From NCBI RefSeq assembly GCF_054482525.1, contig NZ_CM137006.1: a stretch of DNA of 64,000 nt; one strand, given 5' to 3'. Below, one piece after another: positions 1-64,000 of this stretch. Position 1 is the first letter of the stretch; the number at the start of each line of letters is the position of its first letter. The notes beneath the pieces are model-generated. The model saw nothing but the letters and a program-made list of their open reading frames with translations, did no database searches and was not told where the DNA came from. The position numbers were made by a program, and so were the translations under genes.

Positions 1-1
1 C

Positions 2-883
2 ACCATTAAATGGGCGATCGCCGTTGGCGATCAGCGCGTTGAAACGGTGTATATCCCGGAAGACGACCGTGCCACGCTCTGCGTCTCTTCGCAGGTGGGG
101 TGTGCGCTGGAGTGTAAATTCTGTTCCACCGCCCAGCAGGGCTTTAACCGCAACCTGCGGGTATCGGAAATTATCGGCCAGGTGTGGCGTGCGGCGAAAA
201 TTGTCGGCGCAGCAAAAGTCACCGGTCAGCGTCCAATCACTAACGTAGTGATGATGGGTATGGGCGAGCCGCTGCTCAACCTGAACAACGTCGTTCCGGC
301 GATGGAAATCATGCTTGATGATTTCGGTTTTGGCCTGTCAAAACGTCGCGTCACGCTTTCCACTTCCGGTGTGGTTCCGGCGCTGGATAAACTGGGCGAT
401 ATGATCGACGTTGCGCTGGCTATCTCCCTGCACGCGCCGAACGACGAAATTCGTGACGAAATTGTGCCGATCAACAAAAAGTACAATATCGAAACGTTCC
501 TTGCGGCGGTGCGCCGTTATCTGGAGAAATCCAACGCCAATCAGGGCCGAGTCACTATTGAATACGTGATGCTTGACCACGTTAACGACGGCACTGAACA
601 CGCGCACCAACTGGCGGAACTGCTGAAAGATACGCCGTGTAAGATCAACCTGATCCCGTGGAATCCCTTCCCGGGCGCGCCGTATGGACGCAGCTCGAAC
701 AGCCGTATCGACCGTTTCTCAAAAGTGCTGATGAGCTACGGTTTCACCACTATTGTGCGTAAAACCCGTGGTGATGATATTGATGCTGCCTGTGGTCAGT
801 TGGCGGGCGATGTTATCGACCGTACGAAACGTACCCTGCGTAAACGGATGCAGGGTGAAGCCATCGACATTAAAGCGGTCTGA
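2..883 (+). CDS. rlmN: Radical-SAM rRNA/tRNA m2A methyltransferase RlmN, 5' end cut by window edge
   Basis: The frame is open from base 2. The translation [47 protein letters not shown] carries the CxxxCxxC radical-SAM motif, and synteny with rodZ-ispG-hisS fits. Confidence 0.95.
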
Positions 884-888
884 TAGCC

Positions 889-930
889 ATTACGCCACGG
901 TTACTTTATGTACCGTGGCGTAATCTTTTA
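889..930 (+). terminator. rlmN intrinsic terminator
   Basis: A 12-bp stem, ATTACGCCACGG / CCGTGGCGTAAT, is followed by CTTTTA just after the rlmN stop. Confidence 0.7.
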
Positions 931-1167
931 TGAATGAAGTATTAAGTTGCAATTGTCTGGTCAATATTAACGGTGCGTTTTTGCTGACTTTAAGGCAGTA
1001 TGTAACGATGCAACAGTAAGTTAGCCTTAGTGAATGTGGGCTTTGTCACGAGCACACAGACGGTCTTATACTGTATGATAACGGTTAACTTAACGGATGT
1101 TTCGCGGTGTGGGTGAGCATGATGGTTCACCGGCATCTCAATTCTCATTTAAACGTACCTGCAGCGA

Positions 1168-2181
1168 ATGAATACTGAAGCCACGCACGACCAAAATGAA
1201 GCACTTACTACCGGCGCTCGCCTGCGTAATGCTCGCGAACAACTAGGACTTAGTCAGCAGGCCGTTGCCGAGCGACTTTGCCTGAAGGTTTCCACGGTAC
1301 GCGACATTGAAGAAGATAAGGCACCCGCCGATCTTGCTTCAACATTCCTGCGCGGATATATCCGCTCTTATGCGCGTCTGGTACATATTCCAGAAGAAGA
1401 ACTGCTGCCAGGGCTGGAAAAGCAGGCTCCACTACGGGCTGCAAAAGTTGCGCCGATGCAGAGTTTTTCCCTTGGTAAACGCCGCAAAAAACGTGACGGC
1501 TGGCTGATGACCTTCACCTGGCTGGTGTTGTTTGTGGTTATCGGCCTGAGCGGTGCCTGGTGGTGGCAAGACCACAAAGCTCAGCAGGAAGAGATCACCA
1601 CTATGGCCGATCAATCTTCGGCGGAATTGAGCAGTAATAGCGAGCAGGGGCAGAGTGTTCCGTTAAATACGTCGACAACTACAGACCCGGCTACAACGTC
1701 CACGCCGCCAGCGTCTGTGGATACTACCGCAACCAACACGCAAACACCTGCCGTAACTGCGCCAGCACCAGCTGTTGATCCGCAACAGAATGCGGTTGTT
1801 TCGCCTTCGCAGGCAAATGTTGATACCGCCGCGACCCCGGCACCAACGGCAACAACAACGCCAGATGGTGCTGCGCCGTTGCCAACCGATCAGGCTGGCG
1901 TGACCACGCCGGTGGCTGATCCGAATGCGCTGGTGATGAACTTTACTGCCGATTGCTGGCTGGAGGTCACTGATGCTACCGGTAAAAAATTGTTTAGCGG
2001 TATGCAGCGTAAAGACGGTAATTTGAACTTAACCGGCCAGGCACCGTACAAACTGAAAATTGGTGCGCCAGCCGCAGTACAGATCCAGTATCAAGGGAAA
2101 CCTGTCGATCTGAGTCGTTTTATCAGAACTAACCAGGTTGCGCGTCTGACCCTCAATGCCGAACAATCACCGGCGCAGTAA
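1168..2181 (+). CDS. rodZ: Cytoskeleton protein RodZ (HTH, one TM segment, Pro/Thr/Ala-rich linker)
   Basis: 337 aa. It has an N-terminal XRE-type HTH ([22 protein letters not shown]), a TM segment ([22 protein letters not shown]) and the conserved C-terminal domain. Confidence 0.95.
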
Positions 2182-2207
2182 CAGACGGGTAACGCGGGAG
2201 ATTTTTC

Positions 2208-3326
2208 ATGCATAACCAGGCTCCAATTCAACGTAGAAAATCAACACGTATTTACGTTGGGAATGTGCCGATTGGCGATGGTGCTCCCATCGCCGTACAG
2301 TCCATGACCAATACGCGCACGACAGACGTCGAAGCAACGGTCAATCAAATCAAGGCGTTGGAACGTGTTGGCGCTGATATCGTCCGTGTCTCCGTACCGA
2401 CGATGGACGCGGCAGAAGCGTTCAAACTCATCAAACAGCAGGTTAACGTGCCGCTGGTGGCTGACATCCATTTCGACTATCGCATTGCGCTGAAAGTAGC
2501 GGAATACGGCGTCGATTGTCTGCGTATTAACCCTGGCAATATCGGTAATGAAGAGCGTATTCGCATGGTGGTTGACTGTGCGCGCGATAAAAACATTCCG
2601 ATCCGTATTGGCGTTAACGCCGGATCGCTGGAAAAAGATCTGCAAGAAAAGTATGGCGAACCGACGCCGCAGGCATTGCTGGAATCCGCCATGCGCCATG
2701 TTGATCATCTTGATCGCCTGAACTTCGATCAGTTCAAAGTCAGCGTGAAAGCGTCAGACGTCTTCCTCGCTGTTGAGTCTTATCGTTTGCTGGCAAAACA
2801 GATCGATCAGCCGCTGCATCTGGGGATCACCGAAGCGGGTGGCGCGCGCAGCGGGGCGGTTAAATCCGCCATTGGTTTAGGTCTGCTGCTGTCTGAAGGC
2901 ATCGGCGACACGCTGCGCGTATCGCTGGCGGCCGATCCGGTTGAAGAGATCAAAGTCGGTTTCGATATTTTGAAATCGCTGCGTATCCGTTCGCGAGGGA
3001 TCAACTTCATCGCCTGCCCGACCTGTTCGCGTCAGGAATTTGATGTTATCGGTACGGTTAACGCGCTGGAGCAACGCCTGGAAGATATCATCACTCCGAT
3101 GGACGTTTCGATTATCGGCTGCGTGGTGAATGGCCCAGGTGAGGCGCTGGTTTCTACACTCGGCGTCACCGGCGGCAACAAGAAAAGCGGCCTCTATGAA
3201 GATGGCGTGCGCAAAGACCGTCTGGACAACAACGATATGATCGACCAGCTGGAAGCACGCATTCGTGCGAAAGCCAGTCAGCTGGACGAAGCGCGTCGAA
3301 TTGACGTTCAGCAGGTTGAAAAATAA
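2208..3326 (+). CDS. ispG: HMBPP synthase IspG (GcpE)
   Basis: 372 aa. The translation [36 protein letters not shown] and the C-terminal CPTCSR...GCVVNGPGE Fe-S motifs fit IspG. Confidence 0.96.
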
Positions 3327-3436
3327 TAACGTGATGGGAAGCGCCTCGCTTCCCGTGTATGATTGAACCCGCATGGCTCCCGAAACATTGAGGGAAGCGT
3401 TGAGGGTTCATTTTTATATTCAGAAAGAGAATAAAC

Positions 3437-4711
3437 GTGGCAAAAAACATTCAAGCCATTCGCGGCATGAACGATTACCTGCCTGGCGAAACGGCCATCT
3501 GGCAGCGCATTGAAGGCACACTGAAAAACGTGCTCGGCAGCTACGGTTACAGTGAAATCCGCTTGCCGATTGTAGAGCAGACCCCGCTATTCAAACGTGC
3601 GATTGGTGAAGTCACCGACGTGGTTGAAAAAGAGATGTACACCTTTGAGGATCGCAATGGCGACAGCCTGACTCTGCGCCCTGAAGGGACGGCGGGCTGT
3701 GTACGCGCCGGCATCGAGCATGGTCTTCTGTACAATCAGGAACAGCGTCTGTGGTATATCGGGCCGATGTTCCGTCACGAGCGTCCTCAGAAAGGGCGTT
3801 ATCGTCAGTTCCATCAGTTGGGCTGCGAAGTTTTCGGTCTGCAAGGCCCGGATATCGACGCTGAACTGATTATGCTCACCGCCCGCTGGTGGCGCGCGCT
3901 GGGTATCTCCGAGCACGTAACTCTTGAGCTGAACTCTATCGGTTCGCTGGAAGCACGAGCCAATTACCGCGATGCGCTGGTGGCATTCCTTGAGCAGCAT
4001 AAAGAAAAGCTGGACGAAGACTGCAAACGCCGCATGTACACTAACCCGCTGCGCGTGCTGGATTCAAAAAATCCGGAAGTGCAGGCGCTTCTCAACGACG
4101 CTCCGGCATTAGGCGATTATCTGGACGAGGAATCTCGTGAGCATTTTGCCGGTCTGTGCAAACTGCTGGAGAGCGCGGGGATCGCTTACACCGTCAACCA
4201 GCGTCTGGTGCGTGGTCTGGATTACTATAACCGTACCGTTTTCGAGTGGGTGACTAACAGTCTCGGCTCCCAGGGCACCGTGTGTGCAGGCGGTCGTTAT
4301 GACGGTCTGGTGGAACAACTGGGCGGTCGTGCAACACCGGCTGTCGGTTTTGCGATGGGCCTCGAACGTCTTGTATTGTTAGTACAGGCCGTTAATCCGG
4401 AATTTAAAGCCGATCCTGTTGTCGATATATACCTGGTGGCTTCAGGTGCTGATACACAATCTGCGGCTATGGCATTAGCTGAGCGTCTGCGTGATGAATT
4501 ACCGGGCGTGAAATTGATGACCAACCACGGCGGCGGCAACTTTAAGAAACAGTTTGCCCGTGCTGATAAATGGGGTGCCCGCGTTGCTGTGGTGCTGGGT
4601 GAGTCTGAAGTGGCTAACGGCACAGCAGTAGTGAAGGATTTGCGCTCTGGTGAGCAAACGGCAGTTGCGCAGGATAGCGTAGCCGCGCATTTGCGCACGT
4701 TACTGGGTTAA
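3437..4711 (+). CDS. hisS: Histidine--tRNA ligase
   Basis: 424 aa with a GTG start. Class II aaRS motifs are present ([24 protein letters not shown]; GGRYDGL). Confidence 0.96.
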
Positions 4712-4728
4712 GGAAGGAGAAGGACAGC

Positions 4729-5349
4729 GTGGAAATTTACGAGAACGAAAACGACCAGGTAGAAGCGGTTAAACGCTTTTTTGCTGAAAATGGCAAAGCA
4801 CTGGCTGTTGGGGTGATTTTGGGCGTTGGTGCACTGATTGGCTGGCGCTACTGGAACAGCCATCAGGTTGATTCTGCACGCTCCGCTTCTCTTGCCTATC
4901 AAAATGCGGTTACCGCAGTGAGCGAAGGCAAACCGGATAGCATTCCGGCGGCGGAAAAATTTGCTGCTGAAAATAAAAATACTTATGGTGCGCTGGCTTC
5001 TTTGGAACTTGCGCAGCAATTTGTTGACAAAAATGAACTAGAGAAAGCTGCCGCCCAGTTACAACAGGGGCTGGCAGACACGAGCGATGAAAATCTCAAA
5101 GCCGTGATAAATCTGCGTCTTGCTCGCGTTCAGGTTCAGCTCAAGCAGGCTGATGCCGCGCTGAAAACCCTTGATGCCATCAAAGGTGAAGGGTGGGCTG
5201 CCATTGTTGCCGACCTGCGTGGTGAAGCATTGCTGAGCAAAGGTGATAAGCAAGGTGCGCGTAGTGCATGGGAAGCAGGCGTGAAAAGCGATGTTACCCC
5301 GGCACTGAGCGAAATGATGCAGATGAAAATTAATAATTTGTCCATCTGA
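4729..5349 (+). CDS. yfgM: YfgM (ancillary SecYEG-associated TPR-like membrane protein)
   Basis: 206 aa with a GTG start and an N-terminal TM segment. It sits in the conserved position between hisS and bamB. Confidence 0.9.
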   Translation: MEIYENENDQVEAVKRFFAENGKALAVGVILGVGALIGWRYWNSHQVDSARSASLAYQNAVTAVSEGKPDSIPAAEKFAAENKNTYGALASLELAQQFVDKNELEKAAAQLQQGLADTSDENLKAVINLRLARVQVQLKQADAALKTLDAIKGEGWAAIVADLRGEALLSKGDKQGARSAWEAGVKSDVTPALSEMMQMKINNLSI

Positions 5350-5359
5350 GAGGGACCCG

Positions 5360-6538
5360 ATGCAATTGCGTAAATTACTGCTGCCAGGACTGCTTTCCGT
5401 TACCCTTTTAAGCGGCTGTTCGCTGTTTAACAGCGAAGAAGATGTGGTAAAGATGTCCCCATTGCCGACCGTTGAAAACCAGTTTACGCCGACCACGGCG
5501 TGGAGCACTTCCGTTGGTAGCGGCATTGGCAACTTCTATTCCAATCTTCATCCGGCACTGGCGGACAACGTTGTCTATGCAGCGGACCGCGCTGGTTTAG
5601 TAAAAGCGCTGAATGCGGATGATGGCAAAGAAATCTGGTCTGTCAGCCTGGCCGAGAAAGATGGCTGGTTCTCTAAAGAGCCTGCATTACTTTCTGGCGG
5701 TGTGACCGTGTCTGGTGGGCATGTCTACATTGGCAGCGAAAAGGCGCAGGTTTACGCGCTGAATACCAGCGATGGTACTGTGGCATGGCAAACTAAAGTC
5801 GCGGGTGAAGCACTTTCGCGTCCGGTGGTCAGCGACGGTCTGGTGTTAATCCACACCAGTAACGGTCAGTTACAAGCGCTGAACGAAGCTGACGGCGCTG
5901 TCAAATGGACAGTTAACCTCGATATGCCTTCGCTCTCTTTGCGTGGCGAGTCTGCGCCGGCAACGGCTTTTGGTGCGGCCGTCGTGGGTGGCGATAATGG
6001 TCGCGTCAGCGCAGTGCTGATGGAACAGGGCCAGATGATTTGGCAGCAGCGTATTTCCCAGGCGACCGGTTCTACCGAAATTGACCGTCTGAGCGATGTT
6101 GACACGACTCCCGTCGTTGTTAACGGTGTTGTTTTCGCGCTGGCCTATAATGGTAACCTGACGGCGCTTGATCTGCGCAGTGGTCAGATTATGTGGAAAC
6201 GCGAACTGGGTTCGGTGAATGATTTCATCGTCGACGGCAATCGCATCTATCTGGTCGATCAAAATGACCGGGTGATGGCGTTGACCATTGATGGCGGCGT
6301 TACGCTGTGGACACAAAGCGATCTGTTGCATCGCCTGCTGACTTCTCCGGTGCTGTATAATGGCAACCTGGTGGTAGGTGACAGCGAAGGTTATCTGCAC
6401 TGGATTAACGTCGAAGATGGTCGTTTCGTTGCCCAGCAAAAAGTTGATAGTTCCGGTTTCCAGACTGAACCGGTTGCCGCTGATGGCAAACTGCTGATCC
6501 AGGCAAAAGACGGAACCGTGTACTCTATTACACGTTAA
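5360..6538 (+). CDS. bamB: Outer membrane protein assembly factor BamB (lipoprotein, PQQ-like beta-propeller)
   Basis: 392 aa with a lipobox (LLSGCS) and repeated propeller blades. Confidence 0.95.
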   Translation: MQLRKLLLPGLLSVTLLSGCSLFNSEEDVVKMSPLPTVENQFTPTTAWSTSVGSGIGNFYSNLHPALADNVVYAADRAGLVKALNADDGKEIWSVSLAEKDGWFSKEPALLSGGVTVSGGHVYIGSEKAQVYALNTSDGTVAWQTKVAGEALSRPVVSDGLVLIHTSNGQLQALNEADGAVKWTVNLDMPSLSLRGESAPATAFGAAVVGGDNGRVSAVLMEQGQMIWQQRISQATGSTEIDRLSDVDTTPVVVNGVVFALAYNGNLTALDLRSGQIMWKRELGSVNDFIVDGNRIYLVDQNDRVMALTIDGGVTLWTQSDLLHRLLTSPVLYNGNLVVGDSEGYLHWINVEDGRFVAQQKVDSSGFQTEPVAADGKLLIQAKDGTVYSITR

Positions 6539-6558
6539 TCGTCTCTGTCGTTCACTTT

Positions 6559-6596
6559 GAAAACGGCTCCTGGACAGGGGCCGTTTTCCTGTTTTT
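6559..6596 (+). terminator. bamB intrinsic terminator
   Basis: The stem GAAAACGGC / GCCGTTTTC is followed by CTGTTTTT. Confidence 0.75.
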
Positions 6597-6655
6597 AACA
6601 ACGACACGAATATAGCGTGCGTTGTCTGATGATGTATAAAAATGAGGCTTTAAAC

Positions 6656-8128
6656 ATGGTACCTGTGGTCGCGCTTGTCGGGCGCCCTAACGTAGGAAAA
6701 TCCACGTTATTTAACCGTCTAACTCGCACCCGAGATGCGCTGGTTGCGGATTTCCCGGGTCTGACTCGTGACCGTAAGTACGGTCGTGCAGAAATTGAAG
6801 GCCGTGAGTTTATCTGCATTGATACCGGCGGGATTGATGGTACAGAAGACGGTGTAGAAACCCGTATGGCGGAACAGTCGCTGCTGGCGATTGAAGAAGC
6901 GGACGTCGTACTGTTTATGGTGGATGCGCGCGCGGGCCTGATGCCGGCGGATGAAGCGATTGCCAAACATCTGCGCTCCCGTGAAAAACCGACCTTCCTG
7001 GTGGCAAACAAAACTGACGGGCTGGATCCCGATCAGGCGGTGGTTGATTTCTACTCGCTTGGTTTAGGGGAAATCTACCCGATCGCCGCGTCTCACGGTC
7101 GTGGCGTATTAAGTCTGCTGGAGCACGTGCTGCTGCCGTGGATGGAAGATCTCGCACCACAAGAAGAAGTGGATGAAGACGCTGAATACTGGGCGCAATT
7201 TGAAGCAGAAGAAAACGGCGAAGAAGAAGAGGAAGATGACTTCGACCCGCAAAGTCTGCCGATCAAACTGGCGATTGTGGGTCGTCCGAACGTAGGTAAG
7301 TCTACACTCACTAACCGTATTCTTGGTGAAGAGCGCGTTGTTGTTTACGACATGCCTGGCACCACGCGTGACAGTATCTACATTCCAATGGAACGCGACG
7401 GACGTGAGTATGTGCTCATTGACACCGCTGGCGTACGTAAACGCGGCAAAATCACCGATGCTGTAGAGAAGTTCTCGGTAATCAAAACGTTGCAGGCCAT
7501 TGAAGATGCCAACGTGGTGATGTTGGTGATTGATGCGCGCGAAGGTATTTCCGATCAGGATCTCTCCCTGCTGGGCTTTATTCTCAATAGTGGGCGCTCA
7601 CTTGTCATTGTGGTGAATAAGTGGGATGGCCTGAGCCAGGAAGTGAAAGAGCAGGTGAAAGAAACGCTGGACTTCCGTCTGGGCTTTATCGATTTTGCTC
7701 GTGTGCACTTTATCTCAGCCTTGCACGGCAGTGGTGTTGGTAATCTGTTTGAATCAGTACGTGAAGCGTATGACAGCTCCACCCGTCGTGTGGGGACCTC
7801 TATGCTGACGCGCATCATGACGATGGCTGTTGAAGATCACCAGCCGCCGCTGGTACGTGGTCGTCGTGTGAAGCTGAAATATGCCCACGCCGGTGGTTAT
7901 AACCCGCCGATTGTGGTGATTCACGGTAATCAGGTGAAAGACCTGCCTGATTCCTACAAGCGTTACTTGATGAACTACTTCCGCAAATCGCTGGACGTAA
8001 TGGGATCGCCGATTCGTATTCAGTTCAAAGAAGGGGAAAACCCGTATGCGAACAAGCGTAACACCCTGACGCCAACCCAGATGCGTAAACGTAAGCGTCT
8101 GATGAAGCACATCAAGAAAAATAAATAA
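6656..8128 (+). CDS. der: Ribosome-associated GTPase Der (EngA), tandem GTPase domains
   Basis: There are two G1 motifs (GRPNVGKST, twice). The start is chosen at [16 protein letters not shown] (490 aa); the upstream GTG/ATG extension in the ORF track is unlikely to be real. Confidence 0.95.
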
Positions 8129-8196
8129 TTATCCGTAAGTATTTTATCTGCCATTCCCTCTATAAATGTAGAGGGATGGCTACTGGAGGAATTCAT

Positions 8197-9809
<1,613 letters not shown>

Positions 9810-9891
9810 TTATTCAGTCGATAGTAACCCGCCCTTCGGGGATAGCAAGCATTTTTTGCAAAAAGGGGTAGATGCAATCGGTTACGCTCTG

Positions 9892-9897
9892 TATAAT
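9892..9897 (+). promoter_or_regulatory. Candidate -10 (TATAAT) of the guaBA promoter
   Basis: A perfect TATAAT lies about 45 nt upstream of the guaB ATG in the xseA-guaB divergent gap. No clean -35 was read. Confidence 0.5.
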
Positions 9898-9940
9898 GCC
9901 GCGGCAATATTTATTAACCACTCTGGTCGAGATATTGCCC

Positions 9941-11407
9941 ATGCTACGTATCGCTAAAGAAGCTCTGACGTTTGACGACGTTCTCCTCGTTCCTGCTCAT
10001 TCTACCGTTCTGCCGAATACTGCTGACCTCAGCACCCAGCTGACGAAAACTATTCGTCTGAATATCCCTATGCTTTCCGCAGCAATGGATACCGTAACGG
10101 AAGCGCGCCTGGCTATTGCTCTGGCTCAGGAAGGCGGTATCGGCTTTATCCACAAAAACATGTCCATTGAACGCCAGGCAGAAGAAGTTCGCCGTGTGAA
10201 AAAACACGAATCTGGCGTGGTAACTGATCCGCAGACTGTTCTGCCAACCACGACGCTGCGCGAAGTGAAAGAACTGACCGAGCGTAACGGTTTTGCGGGC
10301 TATCCGGTCGTTACCGAAGAAAACGAACTGGTGGGTATTATCACCGGTCGTGACGTACGTTTTGTTACCGACCTGAGCCAGCCGGTTAGCGTTTACATGA
10401 CGCCGAAAGAACGTCTGGTCACCGTGCGTGAAGGTGAAGCCCGTGAAGTTGTGCTGGCAAAAATGCACGAAAAACGCGTTGAAAAAGCGCTGGTGGTTGA
10501 TGACGAATTCCACCTGATCGGCATGATCACCGTCAAAGACTTCCAGAAAGCGGAACGTAAACCGAACGCCTGTAAAGACGAGCAAGGCCGTCTGCGTGTT
10601 GGTGCAGCGGTTGGCGCGGGTGCGGGTAACGAAGAGCGTGTTGACGCGCTGGTTGCCGCAGGCGTTGACGTTCTGCTGATCGACTCCTCTCACGGTCACT
10701 CAGAAGGCGTTCTGCAACGTATCCGTGAAACCCGTGCTAAATATCCTGATCTGCAAATCATCGGCGGCAACGTGGCAACAGCTGCAGGTGCACGCGCTCT
10801 GGCAGAAGCTGGTTGCAGCGCGGTTAAAGTCGGTATCGGCCCAGGCTCTATCTGTACGACTCGTATCGTGACTGGCGTCGGTGTTCCACAGATCACCGCC
10901 GTTGCTGATGCAGTAGAAGCCCTGGAAGGCACCGGTATTCCGGTTATCGCTGACGGCGGTATCCGTTTCTCAGGCGATATCGCCAAAGCTATCGCCGCAG
11001 GCGCAAGCGCGGTGATGGTGGGTTCCATGCTGGCGGGTACTGAAGAATCTCCGGGTGAAATCGAACTCTACCAGGGCCGTTCTTACAAATCTTACCGTGG
11101 GATGGGCTCTCTGGGTGCGATGTCCAAAGGTTCTTCTGACCGTTACTTCCAGAGTGACAACGCTGCCGACAAACTGGTGCCGGAAGGTATCGAAGGTCGC
11201 GTGGCCTATAAAGGTCGCCTGAAAGAGATCATTCACCAGCAGATGGGCGGCCTGCGCTCCTGTATGGGCCTGACCGGCTGTGGTACTATCGACGAACTGC
11301 GTACTAAAGCGGAGTTTGTACGTATCAGCGGTGCGGGCATTCAGGAAAGCCACGTTCACGACGTGACCATTACTAAAGAGTCCCCGAACTACCGTCTGGG
11401 CTCCTGA
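9941..11407 (+). CDS. guaB: IMP dehydrogenase
   Basis: 488 aa starting at [18 protein letters not shown], with a CBS pair and the catalytic [11 protein letters not shown] loop. Confidence 0.96.
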
Positions 11408-11413
11408 TTCTCT

Positions 11414-11444
11414 TCGCCCGACTTCATGTCGGGCGATTTATATT
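11414..11444 (+). other. guaB-guaA intercistronic hairpin (terminator-like attenuator)
   Basis: A 9-bp stem, TCGCCCGAC / GTCGGGCGA, is followed by TTTATATT. Confidence 0.45.
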
Positions 11445-11475
11445 ATCTGTTTCACTTGCCTCGGAATAAGCGTCA

Positions 11476-13053
11476 ATGACGGAAAACATTCATAAGCATC
11501 GCATCCTCATTCTGGACTTCGGTTCTCAGTACACTCAACTGGTTGCGCGCCGCGTGCGTGAACTGGGTGTTTACTGCGAACTGTGGGCGTGGGATGTGAC
11601 AGAAGCACAAATTCGTGACTTCAACCCAAGCGGCATTATTCTTTCCGGCGGCCCGGAAAGCACCACCGAAGAAAACAGCCCGCGCGCGCCGCAGTATGTC
11701 TTTGAAGCAGGCGTACCGGTATTCGGCGTTTGCTATGGCATGCAGACCATGGCAATGCAGTTGGGCGGTCACGTTGAAGCCTCTAACGAACGTGAATTTG
11801 GCTACGCGCAGGTTGAAGTCGTAAACGACAGCGCACTGGTTCGCGGTATCGAAGATGCGCTGACCGCAGACGGTAAACCGCTGCTCGATGTCTGGATGAG
11901 CCACGGCGATAAAGTTACCGCTATCCCGTCCGACTTCGTCACCGTAGCCAGCACCGAAAGCTGCCCGTTTGCCATTATGGCTAACGAAGAAAAACGCTTC
12001 TATGGCGTACAGTTCCACCCGGAAGTGACTCACACCCGCCAGGGTATGCGCATGCTGGAGCGTTTTGTGCGTGATATCTGCCAGTGTGAAGCCCTGTGGA
12101 CGCCAGCGAAAATTATCGACGATGCTGTAGCTCGCATCCGCGAGCAGGTAGGCGACGATAAAGTCATCCTCGGCCTCTCTGGTGGTGTGGATTCCTCCGT
12201 AACCGCAATGCTGCTGCACCGCGCTATCGGTAAAAACCTGACTTGCGTATTCGTCGACAACGGCCTGCTGCGTCTCAACGAAGCAGAGCAGGTTCTGGAT
12301 ATGTTTGGCGATCACTTTGGTCTGAACATTGTTCACGTTCCGGCAGAAGCTCGCTTCCTGTCAGCGTTGGCCGGCGAAAACGATCCGGAAGCAAAACGTA
12401 AAATCATCGGGCGCGTTTTCGTTGAAGTATTCGATGAAGAAGCACTGAAACTGGAAGACGTGAAGTGGCTGGCGCAGGGCACTATCTACCCTGACGTTAT
12501 TGAATCTGCCGCATCTGCAACCGGTAAAGCACACGTCATCAAATCTCACCACAACGTGGGCGGCCTGCCGAAAGAGATGAAGATGGGGCTGGTTGAACCG
12601 CTGAAAGAGCTGTTCAAAGACGAAGTGCGTAAGATTGGTCTGGAGCTGGGCCTGCCGTACGACATGCTGTACCGTCACCCGTTCCCGGGACCAGGCCTCG
12701 GCGTTCGTGTACTGGGCGAAGTGAAGAAAGAGTACTGCGACCTGCTGCGCCGTGCTGACGCCATCTTCATTGAAGAACTGCGTAAAGCGGACCTGTACGA
12801 CAAAGTCAGCCAGGCATTCACCGTCTTCCTGCCGGTACGTTCCGTTGGCGTAATGGGCGATGGTCGTAAGTATGACTGGGTTGTCTCTCTGCGTGCTGTC
12901 GAAACCATCGACTTTATGACCGCACACTGGGCGCACCTGCCGTATGACTTCCTCGGTCGCGTTTCCAACCGCATTATCAATGAAGTGAACGGTATTTCCC
13001 GCGTGGTGTATGACATCAGCGGCAAGCCACCAGCGACTATTGAGTGGGAATGA
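11476..13053 (+). CDS. guaA: GMP synthase (glutamine-hydrolysing)
   Basis: 525 aa with a GATase domain (GVCYGMQ), the ATP-PPase motif SGGVDSS and a C-terminus ending IEWE. Confidence 0.97.
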
Positions 13054-13099
13054 TTAACAGCTAACTCATAGCAACTCATTTCTATTCAGATATTAACTC

Positions 13100-13126
13100 A
13101 ACCCTCTGTTTTTACAGAGGGTTTTT
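13100..13126 (+). repeat. attL: left copy of the 27-bp imperfect direct repeat; also the guaA terminator hairpin
   Basis: AACCCTCTGTT-tt-TACAGAGGGTTTTT here matches AACCCTCTGTT-ac-TACAGAGGGTTTTT at 53625-53651. Each copy folds as a stem AACCCTCTG / CAGAGGGTT followed by a T-run. Confidence 0.8.
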
Positions 13127-13187
13127 GTTTTTATGTATTCATCTCTATTCACTCTACACCATATTTTTCGGCGGTACAGGTGACGGT

Positions 13188-13204
13188 ATTACCCTAAAGG
13201 TATA
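13188..13204. promoter_or_regulatory. Dyad site O1 (ATTACC-CTAAA-GGTATA), one mismatch
   Basis: Member of the TTACC-N5-GGTAA family, 42 nt upstream of the int start. Confidence 0.5.
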
Positions 13205-13245
13205 CTCTCATACCGTCATGAAAATGGTTTCTATACGGGTGAATT

Positions 13246-14496
13246 GTGCTTACCGATACAAAATTAAAAAACCTCAAGCCGCAGGACAAACTGTACAAGG
13301 TCTCCGATCGTGACGGGCTGTATGTAGCTGTGCTTACGTCAGGCACGGTCTCGTTTCGCTATGACTACCGTATCAACGGTCGTCGCGAAACACTGGTAAT
13401 CGGGCAGTATGGGCGTGACGGTATCAGCCTGGCAGAAGCGCGAGAAGAACTGATTGCTGCAAAGAAGCTGCTTAAAGCAGGCCAGTCGCCGGCTGCGGCT
13501 AAACGTGACGGTATCAAAAAGATTCGTGGTGCCGAGACGTTTGCGGTACATACCGACAGTTATATGAAACACGTCATCCTGGCTGACAGTACCCGCGCAA
13601 TGAAGCAGGCGGTGATTGACCGTGACATACTTCCGGTTCTTGGTAACAAAATGATGGCTGAAATTACCACATCGATGGTTCGTGATTTGTGTGACCGGAT
13701 TGTCGAACGCGGTGGTCGGGCAACAGCAGTACAGGCCAGGGAGATCATCAGCAGCGTATACCGTCACGCCAATGACCGTGGTCATGGTTTGTTTAATCCT
13801 GCGGCTGACATTAAACCTTCGTCTATCGCCATATTTAAACCACGAGAGCGAACACTGACACCAGAAGAAATTGGCCTGTTCTTCCGCACGCTGGATGCCA
13901 TTGGTGCTATGGGCACTATGAAAATGGCTTTAAAGCTGGTGCTTATCACTATGGTTCGTAAAGGCGAATTCACCAACGCAACGTGGGATGAAATAGATTT
14001 TAAAAAATGGACATGGACAATTCCTTCAGACCGCATGAAGGGAAGCCGGGCGCACGTTATTTACCTGCCTAAACAGGCTCAGGATATATTGGTCGGGTTG
14101 CAGATGTGCGCTGGTGGAAGTGAATATCTGGTTCCTGGTCGTTACAATTTCCGGAAGCCATTATCTAATGCCGCGCTGAACTCTCTGATCGACAGAACGG
14201 TGAAAATAATAAATGAAGATGGTGAGCATATTCAGGGCTTCACCGTACACGATATGCGCCGTACAGCCAGTACGTTGTTGCATGAGGCTGGTTATCCTTC
14301 AGACTGGATTGAAAAGGCTCTGGCACATGAGCAGAAAGGTGTGCGCGCCGTATATAACAAAGCGGAATACGCCAGACAGCGCGCCTACATGTTGCAGCAG
14401 TGGGCCGATATGATTGATTCCTGGATTAACGGGGAGCATACGGATCTGATTCCGTTCTCCCCGTCGAAGTTTGAGAAGTGGATGGCGGGGGAATAA
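13246..14496 (+). CDS. int: Tyrosine integrase (P4-type, DUF4102-like N-terminal arm-binding domain)
   Basis: 416 aa with a GTG start. The N-terminus reads LTDTKLKNLKPQDKLYKVSDRDGLYVAV, and catalytic residues appear in HDMRRTASTLL...LAHE...VRAVY. Confidence 0.9.
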   Translation: MLTDTKLKNLKPQDKLYKVSDRDGLYVAVLTSGTVSFRYDYRINGRRETLVIGQYGRDGISLAEAREELIAAKKLLKAGQSPAAAKRDGIKKIRGAETFAVHTDSYMKHVILADSTRAMKQAVIDRDILPVLGNKMMAEITTSMVRDLCDRIVERGGRATAVQAREIISSVYRHANDRGHGLFNPAADIKPSSIAIFKPRERTLTPEEIGLFFRTLDAIGAMGTMKMALKLVLITMVRKGEFTNATWDEIDFKKWTWTIPSDRMKGSRAHVIYLPKQAQDILVGLQMCAGGSEYLVPGRYNFRKPLSNAALNSLIDRTVKIINEDGEHIQGFTVHDMRRTASTLLHEAGYPSDWIEKALAHEQKGVRAVYNKAEYARQRAYMLQQWADMIDSWINGEHTDLIPFSPSKFEKWMAGE

Positions 14497-14499
14497 CGT

Positions 14500-14694
14500 T
14501 TAATAGTTCTGCTGATTTTCTTCCATCTCTGCTTCTGCTGCCAGTGATTCAATTTTGTTTTCGAATATTGCTGACAGTGTTGCAAATTCAGCATCAGTGA
14601 CAGCGGGAATTGGAACAAACCTGATCCCGCTGTGTGCAAGCATGTTTGCAGTTTCAAGGCATTTTCTTAAATCTGCTGGTGATGCCCTGTTCAT
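14500..14694 (-). CDS. Hypothetical 64-aa protein
   Basis: The start MNRASPADLRKCLE overlaps the stop of the methyltransferase gene in an ATGA junction. The longer ORF-track version would overlap the methyltransferase by 124 nt. Confidence 0.5.
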   Translation of the reverse strand: MNRASPADLRKCLETANMLAHSGIRFVPIPAVTDAEFATLSAIFENKIESLAAEAEMEENQQNY

Positions 14695-15341
14695 GCAGCA
14701 CGCTCCCGCCCCTGGTTGTCTGTTGGTGACATCGGAGAATTGCTGAATGCATTTGTTAATCCGCCAATATCCAACGCGTATCCTGGGTGTAGTTGCACTG
14801 CCGGGCCTTCGCACTGGTTACCCCAAACATCGAAGCCATGAGACGTCTGGCGGGCGAACAGTTCAATGCGAGAAACATCGCCTAACAATTGCACAAGTTT
14901 TTCACGAACGACATCTGGTTTTCTTGAATGCTCAAGCCGCGGTGCGGTAAATGACTGAACGATACCTGCATTAATGCGCGGAGGTAGTTTTCCCTTTACT
15001 GCAAACAGGCAATCTTCACTATTGGCGCGAGTCATGTGTCCCATACCCATAACCAGTTTATCTGGTTGTCGACTACCACATTTTATCCACGTGAAGCCCT
15101 TCATGGTCATCAGACGGAATCCCCAGGCTTCAACAACTTTTAGTGCTTCGAGTGGTTGTGTTGGCACCCACCACATGGCCAACAGACAGTTTTCATCGGC
15201 CAAATCCCACACAGGAAGGCGGCAGATATCCAGCACACTCATAACAGGATATTTAAAACCGGCACCGCGATTACCATCTGCGGCTTTGTCCCGGTATACC
15301 CAGGGTGGATCTGCATAGATTAGTGTGTATTTCTTAGTCAT
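14691..15341 (-). CDS. MT-A70-family N6-adenine DNA methyltransferase (orphan)
   Basis: MTKKYTLIYADPPWVYRDK carries the DPPW catalytic motif. The ATG at 15341 overlaps the upstream stop (ATGACTAA). No adjacent restriction gene is seen. Confidence 0.75.
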   Translation of the reverse strand: MTKKYTLIYADPPWVYRDKAADGNRGAGFKYPVMSVLDICRLPVWDLADENCLLAMWWVPTQPLEALKVVEAWGFRLMTMKGFTWIKCGSRQPDKLVMGMGHMTRANSEDCLFAVKGKLPPRINAGIVQSFTAPRLEHSRKPDVVREKLVQLLGDVSRIELFARQTSHGFDVWGNQCEGPAVQLHPGYALDIGGLTNAFSNSPMSPTDNQGRERAA

Positions 15342-15633
15342 AAACCACCCCACAACATCCTATGCCGCTATAGTCGCCACGGCGAAGGCCGTTACCTTTT
15401 GTGATACATTGGTCCCTGCGAACCGCGATCCTTGCACGTTCAACATCACCAGAAGCAACATCCATACACTGAAGCCAAAGGTGAGCGGCAATGCGGAATT
15501 GCCCTTTTTTCTCTCTTTCAATCGCGCGTTTTTCGATCTCTATCGCCGCAGGAGTAACGGCGACAATCTTTGAAGGGCTGCGCATTGAAACCTTGTTCAT
15601 GTGATATTTTTCAAGTCGGCTTAACTTTCTCAC
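15334..15633 (-). CDS. PerC/ANR-like small transcriptional regulator (putative)
   Basis: 99 aa. The core AIEREKKGQFRIAAHLWLQCMDVASGDVERARIAVRRDQC follows the A..E..G..R.AA..W...ER...RR..C pattern that I associate with PerC-family proteins. Confidence 0.45.
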   Translation of the reverse strand: MRKLSRLEKYHMNKVSMRSPSKIVAVTPAAIEIEKRAIEREKKGQFRIAAHLWLQCMDVASGDVERARIAVRRDQCITKGNGLRRGDYSGIGCCGVVYD

Positions 15634-15742
15634 TTAATCCAACCCTCTCTGAAAATTAATGCCAGCAGATAAAGCCATGCTGAAACAGAGGCCAGGAATA
15701 AGTACCATCCTGACCATTTGCTCCAGTGCCTTAGCAGCACAC

Positions 15743-15991
15743 TCATGCAGCGTTGCTCACAGGACGATATACACGTTGCTGAACAGGAGGCTTTTTACCC
15801 TGGAACTCTGCCGGGCTTGCTGCCTGACGTTCATCAAGCCAACGCTCAACTTCATCACGGTTCCATGCGCAGCGTTTATCGGTGATATACCAGCGTTTAG
15901 GAAATTCCCCTGCGCGCTCCATACGGTCGATAGTGCTCCATGACAGTGGCACCACCGCCAGGAGTTCCTTCTTACCTAATGCACCTTTCAT
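15743..15991 (-). CDS. AlpA-family phage regulatory protein / excisionase-like
   Basis: 82 aa. LSWSTIDRMERAGEFPKRWYITDKRCAWNRDEVERWL is typical of AlpA/Xis winged-helix proteins. Confidence 0.7.
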   Translation of the reverse strand: MKGALGKKELLAVVPLSWSTIDRMERAGEFPKRWYITDKRCAWNRDEVERWLDERQAASPAEFQGKKPPVQQRVYRPVSNAA

Positions 15992-16040
15992 AAATACCTC
16001 TCTTGGTTGCAGTGCGGCGCGCGTGGCGCCGCGGTGGTGG

Positions 16041-16922
16041 TTACATAGATGTTTCGTTTAATTCTTCCCGACGAACGCTGTAAACGTCGGTGGCTTTTGC
16101 CAGCAGTTCGTCATCATCTGAAAGTTTTTGTGCAATGTATTTGTAAGCCTTATCCAGTTCGGAGACAGTGCTGTAATTCATCGCTGCGCTGGTAAAGGCC
16201 ATCAGCATTTCTTCTGGCTCACGGCTATCCGCTTTACGCGTTTGCTCATCAGGCTTTTTCACTGATTTAGCGTTGATCAGACTGTTCATTCCCGCAGCCG
16301 TAGTCATTTGCGGAGTAATGTCTCGCTCAACGCGCGGTGCCGTTTCCTGTAATTCGTCAGGGGTGTAAACACCGAGAAGTACATCAGGAGCGTGCAGGCG
16401 AGCCCATCGTTTCGTGCAAAGATAGGCAAGTTGCTGGCGCGGATCCTGTTCCCACAATGGAGAGTTACGCACTCCTGCTTGCGCCATACTGATGGTAAGC
16501 TCACGTGGTTCTGCTTCTCCTTTAAGAACTGCTGACACAGTTACCGTCAGATTCGGTGATTTATCTGTTTTGCCGTTAACATTCGACCAGTCACCGCTCC
16601 AGCGATAATTCAGGCGTGTCGCCAGCAGGCTGGAAGAGGATACGACCGCGTTTACCAACTGTGCTTCGTAGCCTAACGTTCCGTTTACCACATGCGTTTT
16701 CTGCGCCACGGCGAAAGGGTTCATTCCCCACTGTGCCGCCTGCATGGTCACCGCCAGGCAATCGGCAGGTTTGCCTTCAAGATGTTTCGGTACAGTCGCT
16801 TTGCTTTGTGACATCAACTCCGCGAAACGCACCAGTTGATTCATGCCCTCGGGGCTGAAGATTGCCGCAGCAGTGCCTACAGTTGCGCCTGGTTGTGATG
16901 TGATTGCGATATCATTGCTCAT
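16041..16922 (-). CDS. RecT/Bet-family single-strand annealing recombinase
   Basis: 293 aa. It has QAAQWGMNPFAVAQKTHVVNGTLGYEAQLVNAV and is translationally coupled to the exonuclease gene. Confidence 0.6.
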   Translation of the reverse strand: MSNDIAITSQPGATVGTAAAIFSPEGMNQLVRFAELMSQSKATVPKHLEGKPADCLAVTMQAAQWGMNPFAVAQKTHVVNGTLGYEAQLVNAVVSSSSLLATRLNYRWSGDWSNVNGKTDKSPNLTVTVSAVLKGEAEPRELTISMAQAGVRNSPLWEQDPRQQLAYLCTKRWARLHAPDVLLGVYTPDELQETAPRVERDITPQMTTAAGMNSLINAKSVKKPDEQTRKADSREPEEMLMAFTSAAMNYSTVSELDKAYKYIAQKLSDDDELLAKATDVYSVRREELNETSM

Positions 16923-17740
16923 ACGTACATATCCTGTTTACGTGCCCAGTCAGGGCGTTTAATAATTTCCACTCCGCCCCATTCATCGTTGATGCGGCAT
17001 TCGTGATAGGTATTCAGATCCCGGCGGAACAGAGCGTGCCCGGCATCGACATCCGGCGCATCCAGCTCGAACACGCGTACCGGATACCGACCACAATCAA
17101 TGCTTTCGCTCACGGCAAGAAAGAAAAAACCATGTGGCTGACCAGTAACCCTCATTGCGCCTTCGCGGTACATTGCGTCCTGCACGTGGTAGCGGAACTC
17201 CTCGATGTGGCGTGCAAAACGGTCCATATCTGTAACCTTTTTCACGTCGACGATCACGTTGTGCTCTTTCAGCCATTTGTCTGGACGAATGCGGCACAAC
17301 TCACCAGTCTCTTCATCGTTCCAGTACATTGATGCTTCGCAGTAACCAGGTGCTTCCAGCATCCAGCGTGCCGCCGGGTGAGCCATTGCGCTATCACGCA
17401 TCAGCTCCAGTTTCCGCCACTGCTCGGCATCAAGTACCGTAATCCCCATATCCGCCACATCACGAAGAAATGCCTCTTCGTCAGCTTTACCTTGTTTCGT
17501 CCGACGATCGAATTTCGGCGAAACAATGAAGCGTTTGTCGAACTCTCCAGGCTCCAGAAGCAGACAGTGCAATGCGGTTCCCATATCCAGTGCAGACTTT
17601 TTCTCTTCGTCTTCTGGTGCTGCCTGAACCCATTTAAGAAGCGCCGGATTCTTGGCAACCATGTCCAGTTGCGACTTACTCACGCCGTCCCCGGCGTGGT
17701 AGTCTTCGTTGCTGATGTCGAAATAAATTCCCGGCTTCAT
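16919..17740 (-). CDS. PD-(D/E)XK exonuclease, RecE C-terminal (exonuclease VIII)-like
   Basis: 273 aa with GIYFDISNEDYHAGDGVSKSQL and DVKKV...EEFRYHVQDAMY motifs. Confidence 0.65.
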   Translation of the reverse strand: MKPGIYFDISNEDYHAGDGVSKSQLDMVAKNPALLKWVQAAPEDEEKKSALDMGTALHCLLLEPGEFDKRFIVSPKFDRRTKQGKADEEAFLRDVADMGITVLDAEQWRKLELMRDSAMAHPAARWMLEAPGYCEASMYWNDEETGELCRIRPDKWLKEHNVIVDVKKVTDMDRFARHIEEFRYHVQDAMYREGAMRVTGQPHGFFFLAVSESIDCGRYPVRVFELDAPDVDAGHALFRRDLNTYHECRINDEWGGVEIIKRPDWARKQDMYV

Positions 17741-18036
17741 GCCGCGTCCCTCTGCCCATCAAGCTGATCAGCCAGATCCCAGCGGGCGATAATTGCCATT
17801 GCCTCGCGCCGGTAGGAATCCATCAGTTCTTCGAACTCAGGGCTGTCTTTAGCTGCTTCCAGCACTTCCTGGCGAACTCCTTTGCCTGTTACAACGTCGA
17901 AAGTTGAGGCCAGTTGATGAAGCCGGATGCTCTCAATCAGTTCAACTTGTCGGTCATATAGCTGTTCTGACAGGCGGTAGTCCTTGTCGAATGCCAGCAT
18001 GATTTTTTGAAGATTTTTCTGCTGATTAACGTTCAT
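17737..18036 (-). CDS. Hypothetical protein
   Basis: The start MNVNQQK is preceded by GGGAGG. The ORF-track start at 18051 lies inside that SD and inside the upstream small ORF. Confidence 0.5.
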   Translation of the reverse strand: MNVNQQKNLQKIMLAFDKDYRLSEQLYDRQVELIESIRLHQLASTFDVVTGKGVRQEVLEAAKDSPEFEELMDSYRREAMAIIARWDLADQLDGQRDAA

Positions 18037-18038
18037 TA

Positions 18039-18191
18039 TCAGCCCTCCCATATCTCGTTATCGTTGGCCACATCGCGAGCTTCTTTGCTGACGAAAGCCC
18101 ACTTAATACCTTCCTGTAAGGTGCGGAACTTCCAGCTCATGAATCCGCATGCAGTAACGCAGTACCAACCGTTGATGATTTTCCACTGCAT
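18039..18191 (-). CDS. Hypothetical 50-aa protein, first gene of the leftward operon
   Basis: MQWKIINGWYCVTACGFMSWKFRTLQEGIKWAFVSKEARDVANDNEIWEG. A GAGGT SD lies 8 nt upstream. It is below the ORF-track size cutoff. Confidence 0.35.
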   Translation of the reverse strand: MQWKIINGWYCVTACGFMSWKFRTLQEGIKWAFVSKEARDVANDNEIWEG

Positions 18192-18209
18192 AACTTGTTA
18201 CCTCGGTTT

Positions 18210-18226
18210 GTTACCGTTGAGGTAAT
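18210..18226. promoter_or_regulatory. Dyad site O2 (GTTACC-GTTGA-GGTAAT)
   Basis: Perfect TTACC-N5-GGTAA just upstream of the first leftward gene. Confidence 0.6.
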
Positions 18227-18271
18227 GATTATGCGTATTTGGTTTGGTGTCAATAGATATGAGTTAAAAAA

Positions 18272-18288
18272 ATTACCCACAAGGTAAT
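18272..18288. promoter_or_regulatory. Dyad site O3 (ATTACC-CACAA-GGTAAT)
   Basis: Perfect dyad. A TTGACA hexamer on the minus strand lies between O3 and O2. Confidence 0.6.
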
Positions 18289-18297
18289 CTTGCTGGC

Positions 18298-18324
18298 AAT
18301 AAAAAAGCCGCCATGAGGCGGCTT
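18298..18324 (-). terminator. Terminator of the repressor gene
   Basis: On the minus strand, AAGCCGCC-tcat-GGCGGCTT is followed by TTTTTTATT. Confidence 0.8.
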
Positions 18325-18344
18325 ACTTGCTGAAAACTATAGTT

Positions 18345-18929
18345 TTATTGTTTGCTTTTTTCGTTCTGGTTGATGACAAATTCAATGTAACTTTCGATCT
18401 TTGCTTTCTCGGTTTCGGGTAACAATGCGTAGCGCGAGCGGTCATAGTTGATAGTCGCAGGGTCGTGCGGGTGAATCAGTAATTCATAGCCGTGACGCCC
18501 GAATGCGGATGCAACATTCTCCAGGGTGGAAATGGAAACGCTGACCTCATTGTTTAACAGGCGGCTGATTGTCACCTGGGCGACGCCGGATGCGCGGTGA
18601 AGTTTTCCCTGTGTTGAAAGGTCGCGGCTTTCGCTCATCCAGCGTTCCAGGTTGTGAGCCGCCAGCTGACCAATGTCGCTTGGGCCGACAGGCTGAAAAC
18701 CTTCCTGAGAAAGCGAGCGATCGATATCAAGCCAGTTACGGGGTTTATTGGCGGCAGCTTCAATTTTTCGCGCAACCTGGTCGCCGATAACCTTCTTACC
18801 AAGAGCCCAGCGGTTTACCAGATTTGCCTGAGTTCCAAGTTTTTCTGCCATCCGCGTCTGAACACCATTGAATTCACGGTCGATCAAGTCGTTGAGATTT
18901 TGCCTGCGGACGTCCTGGATACTTTTCAT
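18345..18929 (-). CDS. Prophage repressor with two XRE-type HTH domains and no S24 peptidase domain
   Basis: 194 aa. HTH 1 reads VQTRMAEKLGTQANLVNRWALGKK and HTH 2 reads LHRASGVAQVTISRLLNNEVSVSISTLENVASAF. It is divergent from a cro-like gene, and no Ala-Gly or Ser...Lys autocleavage module is seen. Confidence 0.7.
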   Translation of the reverse strand: MKSIQDVRRQNLNDLIDREFNGVQTRMAEKLGTQANLVNRWALGKKVIGDQVARKIEAAANKPRNWLDIDRSLSQEGFQPVGPSDIGQLAAHNLERWMSESRDLSTQGKLHRASGVAQVTISRLLNNEVSVSISTLENVASAFGRHGYELLIHPHDPATINYDRSRYALLPETEKAKIESYIEFVINQNEKSKQ

Positions 18930-18983
18930 TTTCTGGAAAATCGCCTCATATATGAATCAGTAGATGATTCAATTTAAAGCAAT

Positions 18984-19000
18984 ATTACCCAACAGGTAAA
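18984..19000. promoter_or_regulatory. Dyad site O4 (ATTACC-CAACA-GGTAAA)
   Basis: Perfect dyad in the repressor/cro divergent gap. Confidence 0.6.
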
Positions 19001-19031
19001 TGCACCCCATAGGTAACTATCCTTGATTTTT

Positions 19032-19048
19032 GTTACCTTATGGGTGAA
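19032..19048. promoter_or_regulatory. Dyad site O5 (GTTACC-TTATG-GGTGAA), one mismatch
   Basis: It lies in the spacer of a readable rightward promoter, TTGTTA-17-TATTAT. A lone GGTAAC half-site sits at 19011-19017. Confidence 0.45.
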
Positions 19049-19083
19049 TATTTATTATCTGAAATAAATATCAGGCAATAGCT

Positions 19084-19314
19084 ATGAGCGATAACGGACA
19101 TTTCGATTTCAAAAAGCACTGGCTTGCACTTACTCCGGATGAGCGTGAAGCCTTCGCACAGGAAGCCGGAACGACGAGTCACTATATACAGACTCACTTA
19201 ACAGGTAAGCGCAAAATGCCAGGTAAGGTATTGATGAATGGGCTTTTTAAAGCCTGTAAAACAAGACAATGGCTGCGCTCAAAAGCAGAACTGGCATACT
19301 TCTTCTACTCATGA
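19084..19314 (+). CDS. Cro/YdaS-like HTH protein
   Basis: 76 aa with an HTH (EAFAQEAGTTSHYIQTHLTGKR). It is the first rightward gene opposite the repressor. Confidence 0.55.
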   Translation: MSDNGHFDFKKHWLALTPDEREAFAQEAGTTSHYIQTHLTGKRKMPGKVLMNGLFKACKTRQWLRSKAELAYFFYS

Positions 19315-19335
19315 TATCCAGCCACAACCCTCTGT

Positions 19336-19359
19336 AGACCGCCACCCGGCGGTCTTTTC
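19336..19359 (+). terminator. Intrinsic terminator after the cro-like gene (tR1-like)
   Basis: AGACCGCC-accc-GGCGGTCT is followed by TTTTCA. Confidence 0.75.
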
Positions 19360-19368
19360 ATATCTATT

Positions 19369-19385
19369 CGTACCTCAAAGGTAAT
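19369..19385. promoter_or_regulatory. Dyad site O6 (CGTACC-TCAAA-GGTAAT), one mismatch
   Basis: It lies immediately after the terminator and upstream of the replication operon. Confidence 0.5.
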
Positions 19386-19462
19386 AAAAAACCAAATCTG
19401 GTTGATCAAATTTTCCAATTGTGCAAAATAGCCAATATCAATAACAAAAAGGGGCGGAAAAA

Positions 19463-19675
19463 TTGAAGATAGTAACCAGAATGGAGGCCGCAAAAGCCGG
19501 GTTAAATCGCTATTTCACAGGAAAGCGGTGCCGTCACGGCCATCTCTCTGAAAGGTATGTTCTGAACGGAACATGTGTTGAATGTGCAATGAATAGCGCC
19601 AACCGCCATCGTAATGAATTTGCTTGTGCACTAAAGAGTGCAAGAGGGGAAACCTATGGCAAGCAGCTGGATTAA
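19463..19675 (+). CDS. Small zinc-ribbon protein (hypothetical)
   Basis: 70 aa with a TTG start preceded by AAGGGG. It contains GKRCRHGHLSERYVLNGTCVEC. Confidence 0.5.
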   Translation: MKIVTRMEAAKAGLNRYFTGKRCRHGHLSERYVLNGTCVECAMNSANRHRNEFACALKSARGETYGKQLD

Positions 19676-20486
19676 GGTTGAAGTTATCACTCCTGATAAA
19701 CCTGAAATTTTTCAGATAGCAGAAATTCTGGGTATTGATCCAGATGCTGTTCTTGGAAAGCTGGTTCGTATATGGGCATGGGCTGACCAGCAAACAATAG
19801 ACGGTAACGCTGGCAGCGTTACAAAAGGAGTACTTGATAGACTCGCTTTTATTACAGGATTTGCTGACGCCCTCATTAGCGTCGGATGGCTTGCTTATCA
19901 TGACGGCAAACTAATTCTTCCAAACTTTGAGCGACACAATGGAGAATCATCGAAAAAACGTGCACTTACGAATAGAAGAGTGGCAGAGCATCGAAAACGA
20001 GTAACGCAAAAAGTAACGCCAACAGCGTTACAAAAGGAGTTACCAGAGGAAGAGGAAGAGGAAGATATATATAAAACCCCACACATAGCGCACGTGCGCG
20101 AGGGTGCTCCGACCAGTGAAGCGAACAGTACGCCGTTGCAGGTGGCAGAACCTGAATTTCTGGATGGCCTGAGTGAACCCATCGGGAAATTTCCGATGAC
20201 AGATGGCTGGCTACCGTCGCCAGATTTTCGGCGGCGTGCTGCGCTGTGGGGAACGGCCCTGCCGGAACCGGAATTTACACCTGCTGAACTTGCTGCATTC
20301 CGGGATTACTGGATGGCTGAGGGCAAAGTGTTCACGCAGGTTCAGTGGGAACAAAAATTCGCCAGGCACGTAAATCATATCAGGGGAAAATCAAAAAATG
20401 CCGGGAAAAGCGATGAGCTTGACTGGAATAACACTGACTGGATAGAAGGGGTGTGGGATGAAATCAACTCCAGAACTTCTCAATGA
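19656..20486 (+). CDS. Replication initiation (O-like) protein with DnaT-like C-terminal domain
   Basis: It starts at MASSWIKVEV, has an acidic EEEEEED linker, and has the C-terminal DGWLPSPDF...ELAAFRDYWMAEGKVFTQVQWEQKF. It is followed by a lambda-P-like gene. Confidence 0.6.
   Translation: MASSWIKVEVITPDKPEIFQIAEILGIDPDAVLGKLVRIWAWADQQTIDGNAGSVTKGVLDRLAFITGFADALISVGWLAYHDGKLILPNFERHNGESSKKRALTNRRVAEHRKRVTQKVTPTALQKELPEEEEEEDIYKTPHIAHVREGAPTSEANSTPLQVAEPEFLDGLSEPIGKFPMTDGWLPSPDFRRRAALWGTALPEPEFTPAELAAFRDYWMAEGKVFTQVQWEQKFARHVNHIRGKSKNAGKSDELDWNNTDWIEGVWDEINSRTSQ
19804..19831. repeat. Iteron-like repeat 1: GTAACGC-TGGCA-GCGTTAC-AAAAGGAGT
   Basis: A 7-bp inverted repeat with a 5-nt spacer and a 9-nt tail, near-identical to 20013-20040 but read in a different codon phase. 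Confidence 0.55.
20013..20040. repeat. Iteron-like repeat 2: GTAACGC-CAACA-GCGTTAC-AAAAGGAGT
   Basis: Second copy, with an extra GTAACGC half-site at 20001-20007. It is followed by a polypurine tract, AT-rich GATATATATAAAA (20064-20076) and the palindrome GCGCACGTGCGC (20088-20099). Confidence 0.55.
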
Positions 20487-21234
20487 GTACGATCGCTTAC
20501 GTGAGCATGGTGTTGCTGTGCATGAAGAGCGGCGTGACAGCAATGGCAAAAAGGAGCAGGTTGCTAGAATTTTCAATGAACTATTTGTCCAGTTACAGGC
20601 TGCATTTCCTGCAAGCGTTTCGACCATAAGGGAGCAGAACAAACTTAATGAATTCCGTAAGCAATGGATGCTTGCGTTTCTGGAGAATGGGATCACTACA
20701 ATGGAACAGGTTAACGCTGGTATGCGCCACGCCCGCGCCAGTGAATCTCCGTTCTGGCCGTCGCCAGGGCAATTCATCAAGTGGTGCAAAGACAGCAAGA
20801 TGGTTCTTGGCGTCACCATTGACGATGTGATGGCGGAGTTTCACCGGTACAGCAAGGAAAAAAGTTTATATCCTGGTGGTCCCGAAAGATTCCCGTGGCG
20901 ACATCCGGTTATGTACTGGGTCGTATGTGATACCCGCCGTGCAATGTATCAGCGCCAGCTTAGCGAGATTGAGGTTGAGAAACACGCGCGCAGGCTGCTC
21001 GATGATTGGGCGAAAAAGGTGGCTTCCGGACAGCAGATACCCGATCCGGTGATCAGCATACAGGCAAAGCCAGAACCCATGAGTACGCCTCCTGACACTG
21101 GGAGAGACGTTTACCATCCACCAGGGCGAAGTTTCGGGTGCATGCCTAACGCCGCCACCCTGGGGGGAATAACACCGGCGCAGTGGCTGATAGAGGAATA
21201 CAGGCGGGGAAAGGCGGCAGGATTTATCAAGTAA
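20458..21234 (+). CDS. Lambda P-like replication protein (DnaB helicase loader)
   Basis: 258 aa. FPASVSTIREQNKLNEFRKQWMLAFLENGITTMEQVNAGMRHARASESPFWPSPGQFIKWC closely parallels the lambda P sequence as I recall it. Confidence 0.8.
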   Translation: MKSTPELLNEYDRLREHGVAVHEERRDSNGKKEQVARIFNELFVQLQAAFPASVSTIREQNKLNEFRKQWMLAFLENGITTMEQVNAGMRHARASESPFWPSPGQFIKWCKDSKMVLGVTIDDVMAEFHRYSKEKSLYPGGPERFPWRHPVMYWVVCDTRRAMYQRQLSEIEVEKHARRLLDDWAKKVASGQQIPDPVISIQAKPEPMSTPPDTGRDVYHPPGRSFGCMPNAATLGGITPAQWLIEEYRRGKAAGFIK

Positions 21235-21269
21235 TACCAGCGCGATAGCGCATTTTTTTACGCCTACAT

Positions 21270-21286
21270 GATTACCTGTTGGGTAA
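21270..21286. promoter_or_regulatory. Dyad site O7 (ATTACC-TGTTG-GGTAAT)
   Basis: Perfect dyad. TTACCT (21271-21276), 17 nt, then TCTAAT (21294-21299) reads as a promoter. Confidence 0.6.
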
Positions 21287-21331
21287 TAAAATGTTCTAAT
21301 CTCTATTGATTTCATGTCTTATGTGGTTTTT

Positions 21332-21348
21332 AATTACCTAAGGGGTAA
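21332..21348. promoter_or_regulatory. Dyad site O8 (ATTACC-TAAGG-GGTAAA)
   Basis: Perfect dyad overlapping the RBS of the gene starting at 21352. Confidence 0.55.
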
Positions 21349-21351
21349 ATC

Positions 21352-21696
21352 ATGAGAAAACAGATACAGGCTCTTGGTCGACTCAAAACAGGCCAAATGA
21401 ACAAAACAGAATCTGCGTATTGCCAGCACCTTGAGCTGCGTAAACGTGCAGGAGAAATCGTCTGGTATCGATTTGAGGGTATCAAGCTGCGGTTAGCTGA
21501 CAACACGTTCTATACGCCCGATTTTGCTGTGATGCTCGCCACCGGCGAGATGGAACTGCACGAAGTGAAAGGTTTCTGGACCGACGACGCCAGGGTGAAA
21601 ACCAAAGTCGCCGCAGATCAGTATCCGTTCCGAATCATCGGGGTAACGGTTAAACCAAAGAAAGCAGGTGGTGGCTGGAACATCGAAGAGTTCTGA
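21352..21696 (+). CDS. DUF1064-like PD-(D/E)XK nuclease (possible Holliday junction resolvase)
   Basis: 114 aa with the YTPDF...HEVKG motif. Confidence 0.5.
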   Translation: MRKQIQALGRLKTGQMNKTESAYCQHLELRKRAGEIVWYRFEGIKLRLADNTFYTPDFAVMLATGEMELHEVKGFWTDDARVKTKVAADQYPFRIIGVTVKPKKAGGGWNIEEF

Positions 21697-21757
21697 AGCG
21701 ACGATCTTTTTAGTTATCAATGTAATCAATAAGTTATGTGGATAAGCGAGGGTAAAG

Positions 21758-22276
21758 ATGGAAAGTAATATCAAAGGGTTAGTTGCCGCCGGGCATGAGA
21801 TGGCTTCGGAACTGAAAGCAGAATGTGGTGCCGTTGATATGCGCAGTGTGGCAAAGCTGATCAGCGATTTGGCAACGCAACTGGAAGTGCAACTGGTGCG
21901 TGCTAATGCGCTGGCGGCGGAGAATGAGCTGGCTCGTAAGGCAGTTCAGGCATTCTGCGATGTTGTTGGCGACAACACCGAGGTTATCGCTGAGGTGGTT
22001 GGGCGAGATGGCGTTCTGGTTATTTTGGAGGCCATGAAGGCAACAGGAAATATGCCAGCCACCGATGCTTTCCTGGCTGAAGTGCGGGCGCAGGGCGTGG
22101 ATGCTGCTATAGAAGCTGCAAAAAATCTGGTGGCCCAAGAATATGAGTATAAGGATTTCAAAGCGGCGCAGAGTGATTGCTGTATGCACCCTGGTTCAGA
22201 TCTGGTAGGGAAGGTTGAAATGACTGAGTGGTTAGTTGACTTTGCTGCCCAGCTTCGCAAAGGAGGCAACCAGTGA
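21758..22276 (+). CDS. Hypothetical protein
   Basis: A 172-aa ORF with phage-like coupling to the next gene. Confidence 0.5.
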   Translation: MESNIKGLVAAGHEMASELKAECGAVDMRSVAKLISDLATQLEVQLVRANALAAENELARKAVQAFCDVVGDNTEVIAEVVGRDGVLVILEAMKATGNMPATDAFLAEVRAQGVDAAIEAAKNLVAQEYEYKDFKAAQSDCCMHPGSDLVGKVEMTEWLVDFAAQLRKGGNQ

Positions 22277-22761
22277 GCGAAATTAATTACCAGGCACTGC
22301 GTGAGGCGGCGGAACGTGCAATTCCAGCAATGGAACGCCTGTTAATGTTGCCAGCTGATGATGATTTGTTAAGTGAACAGGAACTTAAAGATTACGGTGT
22401 GGATATTGATGCGCTCAACGCCTTCAAATTTCTGGCCGGACCAGAAACCGTGCTGGCACTACTGGATGAACGGGAAAGGAACCAGCAATACATCAAATCC
22501 CGCGACCAGGAGAACGAGGATATTGCGCTAACGGTAGGGAAGTTGCGCGTTGAGCTTGAGGCAGAAAAACAGCGGGCAAAGGATCTGTTTATGGAAAATG
22601 CTCGGCTTAAGTCAGGTATAGCCGGTCTGATACACCTCGGTATTCGATATGCAGATGTTGATGTCATGAAAATTGCTGGAGATGCCCAGCTTTCTACCCC
22701 ATGCACTGACAGCATCATAAACAGCATTGCAACAGGCATTCGCATCAACGGAGGTGAGTAG
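22273..22761 (+). CDS. Ead/Ea22-like coiled-coil protein (putative)
   Basis: 162 aa with an INYQALREAAERA N-terminus and a central coiled coil. Confidence 0.4.
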   Translation: MSEINYQALREAAERAIPAMERLLMLPADDDLLSEQELKDYGVDIDALNAFKFLAGPETVLALLDERERNQQYIKSRDQENEDIALTVGKLRVELEAEKQRAKDLFMENARLKSGIAGLIHLGIRYADVDVMKIAGDAQLSTPCTDSIINSIATGIRINGGE

Positions 22762-22937
22762 TGCGTGTGGCATGTATTGGCTTGTTACCGTACCCGACTC
22801 GTTTTTGGGCTTCTGCGCTAATTGCAAAGCCACAGGTCCTGATGGCTGACAACATCACCCCAGCACCAAAGCGCCGCCATACCGGTATTGCAGCGGCACG
22901 ACGAGCAGCAAAGAGACGCAGGAGAGCAAAGCGATGA
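22761..22937 (+). CDS. Small Arg/Lys-rich protein (hypothetical, 58 aa)
   Basis: The GTG start overlaps the previous stop and GGAGGTGAG lies upstream. The protein ends ...AAARRAAKRRRRAKR, and its stop overlaps the next ATG (ATGA). Confidence 0.3.
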   Translation: MRVACIGLLPYPTRFWASALIAKPQVLMADNITPAPKRRHTGIAAARRAAKRRRRAKR

Positions 22938-23110
22938 AAAACCGTAAGGCAAAACGACTTTTTTTACAGCGACCTGTGCGTGTGGTGGAGCTGGTTATTA
23001 GCAACCATAAGATAGCGGTACTCCATCCATTTGGTCAGGTGGCTTTTGCCGCAAAGCGTAAGCCTACTGCGTCACAGAACAGGCGGAAGAAAGGGTACGC
23101 AGTAAGATGA
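22934..23110 (+). CDS. Small basic protein, MKNRKAK paralog 1 (58 aa)
   Basis: MKNRKAKRLFLQRPVRVVELVISNHKIAVLHPFGQVAFAAKRKPTASQNRRKKGYAVR. It is coupled to the next gene through an ATGA overlap. Confidence 0.35.
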   Translation: MKNRKAKRLFLQRPVRVVELVISNHKIAVLHPFGQVAFAAKRKPTASQNRRKKGYAVR

Positions 23111-23295
23111 AAAACCGTAAAGCAAAGATTCTGTTAGTTCGTAGAAACGCTCCTGGCGTCTGGCAGTGGGTGAGACTCAGCAACCGACGGATGGGGTTGA
23201 TGAAATATTACGGGATGATGGATTGTGGTTTTTGCAAAAAGCCCAGCGCGGCGCAAAACCGCTGGAAAAACCATTTGCGCACTAAAGGAGAGTGA
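23107..23295 (+). CDS. Small basic protein, MKNRKAK paralog 2 (62 aa)
   Basis: It has the same first 7 codons as the preceding ORF. It is present in the ORF track. Confidence 0.4.
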   Translation: MKNRKAKILLVRRNAPGVWQWVRLSNRRMGLMKYYGMMDCGFCKKPSAAQNRWKNHLRTKGE

Positions 23296-23296
23296 T

Positions 23297-23812
23297 ATGG
23301 CGTTAACACACCGCGAACTCTGTCAGATTGCGTACAAGTTCCTTAAGCGCAACGGGTTCAAGGTTTGTTTTCATGACCGCTTTATAGCTGTAACCAGTAC
23401 CGGAGAACAGCCAGATGCTATGGGGTTCAGAAATTCAGCATCATGCCTGATAGAGGCGAAGTGTTCTCGTGCTGATTTGTTGGCAGATAGAAAAAAGCGT
23501 TTTCGTAAAAATCCGTCTCTTGGAATGGGCGACTGGCGATTCTTTATTAGTGAGCCGGGAATTATTTCAATTGAGGATTTACCACCTGGCTGGGGATTAC
23601 TTCACGTTGTTAACGGAAGAGTACGGAAAGTACATGGGTGGCCCAAGGGTAATTGCTGTTGGGGTAACCCTGAAGATAAACCTTTTATTGGGAATAAGCA
23701 GGTTGAATGCGATTACATGTTATCTGCATTAAGGCGCATGGAGTTGAGAGGGCACCTTAATGAAATATATGACGGTGTAATTGTTAATAAGAAAGAAGGA
23801 AACGCGGCATGA
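23297..23812 (+). CDS. MmcB-like PD-(D/E)XK nuclease-fold protein
   Basis: It starts at MALTHREL after the SD AAAGGAG. GEQPDAMGF...CLIEAKCSRADLLAD...DWRFFISEPG...LPPGWGLL fits the D...E.K nuclease pattern. Confidence 0.5.
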   Translation: MALTHRELCQIAYKFLKRNGFKVCFHDRFIAVTSTGEQPDAMGFRNSASCLIEAKCSRADLLADRKKRFRKNPSLGMGDWRFFISEPGIISIEDLPPGWGLLHVVNGRVRKVHGWPKGNCCWGNPEDKPFIGNKQVECDYMLSALRRMELRGHLNEIYDGVIVNKKEGNAA

Positions 23813-24204
23813 TCACTATTACCAATAAGAAACAGTATCCCAGCGAGCAATATCTTAATGAGCTGATCACCAACATAGAGTTTGCTGCAAGGGCACCAGT
23901 TGAAGTCGTGAGAGCAATGGCAGCAGAGCTACAGAAGCGGCGCGAAGCTGATAGCGCAGAACCAGTTGCTTATATTTTCAAACATCCGGCCGGGAAATTA
24001 TTCTGGGCTTTAACGGATGAAAGTAATAAAGAGCAAGCGGACGTTATTCCTGTTTATGCCGCCCCTCCAGTGCCAGTAGTACCTGAAGAAAAACCAATGC
24101 CTAACCCTCTTAAAATGTACGCGGTCGATGCTGTTGCCGCTATTGCAGAGGTGAGAGGCTGGAATGCCTGCCGCGCCGCCATGCTTCAGGGTAAAGGAGA
24201 GTGA
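23809..24204 (+). CDS. Hypothetical protein
   Basis: A 131-aa ORF, translationally coupled on both sides. Confidence 0.5.
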   Translation: MITITNKKQYPSEQYLNELITNIEFAARAPVEVVRAMAAELQKRREADSAEPVAYIFKHPAGKLFWALTDESNKEQADVIPVYAAPPVPVVPEEKPMPNPLKMYAVDAVAAIAEVRGWNACRAAMLQGKGE

Positions 24205-24205
24205 T

Positions 24206-24415
24206 ATGGCTATTGCCGCAAGTTACACCATGCATCTCTATTGTGACTGCCGCCAGTGTACGGAAGGTGTATATCCAGTGCCAGACTTCGGTGAGTATAT
24301 CGGTACGTCATGGTCTGGTTGTGCAAAAGAGGCCCGTAAAGACGGGTGGCGAATAAGCGCCGACAAAACACGTGCTTTTGCGCCCGGGCATAAAGTTTTG
24401 AGGATTAACACATGA
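24206..24415 (+). CDS. Hypothetical Cys-rich 69-aa protein
   Basis: It starts at MAIAASYTMHLYCDCRQC after the same SD/start string as at 23283. Confidence 0.45.
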   Translation: MAIAASYTMHLYCDCRQCTEGVYPVPDFGEYIGTSWSGCAKEARKDGWRISADKTRAFAPGHKVLRINT

Positions 24416-25215
24416 CCACTATTACCAAAGAACGTATTGAATTGTTCATTAAAAATCCGCTTGAAAACGGGCTTACTCGTGGCGAACAAATGGAACTGGC
24501 ACGAATTGCACTGGCATCACTGGAACGCGAACAGATTCGCCACGAGCATGCCAAATGGTCTGACTCCACATTTGGCTGCGTTGGCCCCATTGGTCCACTG
24601 AAACACCTCTCAAAAGAGGCACTGGAAGCCGCAGCCGAACCAGACGATCTTAGCGAGTGGGCTGATATGCAGTTTCTGTTGTGGGATGCACAGCGCCGTG
24701 CTGGCATCAGCGATGCTGAAATTAACGTTGCTATGGAAGATAAATTGAAGATCAACATGGAGCGCCAGTGGCCTGAGCCAAAAGATGGTGAGCCTCGCTT
24801 GCACATTAAAGAACCCGGCAACTCTCCGGTAATTCCGGATGGTTTATCCACGGTATGCGCTGAGGCTTATCAGGTTGTAGGAGTTATGGCAGATGCGCTT
24901 GGTGTATTCGGTGATGCAGCAGTACAGAACGTTCTGGATAACCTGTCACAGCAAAAACTTGTTCACAGAGATGTGCTGCCGTTCTCGCTTCCGGCAACTC
25001 CGGATGGTTGGATAAGCTGTAGTGATCTAATGCCGGAAGACACCAAAATGTTACTGGCATTTAGTCAAGGTGAAATCGTGGCAGCATATTGGAACTGGGT
25101 TGTAAATCCAATTGATTACAAAAAATATAGAGCTTTCACGTATTTATCAGGAAATATCTTGGATGACGTAACCCACTGGATGCCGCTACCAGAACCGCCG
25201 CAGGAGGTGAAGTGA
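24412..25215 (+). CDS. DUF550 (dATP/dGTP pyrophosphohydrolase-like) plus DUF551 domain protein
   Basis: HAKWSDSTFG...GPLKHLSKEALEAAAEPDDLSEWADMQFLLWDAQRRAG, with the C-terminal DGWISCSDLMPED...THWMPLPEPP. Confidence 0.6.
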   Translation: MTTITKERIELFIKNPLENGLTRGEQMELARIALASLEREQIRHEHAKWSDSTFGCVGPIGPLKHLSKEALEAAAEPDDLSEWADMQFLLWDAQRRAGISDAEINVAMEDKLKINMERQWPEPKDGEPRLHIKEPGNSPVIPDGLSTVCAEAYQVVGVMADALGVFGDAAVQNVLDNLSQQKLVHRDVLPFSLPATPDGWISCSDLMPEDTKMLLAFSQGEIVAAYWNWVVNPIDYKKYRAFTYLSGNILDDVTHWMPLPEPPQEVK

Positions 25216-25565
25216 TGGACTATTCACAGTTAAGTGATTTTGAAATTAACAGAATGGTAGGAGACATAATTTTTAAAGGCCTTTGGGCGTGTAAACCGGA
25301 AACATCAGGGAATAACACCAACAAATGGTATTACGGAAATACTGATACAACTTTTGAGCCATTAAACCCTTTACCTGACTACTGCAATAATCCATCGGAT
25401 GCATGGCCTATTATTGTTGATAATAAAATCAGTCTAACCTGCCACCAATCTCGCGGTGAGTGGTCAGCTGTTTTTAATGTCGAGAACATTTGCTTTCATG
25501 CGAATAATCCACTCCGAGCCGCCATGATTGTATTTCTCATGATGCAGGAAAATCAGAATGGCTAA
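25212..25565 (+). CDS. NinX-like (DUF2591) protein
   Basis: 117 aa with the DYCNNPSDAWPII motif. Confidence 0.5.
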   Translation: MMDYSQLSDFEINRMVGDIIFKGLWACKPETSGNNTNKWYYGNTDTTFEPLNPLPDYCNNPSDAWPIIVDNKISLTCHQSRGEWSAVFNVENICFHANNPLRAAMIVFLMMQENQNG

Positions 25566-25896
25566 ATCAGCAGCAGAGCGCAAAGCCGCTCAGAGAGCCA
25601 GACAAGCTGCATCTGGTGTGCGTAAGCTGGAGATTGTGCTTGATGCTCAGGAAATTGAAATGCTTGAGCGTAACTGTGCCGCACGTCGCCCCGGGCGTGC
25701 GCCTTACGAATTTGGTGAGTATATAGCGTTACTGATCCGCCAGGATGATGCACGCGTGCGCGGGCGTATAAAATCGATCAGTAGAAAACGTTGCGGTAAG
25801 TGCGGCGAGAGAGTTCCCGTTAATTCATGCCCGTGTAATGGTGACTCGCAATGCTGGGTGACTAAAGGCTGGTATGAAACGAAATTAATAGTGTGA
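25558..25896 (+). CDS. Hypothetical protein with basic N-terminal helix and C-terminal Cys cluster, last gene before the packaging operon
   Basis: 112 aa with AERKAAQRARQAASGVRKLEIVLD and CGKCGERVPVNSCPCNGDSQC. The stop codon lies inside the palindrome at 25893. Confidence 0.5.
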   Translation: MAKSAAERKAAQRARQAASGVRKLEIVLDAQEIEMLERNCAARRPGRAPYEFGEYIALLIRQDDARVRGRIKSISRKRCGKCGERVPVNSCPCNGDSQCWVTKGWYETKLIV

Positions 25897-25904
25897 CATG
25901 TCAC
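25893..25904. repeat. Palindrome GTGACATGTCAC, copy 1
   Basis: A perfect 12-bp palindrome overlapping a stop codon, about 40 nt before a terminator. Confidence 0.7.
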
Positions 25905-25945
25905 GAGTAGATTATGCATGATGAATTTGACGGGTTTTGAATACT

Positions 25946-25971
25946 GCCGCCAACTATGGCGGCTTTATTTT
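25946..25971 (+). terminator. Intrinsic terminator ahead of terS
   Basis: GCCGCC-aactat-GGCGGC is followed by TTTATTTT. Confidence 0.75.
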
Positions 25972-25981
25972 GCATGGTACT

Positions 25982-25998
25982 ATTACCACAACGGTAAC
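25982..25998. promoter_or_regulatory. Dyad site O9 (ATTACC-ACAAC-GGTAAC)
   Basis: Perfect dyad between the terminator and terS. A degenerate repeat, ATTACCACGGTGGTTAT, follows at 26000-26016. Confidence 0.55.
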
Positions 25999-26014
25999 TA
26001 TTACCACGGTGGTT

Positions 26015-26611
26015 ATGATGCCTGCTGAACCTAAAACCTATAAACGCAAATCAACGCAATTTAAGCCACTAACAGCAATGCAGGAGGCTTATTGCCAGTC
26101 ATACATCAAAACGCCTGAAAACCAGACTCAGGCAGCGATTAACGCAGGATTCTCCCCAAATACAGCGGCAGTTAAAGCCAGTGTCATGATGCGCGATGAA
26201 CGCATTCAGAAACGGATTGCCGAGTTGATGGAGGAGCGCAACAAACGAATGCGCGTCAGTGCTGATTACGTTCTCATGCGCCTGGTGGAGATCGACCAGA
26301 TGGACGTTATCGACATCCTCAACGACGATGGGAGCCTTAAACCAATCCGTGAGTGGCCGAAAATCTGGCGCACTACGCTTAGTGGCTTTGATCTGTCATC
26401 GACCATCATGAACATGAACGAGGATTCGATAGAGACAATCCTCAAAAAAATTAAATGGCCTGACAAGGTGAAGAACCTTGAGCTGATTGGTAAGCATGTT
26501 GATGTCAATGCGTTCAAAGAACGTCTGGATGTTAATGTGAATGTGACAATTGCTGATCGCATAGCGGCAGCCAGGAAGAGACTGAAAGAACGTCAGGATG
26601 GCAATCAGTGA
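26015..26611 (+). CDS. terS: Terminase small subunit
   Basis: The start is taken at MMPAEPK. The ORF-track TTG start at 25937 would run through the terminator and operator. The region LTAMQEAYCQSYIKTPENQTQAAINAGFSPNTAAVKASVMMRDERIQKRI is Terminase_2-like. Confidence 0.7.
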   Translation: MMPAEPKTYKRKSTQFKPLTAMQEAYCQSYIKTPENQTQAAINAGFSPNTAAVKASVMMRDERIQKRIAELMEERNKRMRVSADYVLMRLVEIDQMDVIDILNDDGSLKPIREWPKIWRTTLSGFDLSSTIMNMNEDSIETILKKIKWPDKVKNLELIGKHVDVNAFKERLDVNVNVTIADRIAAARKRLKERQDGNQ

Positions 26612-28083
26612 CAGATACAGCGTTATCTCCTGAAGAGCAGTTAATTGAGGATATTGCAGGGTTCACTCACGATCCGCTTGGCTATGCCCTCTATGCGTTC
26701 CCGTGGGGGGAAGAGGGGACTGAACTGGCACATGCTACCGGCCCACGTCAGTGGCAGGCCGATGCGTTCCGAGAGATACGTGATCACCTGCAGAATCCAG
26801 AGACGCGTTATCAGCCGCTTATGCTGGCACGTGCTTCTGGTCACGGTATTGGTAAATCCGCATTCATCTCAATGCTCATCAACTGGGGCATGTCCACTTG
26901 CGAGGATTGTAAGGTCGTGGTGACCGCCAACACCGACAACCAGCTACGAACGAAGACCTGGCCGGAAATTATCAAGTGGTCGAACCTTGCTATCACGAAA
27001 GACTGGTTTACCTGTACCGCTACCGCGATGTACAGCAATGACCCTGGGCACGACAAGCGGTGGCGGGCTGACGCAATACCCTGGTCTGAGCACAACACTG
27101 AGGCATTCGCCGGACTACACAACGAGCGCAAACGCATCATCGTGGTGTTTGATGAAGCGTCGAACATTGCGGATCTGGTGTGGGAAGTTGCCGAGGGTGC
27201 GCTTACGGACGAAGACACTGAGATTATTTGGGTGGCGTTCGGAAACCCTACACGTAACACCGGGCGTTTTCGCGAATGTTTCCGCAAATATAAACACCGC
27301 TGGAAAACTGCGCAGATTGACAGCCGGACGGTGGAAGGCACTAACAAACAGCAGTTGCAGAAATGGGTTGATGACTACGGGGAAGACAGCGACTTCGTTA
27401 AAATCCGTGTGCGTGGCATATTCCCTGATGCATCTGAATTGCAGTTTATCCCTACCGGTCTTACTGACGAGGCAATGAAACGGGTGGTAACCGCTGCGCA
27501 GGTTGCACATGCTCCGGTGATAATCGGCGTTGACCCGGCATACTCCGGCGTTGATGACGCTGTGATATACCTGCGGCAGGGGCTACACAGTAAGGTGCTG
27601 TGGACTGGCAACAAGACTACCGACGATCTGATTATGGCGAAGCGTATCGCTGACTTTGAAGACCAGTATCAGGCTGACGCGGTGTTCATCGACTTCGGTT
27701 ACGGAACCGGTTTGAAGTCAATCGGTGACGGCTGGGGTCGTACATGGCAACTTGTTCCGTTCGGTGGCGCGTCTACTGACCCGCAGATGCTCAACAAGCG
27801 TGGGGAGATGTTCAACTCATGCAAGACATGGCTGAGGCTCGGTGGCATGCTGGATGACCAGGAAACAGCGGACGACCTGTCGGCAGCAGAGTACAAAGTT
27901 CGAGTGGACGGTAAAATCGTTATCGAACCGAAGGAAGATATCAAAGAGCGACTTGGGCGTTCTCCTGGTAAAGGCGATGCGCTACTGCTGACGTTTGCGT
28001 TCCCTGTGTCGAAGCGTCTGCGAATTCCCGGTCAGCAGAACCAGCAAGGCAAGGCCATCACAGATTACGATCCCTATGCTTAA
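26608..28083 (+). CDS. terL: Terminase large subunit
   Basis: 491 aa with a Walker A-like ASGHGIGKS, VVFDEAS (Walker B) and a C-terminal nuclease region. It is coupled to terS. Confidence 0.8.
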   Translation: MTDTALSPEEQLIEDIAGFTHDPLGYALYAFPWGEEGTELAHATGPRQWQADAFREIRDHLQNPETRYQPLMLARASGHGIGKSAFISMLINWGMSTCEDCKVVVTANTDNQLRTKTWPEIIKWSNLAITKDWFTCTATAMYSNDPGHDKRWRADAIPWSEHNTEAFAGLHNERKRIIVVFDEASNIADLVWEVAEGALTDEDTEIIWVAFGNPTRNTGRFRECFRKYKHRWKTAQIDSRTVEGTNKQQLQKWVDDYGEDSDFVKIRVRGIFPDASELQFIPTGLTDEAMKRVVTAAQVAHAPVIIGVDPAYSGVDDAVIYLRQGLHSKVLWTGNKTTDDLIMAKRIADFEDQYQADAVFIDFGYGTGLKSIGDGWGRTWQLVPFGGASTDPQMLNKRGEMFNSCKTWLRLGGMLDDQETADDLSAAEYKVRVDGKIVIEPKEDIKERLGRSPGKGDALLLTFAFPVSKRLRIPGQQNQQGKAITDYDPYA

Positions 28084-28126
28084 TCCGCTGGTGGGGATAA
28101 TGTCGTTGATATCCTCTGGTGAGGAT

Positions 28127-28157
28127 AAAACAAAGCCAGCTCATAGGCTGGCTGTTT
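28127..28157. terminator. Bidirectional terminator between terL and the reverse-strand moron
   Basis: AAAACAA-AGCCAGC-tcatag-GCTGGCT-GTTTGTG. Confidence 0.65.
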
Positions 28158-28170
28158 GTGACATGTCACA
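28157..28170. repeat. Palindrome TGTGACATGTCACA, copy 2 (14 bp here)
   Basis: It contains the same 12-mer as 25893 and 45766. It abuts the terminator and lies 3 nt from the moron stop codon. Confidence 0.7.
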
Positions 28171-28173
28171 GAG

Positions 28174-28596
28174 CTAGAAAATAATTTCATCAAATGCAGC
28201 ATTTATTGCCTTTGCTTCGCTAATGGCGCCTTGTTTATCGACAATAGCTTTTTTACCAAGCACCTCGGCAAGGCACTGTAGCTTCATGTTGTATAAGTGT
28301 TCGCTCATGTAATCATTATCACTTTTTGCTTTAGCGCAAACAGAGCGAGAAATATCAAACACATCGCCTTTTTCCATTTCAGAACGTTGTGCTGTTATCC
28401 AGTCATGGAACGTAACGCTAGTACCATGGTCTTCGCTAAGAGTTAACCCGGTCAGTCCCTCACTCTGAATTACTTCGTAATGCATTTCATTACCAGCAAA
28501 AACGCCATAAAAAACGCAGTCTTCAGCCTGAACGATACGAGAATATTTTAATGGCCATTCATTTAGATACTTAGCCAACATATCAATTGTTTTCAT
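28174..28596 (-). CDS. Hypothetical 140-aa protein (reverse-strand moron, visibly AT-rich)
   Basis: A clean ORF with SD AAGGTGAGATC before the ATG. I recognise no motif in it. Its orientation is opposite to the packaging and structural genes. Confidence 0.6.
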   Translation of the reverse strand: MKTIDMLAKYLNEWPLKYSRIVQAEDCVFYGVFAGNEMHYEVIQSEGLTGLTLSEDHGTSVTFHDWITAQRSEMEKGDVFDISRSVCAKAKSDNDYMSEHLYNMKLQCLAEVLGKKAIVDKQGAISEAKAINAAFDEIIF

Positions 28597-28607
28597 GATC
28601 TCACCTT

Positions 28608-28631
28608 AAAAAAATGCCCGGCGAACCGGGC
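28608..28631 (-). terminator. Terminator-like hairpin immediately 5' of the moron gene
   Basis: On the minus strand, GCCCGG-ttcg-CCGGGC is followed by ATTTTTTT, ending 12 nt before the ATG at 28596. Confidence 0.5.
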
Positions 28632-28709
28632 GAACTGGAAGCAATGAGTTATGCCTTCCGTGGCTGTACGGGTTTACAGCATGAAGTCATCGCAATGGCG
28701 TCCTGCTGT

Positions 28710-28751
28710 AAAAAGGGCGGTGATAGTCCTTCAAGGGAAACCATCACCGCC
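28710..28751 (-). terminator. Terminator downstream of the tRNA
   Basis: On the minus strand, a GGCGGTGAT ... ATCACCGCC stem is followed by CTTTTT. Confidence 0.6.
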
Positions 28752-28794
28752 AAGCACCTGGAACTTCTGGCATCACGGTCCTTAGGCGTGATTC

Positions 28795-28871
28795 TGGCGC
28801 GGCATGCAGGATTCGAACCTGCGACCAACCGCTTAGAAGGCGGTTGCTCTGTCCAACTGAGCTAATGCCAC
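28795..28871 (-). tRNA. tRNA-Arg (anticodon UCU), 77 nt with encoded CCA
   Basis: Hand-folded cloverleaf: acceptor GTGGCAT/ATGCCGC, D arm GCTC-AGTTGGACA-GAGC, anticodon arm ACCGC-CTTCTAA-GCGGT, T arm GCAGG-TTCGAAT-CCTGC, discriminator G, then CCA. Confidence 0.85.
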
Positions 28872-29192
28872 AACGCTGAGAGCACTTAGCCTGTTAAGGC
28901 GCCACACTTTGTCGCGGCTCCATAAATGCTCTCATCGTTGTACCCTCGTCTCTTCCGAGGTGTCACACCGAATCGCCGGGATGGTGAATCCCCGTGCGCG
29001 GAATAAAACCGCTCGACTTGCACATTCCGGCTACCTGGTTCGTTTGCCCGAGCAAGGGAGGGTGCCCCTTAAACGTATCCAGACCGCTATCGGCGCATGT
29101 GCCATACGCCGTACTGCTCAAAATAAAAGCTCACCCCACCTGTTCAATTTAACGACAAGCCAGTCAGATTAGTAACTGGAGTGAATTCTTTG

Positions 29193-29209
29193 GTTACCTG
29201 AAAGGTAAT
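29193..29209. promoter_or_regulatory. Dyad site O10 (GTTACC-TGAAA-GGTAAT)
   Basis: Perfect dyad between the leftward tRNA unit and the rightward structural operon. Confidence 0.55.
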
Positions 29210-29298
29210 AATTCGTGCGTTAAATGTCAACTGTCTACGATAAATAAATCATATGTGGTTAAATTGGTAATAATTTAATTGCGTACGGAGTCATTGAT

Positions 29299-29505
29299 AT
29301 GTGCATGGGTAGCTCACCATCAGTGCCTGCAACACCAGAAGTTCAGGCAGCACCACAGGAGCAGGATGCCGCCGTTGTTGATGCCCGCGACGAAGAAACT
29401 CGTCGCCGTCGCGCTGCTGCTGGTCGTAGTTCTACGCTGCTTACCGGTTCTCAGGGCGACACATCAACCGCTAATACCAGCGGTAAAACGCTGCTTGGTC
29501 AGTAA
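29299..29505 (+). CDS. Small conserved protein upstream of the portal gene (hypothetical)
   Basis: 68 aa, ending RRRRAAAGRSSTLLTG...GKTLLGQ. It is the first gene of the structural operon. Confidence 0.5.
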   Translation: MCMGSSPSVPATPEVQAAPQEQDAAVVDARDEETRRRRAAAGRSSTLLTGSQGDTSTANTSGKTLLGQ

Positions 29506-29519
29506 CCGGAGTCATTGAA

Positions 29520-31199
29520 ATGGCGGAAACAACTAAAGAGCGATTGAACAAACAGTTCGCACAACTTGAAAGCGAGCGTCAGTCGTTCGAGCCGCACTGG
29601 CGCGAGTTGAGTGATTACATCAACCCGCGTGGTTCCCGCTTTCTGACTTCTGAGGTCAACCGTAACGATCGGCGCAATACACGCATTATTGATTCGACCG
29701 GGACTATGGCGGCGCGCACTCTCGCCAGCGGCATGATGTCAGGCATCACAAGCCCCGCGCGTCCGTGGTTTCGCCTGGCTACGCCAGATCCTGAAATGAT
29801 GGATTATGGCCCTGTTAAGTTGTGGCTTGAGGCAGTTCAGAACCGCATGAACGATATGTTCAATAAGTCGAATCTCTACCAGTCTCTTCCGCAGTTATAC
29901 GGAAGCCTCGGCACATACAGCACTGGTGCAATGGCAGTGCTGGAGGATGACGAGGACATCATTCGCACAATGCCATTCCCGATAGGCAGTTACTACCTGG
30001 CTAACTCACCTCGTGGCAGTGTTGACACCTGTTTTCGCAAGTTCTCTATGACTGTTCGTCAGCTTGTTCAGGAGTTCGGGCTAAATAACGTCAGCGAATC
30101 CGTAAAAAGCATGTGGGAAAGCGGCACCTACGAGAAGTGGATCGAAGTGATGCATTCGGTTTACCCGAACATTGACCGCGATACATCGAAGCTGGATAGC
30201 AAGAACAAGCCATTCAAATCGGTTTATTACGAGGTTGGTGGAGATAACGACAAGTTGTTGCGTGAGTCCGGATTCGATGAGTTTCCAATTATGGCTCCGC
30301 GCTGGGAAGTTAACGGCGAAGATGTTTATGGATCATCATGCCCGGGTATGCTGGCGCTTGGACCTGTTAAGGCATTGCAGCTTCTCCAGAAGCGCAAGTC
30401 GCAGTTGATTGATAAAGCCACCAATCCGCCGATGGTTGCTCCGACTTCCCTCAAGAATCAGCGCGCCTCCCTTCTTCCTGGCGACATCACGTATATCGAT
30501 CAGATTACTGGTCAGGATGGCTTCAGGCCTGCTTATCTGGTTAACCCCAGTACAGCAGATTTGGTGGCAGACATTCAGGACACTCGTCAAATCATTAACA
30601 GCGCCTACTTTGTCGATCTGTTCATGATGTTGCAGAACATCAATACCCGCTCGATGCCTGTTGAAGCGGTGATCGAAATGAAAGAAGAAAAACTTCTGAT
30701 GTTGGGGCCGGTTCTGGAGCGTCTGAACGACGAATGTCTTAATCCTCTCATTGACCGCGCTTTCTCGATGATGGTGCGCAAAAACATGCTGCCGCCACCG
30801 CCTGACGCGATGGAAGGCATGCCCCTGAAGGTCGAATACATTTCCGTCATGGCTCAGGCGCAGAAGTCTATCGGCCTGTCCAGTCTGGCGTCCACGGTTA
30901 ACTTCATTGGTCAACTTGCGCAAGCGAAACCAGAAGCTCTCGACAAACTCAACGTTGATCAGGCGATCGATGCATTCGCTGATATGTCCGGAGTGTCTCC
31001 AACCGTCATTGTTCCGCAGGAACAGGTTGAGCAGGCTCGCCAGCAACGGGCACAGCAACAACAGCAGCAACAAATGATGGCGATGGGGATGGCGGCGGCA
31101 CAGGGGGCCAAGACGCTAAGCGAAGCTAAAACTTCGGATCCGAGTGTGTTGTCAGCTATGGCGAATGCAGTTAGTGGTCAGGGTGGGCAATCACAATGA
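29520..31199 (+). CDS. Portal (head-to-tail connector) protein, T7 gp8-like family
   Basis: 559 aa. The N-terminus KERLNKQFAQLESERQSFEPHWRELSDYINPRGSRF and the Gln-rich C-terminus fit, as does its position after terL. Confidence 0.75.
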   Translation: MAETTKERLNKQFAQLESERQSFEPHWRELSDYINPRGSRFLTSEVNRNDRRNTRIIDSTGTMAARTLASGMMSGITSPARPWFRLATPDPEMMDYGPVKLWLEAVQNRMNDMFNKSNLYQSLPQLYGSLGTYSTGAMAVLEDDEDIIRTMPFPIGSYYLANSPRGSVDTCFRKFSMTVRQLVQEFGLNNVSESVKSMWESGTYEKWIEVMHSVYPNIDRDTSKLDSKNKPFKSVYYEVGGDNDKLLRESGFDEFPIMAPRWEVNGEDVYGSSCPGMLALGPVKALQLLQKRKSQLIDKATNPPMVAPTSLKNQRASLLPGDITYIDQITGQDGFRPAYLVNPSTADLVADIQDTRQIINSAYFVDLFMMLQNINTRSMPVEAVIEMKEEKLLMLGPVLERLNDECLNPLIDRAFSMMVRKNMLPPPPDAMEGMPLKVEYISVMAQAQKSIGLSSLASTVNFIGQLAQAKPEALDKLNVDQAIDAFADMSGVSPTVIVPQEQVEQARQQRAQQQQQQQMMAMGMAAAQGAKTLSEAKTSDPSVLSAMANAVSGQGGQSQ

Positions 31200-31492
31200 C
31201 AGATTACGAAGACGATCAACTGAAAGAAGAAAACGCCCGTAAGCAACGTGACATGGCGCAGCGTGAAATTGATGACATTCGCTTTGTCATGAGCAGTGAA
31301 CAGGGGCGTCGCGTTGTCTGGTCGGTGCTGGAGAAAGGCCGTGTGTTTTCCGCTATCTCACCGATGGACGCTATGGCAATGGCATTTAATGAGGGGCAAC
31401 GCAATCTGGCGCTGGAACTGTTTCAGCGCGTTATGGCGCATTGCCCTGAACAGTATTTGAAGATGGCCAAAGAGGCCAGTGAACAGGAGTGA
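31196..31492 (+). CDS. Hypothetical protein
   Basis: A 98-aa ORF, coupled to the neighbouring genes. Confidence 0.5.
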   Translation: MTDYEDDQLKEENARKQRDMAQREIDDIRFVMSSEQGRRVVWSVLEKGRVFSAISPMDAMAMAFNEGQRNLALELFQRVMAHCPEQYLKMAKEASEQE

Positions 31493-31494
31493 TC

Positions 31495-32190
31495 ATGAAT
31501 TTATTTGAGCGTTTGCTGTATCGCCGTCTTTGCAATGAGCAACCAGTCGATGGTGGAGCAGCTCCGGCTGCGTCAGAACCGTCAGCGCCTGCAGGTGATA
31601 ACCATGCTCCAGTTGGTGATCCATCACAACCGGAAGGTGATAAGTCACAACCTGTTGCTGATGGCGATAAACCTGCTGATGACAAAAATCCTGAAAACGA
31701 TAAGCAGGATGAAAAAAAGGACGGCGATAAACCAGAGGGTGCGCCTGAGAAGTACGAGTTTCAGGCTGCCGAAGGCGTAGAGCTGGATACAGAAGCGTTG
31801 AAGGAATTCGAGCCGGTGGCGCGAGAACTAAACCTGACCAACGAGCAAGCGCAAAAGCTGGTTGATGCTTATCCGAAGATTCTGGCAGGTGTTCAGCAGC
31901 GCCAGGTAGAAGCCTGGCAGAAAACAACCGAGCAGTGGGCTGCGGATGTAAAAGCTGACAAAGAAATCGGTGGCGACAAGTTGATTTCTAACCTTAGCGC
32001 CGCACAGCGTGCGCTTGACCAGTTCGGGACACCTGAACTCAAAGAATATCTGAACACCACCGGGCTGGGTAATCACCCTGATCTGGTCAAAACGTTCGTG
32101 AAAATCGGAAAGGCGATGTCTGAAGATGGCATGGTCACCGGTGGTAATGAAGGCCAGCGTAGTGCGGCCGAAGTGCTCTATGGCAAATAA
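31495..32190 (+). CDS. Scaffolding protein (putative)
   Basis: An acidic, low-complexity N-terminal half with a helical C-terminal half, placed directly upstream of the major capsid gene. ACAGGAG lies 5 nt before the ATG at 31495. Confidence 0.55.
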   Translation: MNLFERLLYRRLCNEQPVDGGAAPAASEPSAPAGDNHAPVGDPSQPEGDKSQPVADGDKPADDKNPENDKQDEKKDGDKPEGAPEKYEFQAAEGVELDTEALKEFEPVARELNLTNEQAQKLVDAYPKILAGVQQRQVEAWQKTTEQWAADVKADKEIGGDKLISNLSAAQRALDQFGTPELKEYLNTTGLGNHPDLVKTFVKIGKAMSEDGMVTGGNEGQRSAAEVLYGK

Positions 32191-32198
32191 GAGAGGAA

Positions 32199-33191
32199 AT
32201 GACAATGGCTGTTAAAGGCTTAACTGCGCTAACGCTGGCTGACTGGGGTAAGCGCGTCGATCCAAACGGGAAAGTCGATAAGATTATCGAGCTTCTCGGT
32301 CAAACTAACCCGATCCTTCAGGATATGCCTTTTGTCGAAGGGAACCTTCCTACCGGACACCGAACCACTATTCGTTCTGGTTTACCTTCAGCTACCTGGC
32401 GTTTGCTGAACTATGGCGTACAGCCAAGCAAATCAACCACAGTGCAGGTAACCGATTCCGTTGGCATGCTGGAAACCTATGCGGAAGTCGATAAGTCACT
32501 GGCTGATCTGAACGGCAATACCGCCGAATTCCGCCTGTCTGAAGACCGCGCATTTATTGAAGCGATGAATCAGCAGATGGCGCAGACGCTGTTTTATGGT
32601 GATTCCAGCGTTAACCCTCAGCAGTTTATGGGACTGTCCTCCCGCTATTCCAGCCTGTCTGCGGGTAATGCTCAGAATATCATTGATGCTGGTGGCACGG
32701 GTACAGATAACACCTCAATCTGGTTAGTGGTGTGGGGCGAAAACACCGTGCATGGCATCTTCCCGAAAGGGCAGAAGGCTGGCATCCAGATGGAAGATAA
32801 AGGCCAGGTGACACTGGAAGATGCTAATGGCGGCAAGTACGAAGGCTATCGCACCCATTACAAATGGGATAACGGACTTGCTCTGCGTGACTGGCGTTAT
32901 GTTGTTCGCATTGCAAACATCGATGTCAGCAATCTTTCAGAACCATCCTCTGCCGCAAATATTGCGAAGTTGATGGTTAAAGCACTACATCGCATTCCAA
33001 ACCGTGGCATGGGCCGCCCGGTGTTCTACATGAACCGCACTGTAGGCCAGGCTCTTGATCTGCAGTCTCTGGAGAAAACATCTCTGGCTATCAGCGTAAA
33101 AGAGACAGAAGGCGAGTGGTGGACTTCATTCCGTGGTGTACCAATCCGTGAAACTGATGCGCTTCTGGAAACAGAAGCCCGCGTGGTGTAA
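32199..33191 (+). CDS. Major capsid protein
   Basis: About 330 aa; the likely true start is the ATG at 32205 (MAVKGLT). The call rests on position, size and a strong post-gene hairpin. Confidence 0.7.
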   Translation: MTMAVKGLTALTLADWGKRVDPNGKVDKIIELLGQTNPILQDMPFVEGNLPTGHRTTIRSGLPSATWRLLNYGVQPSKSTTVQVTDSVGMLETYAEVDKSLADLNGNTAEFRLSEDRAFIEAMNQQMAQTLFYGDSSVNPQQFMGLSSRYSSLSAGNAQNIIDAGGTGTDNTSIWLVVWGENTVHGIFPKGQKAGIQMEDKGQVTLEDANGGKYEGYRTHYKWDNGLALRDWRYVVRIANIDVSNLSEPSSAANIAKLMVKALHRIPNRGMGRPVFYMNRTVGQALDLQSLEKTSLAISVKETEGEWWTSFRGVPIRETDALLETEARVV

Positions 33192-33207
33192 CGCCTGTTA
33201 TTAACCT

Positions 33208-33227
33208 GTGGGTCGTAACAGACCCAC
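33208..33227 (+). other. Post-capsid-gene hairpin (possible attenuator)
   Basis: GTGGGTC-gtaaca-GACCCAC, with no T-run. Confidence 0.35.
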
Positions 33228-33242
33228 TAATGGAGAAAGAAG

Positions 33243-33680
33243 ATGATCACCGACAAACTGTTGATGTTCTCCGAAGCTCAGGCGGTTACGAATACCGCGG
33301 CTTCTACTGACGTAATCGATCTCGGTCCAATTGACGGAAAACGTCGTGATATCGGCGTGGGTTACCCGCTTGAGTTTTGGGTGCTGGTTAACGCAGCCGC
33401 CGCAGCAAGCGGTGATGCAACTGTAAACATCCAGTTGCAGACGAGTGAGAATAACACCTCATGGACCACTATTTATGATAGTGGCGCACTGGTAAAGACC
33501 GCCCTGACAGCAGGTAAACGAGTTGTTTCTGCAAAGGTGCCTGCCGGTGTTCAGCGATATCTGCGTGTTAACTACTCCGTCGCAACTGGCCCACTAACGG
33601 CTGGCGAATTCACTGCTGGTATCAGTCTTGATGTTGATGCCAATACGCCGTATCCGATCCGCTCAAAAGTAACTGGTTAA
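33243..33680 (+). CDS. Capsid decoration/cement protein candidate (Bbp16-like)
   Basis: 145 aa directly after the capsid gene, with a beta-rich composition. The family assignment is from memory only. Confidence 0.4.
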   Translation: MITDKLLMFSEAQAVTNTAASTDVIDLGPIDGKRRDIGVGYPLEFWVLVNAAAAASGDATVNIQLQTSENNTSWTTIYDSGALVKTALTAGKRVVSAKVPAGVQRYLRVNYSVATGPLTAGEFTAGISLDVDANTPYPIRSKVTG

Positions 33681-33690
33681 GGTGATATCG

Positions 33691-34026
33691 ATGTCAGGTG
33701 AGAAACCAAGATACCGCGTTCTGCGCCTCTCTCATATCCATAACACTCTGTGGCCGGAGGGGGCAGAAATCGAATACGAAGGTGAGCCTGGTAGCGCACT
33801 GGAACCTGTTAACGATGCAGCCAGACAGGCAAAAGCAAAAGTTGCAGGAAAGGTGTCAATGGCAGCAACCAGCACCAAAATCATCAACGATGTGTCAGAT
33901 GATGGTGAACTGGATAAGCTCCGTGAAGAGTACGAATTGCTCTTTAACGAGAAGCCACACCATAACGCCAAAGCTGAAACGCTCCGCGAGAAGATCGCAG
34001 ATAAGCGTAAAGAACTGGGCGTGTAA
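33691..34026 (+). CDS. Hypothetical structural-region protein
   Basis: AAGGTGA lies 5 nt before the ATG at 33691. Confidence 0.45.
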   Translation: MSGEKPRYRVLRLSHIHNTLWPEGAEIEYEGEPGSALEPVNDAARQAKAKVAGKVSMAATSTKIINDVSDDGELDKLREEYELLFNEKPHHNAKAETLREKIADKRKELGV

Positions 34027-34042
34027 GCCTCGCGAATCAGAC

Positions 34043-34064
34043 AAGGGGCTTCGGCCCCTTTATT
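34043..34064 (+). terminator. Hairpin with UUCG loop plus T-rich tail
   Basis: AAGGGGC-ttcg-GCCCCTT-TATT. Confidence 0.5.
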
Positions 34065-34076
34065 GCAGGAGTGTAT

Positions 34077-34400
34077 ATGGAACTCGTAAACCTCAAAACC
34101 GGCACTGACAGCTACCAGGATGAGAGCGGAGAAACCAGAACTCGTGATGAATACCCGTGGGGGCTGTGCATCACTCTTAATAACGACACATTGAATAAGC
34201 TGAAGGCGCAACCTAAGGGCGTCGGAACGGAAGTGATGATAACTGCAAAGGCTGTTATTCGAGGCCTGTCTGCCAGAGAAACTGACGATGGCGTTAATCG
34301 CAGCGCCGATCTGCAGATCACTGATATGGCGATCGCTCCTGTTTCCGGGGATGTAGAAAAATCAGCGGCTGAAACTCTGTACGGTAACGGAGGTGAGTGA
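34077..34400 (+). CDS. Hypothetical structural-region protein
   Basis: AGGAG lies 5 nt before the ATG at 34077 (MELVNLKTG). Confidence 0.45.
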   Translation: MELVNLKTGTDSYQDESGETRTRDEYPWGLCITLNNDTLNKLKAQPKGVGTEVMITAKAVIRGLSARETDDGVNRSADLQITDMAIAPVSGDVEKSAAETLYGNGGE

Positions 34401-35005
34401 TGGCCTCTGTAGTAGAGATCTGTAATCGTGCGCTGTCCAATATTGGCAACAGCCGCAGCATTAACAGCCTGACGGAAGCCAGCAAGGAAGCGGGGGAATG
34501 TTCGCTGCACTTTGAGGCCTGCCGTGATGCTGTGCTTTCTGATTTTGACTGGAACTTTGCTACCAAACGCGTGGCGCTTGCAGATACGAGCAATCCACCG
34601 CCTGACTGGGAATATGCGTACCAGTACCCGTCAGATTGTCTGCGCATTACTGAAATTATGCTTCCTGGTGTACGCAATCCAACAGCAGCAATGCGCGTTC
34701 AGTACGAAGTTGGTGCAGACACCAACGGAACAGGAAAGTTGATCTACACAGACCAGCCTCAGGCATGGCTCAAGTATGTCTCTCGCGTTACAGATGTGAA
34801 CATGTTTGATGCCATTTTTATGGAGGCGTTGGCCTGGCGTCTTGCGGCAGCTATTAACATGGCGCTGACTGGGAATGCAGACCTCGGTACGTTTGCCCTC
34901 AATATGTACAATCGCGTGATTCTTAGTGCTGGCTCGCATAGCCAGAATGAATCACAGGAACCACAGCCACCGGTTGACGAGTTTACCATTGCGAGGTTGT
35001 CCTGA
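34397..35005 (+). CDS. Head-tail adaptor / tail tubular protein A-like
   Basis: 202 aa followed by an 823-aa protein, which mirrors the T7 gp11/gp12 sizes and order. Confidence 0.4.
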   Translation: MMASVVEICNRALSNIGNSRSINSLTEASKEAGECSLHFEACRDAVLSDFDWNFATKRVALADTSNPPPDWEYAYQYPSDCLRITEIMLPGVRNPTAAMRVQYEVGADTNGTGKLIYTDQPQAWLKYVSRVTDVNMFDAIFMEALAWRLAAAINMALTGNADLGTFALNMYNRVILSAGSHSQNESQEPQPPVDEFTIARLS

Positions 35006-37476
35006 TGGCTATCAGTTGGATCCAGCCCAGCTTTGCCGGTGGTGAGATTGGACCGTCGTTGTACGGACGTATCGACATGGCGAAGTACCAGGTGGCATTG
35101 CGCAAGTGCGATAACTTTATCGTGCGGCAGTATGGCGGCGTTGAGAATCGACCTGGTACGCGTTTTGTCGGTGCCGCCAAATACCCAAATCGGAAATGCC
35201 GCCTGATCCCGTTCCAGTTCTCGACGGTTCAGACCTATGCTCTGGAGTTCGGACACCAGTACATGCGCGTTATCAAAGATGGTGCGTTGGTGCTGAACAG
35301 CAGCAATGTTATTTATGAAATTGCCACGCCATATACTGAAGCCGATCTGTTCCGAATTAAATTTACGCAAAGCGCCGACGTGCTTACGCTGGTTCACCCG
35401 GCATACCCGCCGAAAGAGTTGCGCCGCTATGCGCATGACAACTGGCAACTGGTTGATGTGGTAACGAAGAACGGGCCATTTGAAGATATCAATATTGACG
35501 AGTCAGTGACGGTTTATGCCAGCGCCAGCACTGGGACAATTACGTTAACGGCAAGCGCCTCTATTTTTGGCGCGGAGCAGGTAGGCAAATTGTTCTATCT
35601 GGAACAGCCTGCAGTGGATTCTGTGCCGGTATGGGAAACCAGTAAGAGTACGTCGATTGGCGATATTCGCCGTGCAGACAGTAACTACTATCGCGCCGTT
35701 ACAGCAGGAAAAACAGGCACTTTGCGCCCTTCGCATACAGAAGGCACATCATGGGATGGCTGGGGCGGATCCGGTGATGATGATACTGGCATTGAGTGGG
35801 AGTATCTGCACAGTGGTTTTGGCATTGCCCGTATAACTGCTGTAAATGGCACTACTGCAACTGCTGAGGTGATTTCCTATATCCCTTCGCAGGTCGTTGG
35901 CGAGGATAATGCCAGCTATAAATGGGCTAAATATGCCTGGAACAGTGTTAATGGTTATCCTGGCACTGTTGTTTATTATCAACAACGTCTTTACTTCGCC
36001 GCATCGACTGCGTTCCCTCAGACTATCTGGGCCAGCCGTACTGGGGATTATAAGGATTTTGGCAAAAGCAATCCTACGCAGGATGACGACAGAATTATCT
36101 ACACCTATGCCGGGCGTCAGGTTAATGAGATCCGCCACCTGATTGATGTTGGTTCGCTGGTGGCGCTGACTTCCGGAGGTGAGTATGTCATCACCGGCGA
36201 CCAGAACAAAGTGTTAACCCCATCATCATTTGCATTCAGCTCTCAGGGATCAAATGGCTCAAGCAACGTCCCGCCAATTGCCGTGGCGAATATTGCTTTG
36301 TTCGTCCAGGAGAAAGGCAGTGTTGTACGTGATCTGGCCTACTCATTCGATGTTGACGGCTATCAGGGGAACGACCTGACCATCCTTGCCAATCATCTTT
36401 TTCAGAAGCACAGCATTGTTGACTGGTGCTTCTCGATTGTCCCTTACTCCAGCGCCTTCTGCATTCGTGATGACGGTAAATTGCTGGTGATGACCTATTT
36501 GCGTGATCAGCAGGTTTTTGCATGGGCACCACAATCCAGTACCGGGAAATATGAAAGCACATGCAGTATCAGCGAAGGCAATGAAGATGCGGTGTATTTC
36601 GTCGTTAACCGAACCGTTAACGGGCAAACAGTGAGATACATAGAGCGACTGTCCAGCCGTTTATTTACCAGCGATGAAGATGCTTTCTTTGTTGATTCTG
36701 GCCTTAGCTATGATGGAAGAAATACGTCTGACAGAACGATGACCATCACTGGTGGTTCTGGTGAATGGGATTACCGCGCGGAATATACAATCAGTATTTC
36801 TGGTGGTGCGTACTTCACCAGTAGTGATGTCGGTGCGCAACTACAATTCCCTTATACCGGAACTGATCCTGATACTGGCGATGAAGTGTCAAAAGAATTA
36901 CGTTGCGACATTATTTCTGTAACCAGCAATACCGCTGTAGTGGTTCGTCCTAACAGGAACGTCCCATCATCCCTCAGGAATGTGGCCACCACGAACTGGC
37001 AGATGGCGCGCCGGACATTTGGAGGCCTGTCTCATCTTGAAGGCCAGATCGTAAACATTCTCTCTGATGCGAACGTGGAACCACAGAAAGTTGTTTCCGG
37101 AGGTGCCGTCACGCTGGAATCTCCGGGGGCTGTAGTGCACATCGGCCTGCCAATAACTGCTGAATTCGAAACACTGGATATCAACATTAGCGGACAGGAA
37201 ACGCTGCTGGACAAAAAACAGGTGATCCCGTCCGTTACTCTGGTTGTGAATGCCAGTCGCGGCATCTGGGCGACTACGCCCGGCGGTAAATGGTACGAAT
37301 ATCCACAGCGTGAATTCGAGTTCTACGATGATCCTGTTGATGATGCTACCGGAAAAGTAGAAGTGAAACTGGACAGTAACTGGGGCAAAAACGGGCGTGT
37401 AAAAATCCGTCAGCTTGACCCGTTGCCGCTGTCTGTTCTTGCCGTTATTCCTCGCCTTACTGTTGGGGGAGTCTGA
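35005..37476 (+). CDS. Tail tubular protein B-like (nozzle)
   Basis: 823 aa. The call is based on position and size. Confidence 0.45.
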   Translation: MAISWIQPSFAGGEIGPSLYGRIDMAKYQVALRKCDNFIVRQYGGVENRPGTRFVGAAKYPNRKCRLIPFQFSTVQTYALEFGHQYMRVIKDGALVLNSSNVIYEIATPYTEADLFRIKFTQSADVLTLVHPAYPPKELRRYAHDNWQLVDVVTKNGPFEDINIDESVTVYASASTGTITLTASASIFGAEQVGKLFYLEQPAVDSVPVWETSKSTSIGDIRRADSNYYRAVTAGKTGTLRPSHTEGTSWDGWGGSGDDDTGIEWEYLHSGFGIARITAVNGTTATAEVISYIPSQVVGEDNASYKWAKYAWNSVNGYPGTVVYYQQRLYFAASTAFPQTIWASRTGDYKDFGKSNPTQDDDRIIYTYAGRQVNEIRHLIDVGSLVALTSGGEYVITGDQNKVLTPSSFAFSSQGSNGSSNVPPIAVANIALFVQEKGSVVRDLAYSFDVDGYQGNDLTILANHLFQKHSIVDWCFSIVPYSSAFCIRDDGKLLVMTYLRDQQVFAWAPQSSTGKYESTCSISEGNEDAVYFVVNRTVNGQTVRYIERLSSRLFTSDEDAFFVDSGLSYDGRNTSDRTMTITGGSGEWDYRAEYTISISGGAYFTSSDVGAQLQFPYTGTDPDTGDEVSKELRCDIISVTSNTAVVVRPNRNVPSSLRNVATTNWQMARRTFGGLSHLEGQIVNILSDANVEPQKVVSGGAVTLESPGAVVHIGLPITAEFETLDINISGQETLLDKKQVIPSVTLVVNASRGIWATTPGGKWYEYPQREFEFYDDPVDDATGKVEVKLDSNWGKNGRVKIRQLDPLPLSVLAVIPRLTVGGV

Positions 37477-37940
37477 TGATCGATGTTCAAATTATTCCCG
37501 CTACCGAAGAGCATCTTCAGATGATTTTGCCGGATGTTCGTCAGGCTGATATTGACGAACTGTATGCGGTATCGCTGATGACTACCGAAGATGCGCTGCG
37601 CGTTGGTCTTCGCACTGCGACTATGGCCTGGTCAGGGTTCGCGAACGGAGAACTGGTAACCATGTTTGGTGTATCTCCGGCGTCAATGATCGGTGGCAAT
37701 GGTACGCCCTGGCTGGTAGGAACCAGCCGTATTGAAAAATATCAGAAGACATTTCTGCGCCACTGCCGCCCTGTATTGCAGCAGATGCTGGCAGTTTATC
37801 CGCGCCTGGAAAACTACGTCGACGAGCGAAACCATGTTGCCAAAGCATGGCTGCACTGGCTTGGATTCAGGCTTGAAGAAGCCGCGCCTTATGGTGCTCT
37901 TGGTCTTAATTTCCACAGATTTCACATGGAGAGAAAATAA
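37476..37940 (+). CDS. Internal virion protein A-like (T7 gp13/DUF2833-like)
   Basis: 154 aa. The order 13-14-15-16 is as in T7-like phages, with ENYVDERNHVAKAWLHWLGF at the C-terminus. Confidence 0.4.
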   Translation: MIDVQIIPATEEHLQMILPDVRQADIDELYAVSLMTTEDALRVGLRTATMAWSGFANGELVTMFGVSPASMIGGNGTPWLVGTSRIEKYQKTFLRHCRPVLQQMLAVYPRLENYVDERNHVAKAWLHWLGFRLEEAAPYGALGLNFHRFHMERK

Positions 37941-38485
37941 TGTGCGATCCGGTTATTGCTGGTGGCGCAATGCTCGCCATGAGTGGCATTCAGGCATACA
38001 CCCAGTACCAACAGGGAAAGTATGCCTCGAAGGTTGCAGAAGCGAACGCAGATATAGCCACAGCTCAGGCAAATGATGCAATAAACAGAGGTAACGCTGA
38101 AGCTGAGCAACGACGCAGAGAGACCCGACAGCGGCTTGGTACACAGGCGGCGACAATGGGGGCTACCGGCGCTGATTTATCTACAGGTAACGCGCTGGAT
38201 ATATTTGGCGACACTGCCCAGTTTGGCGCTCTTGATTCGCTGACGACGGTGAATAACGCGCAACGCGAGGCTTACGGTTATCAGGTTCAGGCTGCCAACT
38301 ATAAAGCAGAAGCCAGTTCAGCCCGTAAACAGGGGAATGTGGGAGCAGCAACAACATTGCTCACTGCGCCTCTGAAGGCATACGGTGCCTACCAGATGTT
38401 TGGTGGGACGTGGAGTCCGTTTACTCAAAGTACTCCTGCACCAATCGGGGCAGCAGCAGGAACCAGATTACCCGGAGGATTATAA
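37940..38485 (+). CDS. Internal virion protein B-like (T7 gp14-like)
   Basis: 181 aa with a hydrophobic N-terminus and an Ala/Gln-rich helical body. Confidence 0.45.
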   Translation: MCDPVIAGGAMLAMSGIQAYTQYQQGKYASKVAEANADIATAQANDAINRGNAEAEQRRRETRQRLGTQAATMGATGADLSTGNALDIFGDTAQFGALDSLTTVNNAQREAYGYQVQAANYKAEASSARKQGNVGAATTLLTAPLKAYGAYQMFGGTWSPFTQSTPAPIGAAAGTRLPGGL

Positions 38486-40998
38486 TGCCAGTCGTACCAA
38501 CAGTATCCGGACGTCAGGTTGAGAGCCGTGGAGTTCAGTCAGCAGGCTTGCAGACGTTTTCTCAGCCAGGTATTGGTGATGCTTTTGTTCGGGCAGGGGC
38601 AGAGGCTATTGATGTTTTTGGTCAGGCAAAACAGCGTGCCAATATCGCTCTGGCTCAGGAGGCATCTCTTAACCTCAGTCAGATAAGCAGTGATCTGCTG
38701 AATAATCCTGAAACAGGATTGCTTAACCTGAAAGGGAAAAATGCTATTGGAAAAGGCCATGAGTATACGCAGCAGTTTGATGCTCAGGTCGAACAACTGG
38801 CTATGTCGCTGCCGGATGAACAGGCTCGTAATGCTTTCATGCAGCAGGCGCAGCAGCAGCGCATTCAGTTCACTACGCAGGCAGGGCGGCACGAGATAGG
38901 GCAAATAAATGCCTACGAAGAAGGCCAGTTTCAGGCTACGCTGCTGAACAATGGTAAAAATGCCGCAGCATTGTATGGCGACAACGCCGCATACGTATTG
39001 GCTAATAAGCAAACTTTCCAGCAAATTGAGGATTACGGCATTGCACATGGCTGGAGTGACGAGCAAATCCAGGCCAAGAAAATCGAGTTTAAAGAAGCAA
39101 CAGCAAAAGCAACTGCTCAAAATGCTATTGGAGCAAACTATCTTCAGGTAAGACAGCAAAACGGCGAGTTAAGCGATACTGCTGCTGGATCTCGCCGTGC
39201 TGTAGCAGATAGTGGCTCTTTCGATCGTACCCGCGGTATACGCAACAATAACCCCGGCAATCTTGAATACAGCAAAACTAATCCGTGGGTTGGGCAGACA
39301 GGTGATGATGGTCGCTTTGCTAAATTCGAAACACCTGAACACGGTATTCGTGCATTAGGGCGGAACCTGATGTCGTATCAGCGGCAGGGTATTGATACCG
39401 TCAGCGAGATAATTAATCGCTGGGCACCGCCCACTGATAAAAATGACACAATGTCGTATATCAAAGCAGTGTGCGAACAACTTGGCGTTTCTGCTGATGA
39501 GTCTCTCGATGCATCTAATCCGGATACCCTGAAGGCGCTTTGTGCAGCCATTATCCATCATGAAAACGGTAGCCAGCCATACAGTGATCAGCAGTTAACT
39601 GATGGTGTTAGTGCTGCGCTGGGGCTTTCTCAGCTACCGACAAAAAATAAACGTTATACCGGTGTAGCTTGGTTCGATGCTTTAAGTGAATCAGATCAGG
39701 CCAGCGTGTTGCGACAGACTGATGCACTAGCCAGACAACAGCAGGCTGAATATAAAACGATGCTCGACAGCCGGGTTCGCGATGCGACGGCTGCGTATAT
39801 GCGTGGCGTTGAATTTCCTAACCCACCTGGTGAGGATGATTTTATTGCAGCTTATGGAGTCAGAGAAGGAAACCTGCGATATACCGAGTTTAAGAATACG
39901 CAGATCGCCGGACAGTATATAGGCTCTTTCCGCAACATGCCGACAAGCAGCATTACAGCATATGTTGAGCAATTACGCCCGGATACTGGTGATACAGGGG
40001 AGGGGTATGCGGCACGCGCAGCTCTTTATGACAACGTTGTTTCGGCTGCAAATCAGGTGATAAAGCAGCGGCAGTCGGATCCTGTGCAGTTCTCTCTTGC
40101 CTCCGGACAGGCAAAGCCTATCGACATGAGCAATAAGGATAACTTTGGACAGAGCGTTGCCTTGCGTGCCGCTCAGGTCAGTGACCTTGCTAAGTCATAT
40201 GGCACTCCACTGACGTTCTTTTCCAAAGACGAGGCCAATCAGATCGGTGTTTTCTTTCGTGATGCTCCAGTTTCCCAACAGGCAGCATATCTCGATACCA
40301 TCAGGCAGAGCACTGGTGGTGGGCAGGTGTATATGTCAGCACTACAGCAGATCAGTGCCAACGCTCCATCTGCTGCCGTTGCCGGGATACTGATGGATAA
40401 GCCTGGTGGTATTTTGGCAGAAAAAAACTGGTTTAATCCGGATGTTTCCGTGTCTCCTGAAACCGCTGCGCAGACAATTCTTGCTGGCGCGGCGGCTCGT
40501 AAAGGTACTGATGATGCGAAAGGTATTCCGATGCCTAAAGATGCTGATCTTCGCCTTGAGTTTTCTGACATGGTGAAGGATGCATTTGCTGGTGACGCTC
40601 AGGGGGCATCAATGGCATACGAGATCGCAAAGGATTATTACGCTGGTGTGATGGCGAAAAAAGGCGTGGTATCAGGCGAAATTGACAATGATGTCTGGAA
40701 ACAGGCTGTTAACGTAGCTACAGGTGGCGTGCATGACTATAACGGAATGGGGAATGTCCTTTTGCCGTGGGGAATGTCTGCAGAGCAATTCGATAAGCAG
40801 GTTAATCAGGCTTGGAATGAACAAGTTGTCGGCTCTGGGATAAAAACACCGCCTGGTCAGTATGGTTTGCAAAGTTACGGCGATAGTCAGTACCTGGTGA
40901 AACTTGGTACTGGTTATCTGCTGAAAGATGATGGTTCTCCCGTTGTTCTTAATCTGACACAGAAGCGTCAGAGATTCTCCGGAGATATTCCGCAATGA
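38485..40998 (+). CDS. Large internal virion (ejection/core) protein with possible muralytic segment
   Basis: 837 aa starting at MPVVPTVSGRQ. The segment RGIRNNNPGNLEYSKTNPWVGQ...FAKFETPEHGIRALGRNLMSY...INRWAPPTDKNDT resembles a virion-associated cell-wall-acting domain that I recall from other phages. Confidence 0.5.
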   Translation: MPVVPTVSGRQVESRGVQSAGLQTFSQPGIGDAFVRAGAEAIDVFGQAKQRANIALAQEASLNLSQISSDLLNNPETGLLNLKGKNAIGKGHEYTQQFDAQVEQLAMSLPDEQARNAFMQQAQQQRIQFTTQAGRHEIGQINAYEEGQFQATLLNNGKNAAALYGDNAAYVLANKQTFQQIEDYGIAHGWSDEQIQAKKIEFKEATAKATAQNAIGANYLQVRQQNGELSDTAAGSRRAVADSGSFDRTRGIRNNNPGNLEYSKTNPWVGQTGDDGRFAKFETPEHGIRALGRNLMSYQRQGIDTVSEIINRWAPPTDKNDTMSYIKAVCEQLGVSADESLDASNPDTLKALCAAIIHHENGSQPYSDQQLTDGVSAALGLSQLPTKNKRYTGVAWFDALSESDQASVLRQTDALARQQQAEYKTMLDSRVRDATAAYMRGVEFPNPPGEDDFIAAYGVREGNLRYTEFKNTQIAGQYIGSFRNMPTSSITAYVEQLRPDTGDTGEGYAARAALYDNVVSAANQVIKQRQSDPVQFSLASGQAKPIDMSNKDNFGQSVALRAAQVSDLAKSYGTPLTFFSKDEANQIGVFFRDAPVSQQAAYLDTIRQSTGGGQVYMSALQQISANAPSAAVAGILMDKPGGILAEKNWFNPDVSVSPETAAQTILAGAAARKGTDDAKGIPMPKDADLRLEFSDMVKDAFAGDAQGASMAYEIAKDYYAGVMAKKGVVSGEIDNDVWKQAVNVATGGVHDYNGMGNVLLPWGMSAEQFDKQVNQAWNEQVVGSGIKTPPGQYGLQSYGDSQYLVKLGTGYLLKDDGSPVVLNLTQKRQRFSGDIPQ

Positions 40999-42797
40999 GT
41001 TACTTTGGCCTTAATCCAGTAAACCAGAATCAGCAGCTTGACGAAGCAGCATCAAATCCAGCTGGCTTTAACAGCGATGTTGGTTTTTTCGACAATGCTG
41101 TAGGAGCGGCATTGTCTGGTTTGTACTCCGGGCTGGTGGCAAAGCCAGATCAGTTGCTATGGGCAGGGATGGATAAAATCGTATCCCCGATTGCTCAGTT
41201 TGTTAACGAAAACACCTCGCTCAATGATACTTCAGTTTCATACATTGCCGAGCAGAGAAAACTAGCAGAGCAGCAGGTTAAGCGGCTGACGCCTGATGCC
41301 GCGACAACCGGAACCGCTGGGCAGGTTCTTTATGGGTTGTTCGATATGGGCGGGCAGGCTGTTGTCGGTACAACGCTCGGTGGTCCTGTCGGAGGTGCAG
41401 CGGCGGTAACTTCGCTACAGGGTTTTTCTGAGTTTGAACGGCTGACAGCACAGGGTGTTGATTTCAGGACGGCGCAGGAAGCGGGATTAGTGCAGGGCAT
41501 TACTGCTGGTGCCGGAACGCTGATCCCTATGAGCCTCGGGTTACGTGCTGGTGGTGCGCTGGCGGAAGGTGTGGCGGCTCAGCTTGCGCGGACGGGTGAG
41601 AGTTCAGTGCGACGCGCCGCAGCAACAGCAGTACGTGCAACGCCAGATATTGCCTATGCCGCAGGTACAAATATTGCGTTCGGTATGGCACAGCGTGGGC
41701 TTACTGCAAAAACACTTCGTGATGGTGGCTATAGCGAAATGGCTAACCAGTATGATGTGTTGGATCGACAGGCAATTGCTATTGATGCTGTTCTTGGGGT
41801 GGCGTTTGGTGGTGTCGGCAGATTTATTAACTCTCGCGGCGAGTCTACAAACGCACCAAATTTTTCACCAGTTGATATCGATGCTGCACTGGCGGCGAAT
41901 GCCGCTCATCATGCTGAAATTGATATTGCGCCCGGCGTGCCGATCAACGTGCTTTCGCGCAATTCTCACATTCAGGCTCTGCGAAAAGCTATGTCTGATG
42001 TTAGCCAGGGGAGACCTGTAGACGTTGCCAGCATTGTTGAGTCTGCATCTTTCAGTGAAATTCCTGGGCGCAAGAGTCTGCTGTCTCAGGCAGTTAATGA
42101 GGCTCTGTCATCTGTAGATGATGGAGTAACGGCGCGCGCTATAGAAAATCGGTTGCTTGAAGAACAGGCCGCGCAGCTTTTGCCGCGTGGAGATAGACAG
42201 GTTTACCAGTCTGAAATCGCTAATAGCCAACGAATTATTGAAAATCTCACTGAACAGCGTGCACAAATTCTTGCAGAAGAGCCAACCGGTAGCGGTAAAG
42301 CTTTGTCTCGTGCTCGATCAGATAAACAGGCCAGACTTCGCGATATTGATCAACGAATCCGGCAGGCACAAGAACGCCTGGAATTTTCCCGTAACGCGTT
42401 GGCACCGCACGAGCCTGGCGGTCAGTTTTTTGAAGCTCGAGCAGAACTGGCTCGGAGACAGCAGGCAGAAAGTGAACTTAATGCTCAGGCTGTTTCATTC
42501 TATAAAACAGCAGAGGTCAGGACGCCAGACGAAGTAGCTCCTTTTGAGCCTGATAAAATATTGCAACAGGCAGAACAAAAAATGATGTCAGATCAGGCAG
42601 GAGATATTGATCTGCGCATAGCTGAAGACTCGCTGCTTGAATCACCTGACATGATAATCACCGTGCTGGATGATGATGGTAATCCACAATCGCGCAGTGC
42701 GCGTGAAGTACTGGATGAAGCGAACAGGGAAAGTGAGCAGGCAATACAGGATTCCAGCCTGTTTGATGTTGCTGTGGCGTGTTTCTTGAGAGGTTAA
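40995..42797 (+). CDS. Large internal virion (ejection/core) protein
   Basis: 600 aa with an Ala/Gly-rich N-terminal half and a coiled-coil C-terminal half. Confidence 0.5.
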   Translation: MSYFGLNPVNQNQQLDEAASNPAGFNSDVGFFDNAVGAALSGLYSGLVAKPDQLLWAGMDKIVSPIAQFVNENTSLNDTSVSYIAEQRKLAEQQVKRLTPDAATTGTAGQVLYGLFDMGGQAVVGTTLGGPVGGAAAVTSLQGFSEFERLTAQGVDFRTAQEAGLVQGITAGAGTLIPMSLGLRAGGALAEGVAAQLARTGESSVRRAAATAVRATPDIAYAAGTNIAFGMAQRGLTAKTLRDGGYSEMANQYDVLDRQAIAIDAVLGVAFGGVGRFINSRGESTNAPNFSPVDIDAALAANAAHHAEIDIAPGVPINVLSRNSHIQALRKAMSDVSQGRPVDVASIVESASFSEIPGRKSLLSQAVNEALSSVDDGVTARAIENRLLEEQAAQLLPRGDRQVYQSEIANSQRIIENLTEQRAQILAEEPTGSGKALSRARSDKQARLRDIDQRIRQAQERLEFSRNALAPHEPGGQFFEARAELARRQQAESELNAQAVSFYKTAEVRTPDEVAPFEPDKILQQAEQKMMSDQAGDIDLRIAEDSLLESPDMIITVLDDDGNPQSRSAREVLDEANRESEQAIQDSSLFDVAVACFLRG

Positions 42798-42802
42798 ATT
42801 AA

Positions 42803-45277
42803 ATGAGACAGGAATGTATACAAGCGGTCCAGCAGGCGGCGCAGCGCACGTTAACGGCGCGAGAAATACAGAACATTGAAGACCGCATTTATCGAAATAT
42901 GCGCTCCATTGCTCGTGATGACCCGATGTCGTGGCGACAACTTTCCGAATCAGAACGGTTGTATCGTGCAGCACAATTGGCATCTGAAGAATTACAGCGA
43001 GAAGCGGCATTAAAGAAACGTCGTGTGGCCCTCACTATAGCCGCACGTCAGAGATTGGATAAATTTATCAATAGCTATCAAGGGGCTGATGGGAAACTTG
43101 GCGCTCTTAACCGTACTATTGCTTTTAATGCAGACGGTAAATCGAATTTCCTCTCTGTTGAATCCAGAACAAAAGCCACCCGTGATTATGCATTGAGTCA
43201 ATTGCAGGAGGCATTCGAAGCAGTTGATCCTCGCTTTTTTGGTCTGTTTGAAGATGAAGCGGGCGTACGTGACCTGATATATGAAATGCGGGGGCAAAAT
43301 ACTGGCAATGCTAAAGCAAGAAAAGGTGCTAAGGCGTGGAGAGAAGTTACAGAGCTGCTGCGCCGCCGGTTTAATGATGCTGGTGGGGACATTGGCTATC
43401 TCGAAAACTGGGGGATCCCTCAACATCATTCTATGGAAAAGGTTGGGGCGGTATCAAAAGATAAATGGGTTAGCGATGTTATAGGTAAGCTGGATCGCAA
43501 ATATTATACCCGAGCCGATGGACAACTGATGAACGATGCCGAGTTGTCTGCATTTCTTGGAGAGGCTTATAACACGATCGCTACTGGTGGGCTGAATAAG
43601 CTTACTGATACCGGAATGCGAATTTCCGGCGCACGTGCTAACCGTGGTAATGCATCACGACAGATACATTTCAAAGATGCAGATTCCTATCTGCAATATC
43701 AGCAACTTTATGGCGATCGCTCTCTATGGGAAATCATGGTCGGTCACCTGGAAGGTATCAGTAAAGATATTGCACTGGTGGAAACATATGGTCCAAACCC
43801 CGATCATGTTTTCCGCTCTCTTCTTGATCAGGTGAAGGCAGAAACGGCAACAGCTAACCCGAGTAAAACCGGTAAAGTCGAGCGGCTGGCGAACAACACA
43901 GAGAATCTGTACAACTTTATTTCCGGAAAGACACAGCCTGTAGCGAATCCGCACATCGCGCGATGGTCTGACAATATCCGCAACTGGCTGGTTGCCAGCA
44001 GACTCGGATCCGCGTTGCTGTCATCGTTCTCTGATCTTGGAACCATGTATCTGTCTGCGAAGGTTACCAACCTTCCAATGAACCAGTTATTCCGCAACCA
44101 GCTTGAAGCTATGGACCCAACGAACCGTACAGAACTTGCGCGGGCGCGCCGCGCTGGTCTGGCGATGGAATCTCTACTTGGCAGCGTTAACCGCTGGGCG
44201 ATGGATAATATGGGGCCGTCTGTGTCTCGTTGGGCTGCAACGGCGGTAATGCGTGCCAGTGGGCTTACAGCATGGTCAGATGCGCACAAGCGCGCCTATG
44301 GCGTAACCATGATGGGAAGCCTGGGAGAAGTAGTGTCACGGACACCAGACCTTCGTCGCCTCGATGACTCTGATTTTCGTATCCTGAAAAGCAAAGGGAT
44401 TACTGACACAGACTGGAGCGTATGGAAGTTGGCGCAACAGGAGGACTGGGGGAACGGTAATAATACGATGCTGACACCGGAAAGCATTATGCGTATCCCT
44501 GATTCAGCAGTTAAACATCTTGGTGAGCCTGAACGCGTGAAATTTGAGGCAATGCGTAAACTGCTCGGTGCCGTAACTGAAGAAGTTGATATGGCTGTTA
44601 TTACACCGGGAGCACGTGAGCAACTGATAACCGGTTCTGGTATTCAGCGTGGAACATGGAAAGGTGAATTAACGAGAAGTGTTTTCCTGTTTAAATCGTT
44701 CCCTATCTCGGTTGTTATGCGTCACTGGTCACGCGCTATGGGTATGCCGTCTGCTGGTGGGCGTGCGGCATATATTGCGACGTTTATTGCCAGTACGACC
44801 ATTCTTGGCGCTTTGTCGCAACAACTTAACGACCTTGCGTCTGGTCGTAATCCTCGAGAGATGACAGGAGAAGATGCTGCTAAATTTTGGCTTGGTGCTC
44901 TACTGAAAGGTGGTGGTCTTGGCCTTTACGGTGACTTTTTATTGTCAGATCACACTAGGTACGGGAGCGGCGCGCTGGCGTCGATGCTTGGCCCGGTAGC
45001 TGGTCTGGTTGATGACGTAGTGAAGATAGCTCAGGGCATACCGCTAAATGCTGTGGAAGGGAAGAGTGAGCAGACTGGTGGTGATCTGGTGAAGCTGGGG
45101 AAAGGTTTGATGCCAGGTGCGAATCTCTGGTACTTGAAGGCGGCTCTCGATCACATGATCTTTAATCAGATGCAGGAGTATTTTTCACCAGGCTATTTGC
45201 GTAAAATGGAGCAACGTTCGAAGAAAGAGTTTAACCAGACATACTGGTGGCGACCTCAGGATGTCACTCCGCAATAA
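42803..45277 (+). CDS. Large internal virion (ejection/core) protein
   Basis: 824 aa with C-terminal hydrophobic segments. Confidence 0.5.
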   Translation: MRQECIQAVQQAAQRTLTAREIQNIEDRIYRNMRSIARDDPMSWRQLSESERLYRAAQLASEELQREAALKKRRVALTIAARQRLDKFINSYQGADGKLGALNRTIAFNADGKSNFLSVESRTKATRDYALSQLQEAFEAVDPRFFGLFEDEAGVRDLIYEMRGQNTGNAKARKGAKAWREVTELLRRRFNDAGGDIGYLENWGIPQHHSMEKVGAVSKDKWVSDVIGKLDRKYYTRADGQLMNDAELSAFLGEAYNTIATGGLNKLTDTGMRISGARANRGNASRQIHFKDADSYLQYQQLYGDRSLWEIMVGHLEGISKDIALVETYGPNPDHVFRSLLDQVKAETATANPSKTGKVERLANNTENLYNFISGKTQPVANPHIARWSDNIRNWLVASRLGSALLSSFSDLGTMYLSAKVTNLPMNQLFRNQLEAMDPTNRTELARARRAGLAMESLLGSVNRWAMDNMGPSVSRWAATAVMRASGLTAWSDAHKRAYGVTMMGSLGEVVSRTPDLRRLDDSDFRILKSKGITDTDWSVWKLAQQEDWGNGNNTMLTPESIMRIPDSAVKHLGEPERVKFEAMRKLLGAVTEEVDMAVITPGAREQLITGSGIQRGTWKGELTRSVFLFKSFPISVVMRHWSRAMGMPSAGGRAAYIATFIASTTILGALSQQLNDLASGRNPREMTGEDAAKFWLGALLKGGGLGLYGDFLLSDHTRYGSGALASMLGPVAGLVDDVVKIAQGIPLNAVEGKSEQTGGDLVKLGKGLMPGANLWYLKAALDHMIFNQMQEYFSPGYLRKMEQRSKKEFNQTYWWRPQDVTPQ

Positions 45278-45286
45278 GGAAGTGTT

Positions 45287-45460
45287 GTGTTTTTAATTAT
45301 TTTGAGTGTGATAATTTCTGGTGGATTGTTATTTATTGACCGCTACAAATATTTTCTTAACCCTCAGACTCAAGCTATTTGCTGGTTCATCTTTGTTGTG
45401 CAGGGAGTAGTTCTTGTTGCAAGCCTTATTGAGGGGAGGCCTCTTATTTTTACTGGGTAA
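45287..45460 (+). CDS. 57-aa two-TM membrane protein (hypothetical)
   Basis: The GTG start has AAGGAAG 4 nt upstream. The sequence is VFLIILSVIISGGLLFIDRYKYFLNPQTQAICWFIFVVQGVVLVASLIEGRPLIFTG. It is below the ORF-track cutoff. Confidence 0.35.
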   Translation: MFLIILSVIISGGLLFIDRYKYFLNPQTQAICWFIFVVQGVVLVASLIEGRPLIFTG

Positions 45461-45472
45461 ATAGGTGACTAC

Positions 45473-45769
45473 ATGCAAGCTATAGGATTCATTGTTTATA
45501 TCGTCGTTGGTCTTTTTCAGTTGGCAGCAATTATGGCTGGGCTTGAATCATGGTGGGGATTGCACTGGATAATTGCAGCCCCCATTGCTTTCATCGTGAG
45601 CTATATTCCATTTGTTGGAGCGATTGTTGGTATGGTTGGCGCTGTGGATGTATGGCGGTGGGAGTGGTGGCAGGCTGGCCTTCTCTTCTTTGGTGGGATC
45701 ATCTTTGCTATTGTCTGCGGTGGAATGTCATCATTTTTCGAATGGCTATCATTCAGAAAAGGGACGTGA
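45473..45769 (+). CDS. 98-aa polytopic membrane protein (hypothetical)
   Basis: It has three to four hydrophobic segments and is Trp-rich (VDVWRWEWWQAG). Confidence 0.55.
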   Translation: MQAIGFIVYIVVGLFQLAAIMAGLESWWGLHWIIAAPIAFIVSYIPFVGAIVGMVGAVDVWRWEWWQAGLLFFGGIIFAIVCGGMSSFFEWLSFRKGT

Positions 45770-45777
45770 CATGTCAC
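45766..45777. repeat. Palindrome GTGACATGTCAC, copy 3
   Basis: It overlaps the stop codon of the 98-aa gene and directly abuts a terminator. Confidence 0.7.
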
Positions 45778-45802
45778 AGGCCGCTTTCGCGGCCTTGTTT
45801 TT
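45778..45802. terminator. Terminator at the end of the structural operon, shared with the convergent small gene
   Basis: AGGCCGC-tttc-GCGGCCT is followed by TGTTTTT. Confidence 0.75.
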
Positions 45803-45962
45803 AACGAATGCCACCGCCGCCCGGACGGGAATCCGCAGAACGCCCACCGCAGCGGGAGCCGTCAGCGGCAGTATCGCTGTCGTGCTGACAACGACCGGCA
45901 AAGGCCTGAGTTGAAGCTACCAGAGACAACAAAACGAACAGTGCAGCAAATGCTTTTTTCAT
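45801..45962 (-). CDS. Secreted 53-aa pre-peptide (signal peptide plus 31-aa Gly/Arg/Asp-rich, two-Cys mature part)
   Basis: MKKAFAALFVLLSLVASTQAFA | GRCQHDSDTAADGSRCGGRSADSRPGGGGIR. The longer GTG start at 46034 would begin inside the upstream terminator. Confidence 0.45.
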   Translation of the reverse strand: MKKAFAALFVLLSLVASTQAFAGRCQHDSDTAADGSRCGGRSADSRPGGGGIR

Positions 45963-46034
45963 TGTGAAATTTCCATCTATAAGCCACCTCAATGTGGCGT
46001 CAATGAGTGTAGCACTGACTTTTGTTTCGTCCAC

Positions 46035-46055
46035 AAAAAATCCCGCAGCGCGGGC
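46035..46055 (-). terminator. Terminator after the YafO-like gene
   Basis: On the minus strand, CCCGC-gct-GCGGG is followed by ATTTTTTG. Confidence 0.5.
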
Positions 46056-46601
46056 TTATTCCTTCCATTTATCAGAAAAAAGATCTTCTTCTAAAGGCAT
46101 TGGTTCTGTTTTTGTTTTCTCAAAGAATTGATAACTGATAGTGATTGCTGCCTCTTTAAACTCTTCTTGCTCAGTTATGTTGTGGGCATCTGCGTCAACA
46201 AAAAACATAACCAGCGCATCACGATTGTGATTTACCGAATAAACTAAAAAGCAATTACTTGTTGGTATGCATTTTACTTGCACAGACGCTATTTTTTTCC
46301 ATGCATCCCAAGATGATTTTTTACCAGTGTGTTTTTTATCACTATCTTCTGGAATATAGTCTTGGTTATCGACATGAGTATGCCTGACATTTAGTTTAAG
46401 CATTTCTGTCGGACGAGCAAATGCAGCATCTTTACCAAGAGATGGATGGTATCCCGTTTTCCAATACTGGGTAAAGGCATCAGATACTTTCTTCAGCTCA
46501 AGATCAGATGCACAAAGGGCCGAGAAATTTTGCGTATGCAATACTCGACCCTTATATCTGACAATTTGATTTTTATCATTCTGCGACGCAGACGAACTCA
46601 T
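46056..46601 (-). CDS. YafO-like toxin domain protein (putative ribosome-dependent mRNA interferase)
   Basis: It starts at MSSSASQ after AAGGAAAATT. The pattern F.QYWKTGYHPSLGKDAAF....LKLNVRHTHV...TSNCFLVYSVNHNRDALVMFFVDADAHN parallels the E. coli YafO pattern F.SYKRDGVLPDIFGRDALY...VAHIHL...DEAHLVYCQG...AWLLIAILKPEPH. Confidence 0.45.
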   Translation of the reverse strand: MSSSASQNDKNQIVRYKGRVLHTQNFSALCASDLELKKVSDAFTQYWKTGYHPSLGKDAAFARPTEMLKLNVRHTHVDNQDYIPEDSDKKHTGKKSSWDAWKKIASVQVKCIPTSNCFLVYSVNHNRDALVMFFVDADAHNITEQEEFKEAAITISYQFFEKTKTEPMPLEEDLFSDKWKE

Positions 46602-46755
46602 AATTTTCCTTATTGTTACGAGAATCAAAGAAAGCGCGGGATACGCGACTTGCGTGATCTTTTGTCATAGTAACTTTTACGCACTCTACGCTTCCATTGA
46701 AAGAACGTCTTGCGGCAGCTTGCGCTCTACGCATCTGCAATTTTTCGTTTCGCAT
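46576..46755 (-). CDS. 59-aa basic protein upstream of and overlapping the YafO-like gene (candidate antitoxin/regulator)
   Basis: MRNEKLQMRRAQAAARRSFNGSVECVKVTMTKDHASRVSRAFFDSRNNKENYEFVCVAE. A GAGGT SD lies 6 nt upstream, and it overlaps the downstream start by 26 nt. Confidence 0.3.
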   Translation of the reverse strand: MRNEKLQMRRAQAAARRSFNGSVECVKVTMTKDHASRVSRAFFDSRNNKENYEFVCVAE

Positions 46756-46781
46756 GACATTACCTCATATCTCATAAGTTC

Positions 46782-46810
46782 ATTACACGGATTAATAAAA
46801 ATGAAACCAA
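46782..46810 (-). promoter_or_regulatory. Candidate sigma70 promoter of the YafO-like operon (TTGGTT-17-TGTAAT)
   Basis: Read on the minus strand. The dyad O11 lies 4 nt upstream of the -35. Confidence 0.4.
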
Positions 46811-46814
46811 TCCG

Positions 46815-46831
46815 TTTACCCTTGAGGTAAT
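46815..46831. promoter_or_regulatory. Dyad site O11 (TTTACC-CTTGA-GGTAAT)
   Basis: Perfect TTACC-N5-GGTAA. Confidence 0.55.
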
Positions 46832-46867
46832 AGTACGCTATTCACCCACAGTCTGCAATCTGTACAG

Positions 46868-46894
46868 AATTATTTAAAGGCACATCCCTGTGCC
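46868..46894 (-). terminator. Hairpin after the Bro-N gene
   Basis: On the minus strand, GGCACA-ggga-TGTGCC is followed by TTTAAATAATT. Confidence 0.45.
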
Positions 46895-46902
46895 GCCGCC
46901 CG

Positions 46903-47598
46903 TCAGAAGAACCCTGCCTTGTCGTTGATGTACTCCGCGTGCGTCTGGATATCACGCAGGCATTTGCTCACACCGACGATGTAGCAGAACATGGTGGTCA
47001 GCTCCGCCGCCGCGCCCGATACGTCGTGCCCGTCGTCCTGTAACTGGTTCAGCAGATTCATCAGCAGTGAGTTCTCCGTCAGGCCGAGAACACCAGACGG
47101 CGAATGAATCAGGCTGCGGTAGCCGGGCTTCAGTGGGGCACTGTAGGTTTTGTTCTCTATCTTCATCGCCTGCATCACTGCTGATGCTGTGGCGTTGGCT
47201 ACCTGGTCGGCAACCATCTTTATGCGCTCTTCCTGCGGGAGCGAGTTTTTAATGTAACTTCCGGTGCGGCGGATCTGAGGAAGAACCTCACCTGTAACCC
47301 ATTTACGAAAGCGGTATGGGATAGTGCCTGGTGTCACTGCGTCGCGGCAGCGGAGGATCAGTGTGTAGAGGCCTGACTCGGAGATGATGATCGATTCTTG
47401 CTCACCGCCAGGGGTGTCGGTTGAAGCGACGCCCTTCTCATCATCATCAAGTTTTCGAACAGCATCTCGATGGTTTGCTATGCCTATAGCCCGACAAACA
47501 TCTGAAGCGATAAACCATGGCTCACCATTAATGACGATTACTCGTATATCGGCTTGGGATTCGAAAGAAAAAATGGACGTGCTTTTTGTAGCTGTCAT
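46903..47598 (-). CDS. Bro-N domain antirepressor-like protein
   Basis: 231 aa. The N-terminus FESQADIRVIVINGEPWFIASDVCRAIGIANHRDAVRKLDDDEKGV is a typical Bro-N domain. The C-terminal 70 aa are paralogous to the ORF at 47914-48186. Confidence 0.7.
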   Translation of the reverse strand: MTATKSTSIFSFESQADIRVIVINGEPWFIASDVCRAIGIANHRDAVRKLDDDEKGVASTDTPGGEQESIIISESGLYTLILRCRDAVTPGTIPYRFRKWVTGEVLPQIRRTGSYIKNSLPQEERIKMVADQVANATASAVMQAMKIENKTYSAPLKPGYRSLIHSPSGVLGLTENSLLMNLLNQLQDDGHDVSGAAAELTTMFCYIVGVSKCLRDIQTHAEYINDKAGFF

Positions 47599-47754
47599 AG
47601 TGGTTACCTTTTAGTCTGGTTAATCACCACTACCGACGCCAATCGGTTGGTGGTGAGCTGTGCAGGGTTGGCGTAACCGGCTAAAAGGACCCGGCGCACC
47701 TTTCGGTGCCCCCACACAGCCCACCATAATACGAATGTGGCCGTGCTATACGCA

Positions 47755-47776
47755 TAAAAAAACCGCTTGCGCGGTG
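47755..47776 (-). terminator. Intrinsic terminator inside the Ant leader
   Basis: On the minus strand, ACCGC-gcaa-GCGGT is followed by TTTTTTTT. Confidence 0.65.
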
Positions 47777-47875
47777 AATGCGCCTTTTAGTAATCCGGGA
47801 CGCCAATCCCGGCACTGGATTTTGCCAGTGCCCGATTACTATGGCACAAGAGGAGTGCGATGTAAATTTACCGCA
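47755..47875 (-). ncRNA. Predicted short leader transcript (about 120 nt) from the operator-overlapped promoter to the intrinsic terminator
   Basis: The promoter at 47882-47910 and the terminator at 47755-47776 are on the same strand. In between lie the hairpins GGCACTGG/CCAGTGCC (47811-47832) and CCGGGA-cgccaa-TCCCGG (47795-47812). Confidence 0.3.
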
Positions 47876-47883
47876 AAGGTAAA
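47867..47883. promoter_or_regulatory. Dyad site O12 (TTTACC-GCAAA-GGTAAA)
   Basis: Perfect dyad covering the predicted start site of the promoter at 47882-47910. Confidence 0.6.
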
Positions 47884-47910
47884 TATAAGCACTTCATTTG
47901 GTAATTGCAA
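47882..47910 (-). promoter_or_regulatory. Sigma70 promoter TTGCAA-17-TATATT (Ant leader promoter)
   Basis: On the minus strand, the -35 is TTGCAA (47905-47910), the spacer is 17 nt, and the -10 is TATATT (47882-47887). Confidence 0.55.
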
Positions 47911-47913
47911 ACC

Positions 47914-48186
47914 TTATCTGGTTTGTTTTCGTAATTGTTCGGCACAATAGTCGAGATGTGTTTGCAGATCCTGCATAGACATCTGTGAGCTGGTGACGTA
48001 GTTAATCAGTGCAGTCAGTTCGGCAAGTGGGCCATCGACATTAAATCCATCCTTATCTAGATCCCGGAGTAATTTCATCAAGTGCGATCCCTCCACCAGT
48101 GACTTGACGCCTCCCGGCGTGTGAATCCTTTCGGTAAATCCGTCTTCCAGTGGATAGTGATACTGCTGCATCTTAATCTTCTCCAT
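47914..48186 (-). CDS. Small LexA-controlled protein homologous to the Ant C-terminal domain (candidate SOS antirepressor)
   Basis: A 90-aa ORF. The likely real start is the ATG at 48171 (85 aa), 9 nt after GGAG. IHTPGGVKSLVEGSHLMKLLRDLDKDGFNVDGPLAELTALINYV...MQDLQTHLDY aligns with Ant IHSPSGVLGLTENSLLMNLLNQLQDDGHDVSGAAAELTTMFCYI...LRDIQTHAEY. Confidence 0.6.
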   Translation of the reverse strand: MEKIKMQQYHYPLEDGFTERIHTPGGVKSLVEGSHLMKLLRDLDKDGFNVDGPLAELTALINYVTSSQMSMQDLQTHLDYCAEQLRKQTR

Positions 48187-48193
48187 GCAATAA

Positions 48194-48209
48194 CTGTATA
48201 TTTATACAG
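48194..48209. promoter_or_regulatory. LexA (SOS) box CTGTATATTTATACAG
   Basis: Perfect CTGT-N8-ACAG with an all-A/T spacer inside TAACTGTATATTTATACAGTAT. On the minus strand it contains a TATAAA -10 candidate. Confidence 0.8.
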
Positions 48210-48247
48210 TATCAAATAATTTGTTTGCTATCCAGCACGTTTTGCAA

Positions 48248-48264
48248 ATTACCTAAAAGGTAAT
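48248..48264. promoter_or_regulatory. Dyad site O13 (ATTACC-TAAAA-GGTAAT)
   Basis: Perfect dyad overlapping the rightward promoter TTACCT (48249-48254), 17 nt, TATATT (48272-48277) for the tailspike gene. Confidence 0.6.
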
Positions 48265-48367
48265 ATCTATTTATATTCACAGTATTTCTATCCATATGTG
48301 GTTTTTCAGGTAATAGAATAACCAGATATGCGGCGCAACGGGTGCTGCGACTATCTGGAGATTTAAC

Positions 48368-51142
48368 ATGACGGTCTCAACCGAAGTTGACCACAACGAA
48401 TACACAGGTAACGGCGTTACGACATCATTTCCGTATACCTTCCGCATTTTCAAAAAAACAGACCTGGTTGTTCAGGTGTCTGACCTGAACGGTAACGTAA
48501 CAGAATTGGTTCTGGATACCGGTTATACGGTAACTGGGGCGGGCACTTATAGTGGCGGTTCTGTTGTTCTTCCGTCGCCGCTTGCTGCTGGCTGGAAAAT
48601 CACGATAGAGCGTGTGCTTGATGTGGTGCAGGAGACTGATCTTCGCAATCAGGGAAAATTTTTCCCCGAAGTTCATGAGGATGCATTTGACTACCTGACG
48701 ATGCTGATCCAGCGATGTTTTGGGTGGTTCAGACGTGCATTGATGAAACCATCTTTGCTTGCAAAATATTACGATGCAAAGCAAAACAGAATTTCTAACC
48801 TTGCAGATCCATCACTTGAGCAGGATGCTGTAAATAATCGCTCAATGCGTAATTATGTCGATGCTGCAATCGCCGGGGTTGTTGGTGGTTTTGGTTGGTT
48901 TATTCAGTATGGTTTTGGGGCAGTATATCGAACGTTCCAGGATAAGATGCGGGATATCGTCAATGTTCGCGATTTTGGTGCAAAAGGGGATGGCATTACT
49001 GACGATACAGACGCAATAACAAATGCCATCATTTACTGCGCATCTAACGGAAAACGCCTGAAGTGGGATTCTGGTGTGTATTTGATTAGCCGCATAAAAT
49101 GCGGCGGGGATAATTATAACTATGACTGGGTAGCTGATGGCAAGGTTGTCTTAAAGTCAACCGCAAAAGAGCCTCTTGGTCCAAACTGGATTGATGATTA
49201 TTTCATAAGACTCGAAGGTGGAGATGCCACGCCAATTGACTATAATTCAACAATAAATCCTGGTGACACATCAATATCAATTAACTCAGCATATTCTGTT
49301 GATGCAGGCGATATAATTATGATTCATGGTAATCGCTTAATTCAGACAGATAATAGAGGACAGGCTTGTGAAGGTGAAATGCATGTTGTTACTGCTTTTG
49401 ATAATGCAACAAAAAAAGCGGAGATATCAGGTGCATTTTATTTTTTCTACTCTGCGAGCAATGATTACTCAACGACCGTAACAGCATCTGTATCCGGAGG
49501 TGAATTCTCATTTGGTAATGATGCAACATTAACAAAACAATACAATCAGGTAAAAGTAACAGGTGTCACCGGAGCTAACGCCGGAATATCAAGATACATA
49601 ACTCATTGGGATTACGACACTAAAACAGCAAAATTTGAATATGCTCAGGGACCATTCCCGTTTAAACCATCTGTTGGAGACGTGTTTAAAATCACAAGAA
49701 AGGCAAATATATATAAAAGAAAACCATGCTACGGCAGAATTGTCGGTGATTTCAATTTTGAAAGACCTGTCACGCAGAACGCATCTCCTGGTGATTTGGG
49801 GTTCCGTGGTCTTGTGATAGATGGCGCTGTTGATATGCATATAGAAGGAATAAAACTAATCGGCTTTTCAGAAACTGGAATTTTTCTTGAGTCATGCTAC
49901 AGAACGAAAATAATAGAGCCATATATTGAATACTCAAACCGTGCATATGATTTAACAAACGGCACTGGTTATGGTGTTGAAATATACAATAGCAGCTATT
50001 GCACAGTCGTGGATATGATAGCATTTGCTTGCAGGAGGGGGCTTGATGTAAGCGGGACTCAAATGGTATCACTGTATAATAACATTATAAATCCAACGAT
50101 GATGGGTGGTGGAACTGCATATGATGGAGTTAAATTTTTCCCTGATGGCGATACAAGAAATTCATGTTGCGGTGGACACGGCCCATCATACGAAACAACT
50201 TTTACAGGCGGCAATTCAGTCAATTTGTATTATGCTGGTGTAATACGCGGATTAAATGAAGTGTATGATGGAATGAACGCCAGGGGATTTAGCGGACCGG
50301 CTCCTTTTTTTGTAAGATATAGTGGTGGTGGGTTCACGATTCAGAACTGTAATTATATTGATGGTTTTACTGAGATGTCTTTGCCATACAACTTGAGGTA
50401 CAAACCTGTGAATGCAACTCAACGTAATCACAGACCTTTTGTTTTTATTGAAACAACTCTGGCACAGACAGACAGAAACTCTTACTATAAAGAACTTCCT
50501 GTTGTTATTAAGAATAATACCGCAAGGACTGTTCTCAAGGGCTTTTTACGTTTTGAGGTTAATGATGGCCTCACCCCTCTAATCCAAAATATTTATTTTG
50601 GTGGTAATTTATGCATGGCGAACCCAGAAACATCAGACTCTGTATCAGGGCAAACAGAGGCAGTAATGGTTTATTCATCAGTTCCTGGTGCAATAATTGT
50701 TCGAAATTTCCATGATCTTGGCGGTAACAGAATTGTTCCTGTTGGAGCAGGATACAGATACTGCGGTATGTTCAACACGCCAGATGGAATAGCAGGAACA
50801 ATAGTTCAACCAGACGGAAAATATCTAATAACACTTGAAGCCAACAAATCTACAAGTATCCTTGTTGGTGGATATGTCCCATGTGTTCGCCTTGATATGC
50901 ACGACATACTTGATATTCATGGGGTAATTGCAGTTGGTGTTCTTATTCATCGTGGTGAGGCAATTGATTTTTCTCCTTTAAAAGAAATTAATAAGCAAAA
51001 TGTTGTATTGAAAACCGGAGTTCTTTCAGATAATGATGGTGATGAAAATAACTTAAATATTTCGTTTGACTTTGCAACCATATATTTAAGCAACAAGATG
51101 CCAAATAAGATTCAACTATCTATTGAAGTATCAGGAGTGTAA
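48368..51142 (+). CDS. Tailspike: conserved N-terminal particle-binding domain plus pectate-lyase-like beta-helix receptor-binding/depolymerase body
   Basis: 924 aa. The N-terminus MTVSTEVDHNEYTGNGVTTSFPYTFRIF...ETDLRNQGKFFPEVHEDAFDYLTMLIQ is one I recall from epsilon15/phiV10-type tailspikes. It is followed by VNVRDFGAKGDGITDDTDAITNAI. Confidence 0.8.
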   Translation: MTVSTEVDHNEYTGNGVTTSFPYTFRIFKKTDLVVQVSDLNGNVTELVLDTGYTVTGAGTYSGGSVVLPSPLAAGWKITIERVLDVVQETDLRNQGKFFPEVHEDAFDYLTMLIQRCFGWFRRALMKPSLLAKYYDAKQNRISNLADPSLEQDAVNNRSMRNYVDAAIAGVVGGFGWFIQYGFGAVYRTFQDKMRDIVNVRDFGAKGDGITDDTDAITNAIIYCASNGKRLKWDSGVYLISRIKCGGDNYNYDWVADGKVVLKSTAKEPLGPNWIDDYFIRLEGGDATPIDYNSTINPGDTSISINSAYSVDAGDIIMIHGNRLIQTDNRGQACEGEMHVVTAFDNATKKAEISGAFYFFYSASNDYSTTVTASVSGGEFSFGNDATLTKQYNQVKVTGVTGANAGISRYITHWDYDTKTAKFEYAQGPFPFKPSVGDVFKITRKANIYKRKPCYGRIVGDFNFERPVTQNASPGDLGFRGLVIDGAVDMHIEGIKLIGFSETGIFLESCYRTKIIEPYIEYSNRAYDLTNGTGYGVEIYNSSYCTVVDMIAFACRRGLDVSGTQMVSLYNNIINPTMMGGGTAYDGVKFFPDGDTRNSCCGGHGPSYETTFTGGNSVNLYYAGVIRGLNEVYDGMNARGFSGPAPFFVRYSGGGFTIQNCNYIDGFTEMSLPYNLRYKPVNATQRNHRPFVFIETTLAQTDRNSYYKELPVVIKNNTARTVLKGFLRFEVNDGLTPLIQNIYFGGNLCMANPETSDSVSGQTEAVMVYSSVPGAIIVRNFHDLGGNRIVPVGAGYRYCGMFNTPDGIAGTIVQPDGKYLITLEANKSTSILVGGYVPCVRLDMHDILDIHGVIAVGVLIHRGEAIDFSPLKEINKQNVVLKTGVLSDNDGDENNLNISFDFATIYLSNKMPNKIQLSIEVSGV

Positions 51143-51178
51143 TTGTATCAATTTGCTAAATTAAAAAAGGATAAAAAT

Positions 51179-51463
51179 ATGGATACAACACCAATAACAC
51201 ATGCAGTATGCGCGGTTATTGCGCAGATACTGGTTGGCCTTTCTACCGGAAACTGGGCTTACGGTGCGATAGCCGGTTGTACGTTCTTCATTGCGCGTGA
51301 ACACACCCAGGCAGAATATCGCTGGATAGAAAAGTTTGGGAAAGGGAAACGTATCAACATGCCATGGTGGGGAGGTTTTGATCCACGCGTGTGGGATGTG
51401 GGAAGTCTGTTGGATTTTGCTGTTCCTGTCATTTTTTGTTTTTGTATTTATTTCTCTATTTGA
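51179..51463 (+). CDS. 94-aa membrane protein (hypothetical)
   Basis: It starts at MDTTPITHAVCAV, has three hydrophobic segments and is AT-rich. The TTG start at 51143 is unlikely. Confidence 0.45.
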   Translation: MDTTPITHAVCAVIAQILVGLSTGNWAYGAIAGCTFFIAREHTQAEYRWIEKFGKGKRINMPWWGGFDPRVWDVGSLLDFAVPVIFCFCIYFSI

Positions 51464-51467
51464 CCGC

Positions 51468-51492
51468 TACCGCGCCATCAAATGGCGCGGTA
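51468..51492 (+). other. Strong hairpin after the membrane-protein gene
   Basis: An 11-bp stem, TACCGCGCCAT-caa-ATGGCGCGGTA, with no T-run. Confidence 0.4.
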
Positions 51493-51674
51493 TTCAACCC
51501 GATCTCCATAGTTTGAATCATTTCTGTACTGTTGTTTCTTCAGTGTTATGTAAAAGGTGAGCCTTATTATCGGCATGAAAACAGGGGATTGACGATGTTG
51601 AAGTAACAAAAAACCATAAATGGTTTATCATGCATAATGCTTTACTGTTCAGGAGGTAGTTATGCATATAAACG

Positions 51675-52088
51675 GTGGAAAACATGTCAGCTCAACTAAC
51701 CAGTGAAACTTTAAATCAGTGGCTTAGCATGAGTTCTCTGGCGGCGGTGATAGCAGGAGTTCCTCCTGAGGTTGCTTTGGGGGCTTTGGCTGGAGCGGTA
51801 ATTTTTGTTACCTCTGCGGTAGAGTATCCCATTCGTCGTCGTGTACTCTTGTCGATGCTTAGCTTTCTCTGCGGCCTTCTTTTTTATAAACCAGCAGCAT
51901 CAATTCTTATCGGCATAGCCAGCATGATCCCTACTATCACGCAGGACTCTTTTGAAAAAGGGATTGTTTTCTCTGCTGGCGCATTCGTGTCAGCAATTGT
52001 TGCTGTGCGTATTGGTATATGGCTCTACCACCGTTCCGATAATCCACGCGAGTTAATTCCGGGGAGAAAAGACGATGGTAACGCATGA
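51675..52088 (+). CDS. Holin-like multi-TM protein
   Basis: 137 aa with 3-4 TM segments and a charged C-terminus. It is the first gene of the lysis cluster. Confidence 0.45.
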   Translation: MENMSAQLTSETLNQWLSMSSLAAVIAGVPPEVALGALAGAVIFVTSAVEYPIRRRVLLSMLSFLCGLLFYKPAASILIGIASMIPTITQDSFEKGIVFSAGAFVSAIVAVRIGIWLYHRSDNPRELIPGRKDDGNA

Positions 52089-52383
52089 GTTTTTTTTGCT
52101 TATCACCAATGCAGTTATTTGTACTGGCATAGCAATTCGTGTTGTCACATTCCGGCGTAACGGATCTCAACATCGAAGATGGGGGGGGTGGCTTGCTTAT
52201 TTCCTGATTGTTGCTGCGGCCAGTATTCCGGTTCGTGTTGCCTATGCAATCTGGTTCCGCACGCCAATGGCTGTGGATTTATCTGAGGTCATTATCAACG
52301 CTGTCATGCTCGCTGCGGTTATTAAAACGCGCGGTAACGTCGTTCAAATTTTCAAAGTATCGAGGTCTAAACATGGAGATTAA
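52075..52383 (+). CDS. Second holin/antiholin-like membrane protein
   Basis: 102 aa with 3 TM segments and a basic C-terminus. It overlaps both neighbouring genes. Confidence 0.45.
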
Positions 52384-53002
52384 ACAATTCCAGCGAGCTG
52401 CTGGTATTAGCGAGGCGCTGGCCGCACGCTGGTTCTCGCATATAACTTCTGCGATGAAAGAGTTTGGTATCAGCAAACCAGAAGATCAGGCAATGTTTAT
52501 TGCTCAGGTCGGGCATGAGTCTGGAGGTTTCACCCGGTTGCAGGAAAATTTCAACTACAGCGTCAGCGGACTGGCTAACTTTGTTCGGGCTGGGCGTCTC
52601 ACTCAGGGACAGGCCAACGCACTGGGTCGCCGTGCTGGTGAACCGCCATTACCACTCGAGCGCCAGCGTGCGATCGCAAATTTGGTGTACAGCAAACGCA
52701 TGGGGAACAATGCCCCCGGCGATGGCTGGAATTACCGGGGTCGCGGACTTATCCAGATTACCGGTTTGAATAACTATCGTGATTGCGGAAACGGCCTGAA
52801 AGTGGACCTGCTGGAGAATCCTGAACTGTTGGCGCAGGACGAATACGCGGCTCGTAGCGCGGCGTGGTTCTTCTCCAGCAAAGGCTGCATGAAGTATACC
52901 GGAGATATTGCACGTGTAACTCTGCTTATCAATGGTGGCCGGAACGGCATTGATGACCGGCGCGCGCGATACATCACTGCCAGTAAGGTGCTGGCGGTAT
53001 GA
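52373..53002 (+). CDS. Endolysin, glycoside hydrolase family 19 (chitinase-like)
   Basis: It starts at [23 protein letters not shown]...[16 protein letters not shown]...AARSAAWFF...INGG.NG motifs are present. Confidence 0.8.
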
Positions 53003-53496
53003 TCTGGGCATTCGCAAAAGCATACTGGAAACAGTTGGTTATCATGGCGATGCTTGCTGTTCTGGTCATATCAGGAGTTGTAGCCTGGAATGCACACGGT
53101 AGTCGTCAGTACGACGCCGGGTATGCACAGGCACAGGAAGATCAGAAACAGGCTGATGATAAGGCCAGGTCACAACGTGATCAGGAGAAAACACAAATTG
53201 AACGTGAAGCACAATCCCGTATCGATGTGGCGCGTGTTGATGCTGAGCATGCTAATGCCGCTGCTGACAGCCTGCGCGCCGAGCTTGACAAAACCAAGCG
53301 ACTCGCCGAACACTATACCGGATCTTTCCCCACTGGCACGTCAGCCAGCAAGGTCATCGGTGTGCTCGCCGACATGCTTGAAGAAAGCAACCGAGTTTAC
53401 AACGCAACAGCAGCTGAGGCTGAAAAGTATCGGATTGCAGGAGAATCCTGCGAACAGCAATACGATTCACTGAAGAAACAAAAATCGTGGCACTGA
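52999..53496 (+). CDS. i-spanin (Rz-like)
   Basis: 165 aa with an N-terminal TM segment and a coiled-coil periplasmic domain. It follows the endolysin gene. Confidence 0.7.
53225..53473 (+). CDS. o-spanin (Rz1-like lipoprotein) embedded in the +1 frame of the i-spanin gene
   Basis: [17 protein letters not shown] has the lipobox LTAC, and the mature part is Pro-rich. Only the distal part of ORF 53090-53473 is used. Confidence 0.6.
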   Translation: MWRVLMLSMLMPLLTACAPSLTKPSDSPNTIPDLSPLARQPARSSVCSPTCLKKATEFTTQQQLRLKSIGLQENPANSNTIH

Positions 53497-53624
53497 TTTC
53501 CGGTGACGGTATATAAAACGGTACGGCGAAAATCAGGTTGCAGAAAGTTGTTATCAGTCAATTGGTTATGTGTGTCGTAAATAATTGAGTGGGAATAATT
53601 TGACCCTGCACTATGAATGAACAA

Positions 53625-53651
53625 AACCCTCTGTTACTACAGAGGGTTTTT
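53625..53651 (+). repeat. attR: right copy of the 27-bp repeat; terminator-like hairpin
   Basis: AACCCTCTGTT-ac-TACAGAGGGTTTTT is followed by TATC. Confidence 0.8.
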
Positions 53652-53690
53652 TATCTTCAAGAATTATAGGCTTGAAGTTACTTACATCGA

Positions 53691-54230
53691 TTAATTAAAC
53701 CAGCTGTCCGATTTGTTCTCTTCTGCTTTGCCCACGCTTTTCATCAGATCTCGACCGCCCTCAGTCATATTCCTGTTTGCGTCAGCTTCAGATTGCACCA
53801 CATCGGTTTGCGCAGCTTTGTGCTTCAGTTCCTGATCGATAAATTCGTTTTCTCGCTTAACGCGGGCTTCTTCTTTCGCCAGCGCCAGTTTTTGTTTCTG
53901 AATCTCTAAGCTGCGTAGCTCATCTTCATAACTTTGATCGCGTTTTTTGTCCGCAGAGGCTTCGGCGTCCAGTTTATCCTGACGAGCTTTCTTATTTGCC
54001 GCTGCCGTTGCCGCTCTTTTGTTAGCGGCGGCCTGGGCGTTTGCGCGACGTTGCTTCTCTTGCTGGATTTCCCTGTTGCGCTCCGCGACCCATTCGTCAT
54101 GCTGCCTTTGCTCTTCATTTTTACCTTGCTGTTCCGCTTCTGCGACAGCAGAGAGTTGATCCTGCAATGATGAGGCGATAGCCGGATAGCTTAAGGAGGC
54201 TAAGATGGCGCAAAGAAAAACTTTCTTCAT
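53691..54230 (-). CDS. yfgI: YfgI (secreted coiled-coil protein)
   Basis: 179 aa with a signal peptide (MKKVFLCAILASLSYPAIA) and Lys/Glu/Gln-rich repeats. Its position is as in K-12. Confidence 0.85.
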   Translation of the reverse strand: MKKVFLCAILASLSYPAIASSLQDQLSAVAEAEQQGKNEEQRQHDEWVAERNREIQQEKQRRANAQAAANKRAATAAANKKARQDKLDAEASADKKRDQSYEDELRSLEIQKQKLALAKEEARVKRENEFIDQELKHKAAQTDVVQSEADANRNMTEGGRDLMKSVGKAEENKSDSWFN

Positions 54231-54245
54231 GACTCCTCCTGATCA

Positions 54246-54764
54246 TTAGCTCTTTTCAGGACATTTGGTATTTGGCTGAATACGCGTTTCGTTATACGTC
54301 GTGGTAATAACAACGGCTAAACCTGTCGTAAACTGGCACTCTTTACCCACCTGGGTGGAGGTATACACTTTGGTGCCTTCCTTATACGTTAGAGAAACAC
54401 CTTCCACTAAGGTTTTATCATTCACCATAGAACCCGCTGCCGCGCCAACAGCTCCGCCGCCAACTGCACCTGCCGTCGTTCCGGAATTGCTGCCAGACCC
54501 GACGTTGTGGCCAATAACACCGCCAGCGACTGCACCAATAAGCGCGCCGAAGGCTTGTGCGTTTCGTTTATTTTGGGAGTTGTCTACGGCAACTTTTGCG
54601 GGAAGAATGGAAATAATATTAACGGTTTTAGTTTCTTGTTTGGTATTCAGTTGATCGGTTTGATAAACATCGGCGGCATGATCATCAGCATTTGACTGGC
54701 ATCCTGCCAGAGTGAATGACGCTAACATTGCCACAGGCAGAAGACATTTTTTAAATTTCATCAC
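54246..54764 (-). CDS. yfgH: Outer-membrane lipoprotein YfgH (glycine-zipper)
   Basis: 172 aa with the lipobox LAGC and GALIGAVAGGVIGHNVGSG. Confidence 0.85.
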   Translation of the reverse strand: MMKFKKCLLPVAMLASFTLAGCQSNADDHAADVYQTDQLNTKQETKTVNIISILPAKVAVDNSQNKRNAQAFGALIGAVAGGVIGHNVGSGSNSGTTAGAVGGGAVGAAAGSMVNDKTLVEGVSLTYKEGTKVYTSTQVGKECQFTTGLAVVITTTYNETRIQPNTKCPEKS

Positions 54765-55074
54765 TATTCCTTGTTATACACATTACGAAAAATAAGACAT
54801 TTAAGATCATCAAAAGAGGAAAGTAAATGTATTGCGTATAAAGGAATAGATTAAATTTATTAAAATTCATGTGGAAAATAATTTATAAAAATACATCATT
54901 AAAACATATGTATTAATTTTATATTTATTTCGCAGCCAAACAGGATAAACATCAGTCAGGACAAAGACGTAAAATTTAAGATGAAAGAATATCTGCCGCT
55001 TTGATAATCCCAAAGAGCAAAAGCATCCGACAGCGAGGTGCCGTTATGTTCTGTGAAAGTTGAGAAGGTAACCG

Positions 55075-55266
55075 CTAACGTTGTACCGGTGATTCGACGG
55101 AGAGTGTGGATTGCTGAGCTTCTTTTTTGCTCTGATGGTGCTGCCATGCACCGACGGACGAGTAGATAAAACGGCCAAAGAAGAAGATAAAGCTGATGAG
55201 CAGTACGATACGGGTCATGCGACTGTTAAATCGGTGTCGTTTTCGCATACTGGTTGCCTGACTCAC
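55075..55266 (-). CDS. yfgG: Small membrane protein YfgG
   Basis: 63 aa, MSQATSMRKRHRFNSRMTRIVLLISFIFFF. Confidence 0.75.
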   Translation of the reverse strand: MSQATSMRKRHRFNSRMTRIVLLISFIFFFGRFIYSSVGAWQHHQSKKEAQQSTLSVESPVQR

Positions 55267-55617
55267 AAAAGGTTCCTTGAAGTATGTCCCACGCTGTGGA
55301 CGGTACTTACATTAAGGCACAACAGGACAAAATGGTCAATTCTTCGTTATGTAAAAAAGCGTCAGTGGATACATATTTTAATGTTATGGAAGTTAATTTA
55401 ATTATTTACAATGATGATGTAATAATGATGAATTAACATGATAAACGTAATAATTCATTAATCAGGGTTATTTTGTTTGATATATATCAATTGGAACTTT
55501 CATATGACACTTAGAATCAATGCTCTCTATAGTGATGAATAATCATCATTCGAAGTCAGGTGGGATGCCTGTCTGAATACACCTCCTTCAGGATGTGGGG
55601 GATTCTGCTGAGCATCT

Positions 55618-57861
55618 ATGAAACTGAATGCAACTTATATAAAAATACGTGATAAATGGTGGGGGCTTCCGCTGTTCCTGCCTTCTTTAATCTTGCCCAT
55701 TTTCGCCCACATTAATACTTTCGCGCATATTTCTTCCGGTGAGGTTTTTCTCTTTTATCTGCCTCTGGCTCTGATGATCAGCATGATGATGTTTTTCAGC
55801 TGGGCGGCATTGCCAGGGATCGCCTTAGGGATTTTTGTCCGCAAATATGCAGAGCTGGGTTTTTACGAAACGCTCTCATTAACGGCTAATTTTATTATCA
55901 TTATCATTCTCTGTTGGGGCGGTTACAGGGTCTTTACTCCCCGGCGTAACAACGTTTCACATGGTGATACCCGTTTAATTTCCCAGCGTATATTCTGGCA
56001 GATTGTGTTTCCTGCAACGCTGTTTCTGATACTTTTCCAGTTTGCTGCGTTTGTAGGATTACTGGCGAGCAGAGAAAATCTGGTCGGCGTCATGCCTTTT
56101 AACCTCGGGACCTTAATCAATTATCAGGCCTTACTGGTGGGCAATCTGATTGGTGTCCCGCTGTGCTACTTCATCATTCGTGTAGTGCGAAATCCGTTTT
56201 ATTTACGTAGTTATTATTCGCAATTAAAACAGCAGGTTGATGTCAAAGCCACCAAAAAAGAGTTCGCACTCTGGCTACTGGCATTAGGTGCTTTACTGCT
56301 GCTGTTATGCATGCCGTTAAATGAAAAAAGCACAATTTTTAGCACCAACTATACCTTGTCATTATTGCTGCCCCTGATGATGTGGGGAGCGATGCGCTAT
56401 GGTTATAAGCTGATTTCGCTGCTCTGGGCGGTCGTGTTGATGATCAGCATCCACAGCTATCAAAATTACATTCCCATTTATCCTGGCTATACCACGCAGC
56501 TGACCATAACCTCCTCCAGTTATCTGGTATTCTCTTTTATTGTCAATTATATGGCTGTACTGGCAACCCGTCAGAGAGCGGTAGTCAGACGCATTCAGCG
56601 GCTTGCGTATGTGGACCCGGTAGTTCATCTGCCAAATGTTCGCGCCCTGAATCGCGCGTTGCGTGATGCCCCCTGGTCTGCGCTTTGTTATTTACGCATC
56701 CCTGGCATGGAAATGCTGGTTAAAAACTATGGCATCATGCTACGGATTCAGTACAAGCAAAAACTTTCTCACTGGCTGTCACCATTGCTGGAACCGGGTG
56801 AAGATGTTTATCAGCTATCGGGTAACGATCTCGCGCTGCGACTGAATACAGAATCGCACCAGGAGCGCATTACCGCACTGGATAGCCATCTCAAGCAATT
56901 TCGTTTCTTTTGGGATGGAATGCCGATGCAACCGCAGATTGGCGTCAGTTACTGCTATGTGCGCTCGCCAGTGAATCATATCTACTTACTGCTGGGAGAG
57001 CTAAATACGGTCGCCGAACTTTCCATCGTGACCAACGCCCCAGAAAATATGCAGCGTCGCGGGGCAATGTATTTGCAACGCGAATTGAAAGATAAAGTCG
57101 CGATGATGAATCGGCTACAGCAGGCGCTGGAACACAACCATTTTTTCCTGATGGCCCAGCCGATTACCGGTATGCGTGGCGATGTCTACCATGAAATTCT
57201 TCTGCGTATGAAAGGTGAGAATGATGAACTGATCAGCCCCGACAGCTTCTTGCCGGTCGCGCACGAATTTGGTTTATCGTCGAGTATCGACATGTGGGTC
57301 ATTGAACATACGCTGCAATTTATGGCTGAAAACAGAGCGAAGATGCCCGCTCACCGTTTTGCCATTAATCTGTCGCCAACCTCGGTATGTCAGGCTCGTT
57401 TTCCCGTTGAAGTCAGTCAGCTGCTGGCTAAATATCAGATTGAAGCGTGGCAACTTATTTTTGAAGTCACCGAAAGTAATGCTCTGACCAATGTTAAGCA
57501 GGCGCAAATCACCTTGCAGCATCTTCAGGAATTAGGCTGCCAGATTGCGATTGATGATTTCGGCACCGGCTACGCCAGCTATGCGCGGCTTAAAAATGTG
57601 AATGCCGATTTGCTTAAAATTGACGGCAGTTTTATCCGCAATATTGTGTCAAATAGTCTGGATTATCAGATAGTGGCGTCGATTTGCCACCTGGCGCGAA
57701 TGAAGAAAATGCGGGTAGTGGCAGAGTATGTTGAAAACGAAGAGATCCGCGAGGCGGTGCTCTCTTTGGGGATCGATTATATGCAGGGTTATCTTATTGG
57801 TAAGCCGCAACCGTTAATTGATACGCTGAATGAAATCGAACCCATTCGCGAAAGTGCCTGA
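55618..57861 (+). CDS. pdeF: Cyclic-di-GMP phosphodiesterase PdeF (YfgF): membrane sensor domain, degenerate GGDEF, EAL
   Basis: 747 aa with a multi-TM N-terminus and EAL-domain motifs EVTES and DDFGTGYAS. Confidence 0.9.
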   Translation: MKLNATYIKIRDKWWGLPLFLPSLILPIFAHINTFAHISSGEVFLFYLPLALMISMMMFFSWAALPGIALGIFVRKYAELGFYETLSLTANFIIIIILCWGGYRVFTPRRNNVSHGDTRLISQRIFWQIVFPATLFLILFQFAAFVGLLASRENLVGVMPFNLGTLINYQALLVGNLIGVPLCYFIIRVVRNPFYLRSYYSQLKQQVDVKATKKEFALWLLALGALLLLLCMPLNEKSTIFSTNYTLSLLLPLMMWGAMRYGYKLISLLWAVVLMISIHSYQNYIPIYPGYTTQLTITSSSYLVFSFIVNYMAVLATRQRAVVRRIQRLAYVDPVVHLPNVRALNRALRDAPWSALCYLRIPGMEMLVKNYGIMLRIQYKQKLSHWLSPLLEPGEDVYQLSGNDLALRLNTESHQERITALDSHLKQFRFFWDGMPMQPQIGVSYCYVRSPVNHIYLLLGELNTVAELSIVTNAPENMQRRGAMYLQRELKDKVAMMNRLQQALEHNHFFLMAQPITGMRGDVYHEILLRMKGENDELISPDSFLPVAHEFGLSSSIDMWVIEHTLQFMAENRAKMPAHRFAINLSPTSVCQARFPVEVSQLLAKYQIEAWQLIFEVTESNALTNVKQAQITLQHLQELGCQIAIDDFGTGYASYARLKNVNADLLKIDGSFIRNIVSNSLDYQIVASICHLARMKKMRVVAEYVENEEIREAVLSLGIDYMQGYLIGKPQPLIDTLNEIEPIRESA

Positions 57862-57865
57862 ATAA

Positions 57866-57894
57866 TGCGGGCCGACATTTCTTGTCGGCCCGCA
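57866..57894. terminator. Bidirectional terminator between pdeF and ppx
   Basis: TGCGGGCCGACA-tttct-TGTCGGCCCGCA. Confidence 0.75.
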
Positions 57895-57899
57895 AAGCA

Positions 57900-61512
<3,613 letters not shown>

Positions 61513-61683
61513 TACCACTTTTACTCCGTTTTATTCACGGGACACTGCCTGGATATTATGGCGAGCAATATTGGCAGATGTCCAACTATGCCAGAAAAGG
61601 GGGAAAAAAACTGCTGGAGCTTGCGATTTACAGGTGAATTGAAAAACGCCAGCGGCAGAGCTGGCGCTTTAACTACGGGGGCA

Positions 61684-62321
61684 TTACTCGTCGGCAGCGT
61701 AGCCCTGCGGCGGCAGACGTTGACCATCCAGCCACGCGGCGTTTTCGTGCATTTTCAGACGACCATCGGCAAACCAGCTAATCACCAGTGGATAAATAGC
61801 GTGTTCCTGGGTTTGCACGCGGGCGGTGATGTCATCTTCCGTATCACCAGCAAATACCGGGACTTTCGCCTGTAAAATAACCGGGCCACCGTCCAGTTCA
61901 TCGGTGACGAAATGCACCGATGTACCGTGCTCTTCATCGCCATTTTCCAGCGCCTGACGATGGGTGTGTAATCCGGGATATTTCGGCAGCAGAGAAGGGT
62001 GAATGTTCAGCAAACGCCCGGCATAGTGGGAGACAATCGCCGGGCTGAGAATGCGCATAAAACCAGCCAGCACGACCACATCGGGTGCGTACATGTCGAT
62101 TTCATGAATCAACTCCCGGTCATAGGCTTCACGACTGTCAAACGCGCTGGCGATGAGCGTATGCGTTGCAATACCCGCCTGGCGGGCGCGTTCAAGGCCG
62201 AACGCGTCAGCCTTATTGCTGAAAACTGCCCGTACGGTGCCTTTAATTTTATTGGTTTTGCAGGCGTCAATAATTGCCTGCAAATTACTTCCGTTGCCGG
62301 AAATAAGCACCACAATATTCA

Positions 62322-62322
<1 letters not shown>
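61684..62322 (-). CDS. purN: Phosphoribosylglycinamide formyltransferase
   Basis: 212 aa with MNIVVLISGNGSNLQAIIDA. The ATG overlaps the purM stop (TAATG). Confidence 0.95.
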
Positions 62323-63377
<1,055 letters not shown>

Positions 63378-63422
63378 TTACTTGCGGTAGAAAAATAAAA
63401 TTCGGCGCAATTCTAACAGGGA

Positions 63423-63438
63423 AAGCAAACGTTTGCGA
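63423..63438. promoter_or_regulatory. PurR operator of purMN
   Basis: AAGCAAACGTTTGCGA matches the palindromic pur box core GCAAACGTTTGC, about 65 nt upstream of the purM start. Confidence 0.75.
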
Positions 63439-63683
63439 GACTGCTTTACACAACCTTTTTGTACGTCTTTTCCCCAGGCGCGCGGCAAAACAATACTTGT
63501 ACCAGGGCAAAGGATCGTTTTCGGATGGAATAATCTTCTTCCATAACTATTTGAATATAAAATAACTTTATCTCAAACCGTTATCATTTTGACTAAAGTC
63601 AACGAAAATAATATTGCCGCCTTGAAGAAAGGAGGTATAATCCGTCGATTTTTTTTGTGGCTGCCCCTCAAAGGAGAAAGAGT

Positions 63684-64000
63684 ATGAAGATCGTGGAAGT
63701 CAAACACCCACTCGTCAAACACAAGCTGGGACTGATGCGTGAGCAAGATATCAGCACCAAGCGCTTTCGCGAACTCGCTTCCGAAGTGGGTAGCCTGCTG
63801 ACTTACGAAGCGACCGCCGACCTAGAAACGGAAAAAGTAACTATCGAAGGCTGGAACGGCCCGGTAGAAATCGACCAGATCAAAGGTAAGAAAATTACCG
63901 TTGTGCCAATTCTGCGTGCGGGTCTGGGGATGATGGACGGTGTGCTGGAAAACGTTCCGAGCGCGCGCATCAGCGTCGTCGGTATGTACCGTAATGAAGA
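63684..64000 (+). CDS. upp: Uracil phosphoribosyltransferase, 3' end cut by window edge
   Basis: AAGGAG lies upstream of the ATG. The hand translation is [44 protein letters not shown]. It is not in the ORF track because no stop codon falls in the window. Confidence 0.9.

Follow-up and report, generated by a model that had tools for sequence, protein, structure and literature searches.

The immI region of phages P1 and P7 encodes, in order, the antisense RNA c4, icd and ant1/ant2 (Citron and Schuster 1990; Rfam RF01695, RF03163). c4 carries two pairing segments, a' and b', whose target sites lie upstream (a1 and b1) and downstream (a2 and b2) of it, and a hairpin with a U-run separates a1 and b1 from c4. 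Two promoters in tandem serve the region, of which the distal one has a repressor operator; b2 falls on a ribosome-binding site, and the final target is an anti-repressor. The action of c4 has been shown in P1/P7; that a1 and b1 compete for c4 is a model given in the Weinberg 2010 supplement, which cites Citron and Schuster 1990.

A second described system is isrK-orf45/STnc1160-anrP of Gifsy-1 (Hershko-Shalev et al. 2016, PMC4825925; Rfam RF01394). Here, a terminator gives rise to a short RNA, IsrK, with partial read-through, and both a1:a' pairing and trans-activation by IsrK have been shown (PMC4825925). Hfq binding and short-RNA accumulation with partial read-through of isrK are documented in Gifsy-1 only (PMC4825925, PMC7067206), and the published Gifsy-1 mechanism does not invoke c4. 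In the APSE phages of Hamiltonella, isrK and c4 stand directly before a Bro-N gene, with no icd; the public record annotates both RNAs together with a' and b', and Rouil et al. 2020 (PMC7313666) handle isrK and c4 as two separate sRNAs. The literature that we searched likewise handles IsrK and c4 as separate systems.

Two further phage RNAs invite comparison. The CI RNA of satellite phage P4 resembles c4 in that it is processed from a leader, pairs with repeated flanking sites (seqA/seqC) and maintains immunity. Its effect is to end transcription prematurely, and it does not target the ribosome-binding site of an anti-repressor gene. The Gifsy-1 authors liken their own system to this RNA (PMC4825925). 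The sar RNA of P22 also limits anti-repressor synthesis, but it is an opposite-strand cis-antisense transcript that overlaps the ant start, whereas the regulator described below is encoded on the same strand as its target, upstream.

Results

An IsrK-type RNA and a c4 RNA precede the anti-repressor gene of an E. coli prophage

We analyzed a window of 64,000 nucleotides (NCBI RefSeq assembly GCF_054482525.1, contig NZ_CM137006.1); coordinates follow plus-strand numbering, with the RNA itself given in minus-strand sense. The element that carries the leader is an E. coli prophage of the epsilon15/phiV10-like type (Uetakevirus) and, unlike the plasmid prophage P1, an integrated podovirus. RefSeq shows no feature under the leader of its anti-repressor gene, ant, in this locus and among the best matches listed. 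A first-pass annotation had proposed RNA-based control of ant, comparing the leader with P1/P7 c4 and P22 sar but not recognizing its sequences. All the sequence features it listed were present where it had placed them; however, a standard Rfam scan at gathering thresholds recognized both C4 and isrK.

A scan of 45500-49500 at E ≤ 1 gave three matches. C4 (RF01695; 47646-47731, minus strand) scored 79.2 bits against a threshold of 45, full-length over positions 1-87, and isrK (RF01394; 47831-47756, minus strand) scored 77.9 bits against a threshold of 50, full-length over positions 1-77, upstream of C4 and in tandem with it. The third, c4-a1b1 (RF03163), fell just short of its threshold (45.1 versus 46.7 bits) and covers the same bases as the isrK match. 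The likeness to P22 did not hold up: there was no sar among these matches, and nothing suggested an opposite-strand transcript. The P1/P7 comparison, in contrast, was borne out, since P1 searched in the same way returned three matches identical in kind and order, in agreement with its annotated a1, b1, c4, a2, b2 and icd, with C4 at 68.8 bits. Judging from the C4 scores in both, the kinship of the leader with P1 c4 is true homology, beyond resemblance. Our comparison set comprised 21 loci (this window, 19 phages and P1); in all 19 phage loci, isrK is followed ~25 nt on by C4. The leader is a typical P1/P7 c4 antisense-RNA immunity switch with an IsrK-type decoy RNA, a module of a known kind that is unannotated in this genome and looks functional by sequence.

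The best-scoring relative of the upstream half is Gifsy-1, which shares the promoter position, a terminator (with read-through in Gifsy-1), a c4-family RNA 25 nt downstream (69 bits in Gifsy-1) and then an anti-repressor-like gene. The Gifsy-1 locus adjoins antQ in a lambdoid late region, whereas the module in the window sits between the tail-spike gene and injection/structural genes.

c4 and its target sites change together across 21 loci

The regulator, a 77-nt three-stem c4 RNA at 47725-47649, had been missed by the first-pass annotation. Its mature form is predicted from a GGU at 47725 and a CCACC ending at 47649, which together delimit exactly 77 nt, equal to P1 c4 (48343-48419); cleavage of P1 c4 by RNase P before GGU is stated in PMC5320573, citing Hartmann 1995. 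Folded alone, c4 adopted a three-stem minimum-free-energy structure (-47.6 kcal/mol, z = -5.0), in which stem P1 (17 bp) encloses stems P2 (GAAA loop) and P3, and a' and b' are unpaired. The same fold is also the minimum-free-energy structure inside the whole leader (-122.2 kcal/mol, z = -6.06 versus shuffles), and the homologous c4 of P1/P7 has the same three stems with a' and b' at equal places. Covariation, which the first-pass annotation had proposed to look for along with folding, was evident: in the 21 homologues, 14 of the 27 pairs have compensatory changes. From the equivalent region in Salmonella, a stable RNA, STnc1160, accumulates.

The b' segment (CCUUUUAG, 47681-47688, minus strand) lies in the loop of stem P3, and a' (ACGCCAA, 47668-47674, minus strand) lies in the unpaired junction 3' of P3. 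The latter is the 7-mer that had earlier been put forward as a possible partner of two shared loop sequences. Each segment, a' with 7 nt and b' with 8 nt, has one exact complement upstream and one downstream of c4, in the same order as in P1/P7, which fits antiparallel pairing. Upstream, a1 (UUGGCGU, 47800-47806, minus strand) occupies a hairpin loop, as in P1/P7 and in the c4-a1b1 family, where this is the loop of the second hairpin, and b1 (CUAAAAGG, 47783-47790, minus strand) is single-stranded. Downstream, a2 (UUGGCGU, 47636-47642, minus strand) lies in the loop of a small hairpin (CCGA/UCGG) that covaries, and b2 (CUAAAAGG, 47607-47614, minus strand) includes the ant Shine-Dalgarno sequence AAGG, 8 nt before the AUG. 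The first-pass annotation had missed the pairing of b' with b1 and b2, and with it that b2 covers the ribosome-binding site.

The 10-mer GACGCCAATC (plus sense), earlier reported as repeated, has exactly two copies (47635 and 47799) on that strand across the 64-kb window. GATTGGCGTC has a third plus-strand copy, at 56937, which is probably due to chance; this copy falls within a 747-aa ORF, and no b site is close to it. Of the two hairpins described around the repeats, CCGGGA-UUGGCG-UCCCGG (47812-47795) forms in minimum-free-energy folds. The other (47656-47624) can be drawn, and its inner 3 bp covary across relatives, but the whole-leader minimum-free-energy fold lacks it, and it competes with c4 stem P1, whose 3' strand is taken up in its outer stem. 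This outer stem contains a conserved box, AGUGGUGA (47624-47631, minus strand), complementary to that same strand. The c4 model does not account for the conserved GGUGGUGA box or the alternative helices it can form. A pairing of this box with the ant translation start showed a weak trend (-8.7 versus -6.5 kcal/mol) but was rejected, since 45 of 210 control windows were equally good.

Across the 21 loci, we counted 9 types of a' and 18 distinct b' loops, which change together with their targets. The complement of a' is found at a constant position within the isrK hairpin loop (20/21 loci) and immediately 3' of c4 (21/21). True partners versus non-partners gave duplex energies of -8.9 versus -3.3 kcal/mol for a':a1, -8.95 versus -4.4 for a':a2, -11.0 versus -4.4 for b':b1 and -11.6 versus -5.8 for b':b2, and none of 10,000 label permutations reached the true-partner mean. 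This complementarity and co-variation identify the two shared loop sequences as the a1 and a2 targets of a'. They also bear on the idea that this is a decayed intergenic region whose repeats and hairpins arose by chance, or are left over, and regulate nothing. A blank RefSeq annotation would suit that idea, but two Rfam matches stand well over threshold, the whole-leader fold lies at a z of about -6, the ant ORF is intact, and the leader is kept in 834 of 5426 complete E. coli genomes and in 307 phage records. As far as sequence analysis goes, covariation already refutes chance or decay, and we give it practically no credence.

The position of b2 suggests a block of translation

The IsrK-type/c4-a1b1 short RNA (~77 nt, 47755-47831, minus strand), as delimited by Rfam and folding, showed all three of its hairpins when folded: hairpin 1 (47831-47812), hairpin 2 (47812-47795), with a1 in its loop, and the terminator. 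The isrK match ends at this intrinsic terminator (ACCGC-GCAA-GCGGU plus U7, 47775-47755, minus strand), which had been noted earlier and proved real, with a terminator at this position in 21/21 loci. As in P1/P7, it separates a1 and b1 from c4.

The terminator lies only 8 nt past b1 and is conserved in all loci, as might be expected if c4 acted mainly on transcription, whether by premature termination (compare P4 CI and seqA/seqC) or by pairing with a1/b1 in a way that boosts stopping at the IsrK terminator. Read-through would then be the regulated step, as the first-pass annotation had proposed. Biere, Citron and Schuster are said to have found in 1992 that ant transcription in P1 is lost after c4 action, which would agree with this. 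The possibility was also raised by the Gifsy-1 authors, in whose hands IsrK raised a transcriptional fusion 8-fold (PMC4825925). However, the translational effect in Gifsy-1 was 139-fold, and constitutive STnc1160 left the IsrK effect unreduced (PMC4825925). Folds of the leader and its parts contained no anti-terminator or riboswitch- or attenuator-like alternative to the terminator hairpin. Moreover, b2 lies on the Shine-Dalgarno sequence here, and at the other loci examined it closely precedes the start codon, as expected of a translational block. We consider a mainly transcriptional action very unlikely.

A family-conserved promoter lies downstream of a lineage-specific one

The promoter reported earlier, a sigma-70-like TTGCAA-17-TATATT motif (47910-47882, minus strand), was found, as was a dyad over its expected start site. 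Among the relatives sampled, only the Uetakevirus phages phiV10 and Tyrion have this distal promoter, which appears to be lineage-specific; its position is comparable to that of P51a/P2c4 in P1. The promoter conserved in the family, which the first-pass annotation had overlooked, is a proximal one immediately before the isrK part, TTTACA-17-(TG)CATAGT (47866-47838, minus strand), present at the same position in 21/21 loci. Its transcripts are predicted to start near 47831, judging from the homologous P51b/P1c4 of P1 and from the start mapped for Gifsy-1 IsrK.

The dyad, ATTTACC-TTTGC-GGTAAAT (47866-47884), is centered on the expected start site of the distal promoter, covers its -10 element and start and abuts the -35 element of the proximal promoter. 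Its core, TTACC-N5-GGTAA, has 10 exact and 7 one-mismatch copies in the window against 1.3 expected, and none of 100 shuffles reached 17. In phiV10, Tyrion and a Klebsiella phage, the arms are conserved and the spacer varies, and two copies adjoin an HTH_3 repressor-like gene. The dyad is likely the operator of the prophage repressor. The tandem arrangement of P1/P7 may recur here, in the form of two promoter-like sites and a dyad over the distal -10 and start, although the window has a symmetric dyad where P1 has an asymmetric 17-bp C1 site. Because the dyad abuts the proximal -35 element, c4 may not be constitutive in lysogens, unlike in P1.

ant follows c4 directly, and an ORF that starts inside c4 is not conserved

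The ant gene (46903-47598, minus strand) is an intact ORF of 231 aa encoding a Bro-N domain (E = 2e-21) and a C-terminal phrog_450 domain; PHROG anti-repressor families also match, and NCBIfam gave no match for Ant or for a 90-aa ORF. P1 has Ant1/Ant2 in place of this Bro-N protein. Ant is identical at 230 of 231 positions to ORF4 of vB_EcoP_ZX5, a tested anti-repressor whose overexpression gave ~1000-fold fewer lysogens (PMC9782041).

No icd-like ORF is present between c4 and ant, where the gap from c4 to the ant AUG is only 47 nt, and b2 lies directly on the ant ribosome-binding site, in contrast to P1/P7. The P1 route, in which blocked icd translation leads to Rho-dependent loss of ant transcription, is therefore inapplicable as such. 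Other small ORFs over the leader were without matches: the plus-strand ORF at 47660-47950, previously judged non-genic, has no Pfam match and overlies the RNA genes; a minus-strand 44-aa ORF (47681-47815) has no Pfam match; and NCBIfam was blank for a 24-aa ORF (47681-47755) and for the ORF labelled 'ash family protein' in ZX5.

An ORF of 35 codons opens with an AUG that lies within c4, and its stop precedes the ant AUG by 21 nt. It matters for the published Gifsy-1 IsrK model, in which the read-through transcript adopts an inactive fold that the short RNA opens in trans at the ribosome-binding site of an upstream ORF; that ORF overlaps the c4 region, and Ant would be made by translational coupling, with no separate processed antisense repressor. 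Homology of the window module with isrK-orf45-anrP, and the very presence of the 35-codon ORF, speak for such a mechanism here. In Gifsy-1 itself, short IsrK raised anrP translation >100-fold, and orf45 start-codon mutations or an inserted stop weakened the IsrK effect (PMC4825925). The start-codon mutations, however, do not distinguish the two models, since they also strike the 5' strand of c4 stem P1, near the RNase P site. At the 21 loci, the ORF from the c4 AUG ranges from 8 to 64 codons or runs in frame into the downstream gene, and indels in the loops alter the encoded peptide; we rejected it as coding because neither length nor frame is conserved. By contrast, compensatory changes attest to conservation of the RNA fold, C4 scores above threshold in Gifsy-1 as well, and accumulation of stable STnc1160 from this region in Salmonella also counts against the model. 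Finally, the ORF end overlaps the anrP start in Gifsy-1, whereas in the window it stops upstream of b2 and the Shine-Dalgarno sequence. We regard the Gifsy-1 model as an unlikely account of this locus.

Discussion

We are confident, short of certainty, that this leader belongs to the P1/P7 c4 family as a module of immI type, with c4 blocking Ant translation and the short, terminated RNA serving as its decoy. From sequence and homology, transcription would come mainly from the conserved proximal promoter, and the distal promoter, overlapped by the repressor dyad, could add to it. Many transcripts would end at the terminator to give a 77-nt IsrK-type RNA with a1 in a hairpin loop and b1 single-stranded, and read-through transcripts would include both c4 and the ant mRNA. 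RNase P would excise c4, as it does in P1, and the b' loop and a' junction of c4 would pair with b2 and a2 in the ant 5' UTR. Because b2 includes the Shine-Dalgarno sequence, ribosomes would be excluded and Ant would not be made, and the prophage repressor would thus stay active. Superinfecting phages with the same a/b code should also be held in check. On the short RNA, a1 and b1 would compete for c4, and if abundant it would titrate c4 and allow Ant to be translated. For this decoy role, the published Gifsy-1 model has instead a structural switch with upstream-ORF translation.

The pairing code of the window differs from those of P1, the APSE phages and, in its b site, Gifsy-1. Its a and b sites are UUGGCGU and CUAAAAGG, those of P1 are UUGACAG and GUUAGUG, and different immunity specificity is therefore expected. 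The APSE codes (UUCGCAU and CUAAACAGG) differ too, as does the APSE phage lineage. Gifsy-1 has identical a sites (UUGGCGU/ACGCCAA) and an unlike b site, UCACCG; VT2-Sakai, too, combines this a site with another b site.

The Gifsy-1 compensatory pairs G28A/C162U and G31A/C159U, mapped via the Rfam C4 match, fall exactly on a1:a', which would equate the published 'helix b-I' with a1:a'. Gifsy-1 IsrK and P1 c4 might then be one three-RNA switch, comprising an a1/b1 decoy, a processed c4 and an a2/b2 target, with 'orf45' being c4; we see the chances of this as evenly balanced. If it is true, IsrK would activate the anti-repressor by titrating c4, and the window would be a member with the switch directly on ant, downstream of a LexA-controlled paralogue. 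An additional conformational step could come from the conserved GGUGGUGA box.

As a module, the switch is textbook material (P1 immI, 1990; Rfam since 2010). What the analysis supplies is the missing annotation, two RNA genes and four target sites, which would explain how the anti-repressor is silenced in a common E. coli prophage type, with a predicted immunity code of a = UUGGCGU and b = CUAAAAGG. The a site is common to Gifsy-1, Stx phages and the window, and cross-talk could result. The mapping of the Gifsy-1 IsrK experiments onto a1:a' of c4 would unify two literatures and lends support to the decoy hypothesis of 1990.

The ant leader carries a P1-type c4 system

We scanned positions 45500-49500 against Rfam and obtained three matches, every one on the minus strand: C4 antisense RNA at 47731-47646 (79.2 bits, threshold 45), isrK at 47831-47756 (77.9 bits, threshold 50) and c4-a1b1 at 47844-47792 (45.1 bits, below its threshold of 46.7). 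C4 and isrK were recovered again, at gathering thresholds, in a scan of the whole window. The leader sequences, described in the first-pass annotation as not recognized, therefore belong to named families. The likeness to P1/P7 c4 suggested there was borne out, in that the P1 immI region yielded C4, isrK and c4-a1b1 in identical order, and the matches coincided with the record's annotated Oc4, P2c4, P1c4, a1, b1, c4, a2, b2 and icd.

On the minus strand, and named as in P1, a1 (UUGGCGU, 47806-47800) lies in the loop of the second isrK hairpin, b1 (CUAAAAGG, 47790-47783) is single-stranded, and an intrinsic terminator (ACCGC-GCAA-GCGGU followed by U7, 47775-47755) ends the isrK part. Further downstream, b' (CCUUUUAG, 47688-47681) forms the loop of c4 stem P3, and a' (ACGCCAA, 47674-47668) occupies the unpaired junction 3' of P3. 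The second target set comprises a2 (UUGGCGU, 47642-47636), in the loop of a small hairpin, and b2 (CUAAAAGG, 47614-47607), which includes the Shine-Dalgarno AAGG, placed 8 nt 5' of the ant start codon (47598). The sequence features reported in the first pass were all present where it had placed them within 47913-47599 (minus strand), confirming the observation: a promoter-like element, a dyad over its expected start, the terminator, the 10-mer GAUUGGCGUC at 47808-47799 and 47644-47635 (with no further copy on that strand in 64 kb) and, between the two 10-mers, the exact 7-nt complement that is a'. Of the target logic, the a set had been found, but the b set, the c4 fold and the conserved promoter had been missed. 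A third target-sense 10-mer, GATTGGCGTC (56937-56946, plus strand), lies on the opposite strand within a 747-aa ORF (55618-57861), has no b site near it, and is probably a chance occurrence (about 0.1 expected).

In P1, icd lies between c4 and ant. The window lacks icd; unlike in P1, the end of c4 is 47 nt from the ant AUG, and b2 falls on the ant ribosome-binding site itself. The same direct c4-Bro-N gene layout has already been described in APSE phages (PMC7313666), with isrK, c4, a' and b' annotated in their records. Such systems have been known since 1990, and the C4 family has been in Rfam since 2010, then with 593 representatives (Weinberg 2010). Much of the c4 logic had been recovered from raw sequence; the novelty of the leader had been rated too high.

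Regulator and targets covary

The whole leader folded at -122.2 kcal/mol (z = -6.06), far below shuffled controls. Folded alone, 47725-47649 took up the family's three-stem shape (-47.6 kcal/mol, z = -5.0), leaving a' and b' unpaired. By analogy with P1 c4, which RNase P cleaves 5' of GGU and which has CCACC at its 3' end, this 77-nt stretch is the predicted mature c4.

In a distant blastn search, 307 phage records proved to contain the isrK-c4 stretch: Stx phages, Gifsy-1, APSE, and Yersinia, Klebsiella and Actinobacillus phages. For comparison, we used 19 fetched loci together with P1 and the window (21 loci). Each of the 19 fetched loci carried isrK followed ∼25 nt on by C4, both above threshold. 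The covariation that the first pass had named as a check was found: 14 of the 27 pairs in the c4 consensus fold showed compensatory changes. Across the 21 loci, there were nine distinct a' 7-mers and 18 distinct P3 loops; an exact a' complement occupied a fixed isrK hairpin-loop position in 20 loci and lay just 3' of c4 in all 21, and complements of each P3 loop were found at the b1 and b2 positions. We then computed duplex energies with windows set by position, not by complementarity. True partners paired more stably than non-partners for a':a1 (-8.9 vs -3.3 kcal/mol), a':a2 (-8.95 vs -4.4), b':b1 (-11.0 vs -4.4) and b':b2 (-11.6 vs -5.8), and none of 10,000 label permutations attained the true-partner mean. 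Regulator and targets thus covary, as the c4 model predicts. This analysis thereby establishes family membership, fold, complementarity and covariation.

The inner stem of the second hairpin displays a2

The first pass had also proposed a hairpin at 47656-47624. Its inner stem around a2 (CCGA/UCGG) was supported, with two pairs that each had both sides changed in eight sequences, so that a2, like a1, is displayed in a small loop. The full hairpin was absent from the minimum-free-energy structure of the whole leader. Its 5' arm, UCACCACC, is the 3' strand of c4 stem P1 and pairs with a conserved (A/G)GUGGUGA box 3' of a2 (47624-47631, minus strand; equivalent position in the 20 other loci); the c4 fold and this hairpin are therefore mutually exclusive. 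In a fold of the processed 5' UTR, the partner of the box is ACCACUA, at the start codon of ant; the preference for this region is weak (-8.7 vs -6.5 kcal/mol; 45 of 210 control windows did equally well).

Two predicted promoters and a putative repressor operator

A common promoter, TTGACx-17-TATAxT, was found at one position, 6-7 nt 5' of the first isrK hairpin, in 21/21 loci; the window copy is TTTACA-17-(TG)CATAGT (47866-47838, minus strand). By the numbering of Gifsy-1 IsrK, the transcript and the Rfam isrK match begin at the same base, so the homologous start is ∼47831 and the predicted short RNA is 77 nt, rather than the ∼120 nt first estimated. The distal promoter (TTGCAA-17-TATATT, 47910-47882, minus strand), from which the first pass had started, was common only to Uetakevirus phiV10 and Tyrion among the relatives sampled, at a position comparable to that of P1 P51a.

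The dyad ATTTACC-N5-GGTAAAT (47884-47866) overlies both the -10 element and the start site of the distal promoter, and adjoins the proximal -35. Its arms are kept among relatives, with a variable spacer. TTACC-N5-GGTAA occurs 17 times in the window (10 exact and seven with one mismatch) vs 1.3 expected, across 13189-57803 and notably at 18211-19384 and 21272-21348; two of these are in a divergent region, adjacent to the gene for a 194-aa HTH_3 protein (18345-18929, minus strand). Because of the conserved arms, the excess of copies and these two neighbors, the dyad is very likely an operator of the prophage repressor, and the HTH_3 protein and scattered dyads are likely that repressor and its operators. 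Its presumed target in the model below is the distal promoter.

A probable model for ant control

Transcription would start at the proximal promoter and, when repressor is absent, also at the distal one, and would either end at the terminator, yielding the short RNA that carries a1 and b1, or continue past it, yielding c4 and ant mRNA. Pairing of a' and b' with a2 and b2 would mask the ant ribosome-binding site, so that Ant would not be made and repression would be maintained. Carrying both target sites, the short RNA should compete for c4, as Citron and Schuster proposed in 1990 for a1/b1, according to the Weinberg 2010 supplement. For this prophage, we infer c4 processing, expression levels and the decoy effect.

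Prophage context

The window is an E. coli prophage of the epsilon15/phiV10 type (Uetakevirus). Over the 1.5 kb surrounding the leader, it shares 98% identity with Escherichia phages Phi05_2388 B and vB_EcoP_ZX5 and 95% with phiV10, in whose record this region bears no annotation beyond a terminator and an "anti-immunity" Bro-N protein. Ant (231 aa; 46903-47598, minus strand) has a Bro-N domain and PHROG anti-repressor family matches, and is identical to ZX5 ORF4 at 230 of 231 residues. Overexpression of ORF4 lowered lysogens from about 10^9 to 10^6 (PMC9782041); that paper does not mention the leader's RNAs.

Just 5' of the leader, a 90-aa ORF (47914-48186, minus strand) encodes a paralogue of the C-terminal domain of Ant that stands alone (42% identity across 78 aa, E = 1e-16; phrog_450 matches both). 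Its promoter region holds a near-consensus LexA box (TACTGTATAAATATACAGTT, 48194-48209) and a further repressor dyad (48249-48263). There is no minus-strand terminator between this ORF and the leader, so SOS-induced transcription may enter isrK-c4-ant. Located 3' of ant, a 190-aa ORF (46056-46628, minus strand) matches the Pfam YafO-toxin family weakly (23.2 bits, slightly short of the 25-bit cut-off) and also matches phrog_1651 (unknown function). The window also contains host sRNA sroE at its left end (3326-3417, plus strand) and a tRNA-Arg (anticodon tct; 28795-28871, minus strand).

Public annotation of the leader

The 315-nt leader matches 834 of 5426 complete E. coli genomes, and RefSeq E. 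coli chromosomes among the best hits listed have no feature under it. We considered whether the ORF from the c4-internal AUG, called "orf45" in Gifsy-1 and annotated in ZX5 as an "ash family protein," is protein-coding. It has 35 codons in the window and 8 to 64 across the 21 loci, or is fused to the downstream gene, which argues for RNA rather than protein. In ZX5, a 37-aa "ash family protein" CDS is called over c4 (1183-1296 of the fetched locus). In PhiR49_2, 2H10, phiP27 and ASU11, which have an 88-nt c4 variant, the upstream frame continues in phase into the downstream gene; their CDSs ("transcriptional regulator," "putative antirepressor," "hypothetical protein") begin before isrK and engulf both RNA genes, and these starts are probably mis-called. 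Public annotation of the leader is absent or wrong. What the leader lacks is annotation, and a routine Rfam scan detects both RNAs.

The Gifsy-1 IsrK system and c4

In Gifsy-1, short IsrK in trans raised anrP translation 139-fold (PMC4825925), and IsrK and the c4-region RNA STnc1160 both accumulate in Salmonella lysogens. The orf45/STnc1160 region (895-1135 of the reverse complement of NC_010392 33202-35210) belongs to the C4 RNA family (69 bits in Rfam, threshold 45). In Gifsy-1 numbering, the first orf45 AUG (A107) is the AUG within the conserved c4 5' strand UUAUGG, G28 and G31 fall within a1, and C159 and C162 fall within a'; the published compensatory pairs G28A/C162U and G31A/C159U coincide exactly with base pairs of a1:a'. 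These experiments fit the c4-decoy model. The connection between IsrK and c4 is made neither in PMC4825925 nor in a 2025 review, and the literature we found keeps the systems separate. P1 c4 and what is described in Gifsy-1 as a "dual-function IsrK" system appear to be one switch, a by-product of our analysis that may merit specialist attention.

What the first reader, a model, noticed from the sequence alone, without database searches (positions are those of the whole stretch)
47914..48264. Perfect LexA box on the promoter of a small ORF, in a prophage whose repressor has no autocleavage domain
CTGTATATTTATACAG (48194-48209) is a textbook CTGT-N8-ACAG SOS box. On the minus strand it contains a TATAAA -10 candidate. 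It lies 7 nt from the first ATG (48186) and 22 nt from the better-supported ATG (48171, which has GGAG 9 nt upstream) of an 85-90-aa ORF. The prophage repressor (18345-18929) is two HTH domains with no S24 peptidase part, so RecA-stimulated self-cleavage is unlikely. A LexA-repressed small antirepressor would supply the missing link to the SOS response, as described for Gifsy-type and 186-type phages. The same gap also carries dyad O13, so the gene may be under dual LexA and phage-repressor control.
Basis: partly seen in the sequence, partly recalled or inferred. Interest (0 to 1): 0.75.

Follow-up and report, generated by a model that had tools for sequence, protein, structure and literature searches.

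The report
Known LexA-controlled phage antirepressor (SPC32H-type Ant)

Summary
CTGTATATTTATACAG lies at 48194-48209, 22 nt from the ATG at 48171 of an 85-aa minus-strand ORF. It is the only strong LexA site in the 64 kb window. The interpretation also holds, but the system is already known. The ORF is 87 % identical to Ant of Salmonella phage SPC32H (PDB 5D50 chain E, E 1e-46). The prophage repressor (18345-18929, minus strand) is a full-length homologue of SPC32H Rep (PDB 5D50 chain A, E 3.5e-42; 43 % identity) and has no S24 peptidase domain. The prophage (about 13.0-53.7 kb) is a phiV10/epsilon15-like Uetakevirus, and its Rep is 99.5 % identical to phiV10 Rep. The box sits 21-24 nt upstream of ant in 89 of 92 related loci from E. 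coli, Salmonella, Enterobacter, Klebsiella, Citrobacter and Erwinia. The same locus occurs in 530 of 5,426 complete E. coli genomes. Ant is not homologous to 186 Tum; the resemblance to 186 and Gifsy is functional only. The nearby dyad TTACC-N5-GGTAA is a true Rep operator, but it lies upstream of the likely -35, so control of ant by Rep is unproven. In passing: a second, isrK/C4-RNA-linked antirepressor gene lies just downstream, and its C-terminal domain is an Ant paralogue.

The parts
48192..48211 (-). LexA (SOS) box. The 16-mer core is 48194-48209. The 20-mer on the ant strand is TACTGTATAAATATACAGTT.
   Evidence: Sequence. Heterology index 1.9, unique in the window. Arms are invariant and the spacer varies across 9 uetakeviruses. 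Present 21-24 nt from the ant ATG in 89 of 92 loci.
48206..48234 (-). Inferred ant promoter: -35 TGGATA (48234-48229), 17-nt spacer, -10 TACTGT (48211-48206). The -10 is the first 6 nt of the LexA 20-mer.
Evidence: Inference only. CTGGA-A and TAC-TGT fall in invariant columns of alignment A1. The annotated p95 promoter of phage 186 uses the same TACTGT inside its LexA site as its -10. The consensus sigma-70 scan found no promoter here at its threshold.
48181..48184 (-). Shine-Dalgarno GGAG, 9 nt upstream of the ATG at 48171.
   Evidence: Invariant in all 9 aligned phages.
47914..48171 (-). ant: 85-aa antirepressor, orthologue of SPC32H Ant.
   Evidence: 87 % identity to SPC32H_020 'ant'. PDB 5D50_E at E 1.2e-46. 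phrog_450 at E 8e-48. No Pfam family.
48249..48263 (.).
   Evidence: 10 perfect and 7 one-mismatch TTACC-N5-GGTAA sites in the window against 1.3 expected. The same dyad is conserved upstream of ant in 89 of 92 loci. The epsilon15 record annotates the aligned site as 'repressor, lysogeny' protein_bind. SPC32H has 10 perfect sites, including two in the rep-cro gap.
18345..18929 (-). rep: 194-aa prophage repressor, the target of Ant. Two domains, no S24 peptidase.
   Evidence: PDB 5D50_A at E 3.5e-42, and 5D4Z_A (C-terminal domain) at E 3.6e-20. 43 % identity over the full length to SPC32H Rep. 99.5 % identity to phiV10 Rep. Pfam gives HTH hits only.
18985..19047 (.). Rep operators in the rep/cro-like intergenic region (18985-18999 perfect; 19033-19047 one mismatch). 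This is the lytic/lysogenic switch that Ant would derepress.
   Evidence: The position matches the paired sites at 34390-34421 of SPC32H between rep and SPC32H_042.
47646..47910 (-). Neighbouring RNA-control module. Promoter-like TTGCAA-17-TATATT (47910-47882) abuts Rep operator 47868-47882. Then a1/b1 C4 targets (47844-47792), isrK-like RNA (47831-47756, with intrinsic terminator 47775-47762), and C4 antisense RNA (47731-47646).
   Evidence: Rfam: isrK 77.9 bits (gathering score 50), C4 79.2 bits (gathering score 45), c4-a1b1 45.1 bits (gathering score 46.7). Promoter and terminator scan. Operator.
46903..47598 (-). Second antirepressor-like gene: Bro-N domain fused to an Ant-like C-terminal domain (231 aa).
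   Evidence: Pfam Bro-N at E 2e-21. phrog_130 'anti-repressor Ant' at E 2e-62, and phrog_450 over residues 148-229. Residues 150-223 are 42 % identical to Ant, E 2e-15.

Best explanation
This is the SOS-sensing arm of the lysis-lysogeny switch of a phiV10/epsilon15-like (Uetakevirus) prophage. It is the same system characterised in Salmonella phage SPC32H. In the lysogen, host LexA binds the box at 48192-48211. The box overlaps the -10 region of the ant promoter, so ant stays off. Meanwhile Rep (18345-18929) holds the lytic promoters shut at TTACC-N5-GGTAA operators. Rep has no S24 self-cleavage domain and cannot sense RecA* directly. After DNA damage LexA cleaves itself and ant (47914-48171, 85 aa) is transcribed. 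Ant binds Rep and takes apart the DNA-binding Rep tetramer, which derepresses the lytic genes. What is shown here: the sequence features, orthology of both proteins to the crystallised SPC32H pair, synteny, and conservation of the box. What is taken from the literature on the orthologue: LexA control, and Ant-Rep binding with disassembly of Rep. What is inferred: that these hold for this E. coli prophage, and the exact promoter hexamers.
For: The box is present and is the only strong LexA site in 64 kb. Ant is 87 % identical to SPC32H 'ant' and to PDB 5D50_E. Rep matches PDB 5D50_A and 5D4Z_A over its full length and has no S24 domain. Synteny is the same: ant runs divergent from the tailspike gene and far from the immunity region, and the prophage is colinear with SPC32H over about 13.0-53.7 kb. 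The box arms are invariant while the spacer and flanks vary in 9 phages from 4 host genera. 86 of 92 loci have a perfect box, 3 have ATGT-N8-ACAG, and the box is always 21-24 nt from the ATG. Ant and Rep homologues occur in essentially the same roughly 35 phage records. On the literature side, PMC7380047 cites Kim and Ryu 2013 for an antirepressor made after LexA self-cleavage that inhibits the repressor by protein-protein interaction. PMC9638917 describes an Ant tetramer binding two Rep dimers and breaking the Rep tetramer. PMC9986798 says the Rep C-terminal domain mediates both tetramerisation and Ant binding.
Against: Nothing here measures LexA binding, SOS dependence or Ant-Rep binding for this prophage. 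The two primary SPC32H papers were not held, so the LexA control of SPC32H ant rests on secondary citations and my own memory of the paper. This Rep is only 43 % identical to SPC32H Rep while Ant is 87 % identical, so conservation of the interface is assumed and not shown. The consensus sigma-70 scan found no promoter overlapping the box at its threshold.
Confidence: 0.9

Rival explanations
1. The LexA box mainly controls the divergent tailspike gene (48368-51142, plus strand), or both genes, and not ant specifically.
For: The box lies in a 196-nt gap shared by two divergent genes. No consensus promoter was found for either gene.
Against: The box keeps a fixed distance of 21-24 nt from the ant ATG in 89 loci, but it is about 158 nt from the tailspike ATG. 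Between the box and the tailspike gene lie a Rep operator and other conserved blocks. A structural late gene has no obvious reason to be SOS-gated on its own. The orthologous gene is reported as the LexA-regulated one.
Confidence: 0.04
2. The module is a conserved relic in this prophage. Ant is made on SOS but no longer inactivates the diverged phiV10-type Rep, and induction depends on the second, Bro-N-type antirepressor or on something else.
For: Rep is only 43 % identical to SPC32H Rep. A second antirepressor-like gene with an Ant-like domain lies next door.
Against: Ant, the box, the SD and Rep are all intact and co-conserved in every phiV10-like phage. Isolated, viable temperate phages such as phiV10 carry the same Rep at 99.5 % identity. 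The Klebsiella relatives keep the pair with Rep at 45 % and Ant at 62 % identity, so the pair persists at these levels of divergence.
Confidence: 0.05
3. The CTGT-N8-ACAG match is a chance palindrome in an A+T-rich intergenic region and has no LexA function.
For: The bare 8-base pattern occurs 3 times in the window and is not significant by itself.
Against: The full 20-mer scores among the best SOS boxes, and nothing else in the window comes close. The arms are conserved across genera while the spacer varies, which is the signature of a protein-binding dyad.
Confidence: 0.01

Closest known systems
Rep/Ant/LexA antirepression switch of Salmonella phage SPC32H (Kim and Ryu 2013, J Virol 87:11775; Kim et al. 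2016, PNAS 113:E2480; PDB 5D50, 5D4Z)
   Same: Ant is orthologous (87 % identity) and Rep is homologous (43 % identity, same two-domain layout, no S24 domain). A LexA box sits at the same aligned position upstream of ant. The TTACC-N5-GGTAA operators are the same. ant lies divergent from the tailspike gene, and the genome order is the same.
   Different: The host is E. coli and the immunity type is phiV10 (Rep 99.5 % identical to phiV10 Rep). The box spacer differs (TATAAATA against TATGTTTA). An extra isrK/C4 plus Bro-N antirepressor module of about 1 kb lies downstream of ant; SPC32H and epsilon15 lack it.
Tum of coliphage 186 (LexA-repressed p95 promoter; antirepressor of 186 CI)
   Same: The logic is the same: a non-cleavable repressor, and an antirepressor gene outside the immunity region with a LexA 20-mer beginning TACTGT over the -10 (PMC3121763).
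   Different: There is no detectable sequence homology (BLASTP E 0.059). Tum is 146 aa with a DinI-like C-terminal half, and Ant has no DinI hit. The phage family (P2-like myovirus) and the repressor family are both different.
GfoA/GftA/GfhA antirepressors of Gifsy prophages (Lemire et al. 2011, PMC3121763)
   Same: These are small antirepressors under direct LexA control, encoded away from the immunity region. They bind uncleaved repressors and release them from DNA.
   Different: In Gifsy phages the antirepressor is the second gene of a LexA-controlled operon that starts with a dinI homologue. Here ant follows the box directly and no dinI homologue is adjacent. The repressors (GfoR, DicA/RacR type) belong to another family. 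Sequence relatedness to GfoA was not tested here.
P1 immI (c4 RNA-icd-ant) and Gifsy-1 isrK-orf45-anrP
   Same: This comparison applies to the neighbouring module and not to the finding itself: an isrK-like RNA, a C4 antisense RNA and its a1/b1 targets, followed by a larger antirepressor-like gene (PMC4825925).
   Different: That module carries no LexA box. Its promoter-like site abuts a Rep operator. Its protein carries an Ant-like C-terminal domain.

Membership tests
SPC32H-type Ant/Rep/LexA switch (Uetakevirus) | Small antirepressor homologous to SPC32H Ant (PDB 5D50 chain E) | tested here: met
   87 % identity over 83 aa. phmmer E 1.2e-46 covering residues 2-84 of 85.
SPC32H-type Ant/Rep/LexA switch (Uetakevirus) | Repressor homologous to SPC32H Rep, two domains, no autocleavage (S24) domain | tested here: met
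   Full-length match to 5D50_A at E 3.5e-42 and to the C-terminal domain 5D4Z_A at E 3.6e-20. 43 % identity. Pfam finds HTH families only.
SPC32H-type Ant/Rep/LexA switch (Uetakevirus) | LexA box immediately upstream of ant | tested here: met
   The 20-mer scores a heterology index of 1.9. It aligns column for column with the SPC32H box TACTGTATGTTTATACAGTG. 89 of 92 loci carry it.
SPC32H-type Ant/Rep/LexA switch (Uetakevirus) | Genomic context: ant divergent from the tailspike gene, remote from rep, in an epsilon15-like podovirus genome | tested here: met
SPC32H-type Ant/Rep/LexA switch (Uetakevirus) | LexA binds the box, ant is SOS-induced, and Ant binds Rep and releases it from DNA | not testable with these tools
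   This needs EMSA, reporter and pull-down experiments. For the orthologue it is known only from the literature.
186 Tum / DinI-fusion antirepressors | Sequence homology to Tum, with a DinI-like C-terminal half | tested here: not met
   BLASTP against 186 Tum gives 16.5 bits, E 0.059. No DinI or other Pfam family at E <= 0.01 except a spurious sub-threshold DUF724 hit.
Gifsy GfoA/GftA antirepressors | Antirepressor is the second gene of a LexA-controlled operon that begins with a dinI homologue (PMC3121763) | tested here: not met
   ant follows the box directly, 22 nt downstream, and no dinI-like ORF lies between or adjacent. Direct sequence comparison with GfoA was not done.
Large Bro-N/ANT-domain antirepressors (P22 Ant, P1 Ant type) | Bro-N or ANT domain | tested here: not met
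   The 85-aa Ant has no Bro-N or ANT hit. It corresponds only to the C-terminal domain of such proteins: phrog_1760 residues 175-225, and 42 % identity to residues 150-223 of the neighbouring Bro-N protein.
Lambda CI-type autocleaving repressors (tested on the window's Rep) | C-terminal Peptidase_S24 domain | tested here: not met
   No S24 hit. The C-terminal half matches the SPC32H Rep C-terminal domain instead.

The most novel reading that the evidence does not exclude
The most novel reading my evidence does not exclude concerns phiV10-type E. coli prophages, which differ from SPC32H and epsilon15. They carry two antirepressors built on the same Rep-binding fold, each under a different input. 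The 85-aa Ant is under LexA (SOS). Directly downstream, a Bro-N::Ant-like fusion sits behind a promoter-like site that abuts a Rep operator, followed by an isrK/C4 antisense-RNA module of the P1 immI / Gifsy-1 anrP type. No terminator was detected between the ant stop codon (47914) and the isrK terminator (47775-47762). SOS-driven ant transcripts could therefore read into the RNA module and couple the two circuits.
Probability: 0.25. Interest if true: 0.4.

Novelty: already known. Interest (0 to 1): 0.12.

Why it matters
Biologically this adds little. The mechanism, the protein family and the structure of the Rep-Ant complex are already published for an 87 %-identical orthologue, and the locus is common (about 10 % of complete E. 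coli genomes). The practical value lies in annotation. RefSeq and most phage records call this gene 'hypothetical protein', so SOS-inducibility of phiV10-like prophages is easy to miss. These include prophages of O157 and O103 strains and phages used as reporter or typing phages. The result also shows that reasoning from sequence alone can recover a real regulatory circuit, here a non-cleavable repressor plus a LexA box upstream of a small ORF.

Tried and rejected
I tried to read the two primary SPC32H papers (PMC3807360, PMC4983836) and the epsilon15 genome paper (PMC2698709). None is held, so the mechanism is cited through secondary papers.

The consensus sigma-70 scan found no promoter in the ant-tailspike gap at its threshold. 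The promoter I propose (TGGATA-17-TACTGT) therefore rests on conservation and on analogy with 186 p95.

The genome-contig scan returned only 3 loci (Citrobacter x2, Candidatus Erwinia dacicola). The 80 loci kept from the viral-contig scan are nearly all 98-99 % identical to the query. The informative diversity therefore comes mainly from the 9 GenBank phages.

Pfam gives no family for Ant, and its PHROG family (phrog_450) is labelled 'unknown function'. Profile libraries alone would not have identified it. The tblastn search of phage records and the PDB sequence search did.

I rejected membership of the Tum family, chance occurrence of the box, and the upstream ATG at 48186 as the start codon.

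Treat it as a ranking and not as published HI values.

I did not run structure prediction or the large protein searches, because a solved structure at 87 % identity made them unnecessary.

Full report
**1. The observation**

The sequence is as described. CTGTATATTTATACAG lies at 48194-48209. On the minus strand it is followed, after 7 nt, by ATGGAGAAGATTAAGATG. This places an ATG at 48186, GGAG at 48184-48181, and a second ATG at 48171. An ORF then runs to the stop codon ending at 47914, giving 90 or 85 aa.

The bare pattern CTGT-N8-ACAG is not rare enough to mean anything alone. It occurs 3 times against 0.79 expected, and 6 of 100 shuffles reach 3. Scored as a 20-mer, the site stands out. 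The site scores 1.9, better than the recA and lexA boxes on the same matrix. The next-best site in the 64 kb scores 10.9, and the other two pattern matches score above 13.

**2. What the ORF and the prophage are**

A megablast of 46800-48500 hits phiV10, TL-2011b, the O157 typing phages 9 and 10 and other Uetakevirus genomes at 94-98 % identity. It hits Enterobacter phage Tyrion and Salmonella epsilon15-like phages at about 77 %.

A tblastn search with the ORF finds 35 phage records. These include Salmonella phage SPC32H, where the matching gene (SPC32H_020) is annotated 'ant: anti-repressor protein' at 86.7 % identity.

The ORF also matches PDB 5D50 chain E, 'Anti-repressor protein', at E 1.2e-46 over residues 2-84.

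Pfam has no family for the ORF. PHROGs places it in phrog_450, labelled 'unknown function'. Most GenBank and RefSeq records call it hypothetical.

**3. The repressor**

The ORF at 18345-18929 is on the minus strand and encodes 194 aa. It has an HTH_3 hit at residues 106-147, a weak YdaS-type HTH hit at 21-61, and no S24 peptidase hit.

It matches PDB 5D50 chain A, 'Repressor', over its full length at E 3.5e-42. Residues 89-190 match the separately crystallised C-terminal domain 5D4Z at E 3.6e-20. It is 43 % identical to SPC32H Rep and 99.5 % identical to phiV10 Rep.

Rep and Ant homologues occur in essentially the same set of phage records. By tblastx the prophage is colinear with SPC32H from integrase (about 13.0 kb) to the lysis genes (about 53.7 kb), permuted at attP.

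**4. Conservation of the regulatory DNA**

I aligned the ant-tailspike gap of nine uetakeviruses from E. coli, Salmonella, Enterobacter and Klebsiella. The box arms, TAC-TGT and ATACAGT, are invariant while the 8-nt spacer and the flanks vary. The Klebsiella phages read ATGT in place of CTGT. GGAG and the second ATG are invariant. The first ATG is absent from the Klebsiella phages, so 48171 is the start codon. This agrees with the annotated and crystallised 86-aa SPC32H protein.

Across the 92 loci fetched from GenBank phages, IMG/VR and GTDB genomes, 86 have a perfect box and 3 have ATGT-N8-ACAG. Of the remaining 3, two are cut by contig ends (L052, L064) and one (L015) has a rearrangement breakpoint inside the box. 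The box is always 21-24 nt from the ATG. The locus is present in 530 of 5,426 complete E. coli genomes.

**5. The promoter**

The consensus sigma-70 scan reports nothing in the gap at its threshold.

The annotated SOS promoter p95 of phage 186 uses TACTGT, the first six bases of its LexA 20-mer, as its -10. The same TACTGT is present here at 48211-48206. An invariant CTGGA-A block gives TGGATA exactly 17 nt upstream, at 48234-48229. I take this as the most likely ant promoter, by inference only.

It lies in the variable spacer and has no conserved -35. Either way LexA would cover the -10.

**6. The dyad 'O13'**

TTACCTAAAAGGTAA at 48249-48263 belongs to a TTACC-N5-GGTAA family. The window holds 10 perfect and 7 one-mismatch copies against 1.3 expected. 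They cluster around rep and the rep/cro-like gap.

SPC32H also has 10 perfect copies, two of them between rep and the first rightward gene. The epsilon15 record annotates the aligned site as a repressor-binding site. So this is a real Rep operator, and it is conserved upstream of ant in 89 of 92 loci.

The operator ends 14 nt upstream of the proposed -35 and faces the tailspike gene as much as it faces ant. Rep control of ant is therefore possible but not shown.

**7. Mechanism**

The primary SPC32H papers (Kim and Ryu 2013; Kim et al. 2016) are not held. Papers that cite them give the following account.

- Rep binds DNA as a tetramer, and the Ant tetramer binds two Rep dimers and breaks the tetramer (PMC9638917).
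- The Rep C-terminal domain mediates both tetramerisation and Ant binding (PMC9986798).

Both proteins are orthologous, the box is at the same aligned position and the synteny is the same. I therefore assign this mechanism to the window with a confidence of 0.9. The steps measured only in SPC32H (LexA binding, Ant-Rep binding) are inferred here.

**8.

The logic is that of 186 Tum and the Gifsy antirepressors GfoA and GftA (PMC3121763), but membership fails.

- There is no homology to Tum (E 0.059) and no DinI-like part.
- There is no dinI-first operon as in the Gifsy phages.

The correct family is SPC32H Ant. All the sequence-level defining features of that family were tested and met.

**9. 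Seen in passing**

Between the ant stop codon and the next gene on the minus strand, Rfam finds three elements:
- an isrK-like RNA (47831-47756, 77.9 bits);
- a C4 antisense RNA (47731-47646, 79.2 bits);
- just under threshold, the a1/b1 C4 targets (47844-47792).

A promoter-like TTGCAA-17-TATATT (47910-47882) abuts another Rep operator (47868-47882). The isrK match ends in an intrinsic terminator at 47775-47762.

The gene that follows (46903-47598) encodes a Bro-N domain fused to a C-terminal domain that is 42 % identical to Ant. This resembles P1 immI and the Gifsy-1 isrK-orf45-anrP locus (PMC4825925). SPC32H and epsilon15 lack it, while phiV10 and Tyrion have it. It suggests a second antirepressor, controlled by RNA and Rep, that shares the Rep-binding fold with Ant. 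This is untested.

**10. Verdict**

Interest is low (0.12). The residual value is in annotation and in the side observation about the second module.

Noticed in passing
window 47646-47910 (minus strand): An isrK-like sRNA (47831-47756), a C4 antisense RNA (47731-47646) and near-threshold a1/b1 C4 targets (47844-47792) lie between ant and the next gene. They are preceded by a promoter-like site (47910-47882) that abuts a Rep operator (47868-47882). The layout resembles P1 immI and Gifsy-1 isrK-anrP.
   Followed up: partly
window 46903-47598 (minus strand): A 231-aa protein has an N-terminal Bro-N domain and a C-terminal domain 42 % identical to the LexA-controlled Ant (residues 150-223). It may be a second antirepressor that uses the same Rep-binding fold. 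It is present in phiV10 and Tyrion and absent from SPC32H and epsilon15.
   Followed up: partly
window 47882-47914: No terminator was detected between the ant stop codon and the isrK terminator at 47775-47762. SOS-driven ant transcripts may therefore read into the isrK/C4 module. In epsilon15 a terminator is annotated directly after the ant homologue gp19.
   Followed up: no
window 48290-48345: Conserved blocks lie between the Rep operator and the tailspike start. On the ant strand they read CTATTACC...AACC.(C/T)ATATG, invariant in 9 phages. The epsilon15 record annotates an IHF site just beside the operator. This may be a late or tailspike promoter or an activator site.
   Followed up: no
window 18211-18287, 21272-21348, 25983-26015, 29194, 46816: Further perfect TTACC-N5-GGTAA Rep-operator dyads are scattered through the prophage, several of them in pairs about 50-60 bp apart. 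This is far more than the rep-cro switch needs and may reflect DNA looping or wider repression.
   Followed up: no
window 28795-28871 (minus strand): A phage-borne tRNA-Arg (anticodon tct) lies just after the terminase genes, at the same relative place as the tRNA-Arg annotated in SPC32H.
   Followed up: no
window ant versus rep; Ant is much more conserved than its target. Between the E. coli and Salmonella phages Ant is 87 % identical and Rep 43 %. Against the Klebsiella phages the figures are 62 % and 45 %. This raises the possibility of cross-induction between heteroimmune uetakeviruses, as reported for Gifsy prophages.
   Followed up: no
L052 (IMG/VR contig end) and L015: L052 ends in what looks to me like a Nextera adaptor sequence (AGATGTGTATAAGAGACAG, recognised from memory) fused into the LexA box, which would be an assembly artefact. 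L015 has a rearrangement breakpoint inside the box that leaves only the right half-site.
   Followed up: no
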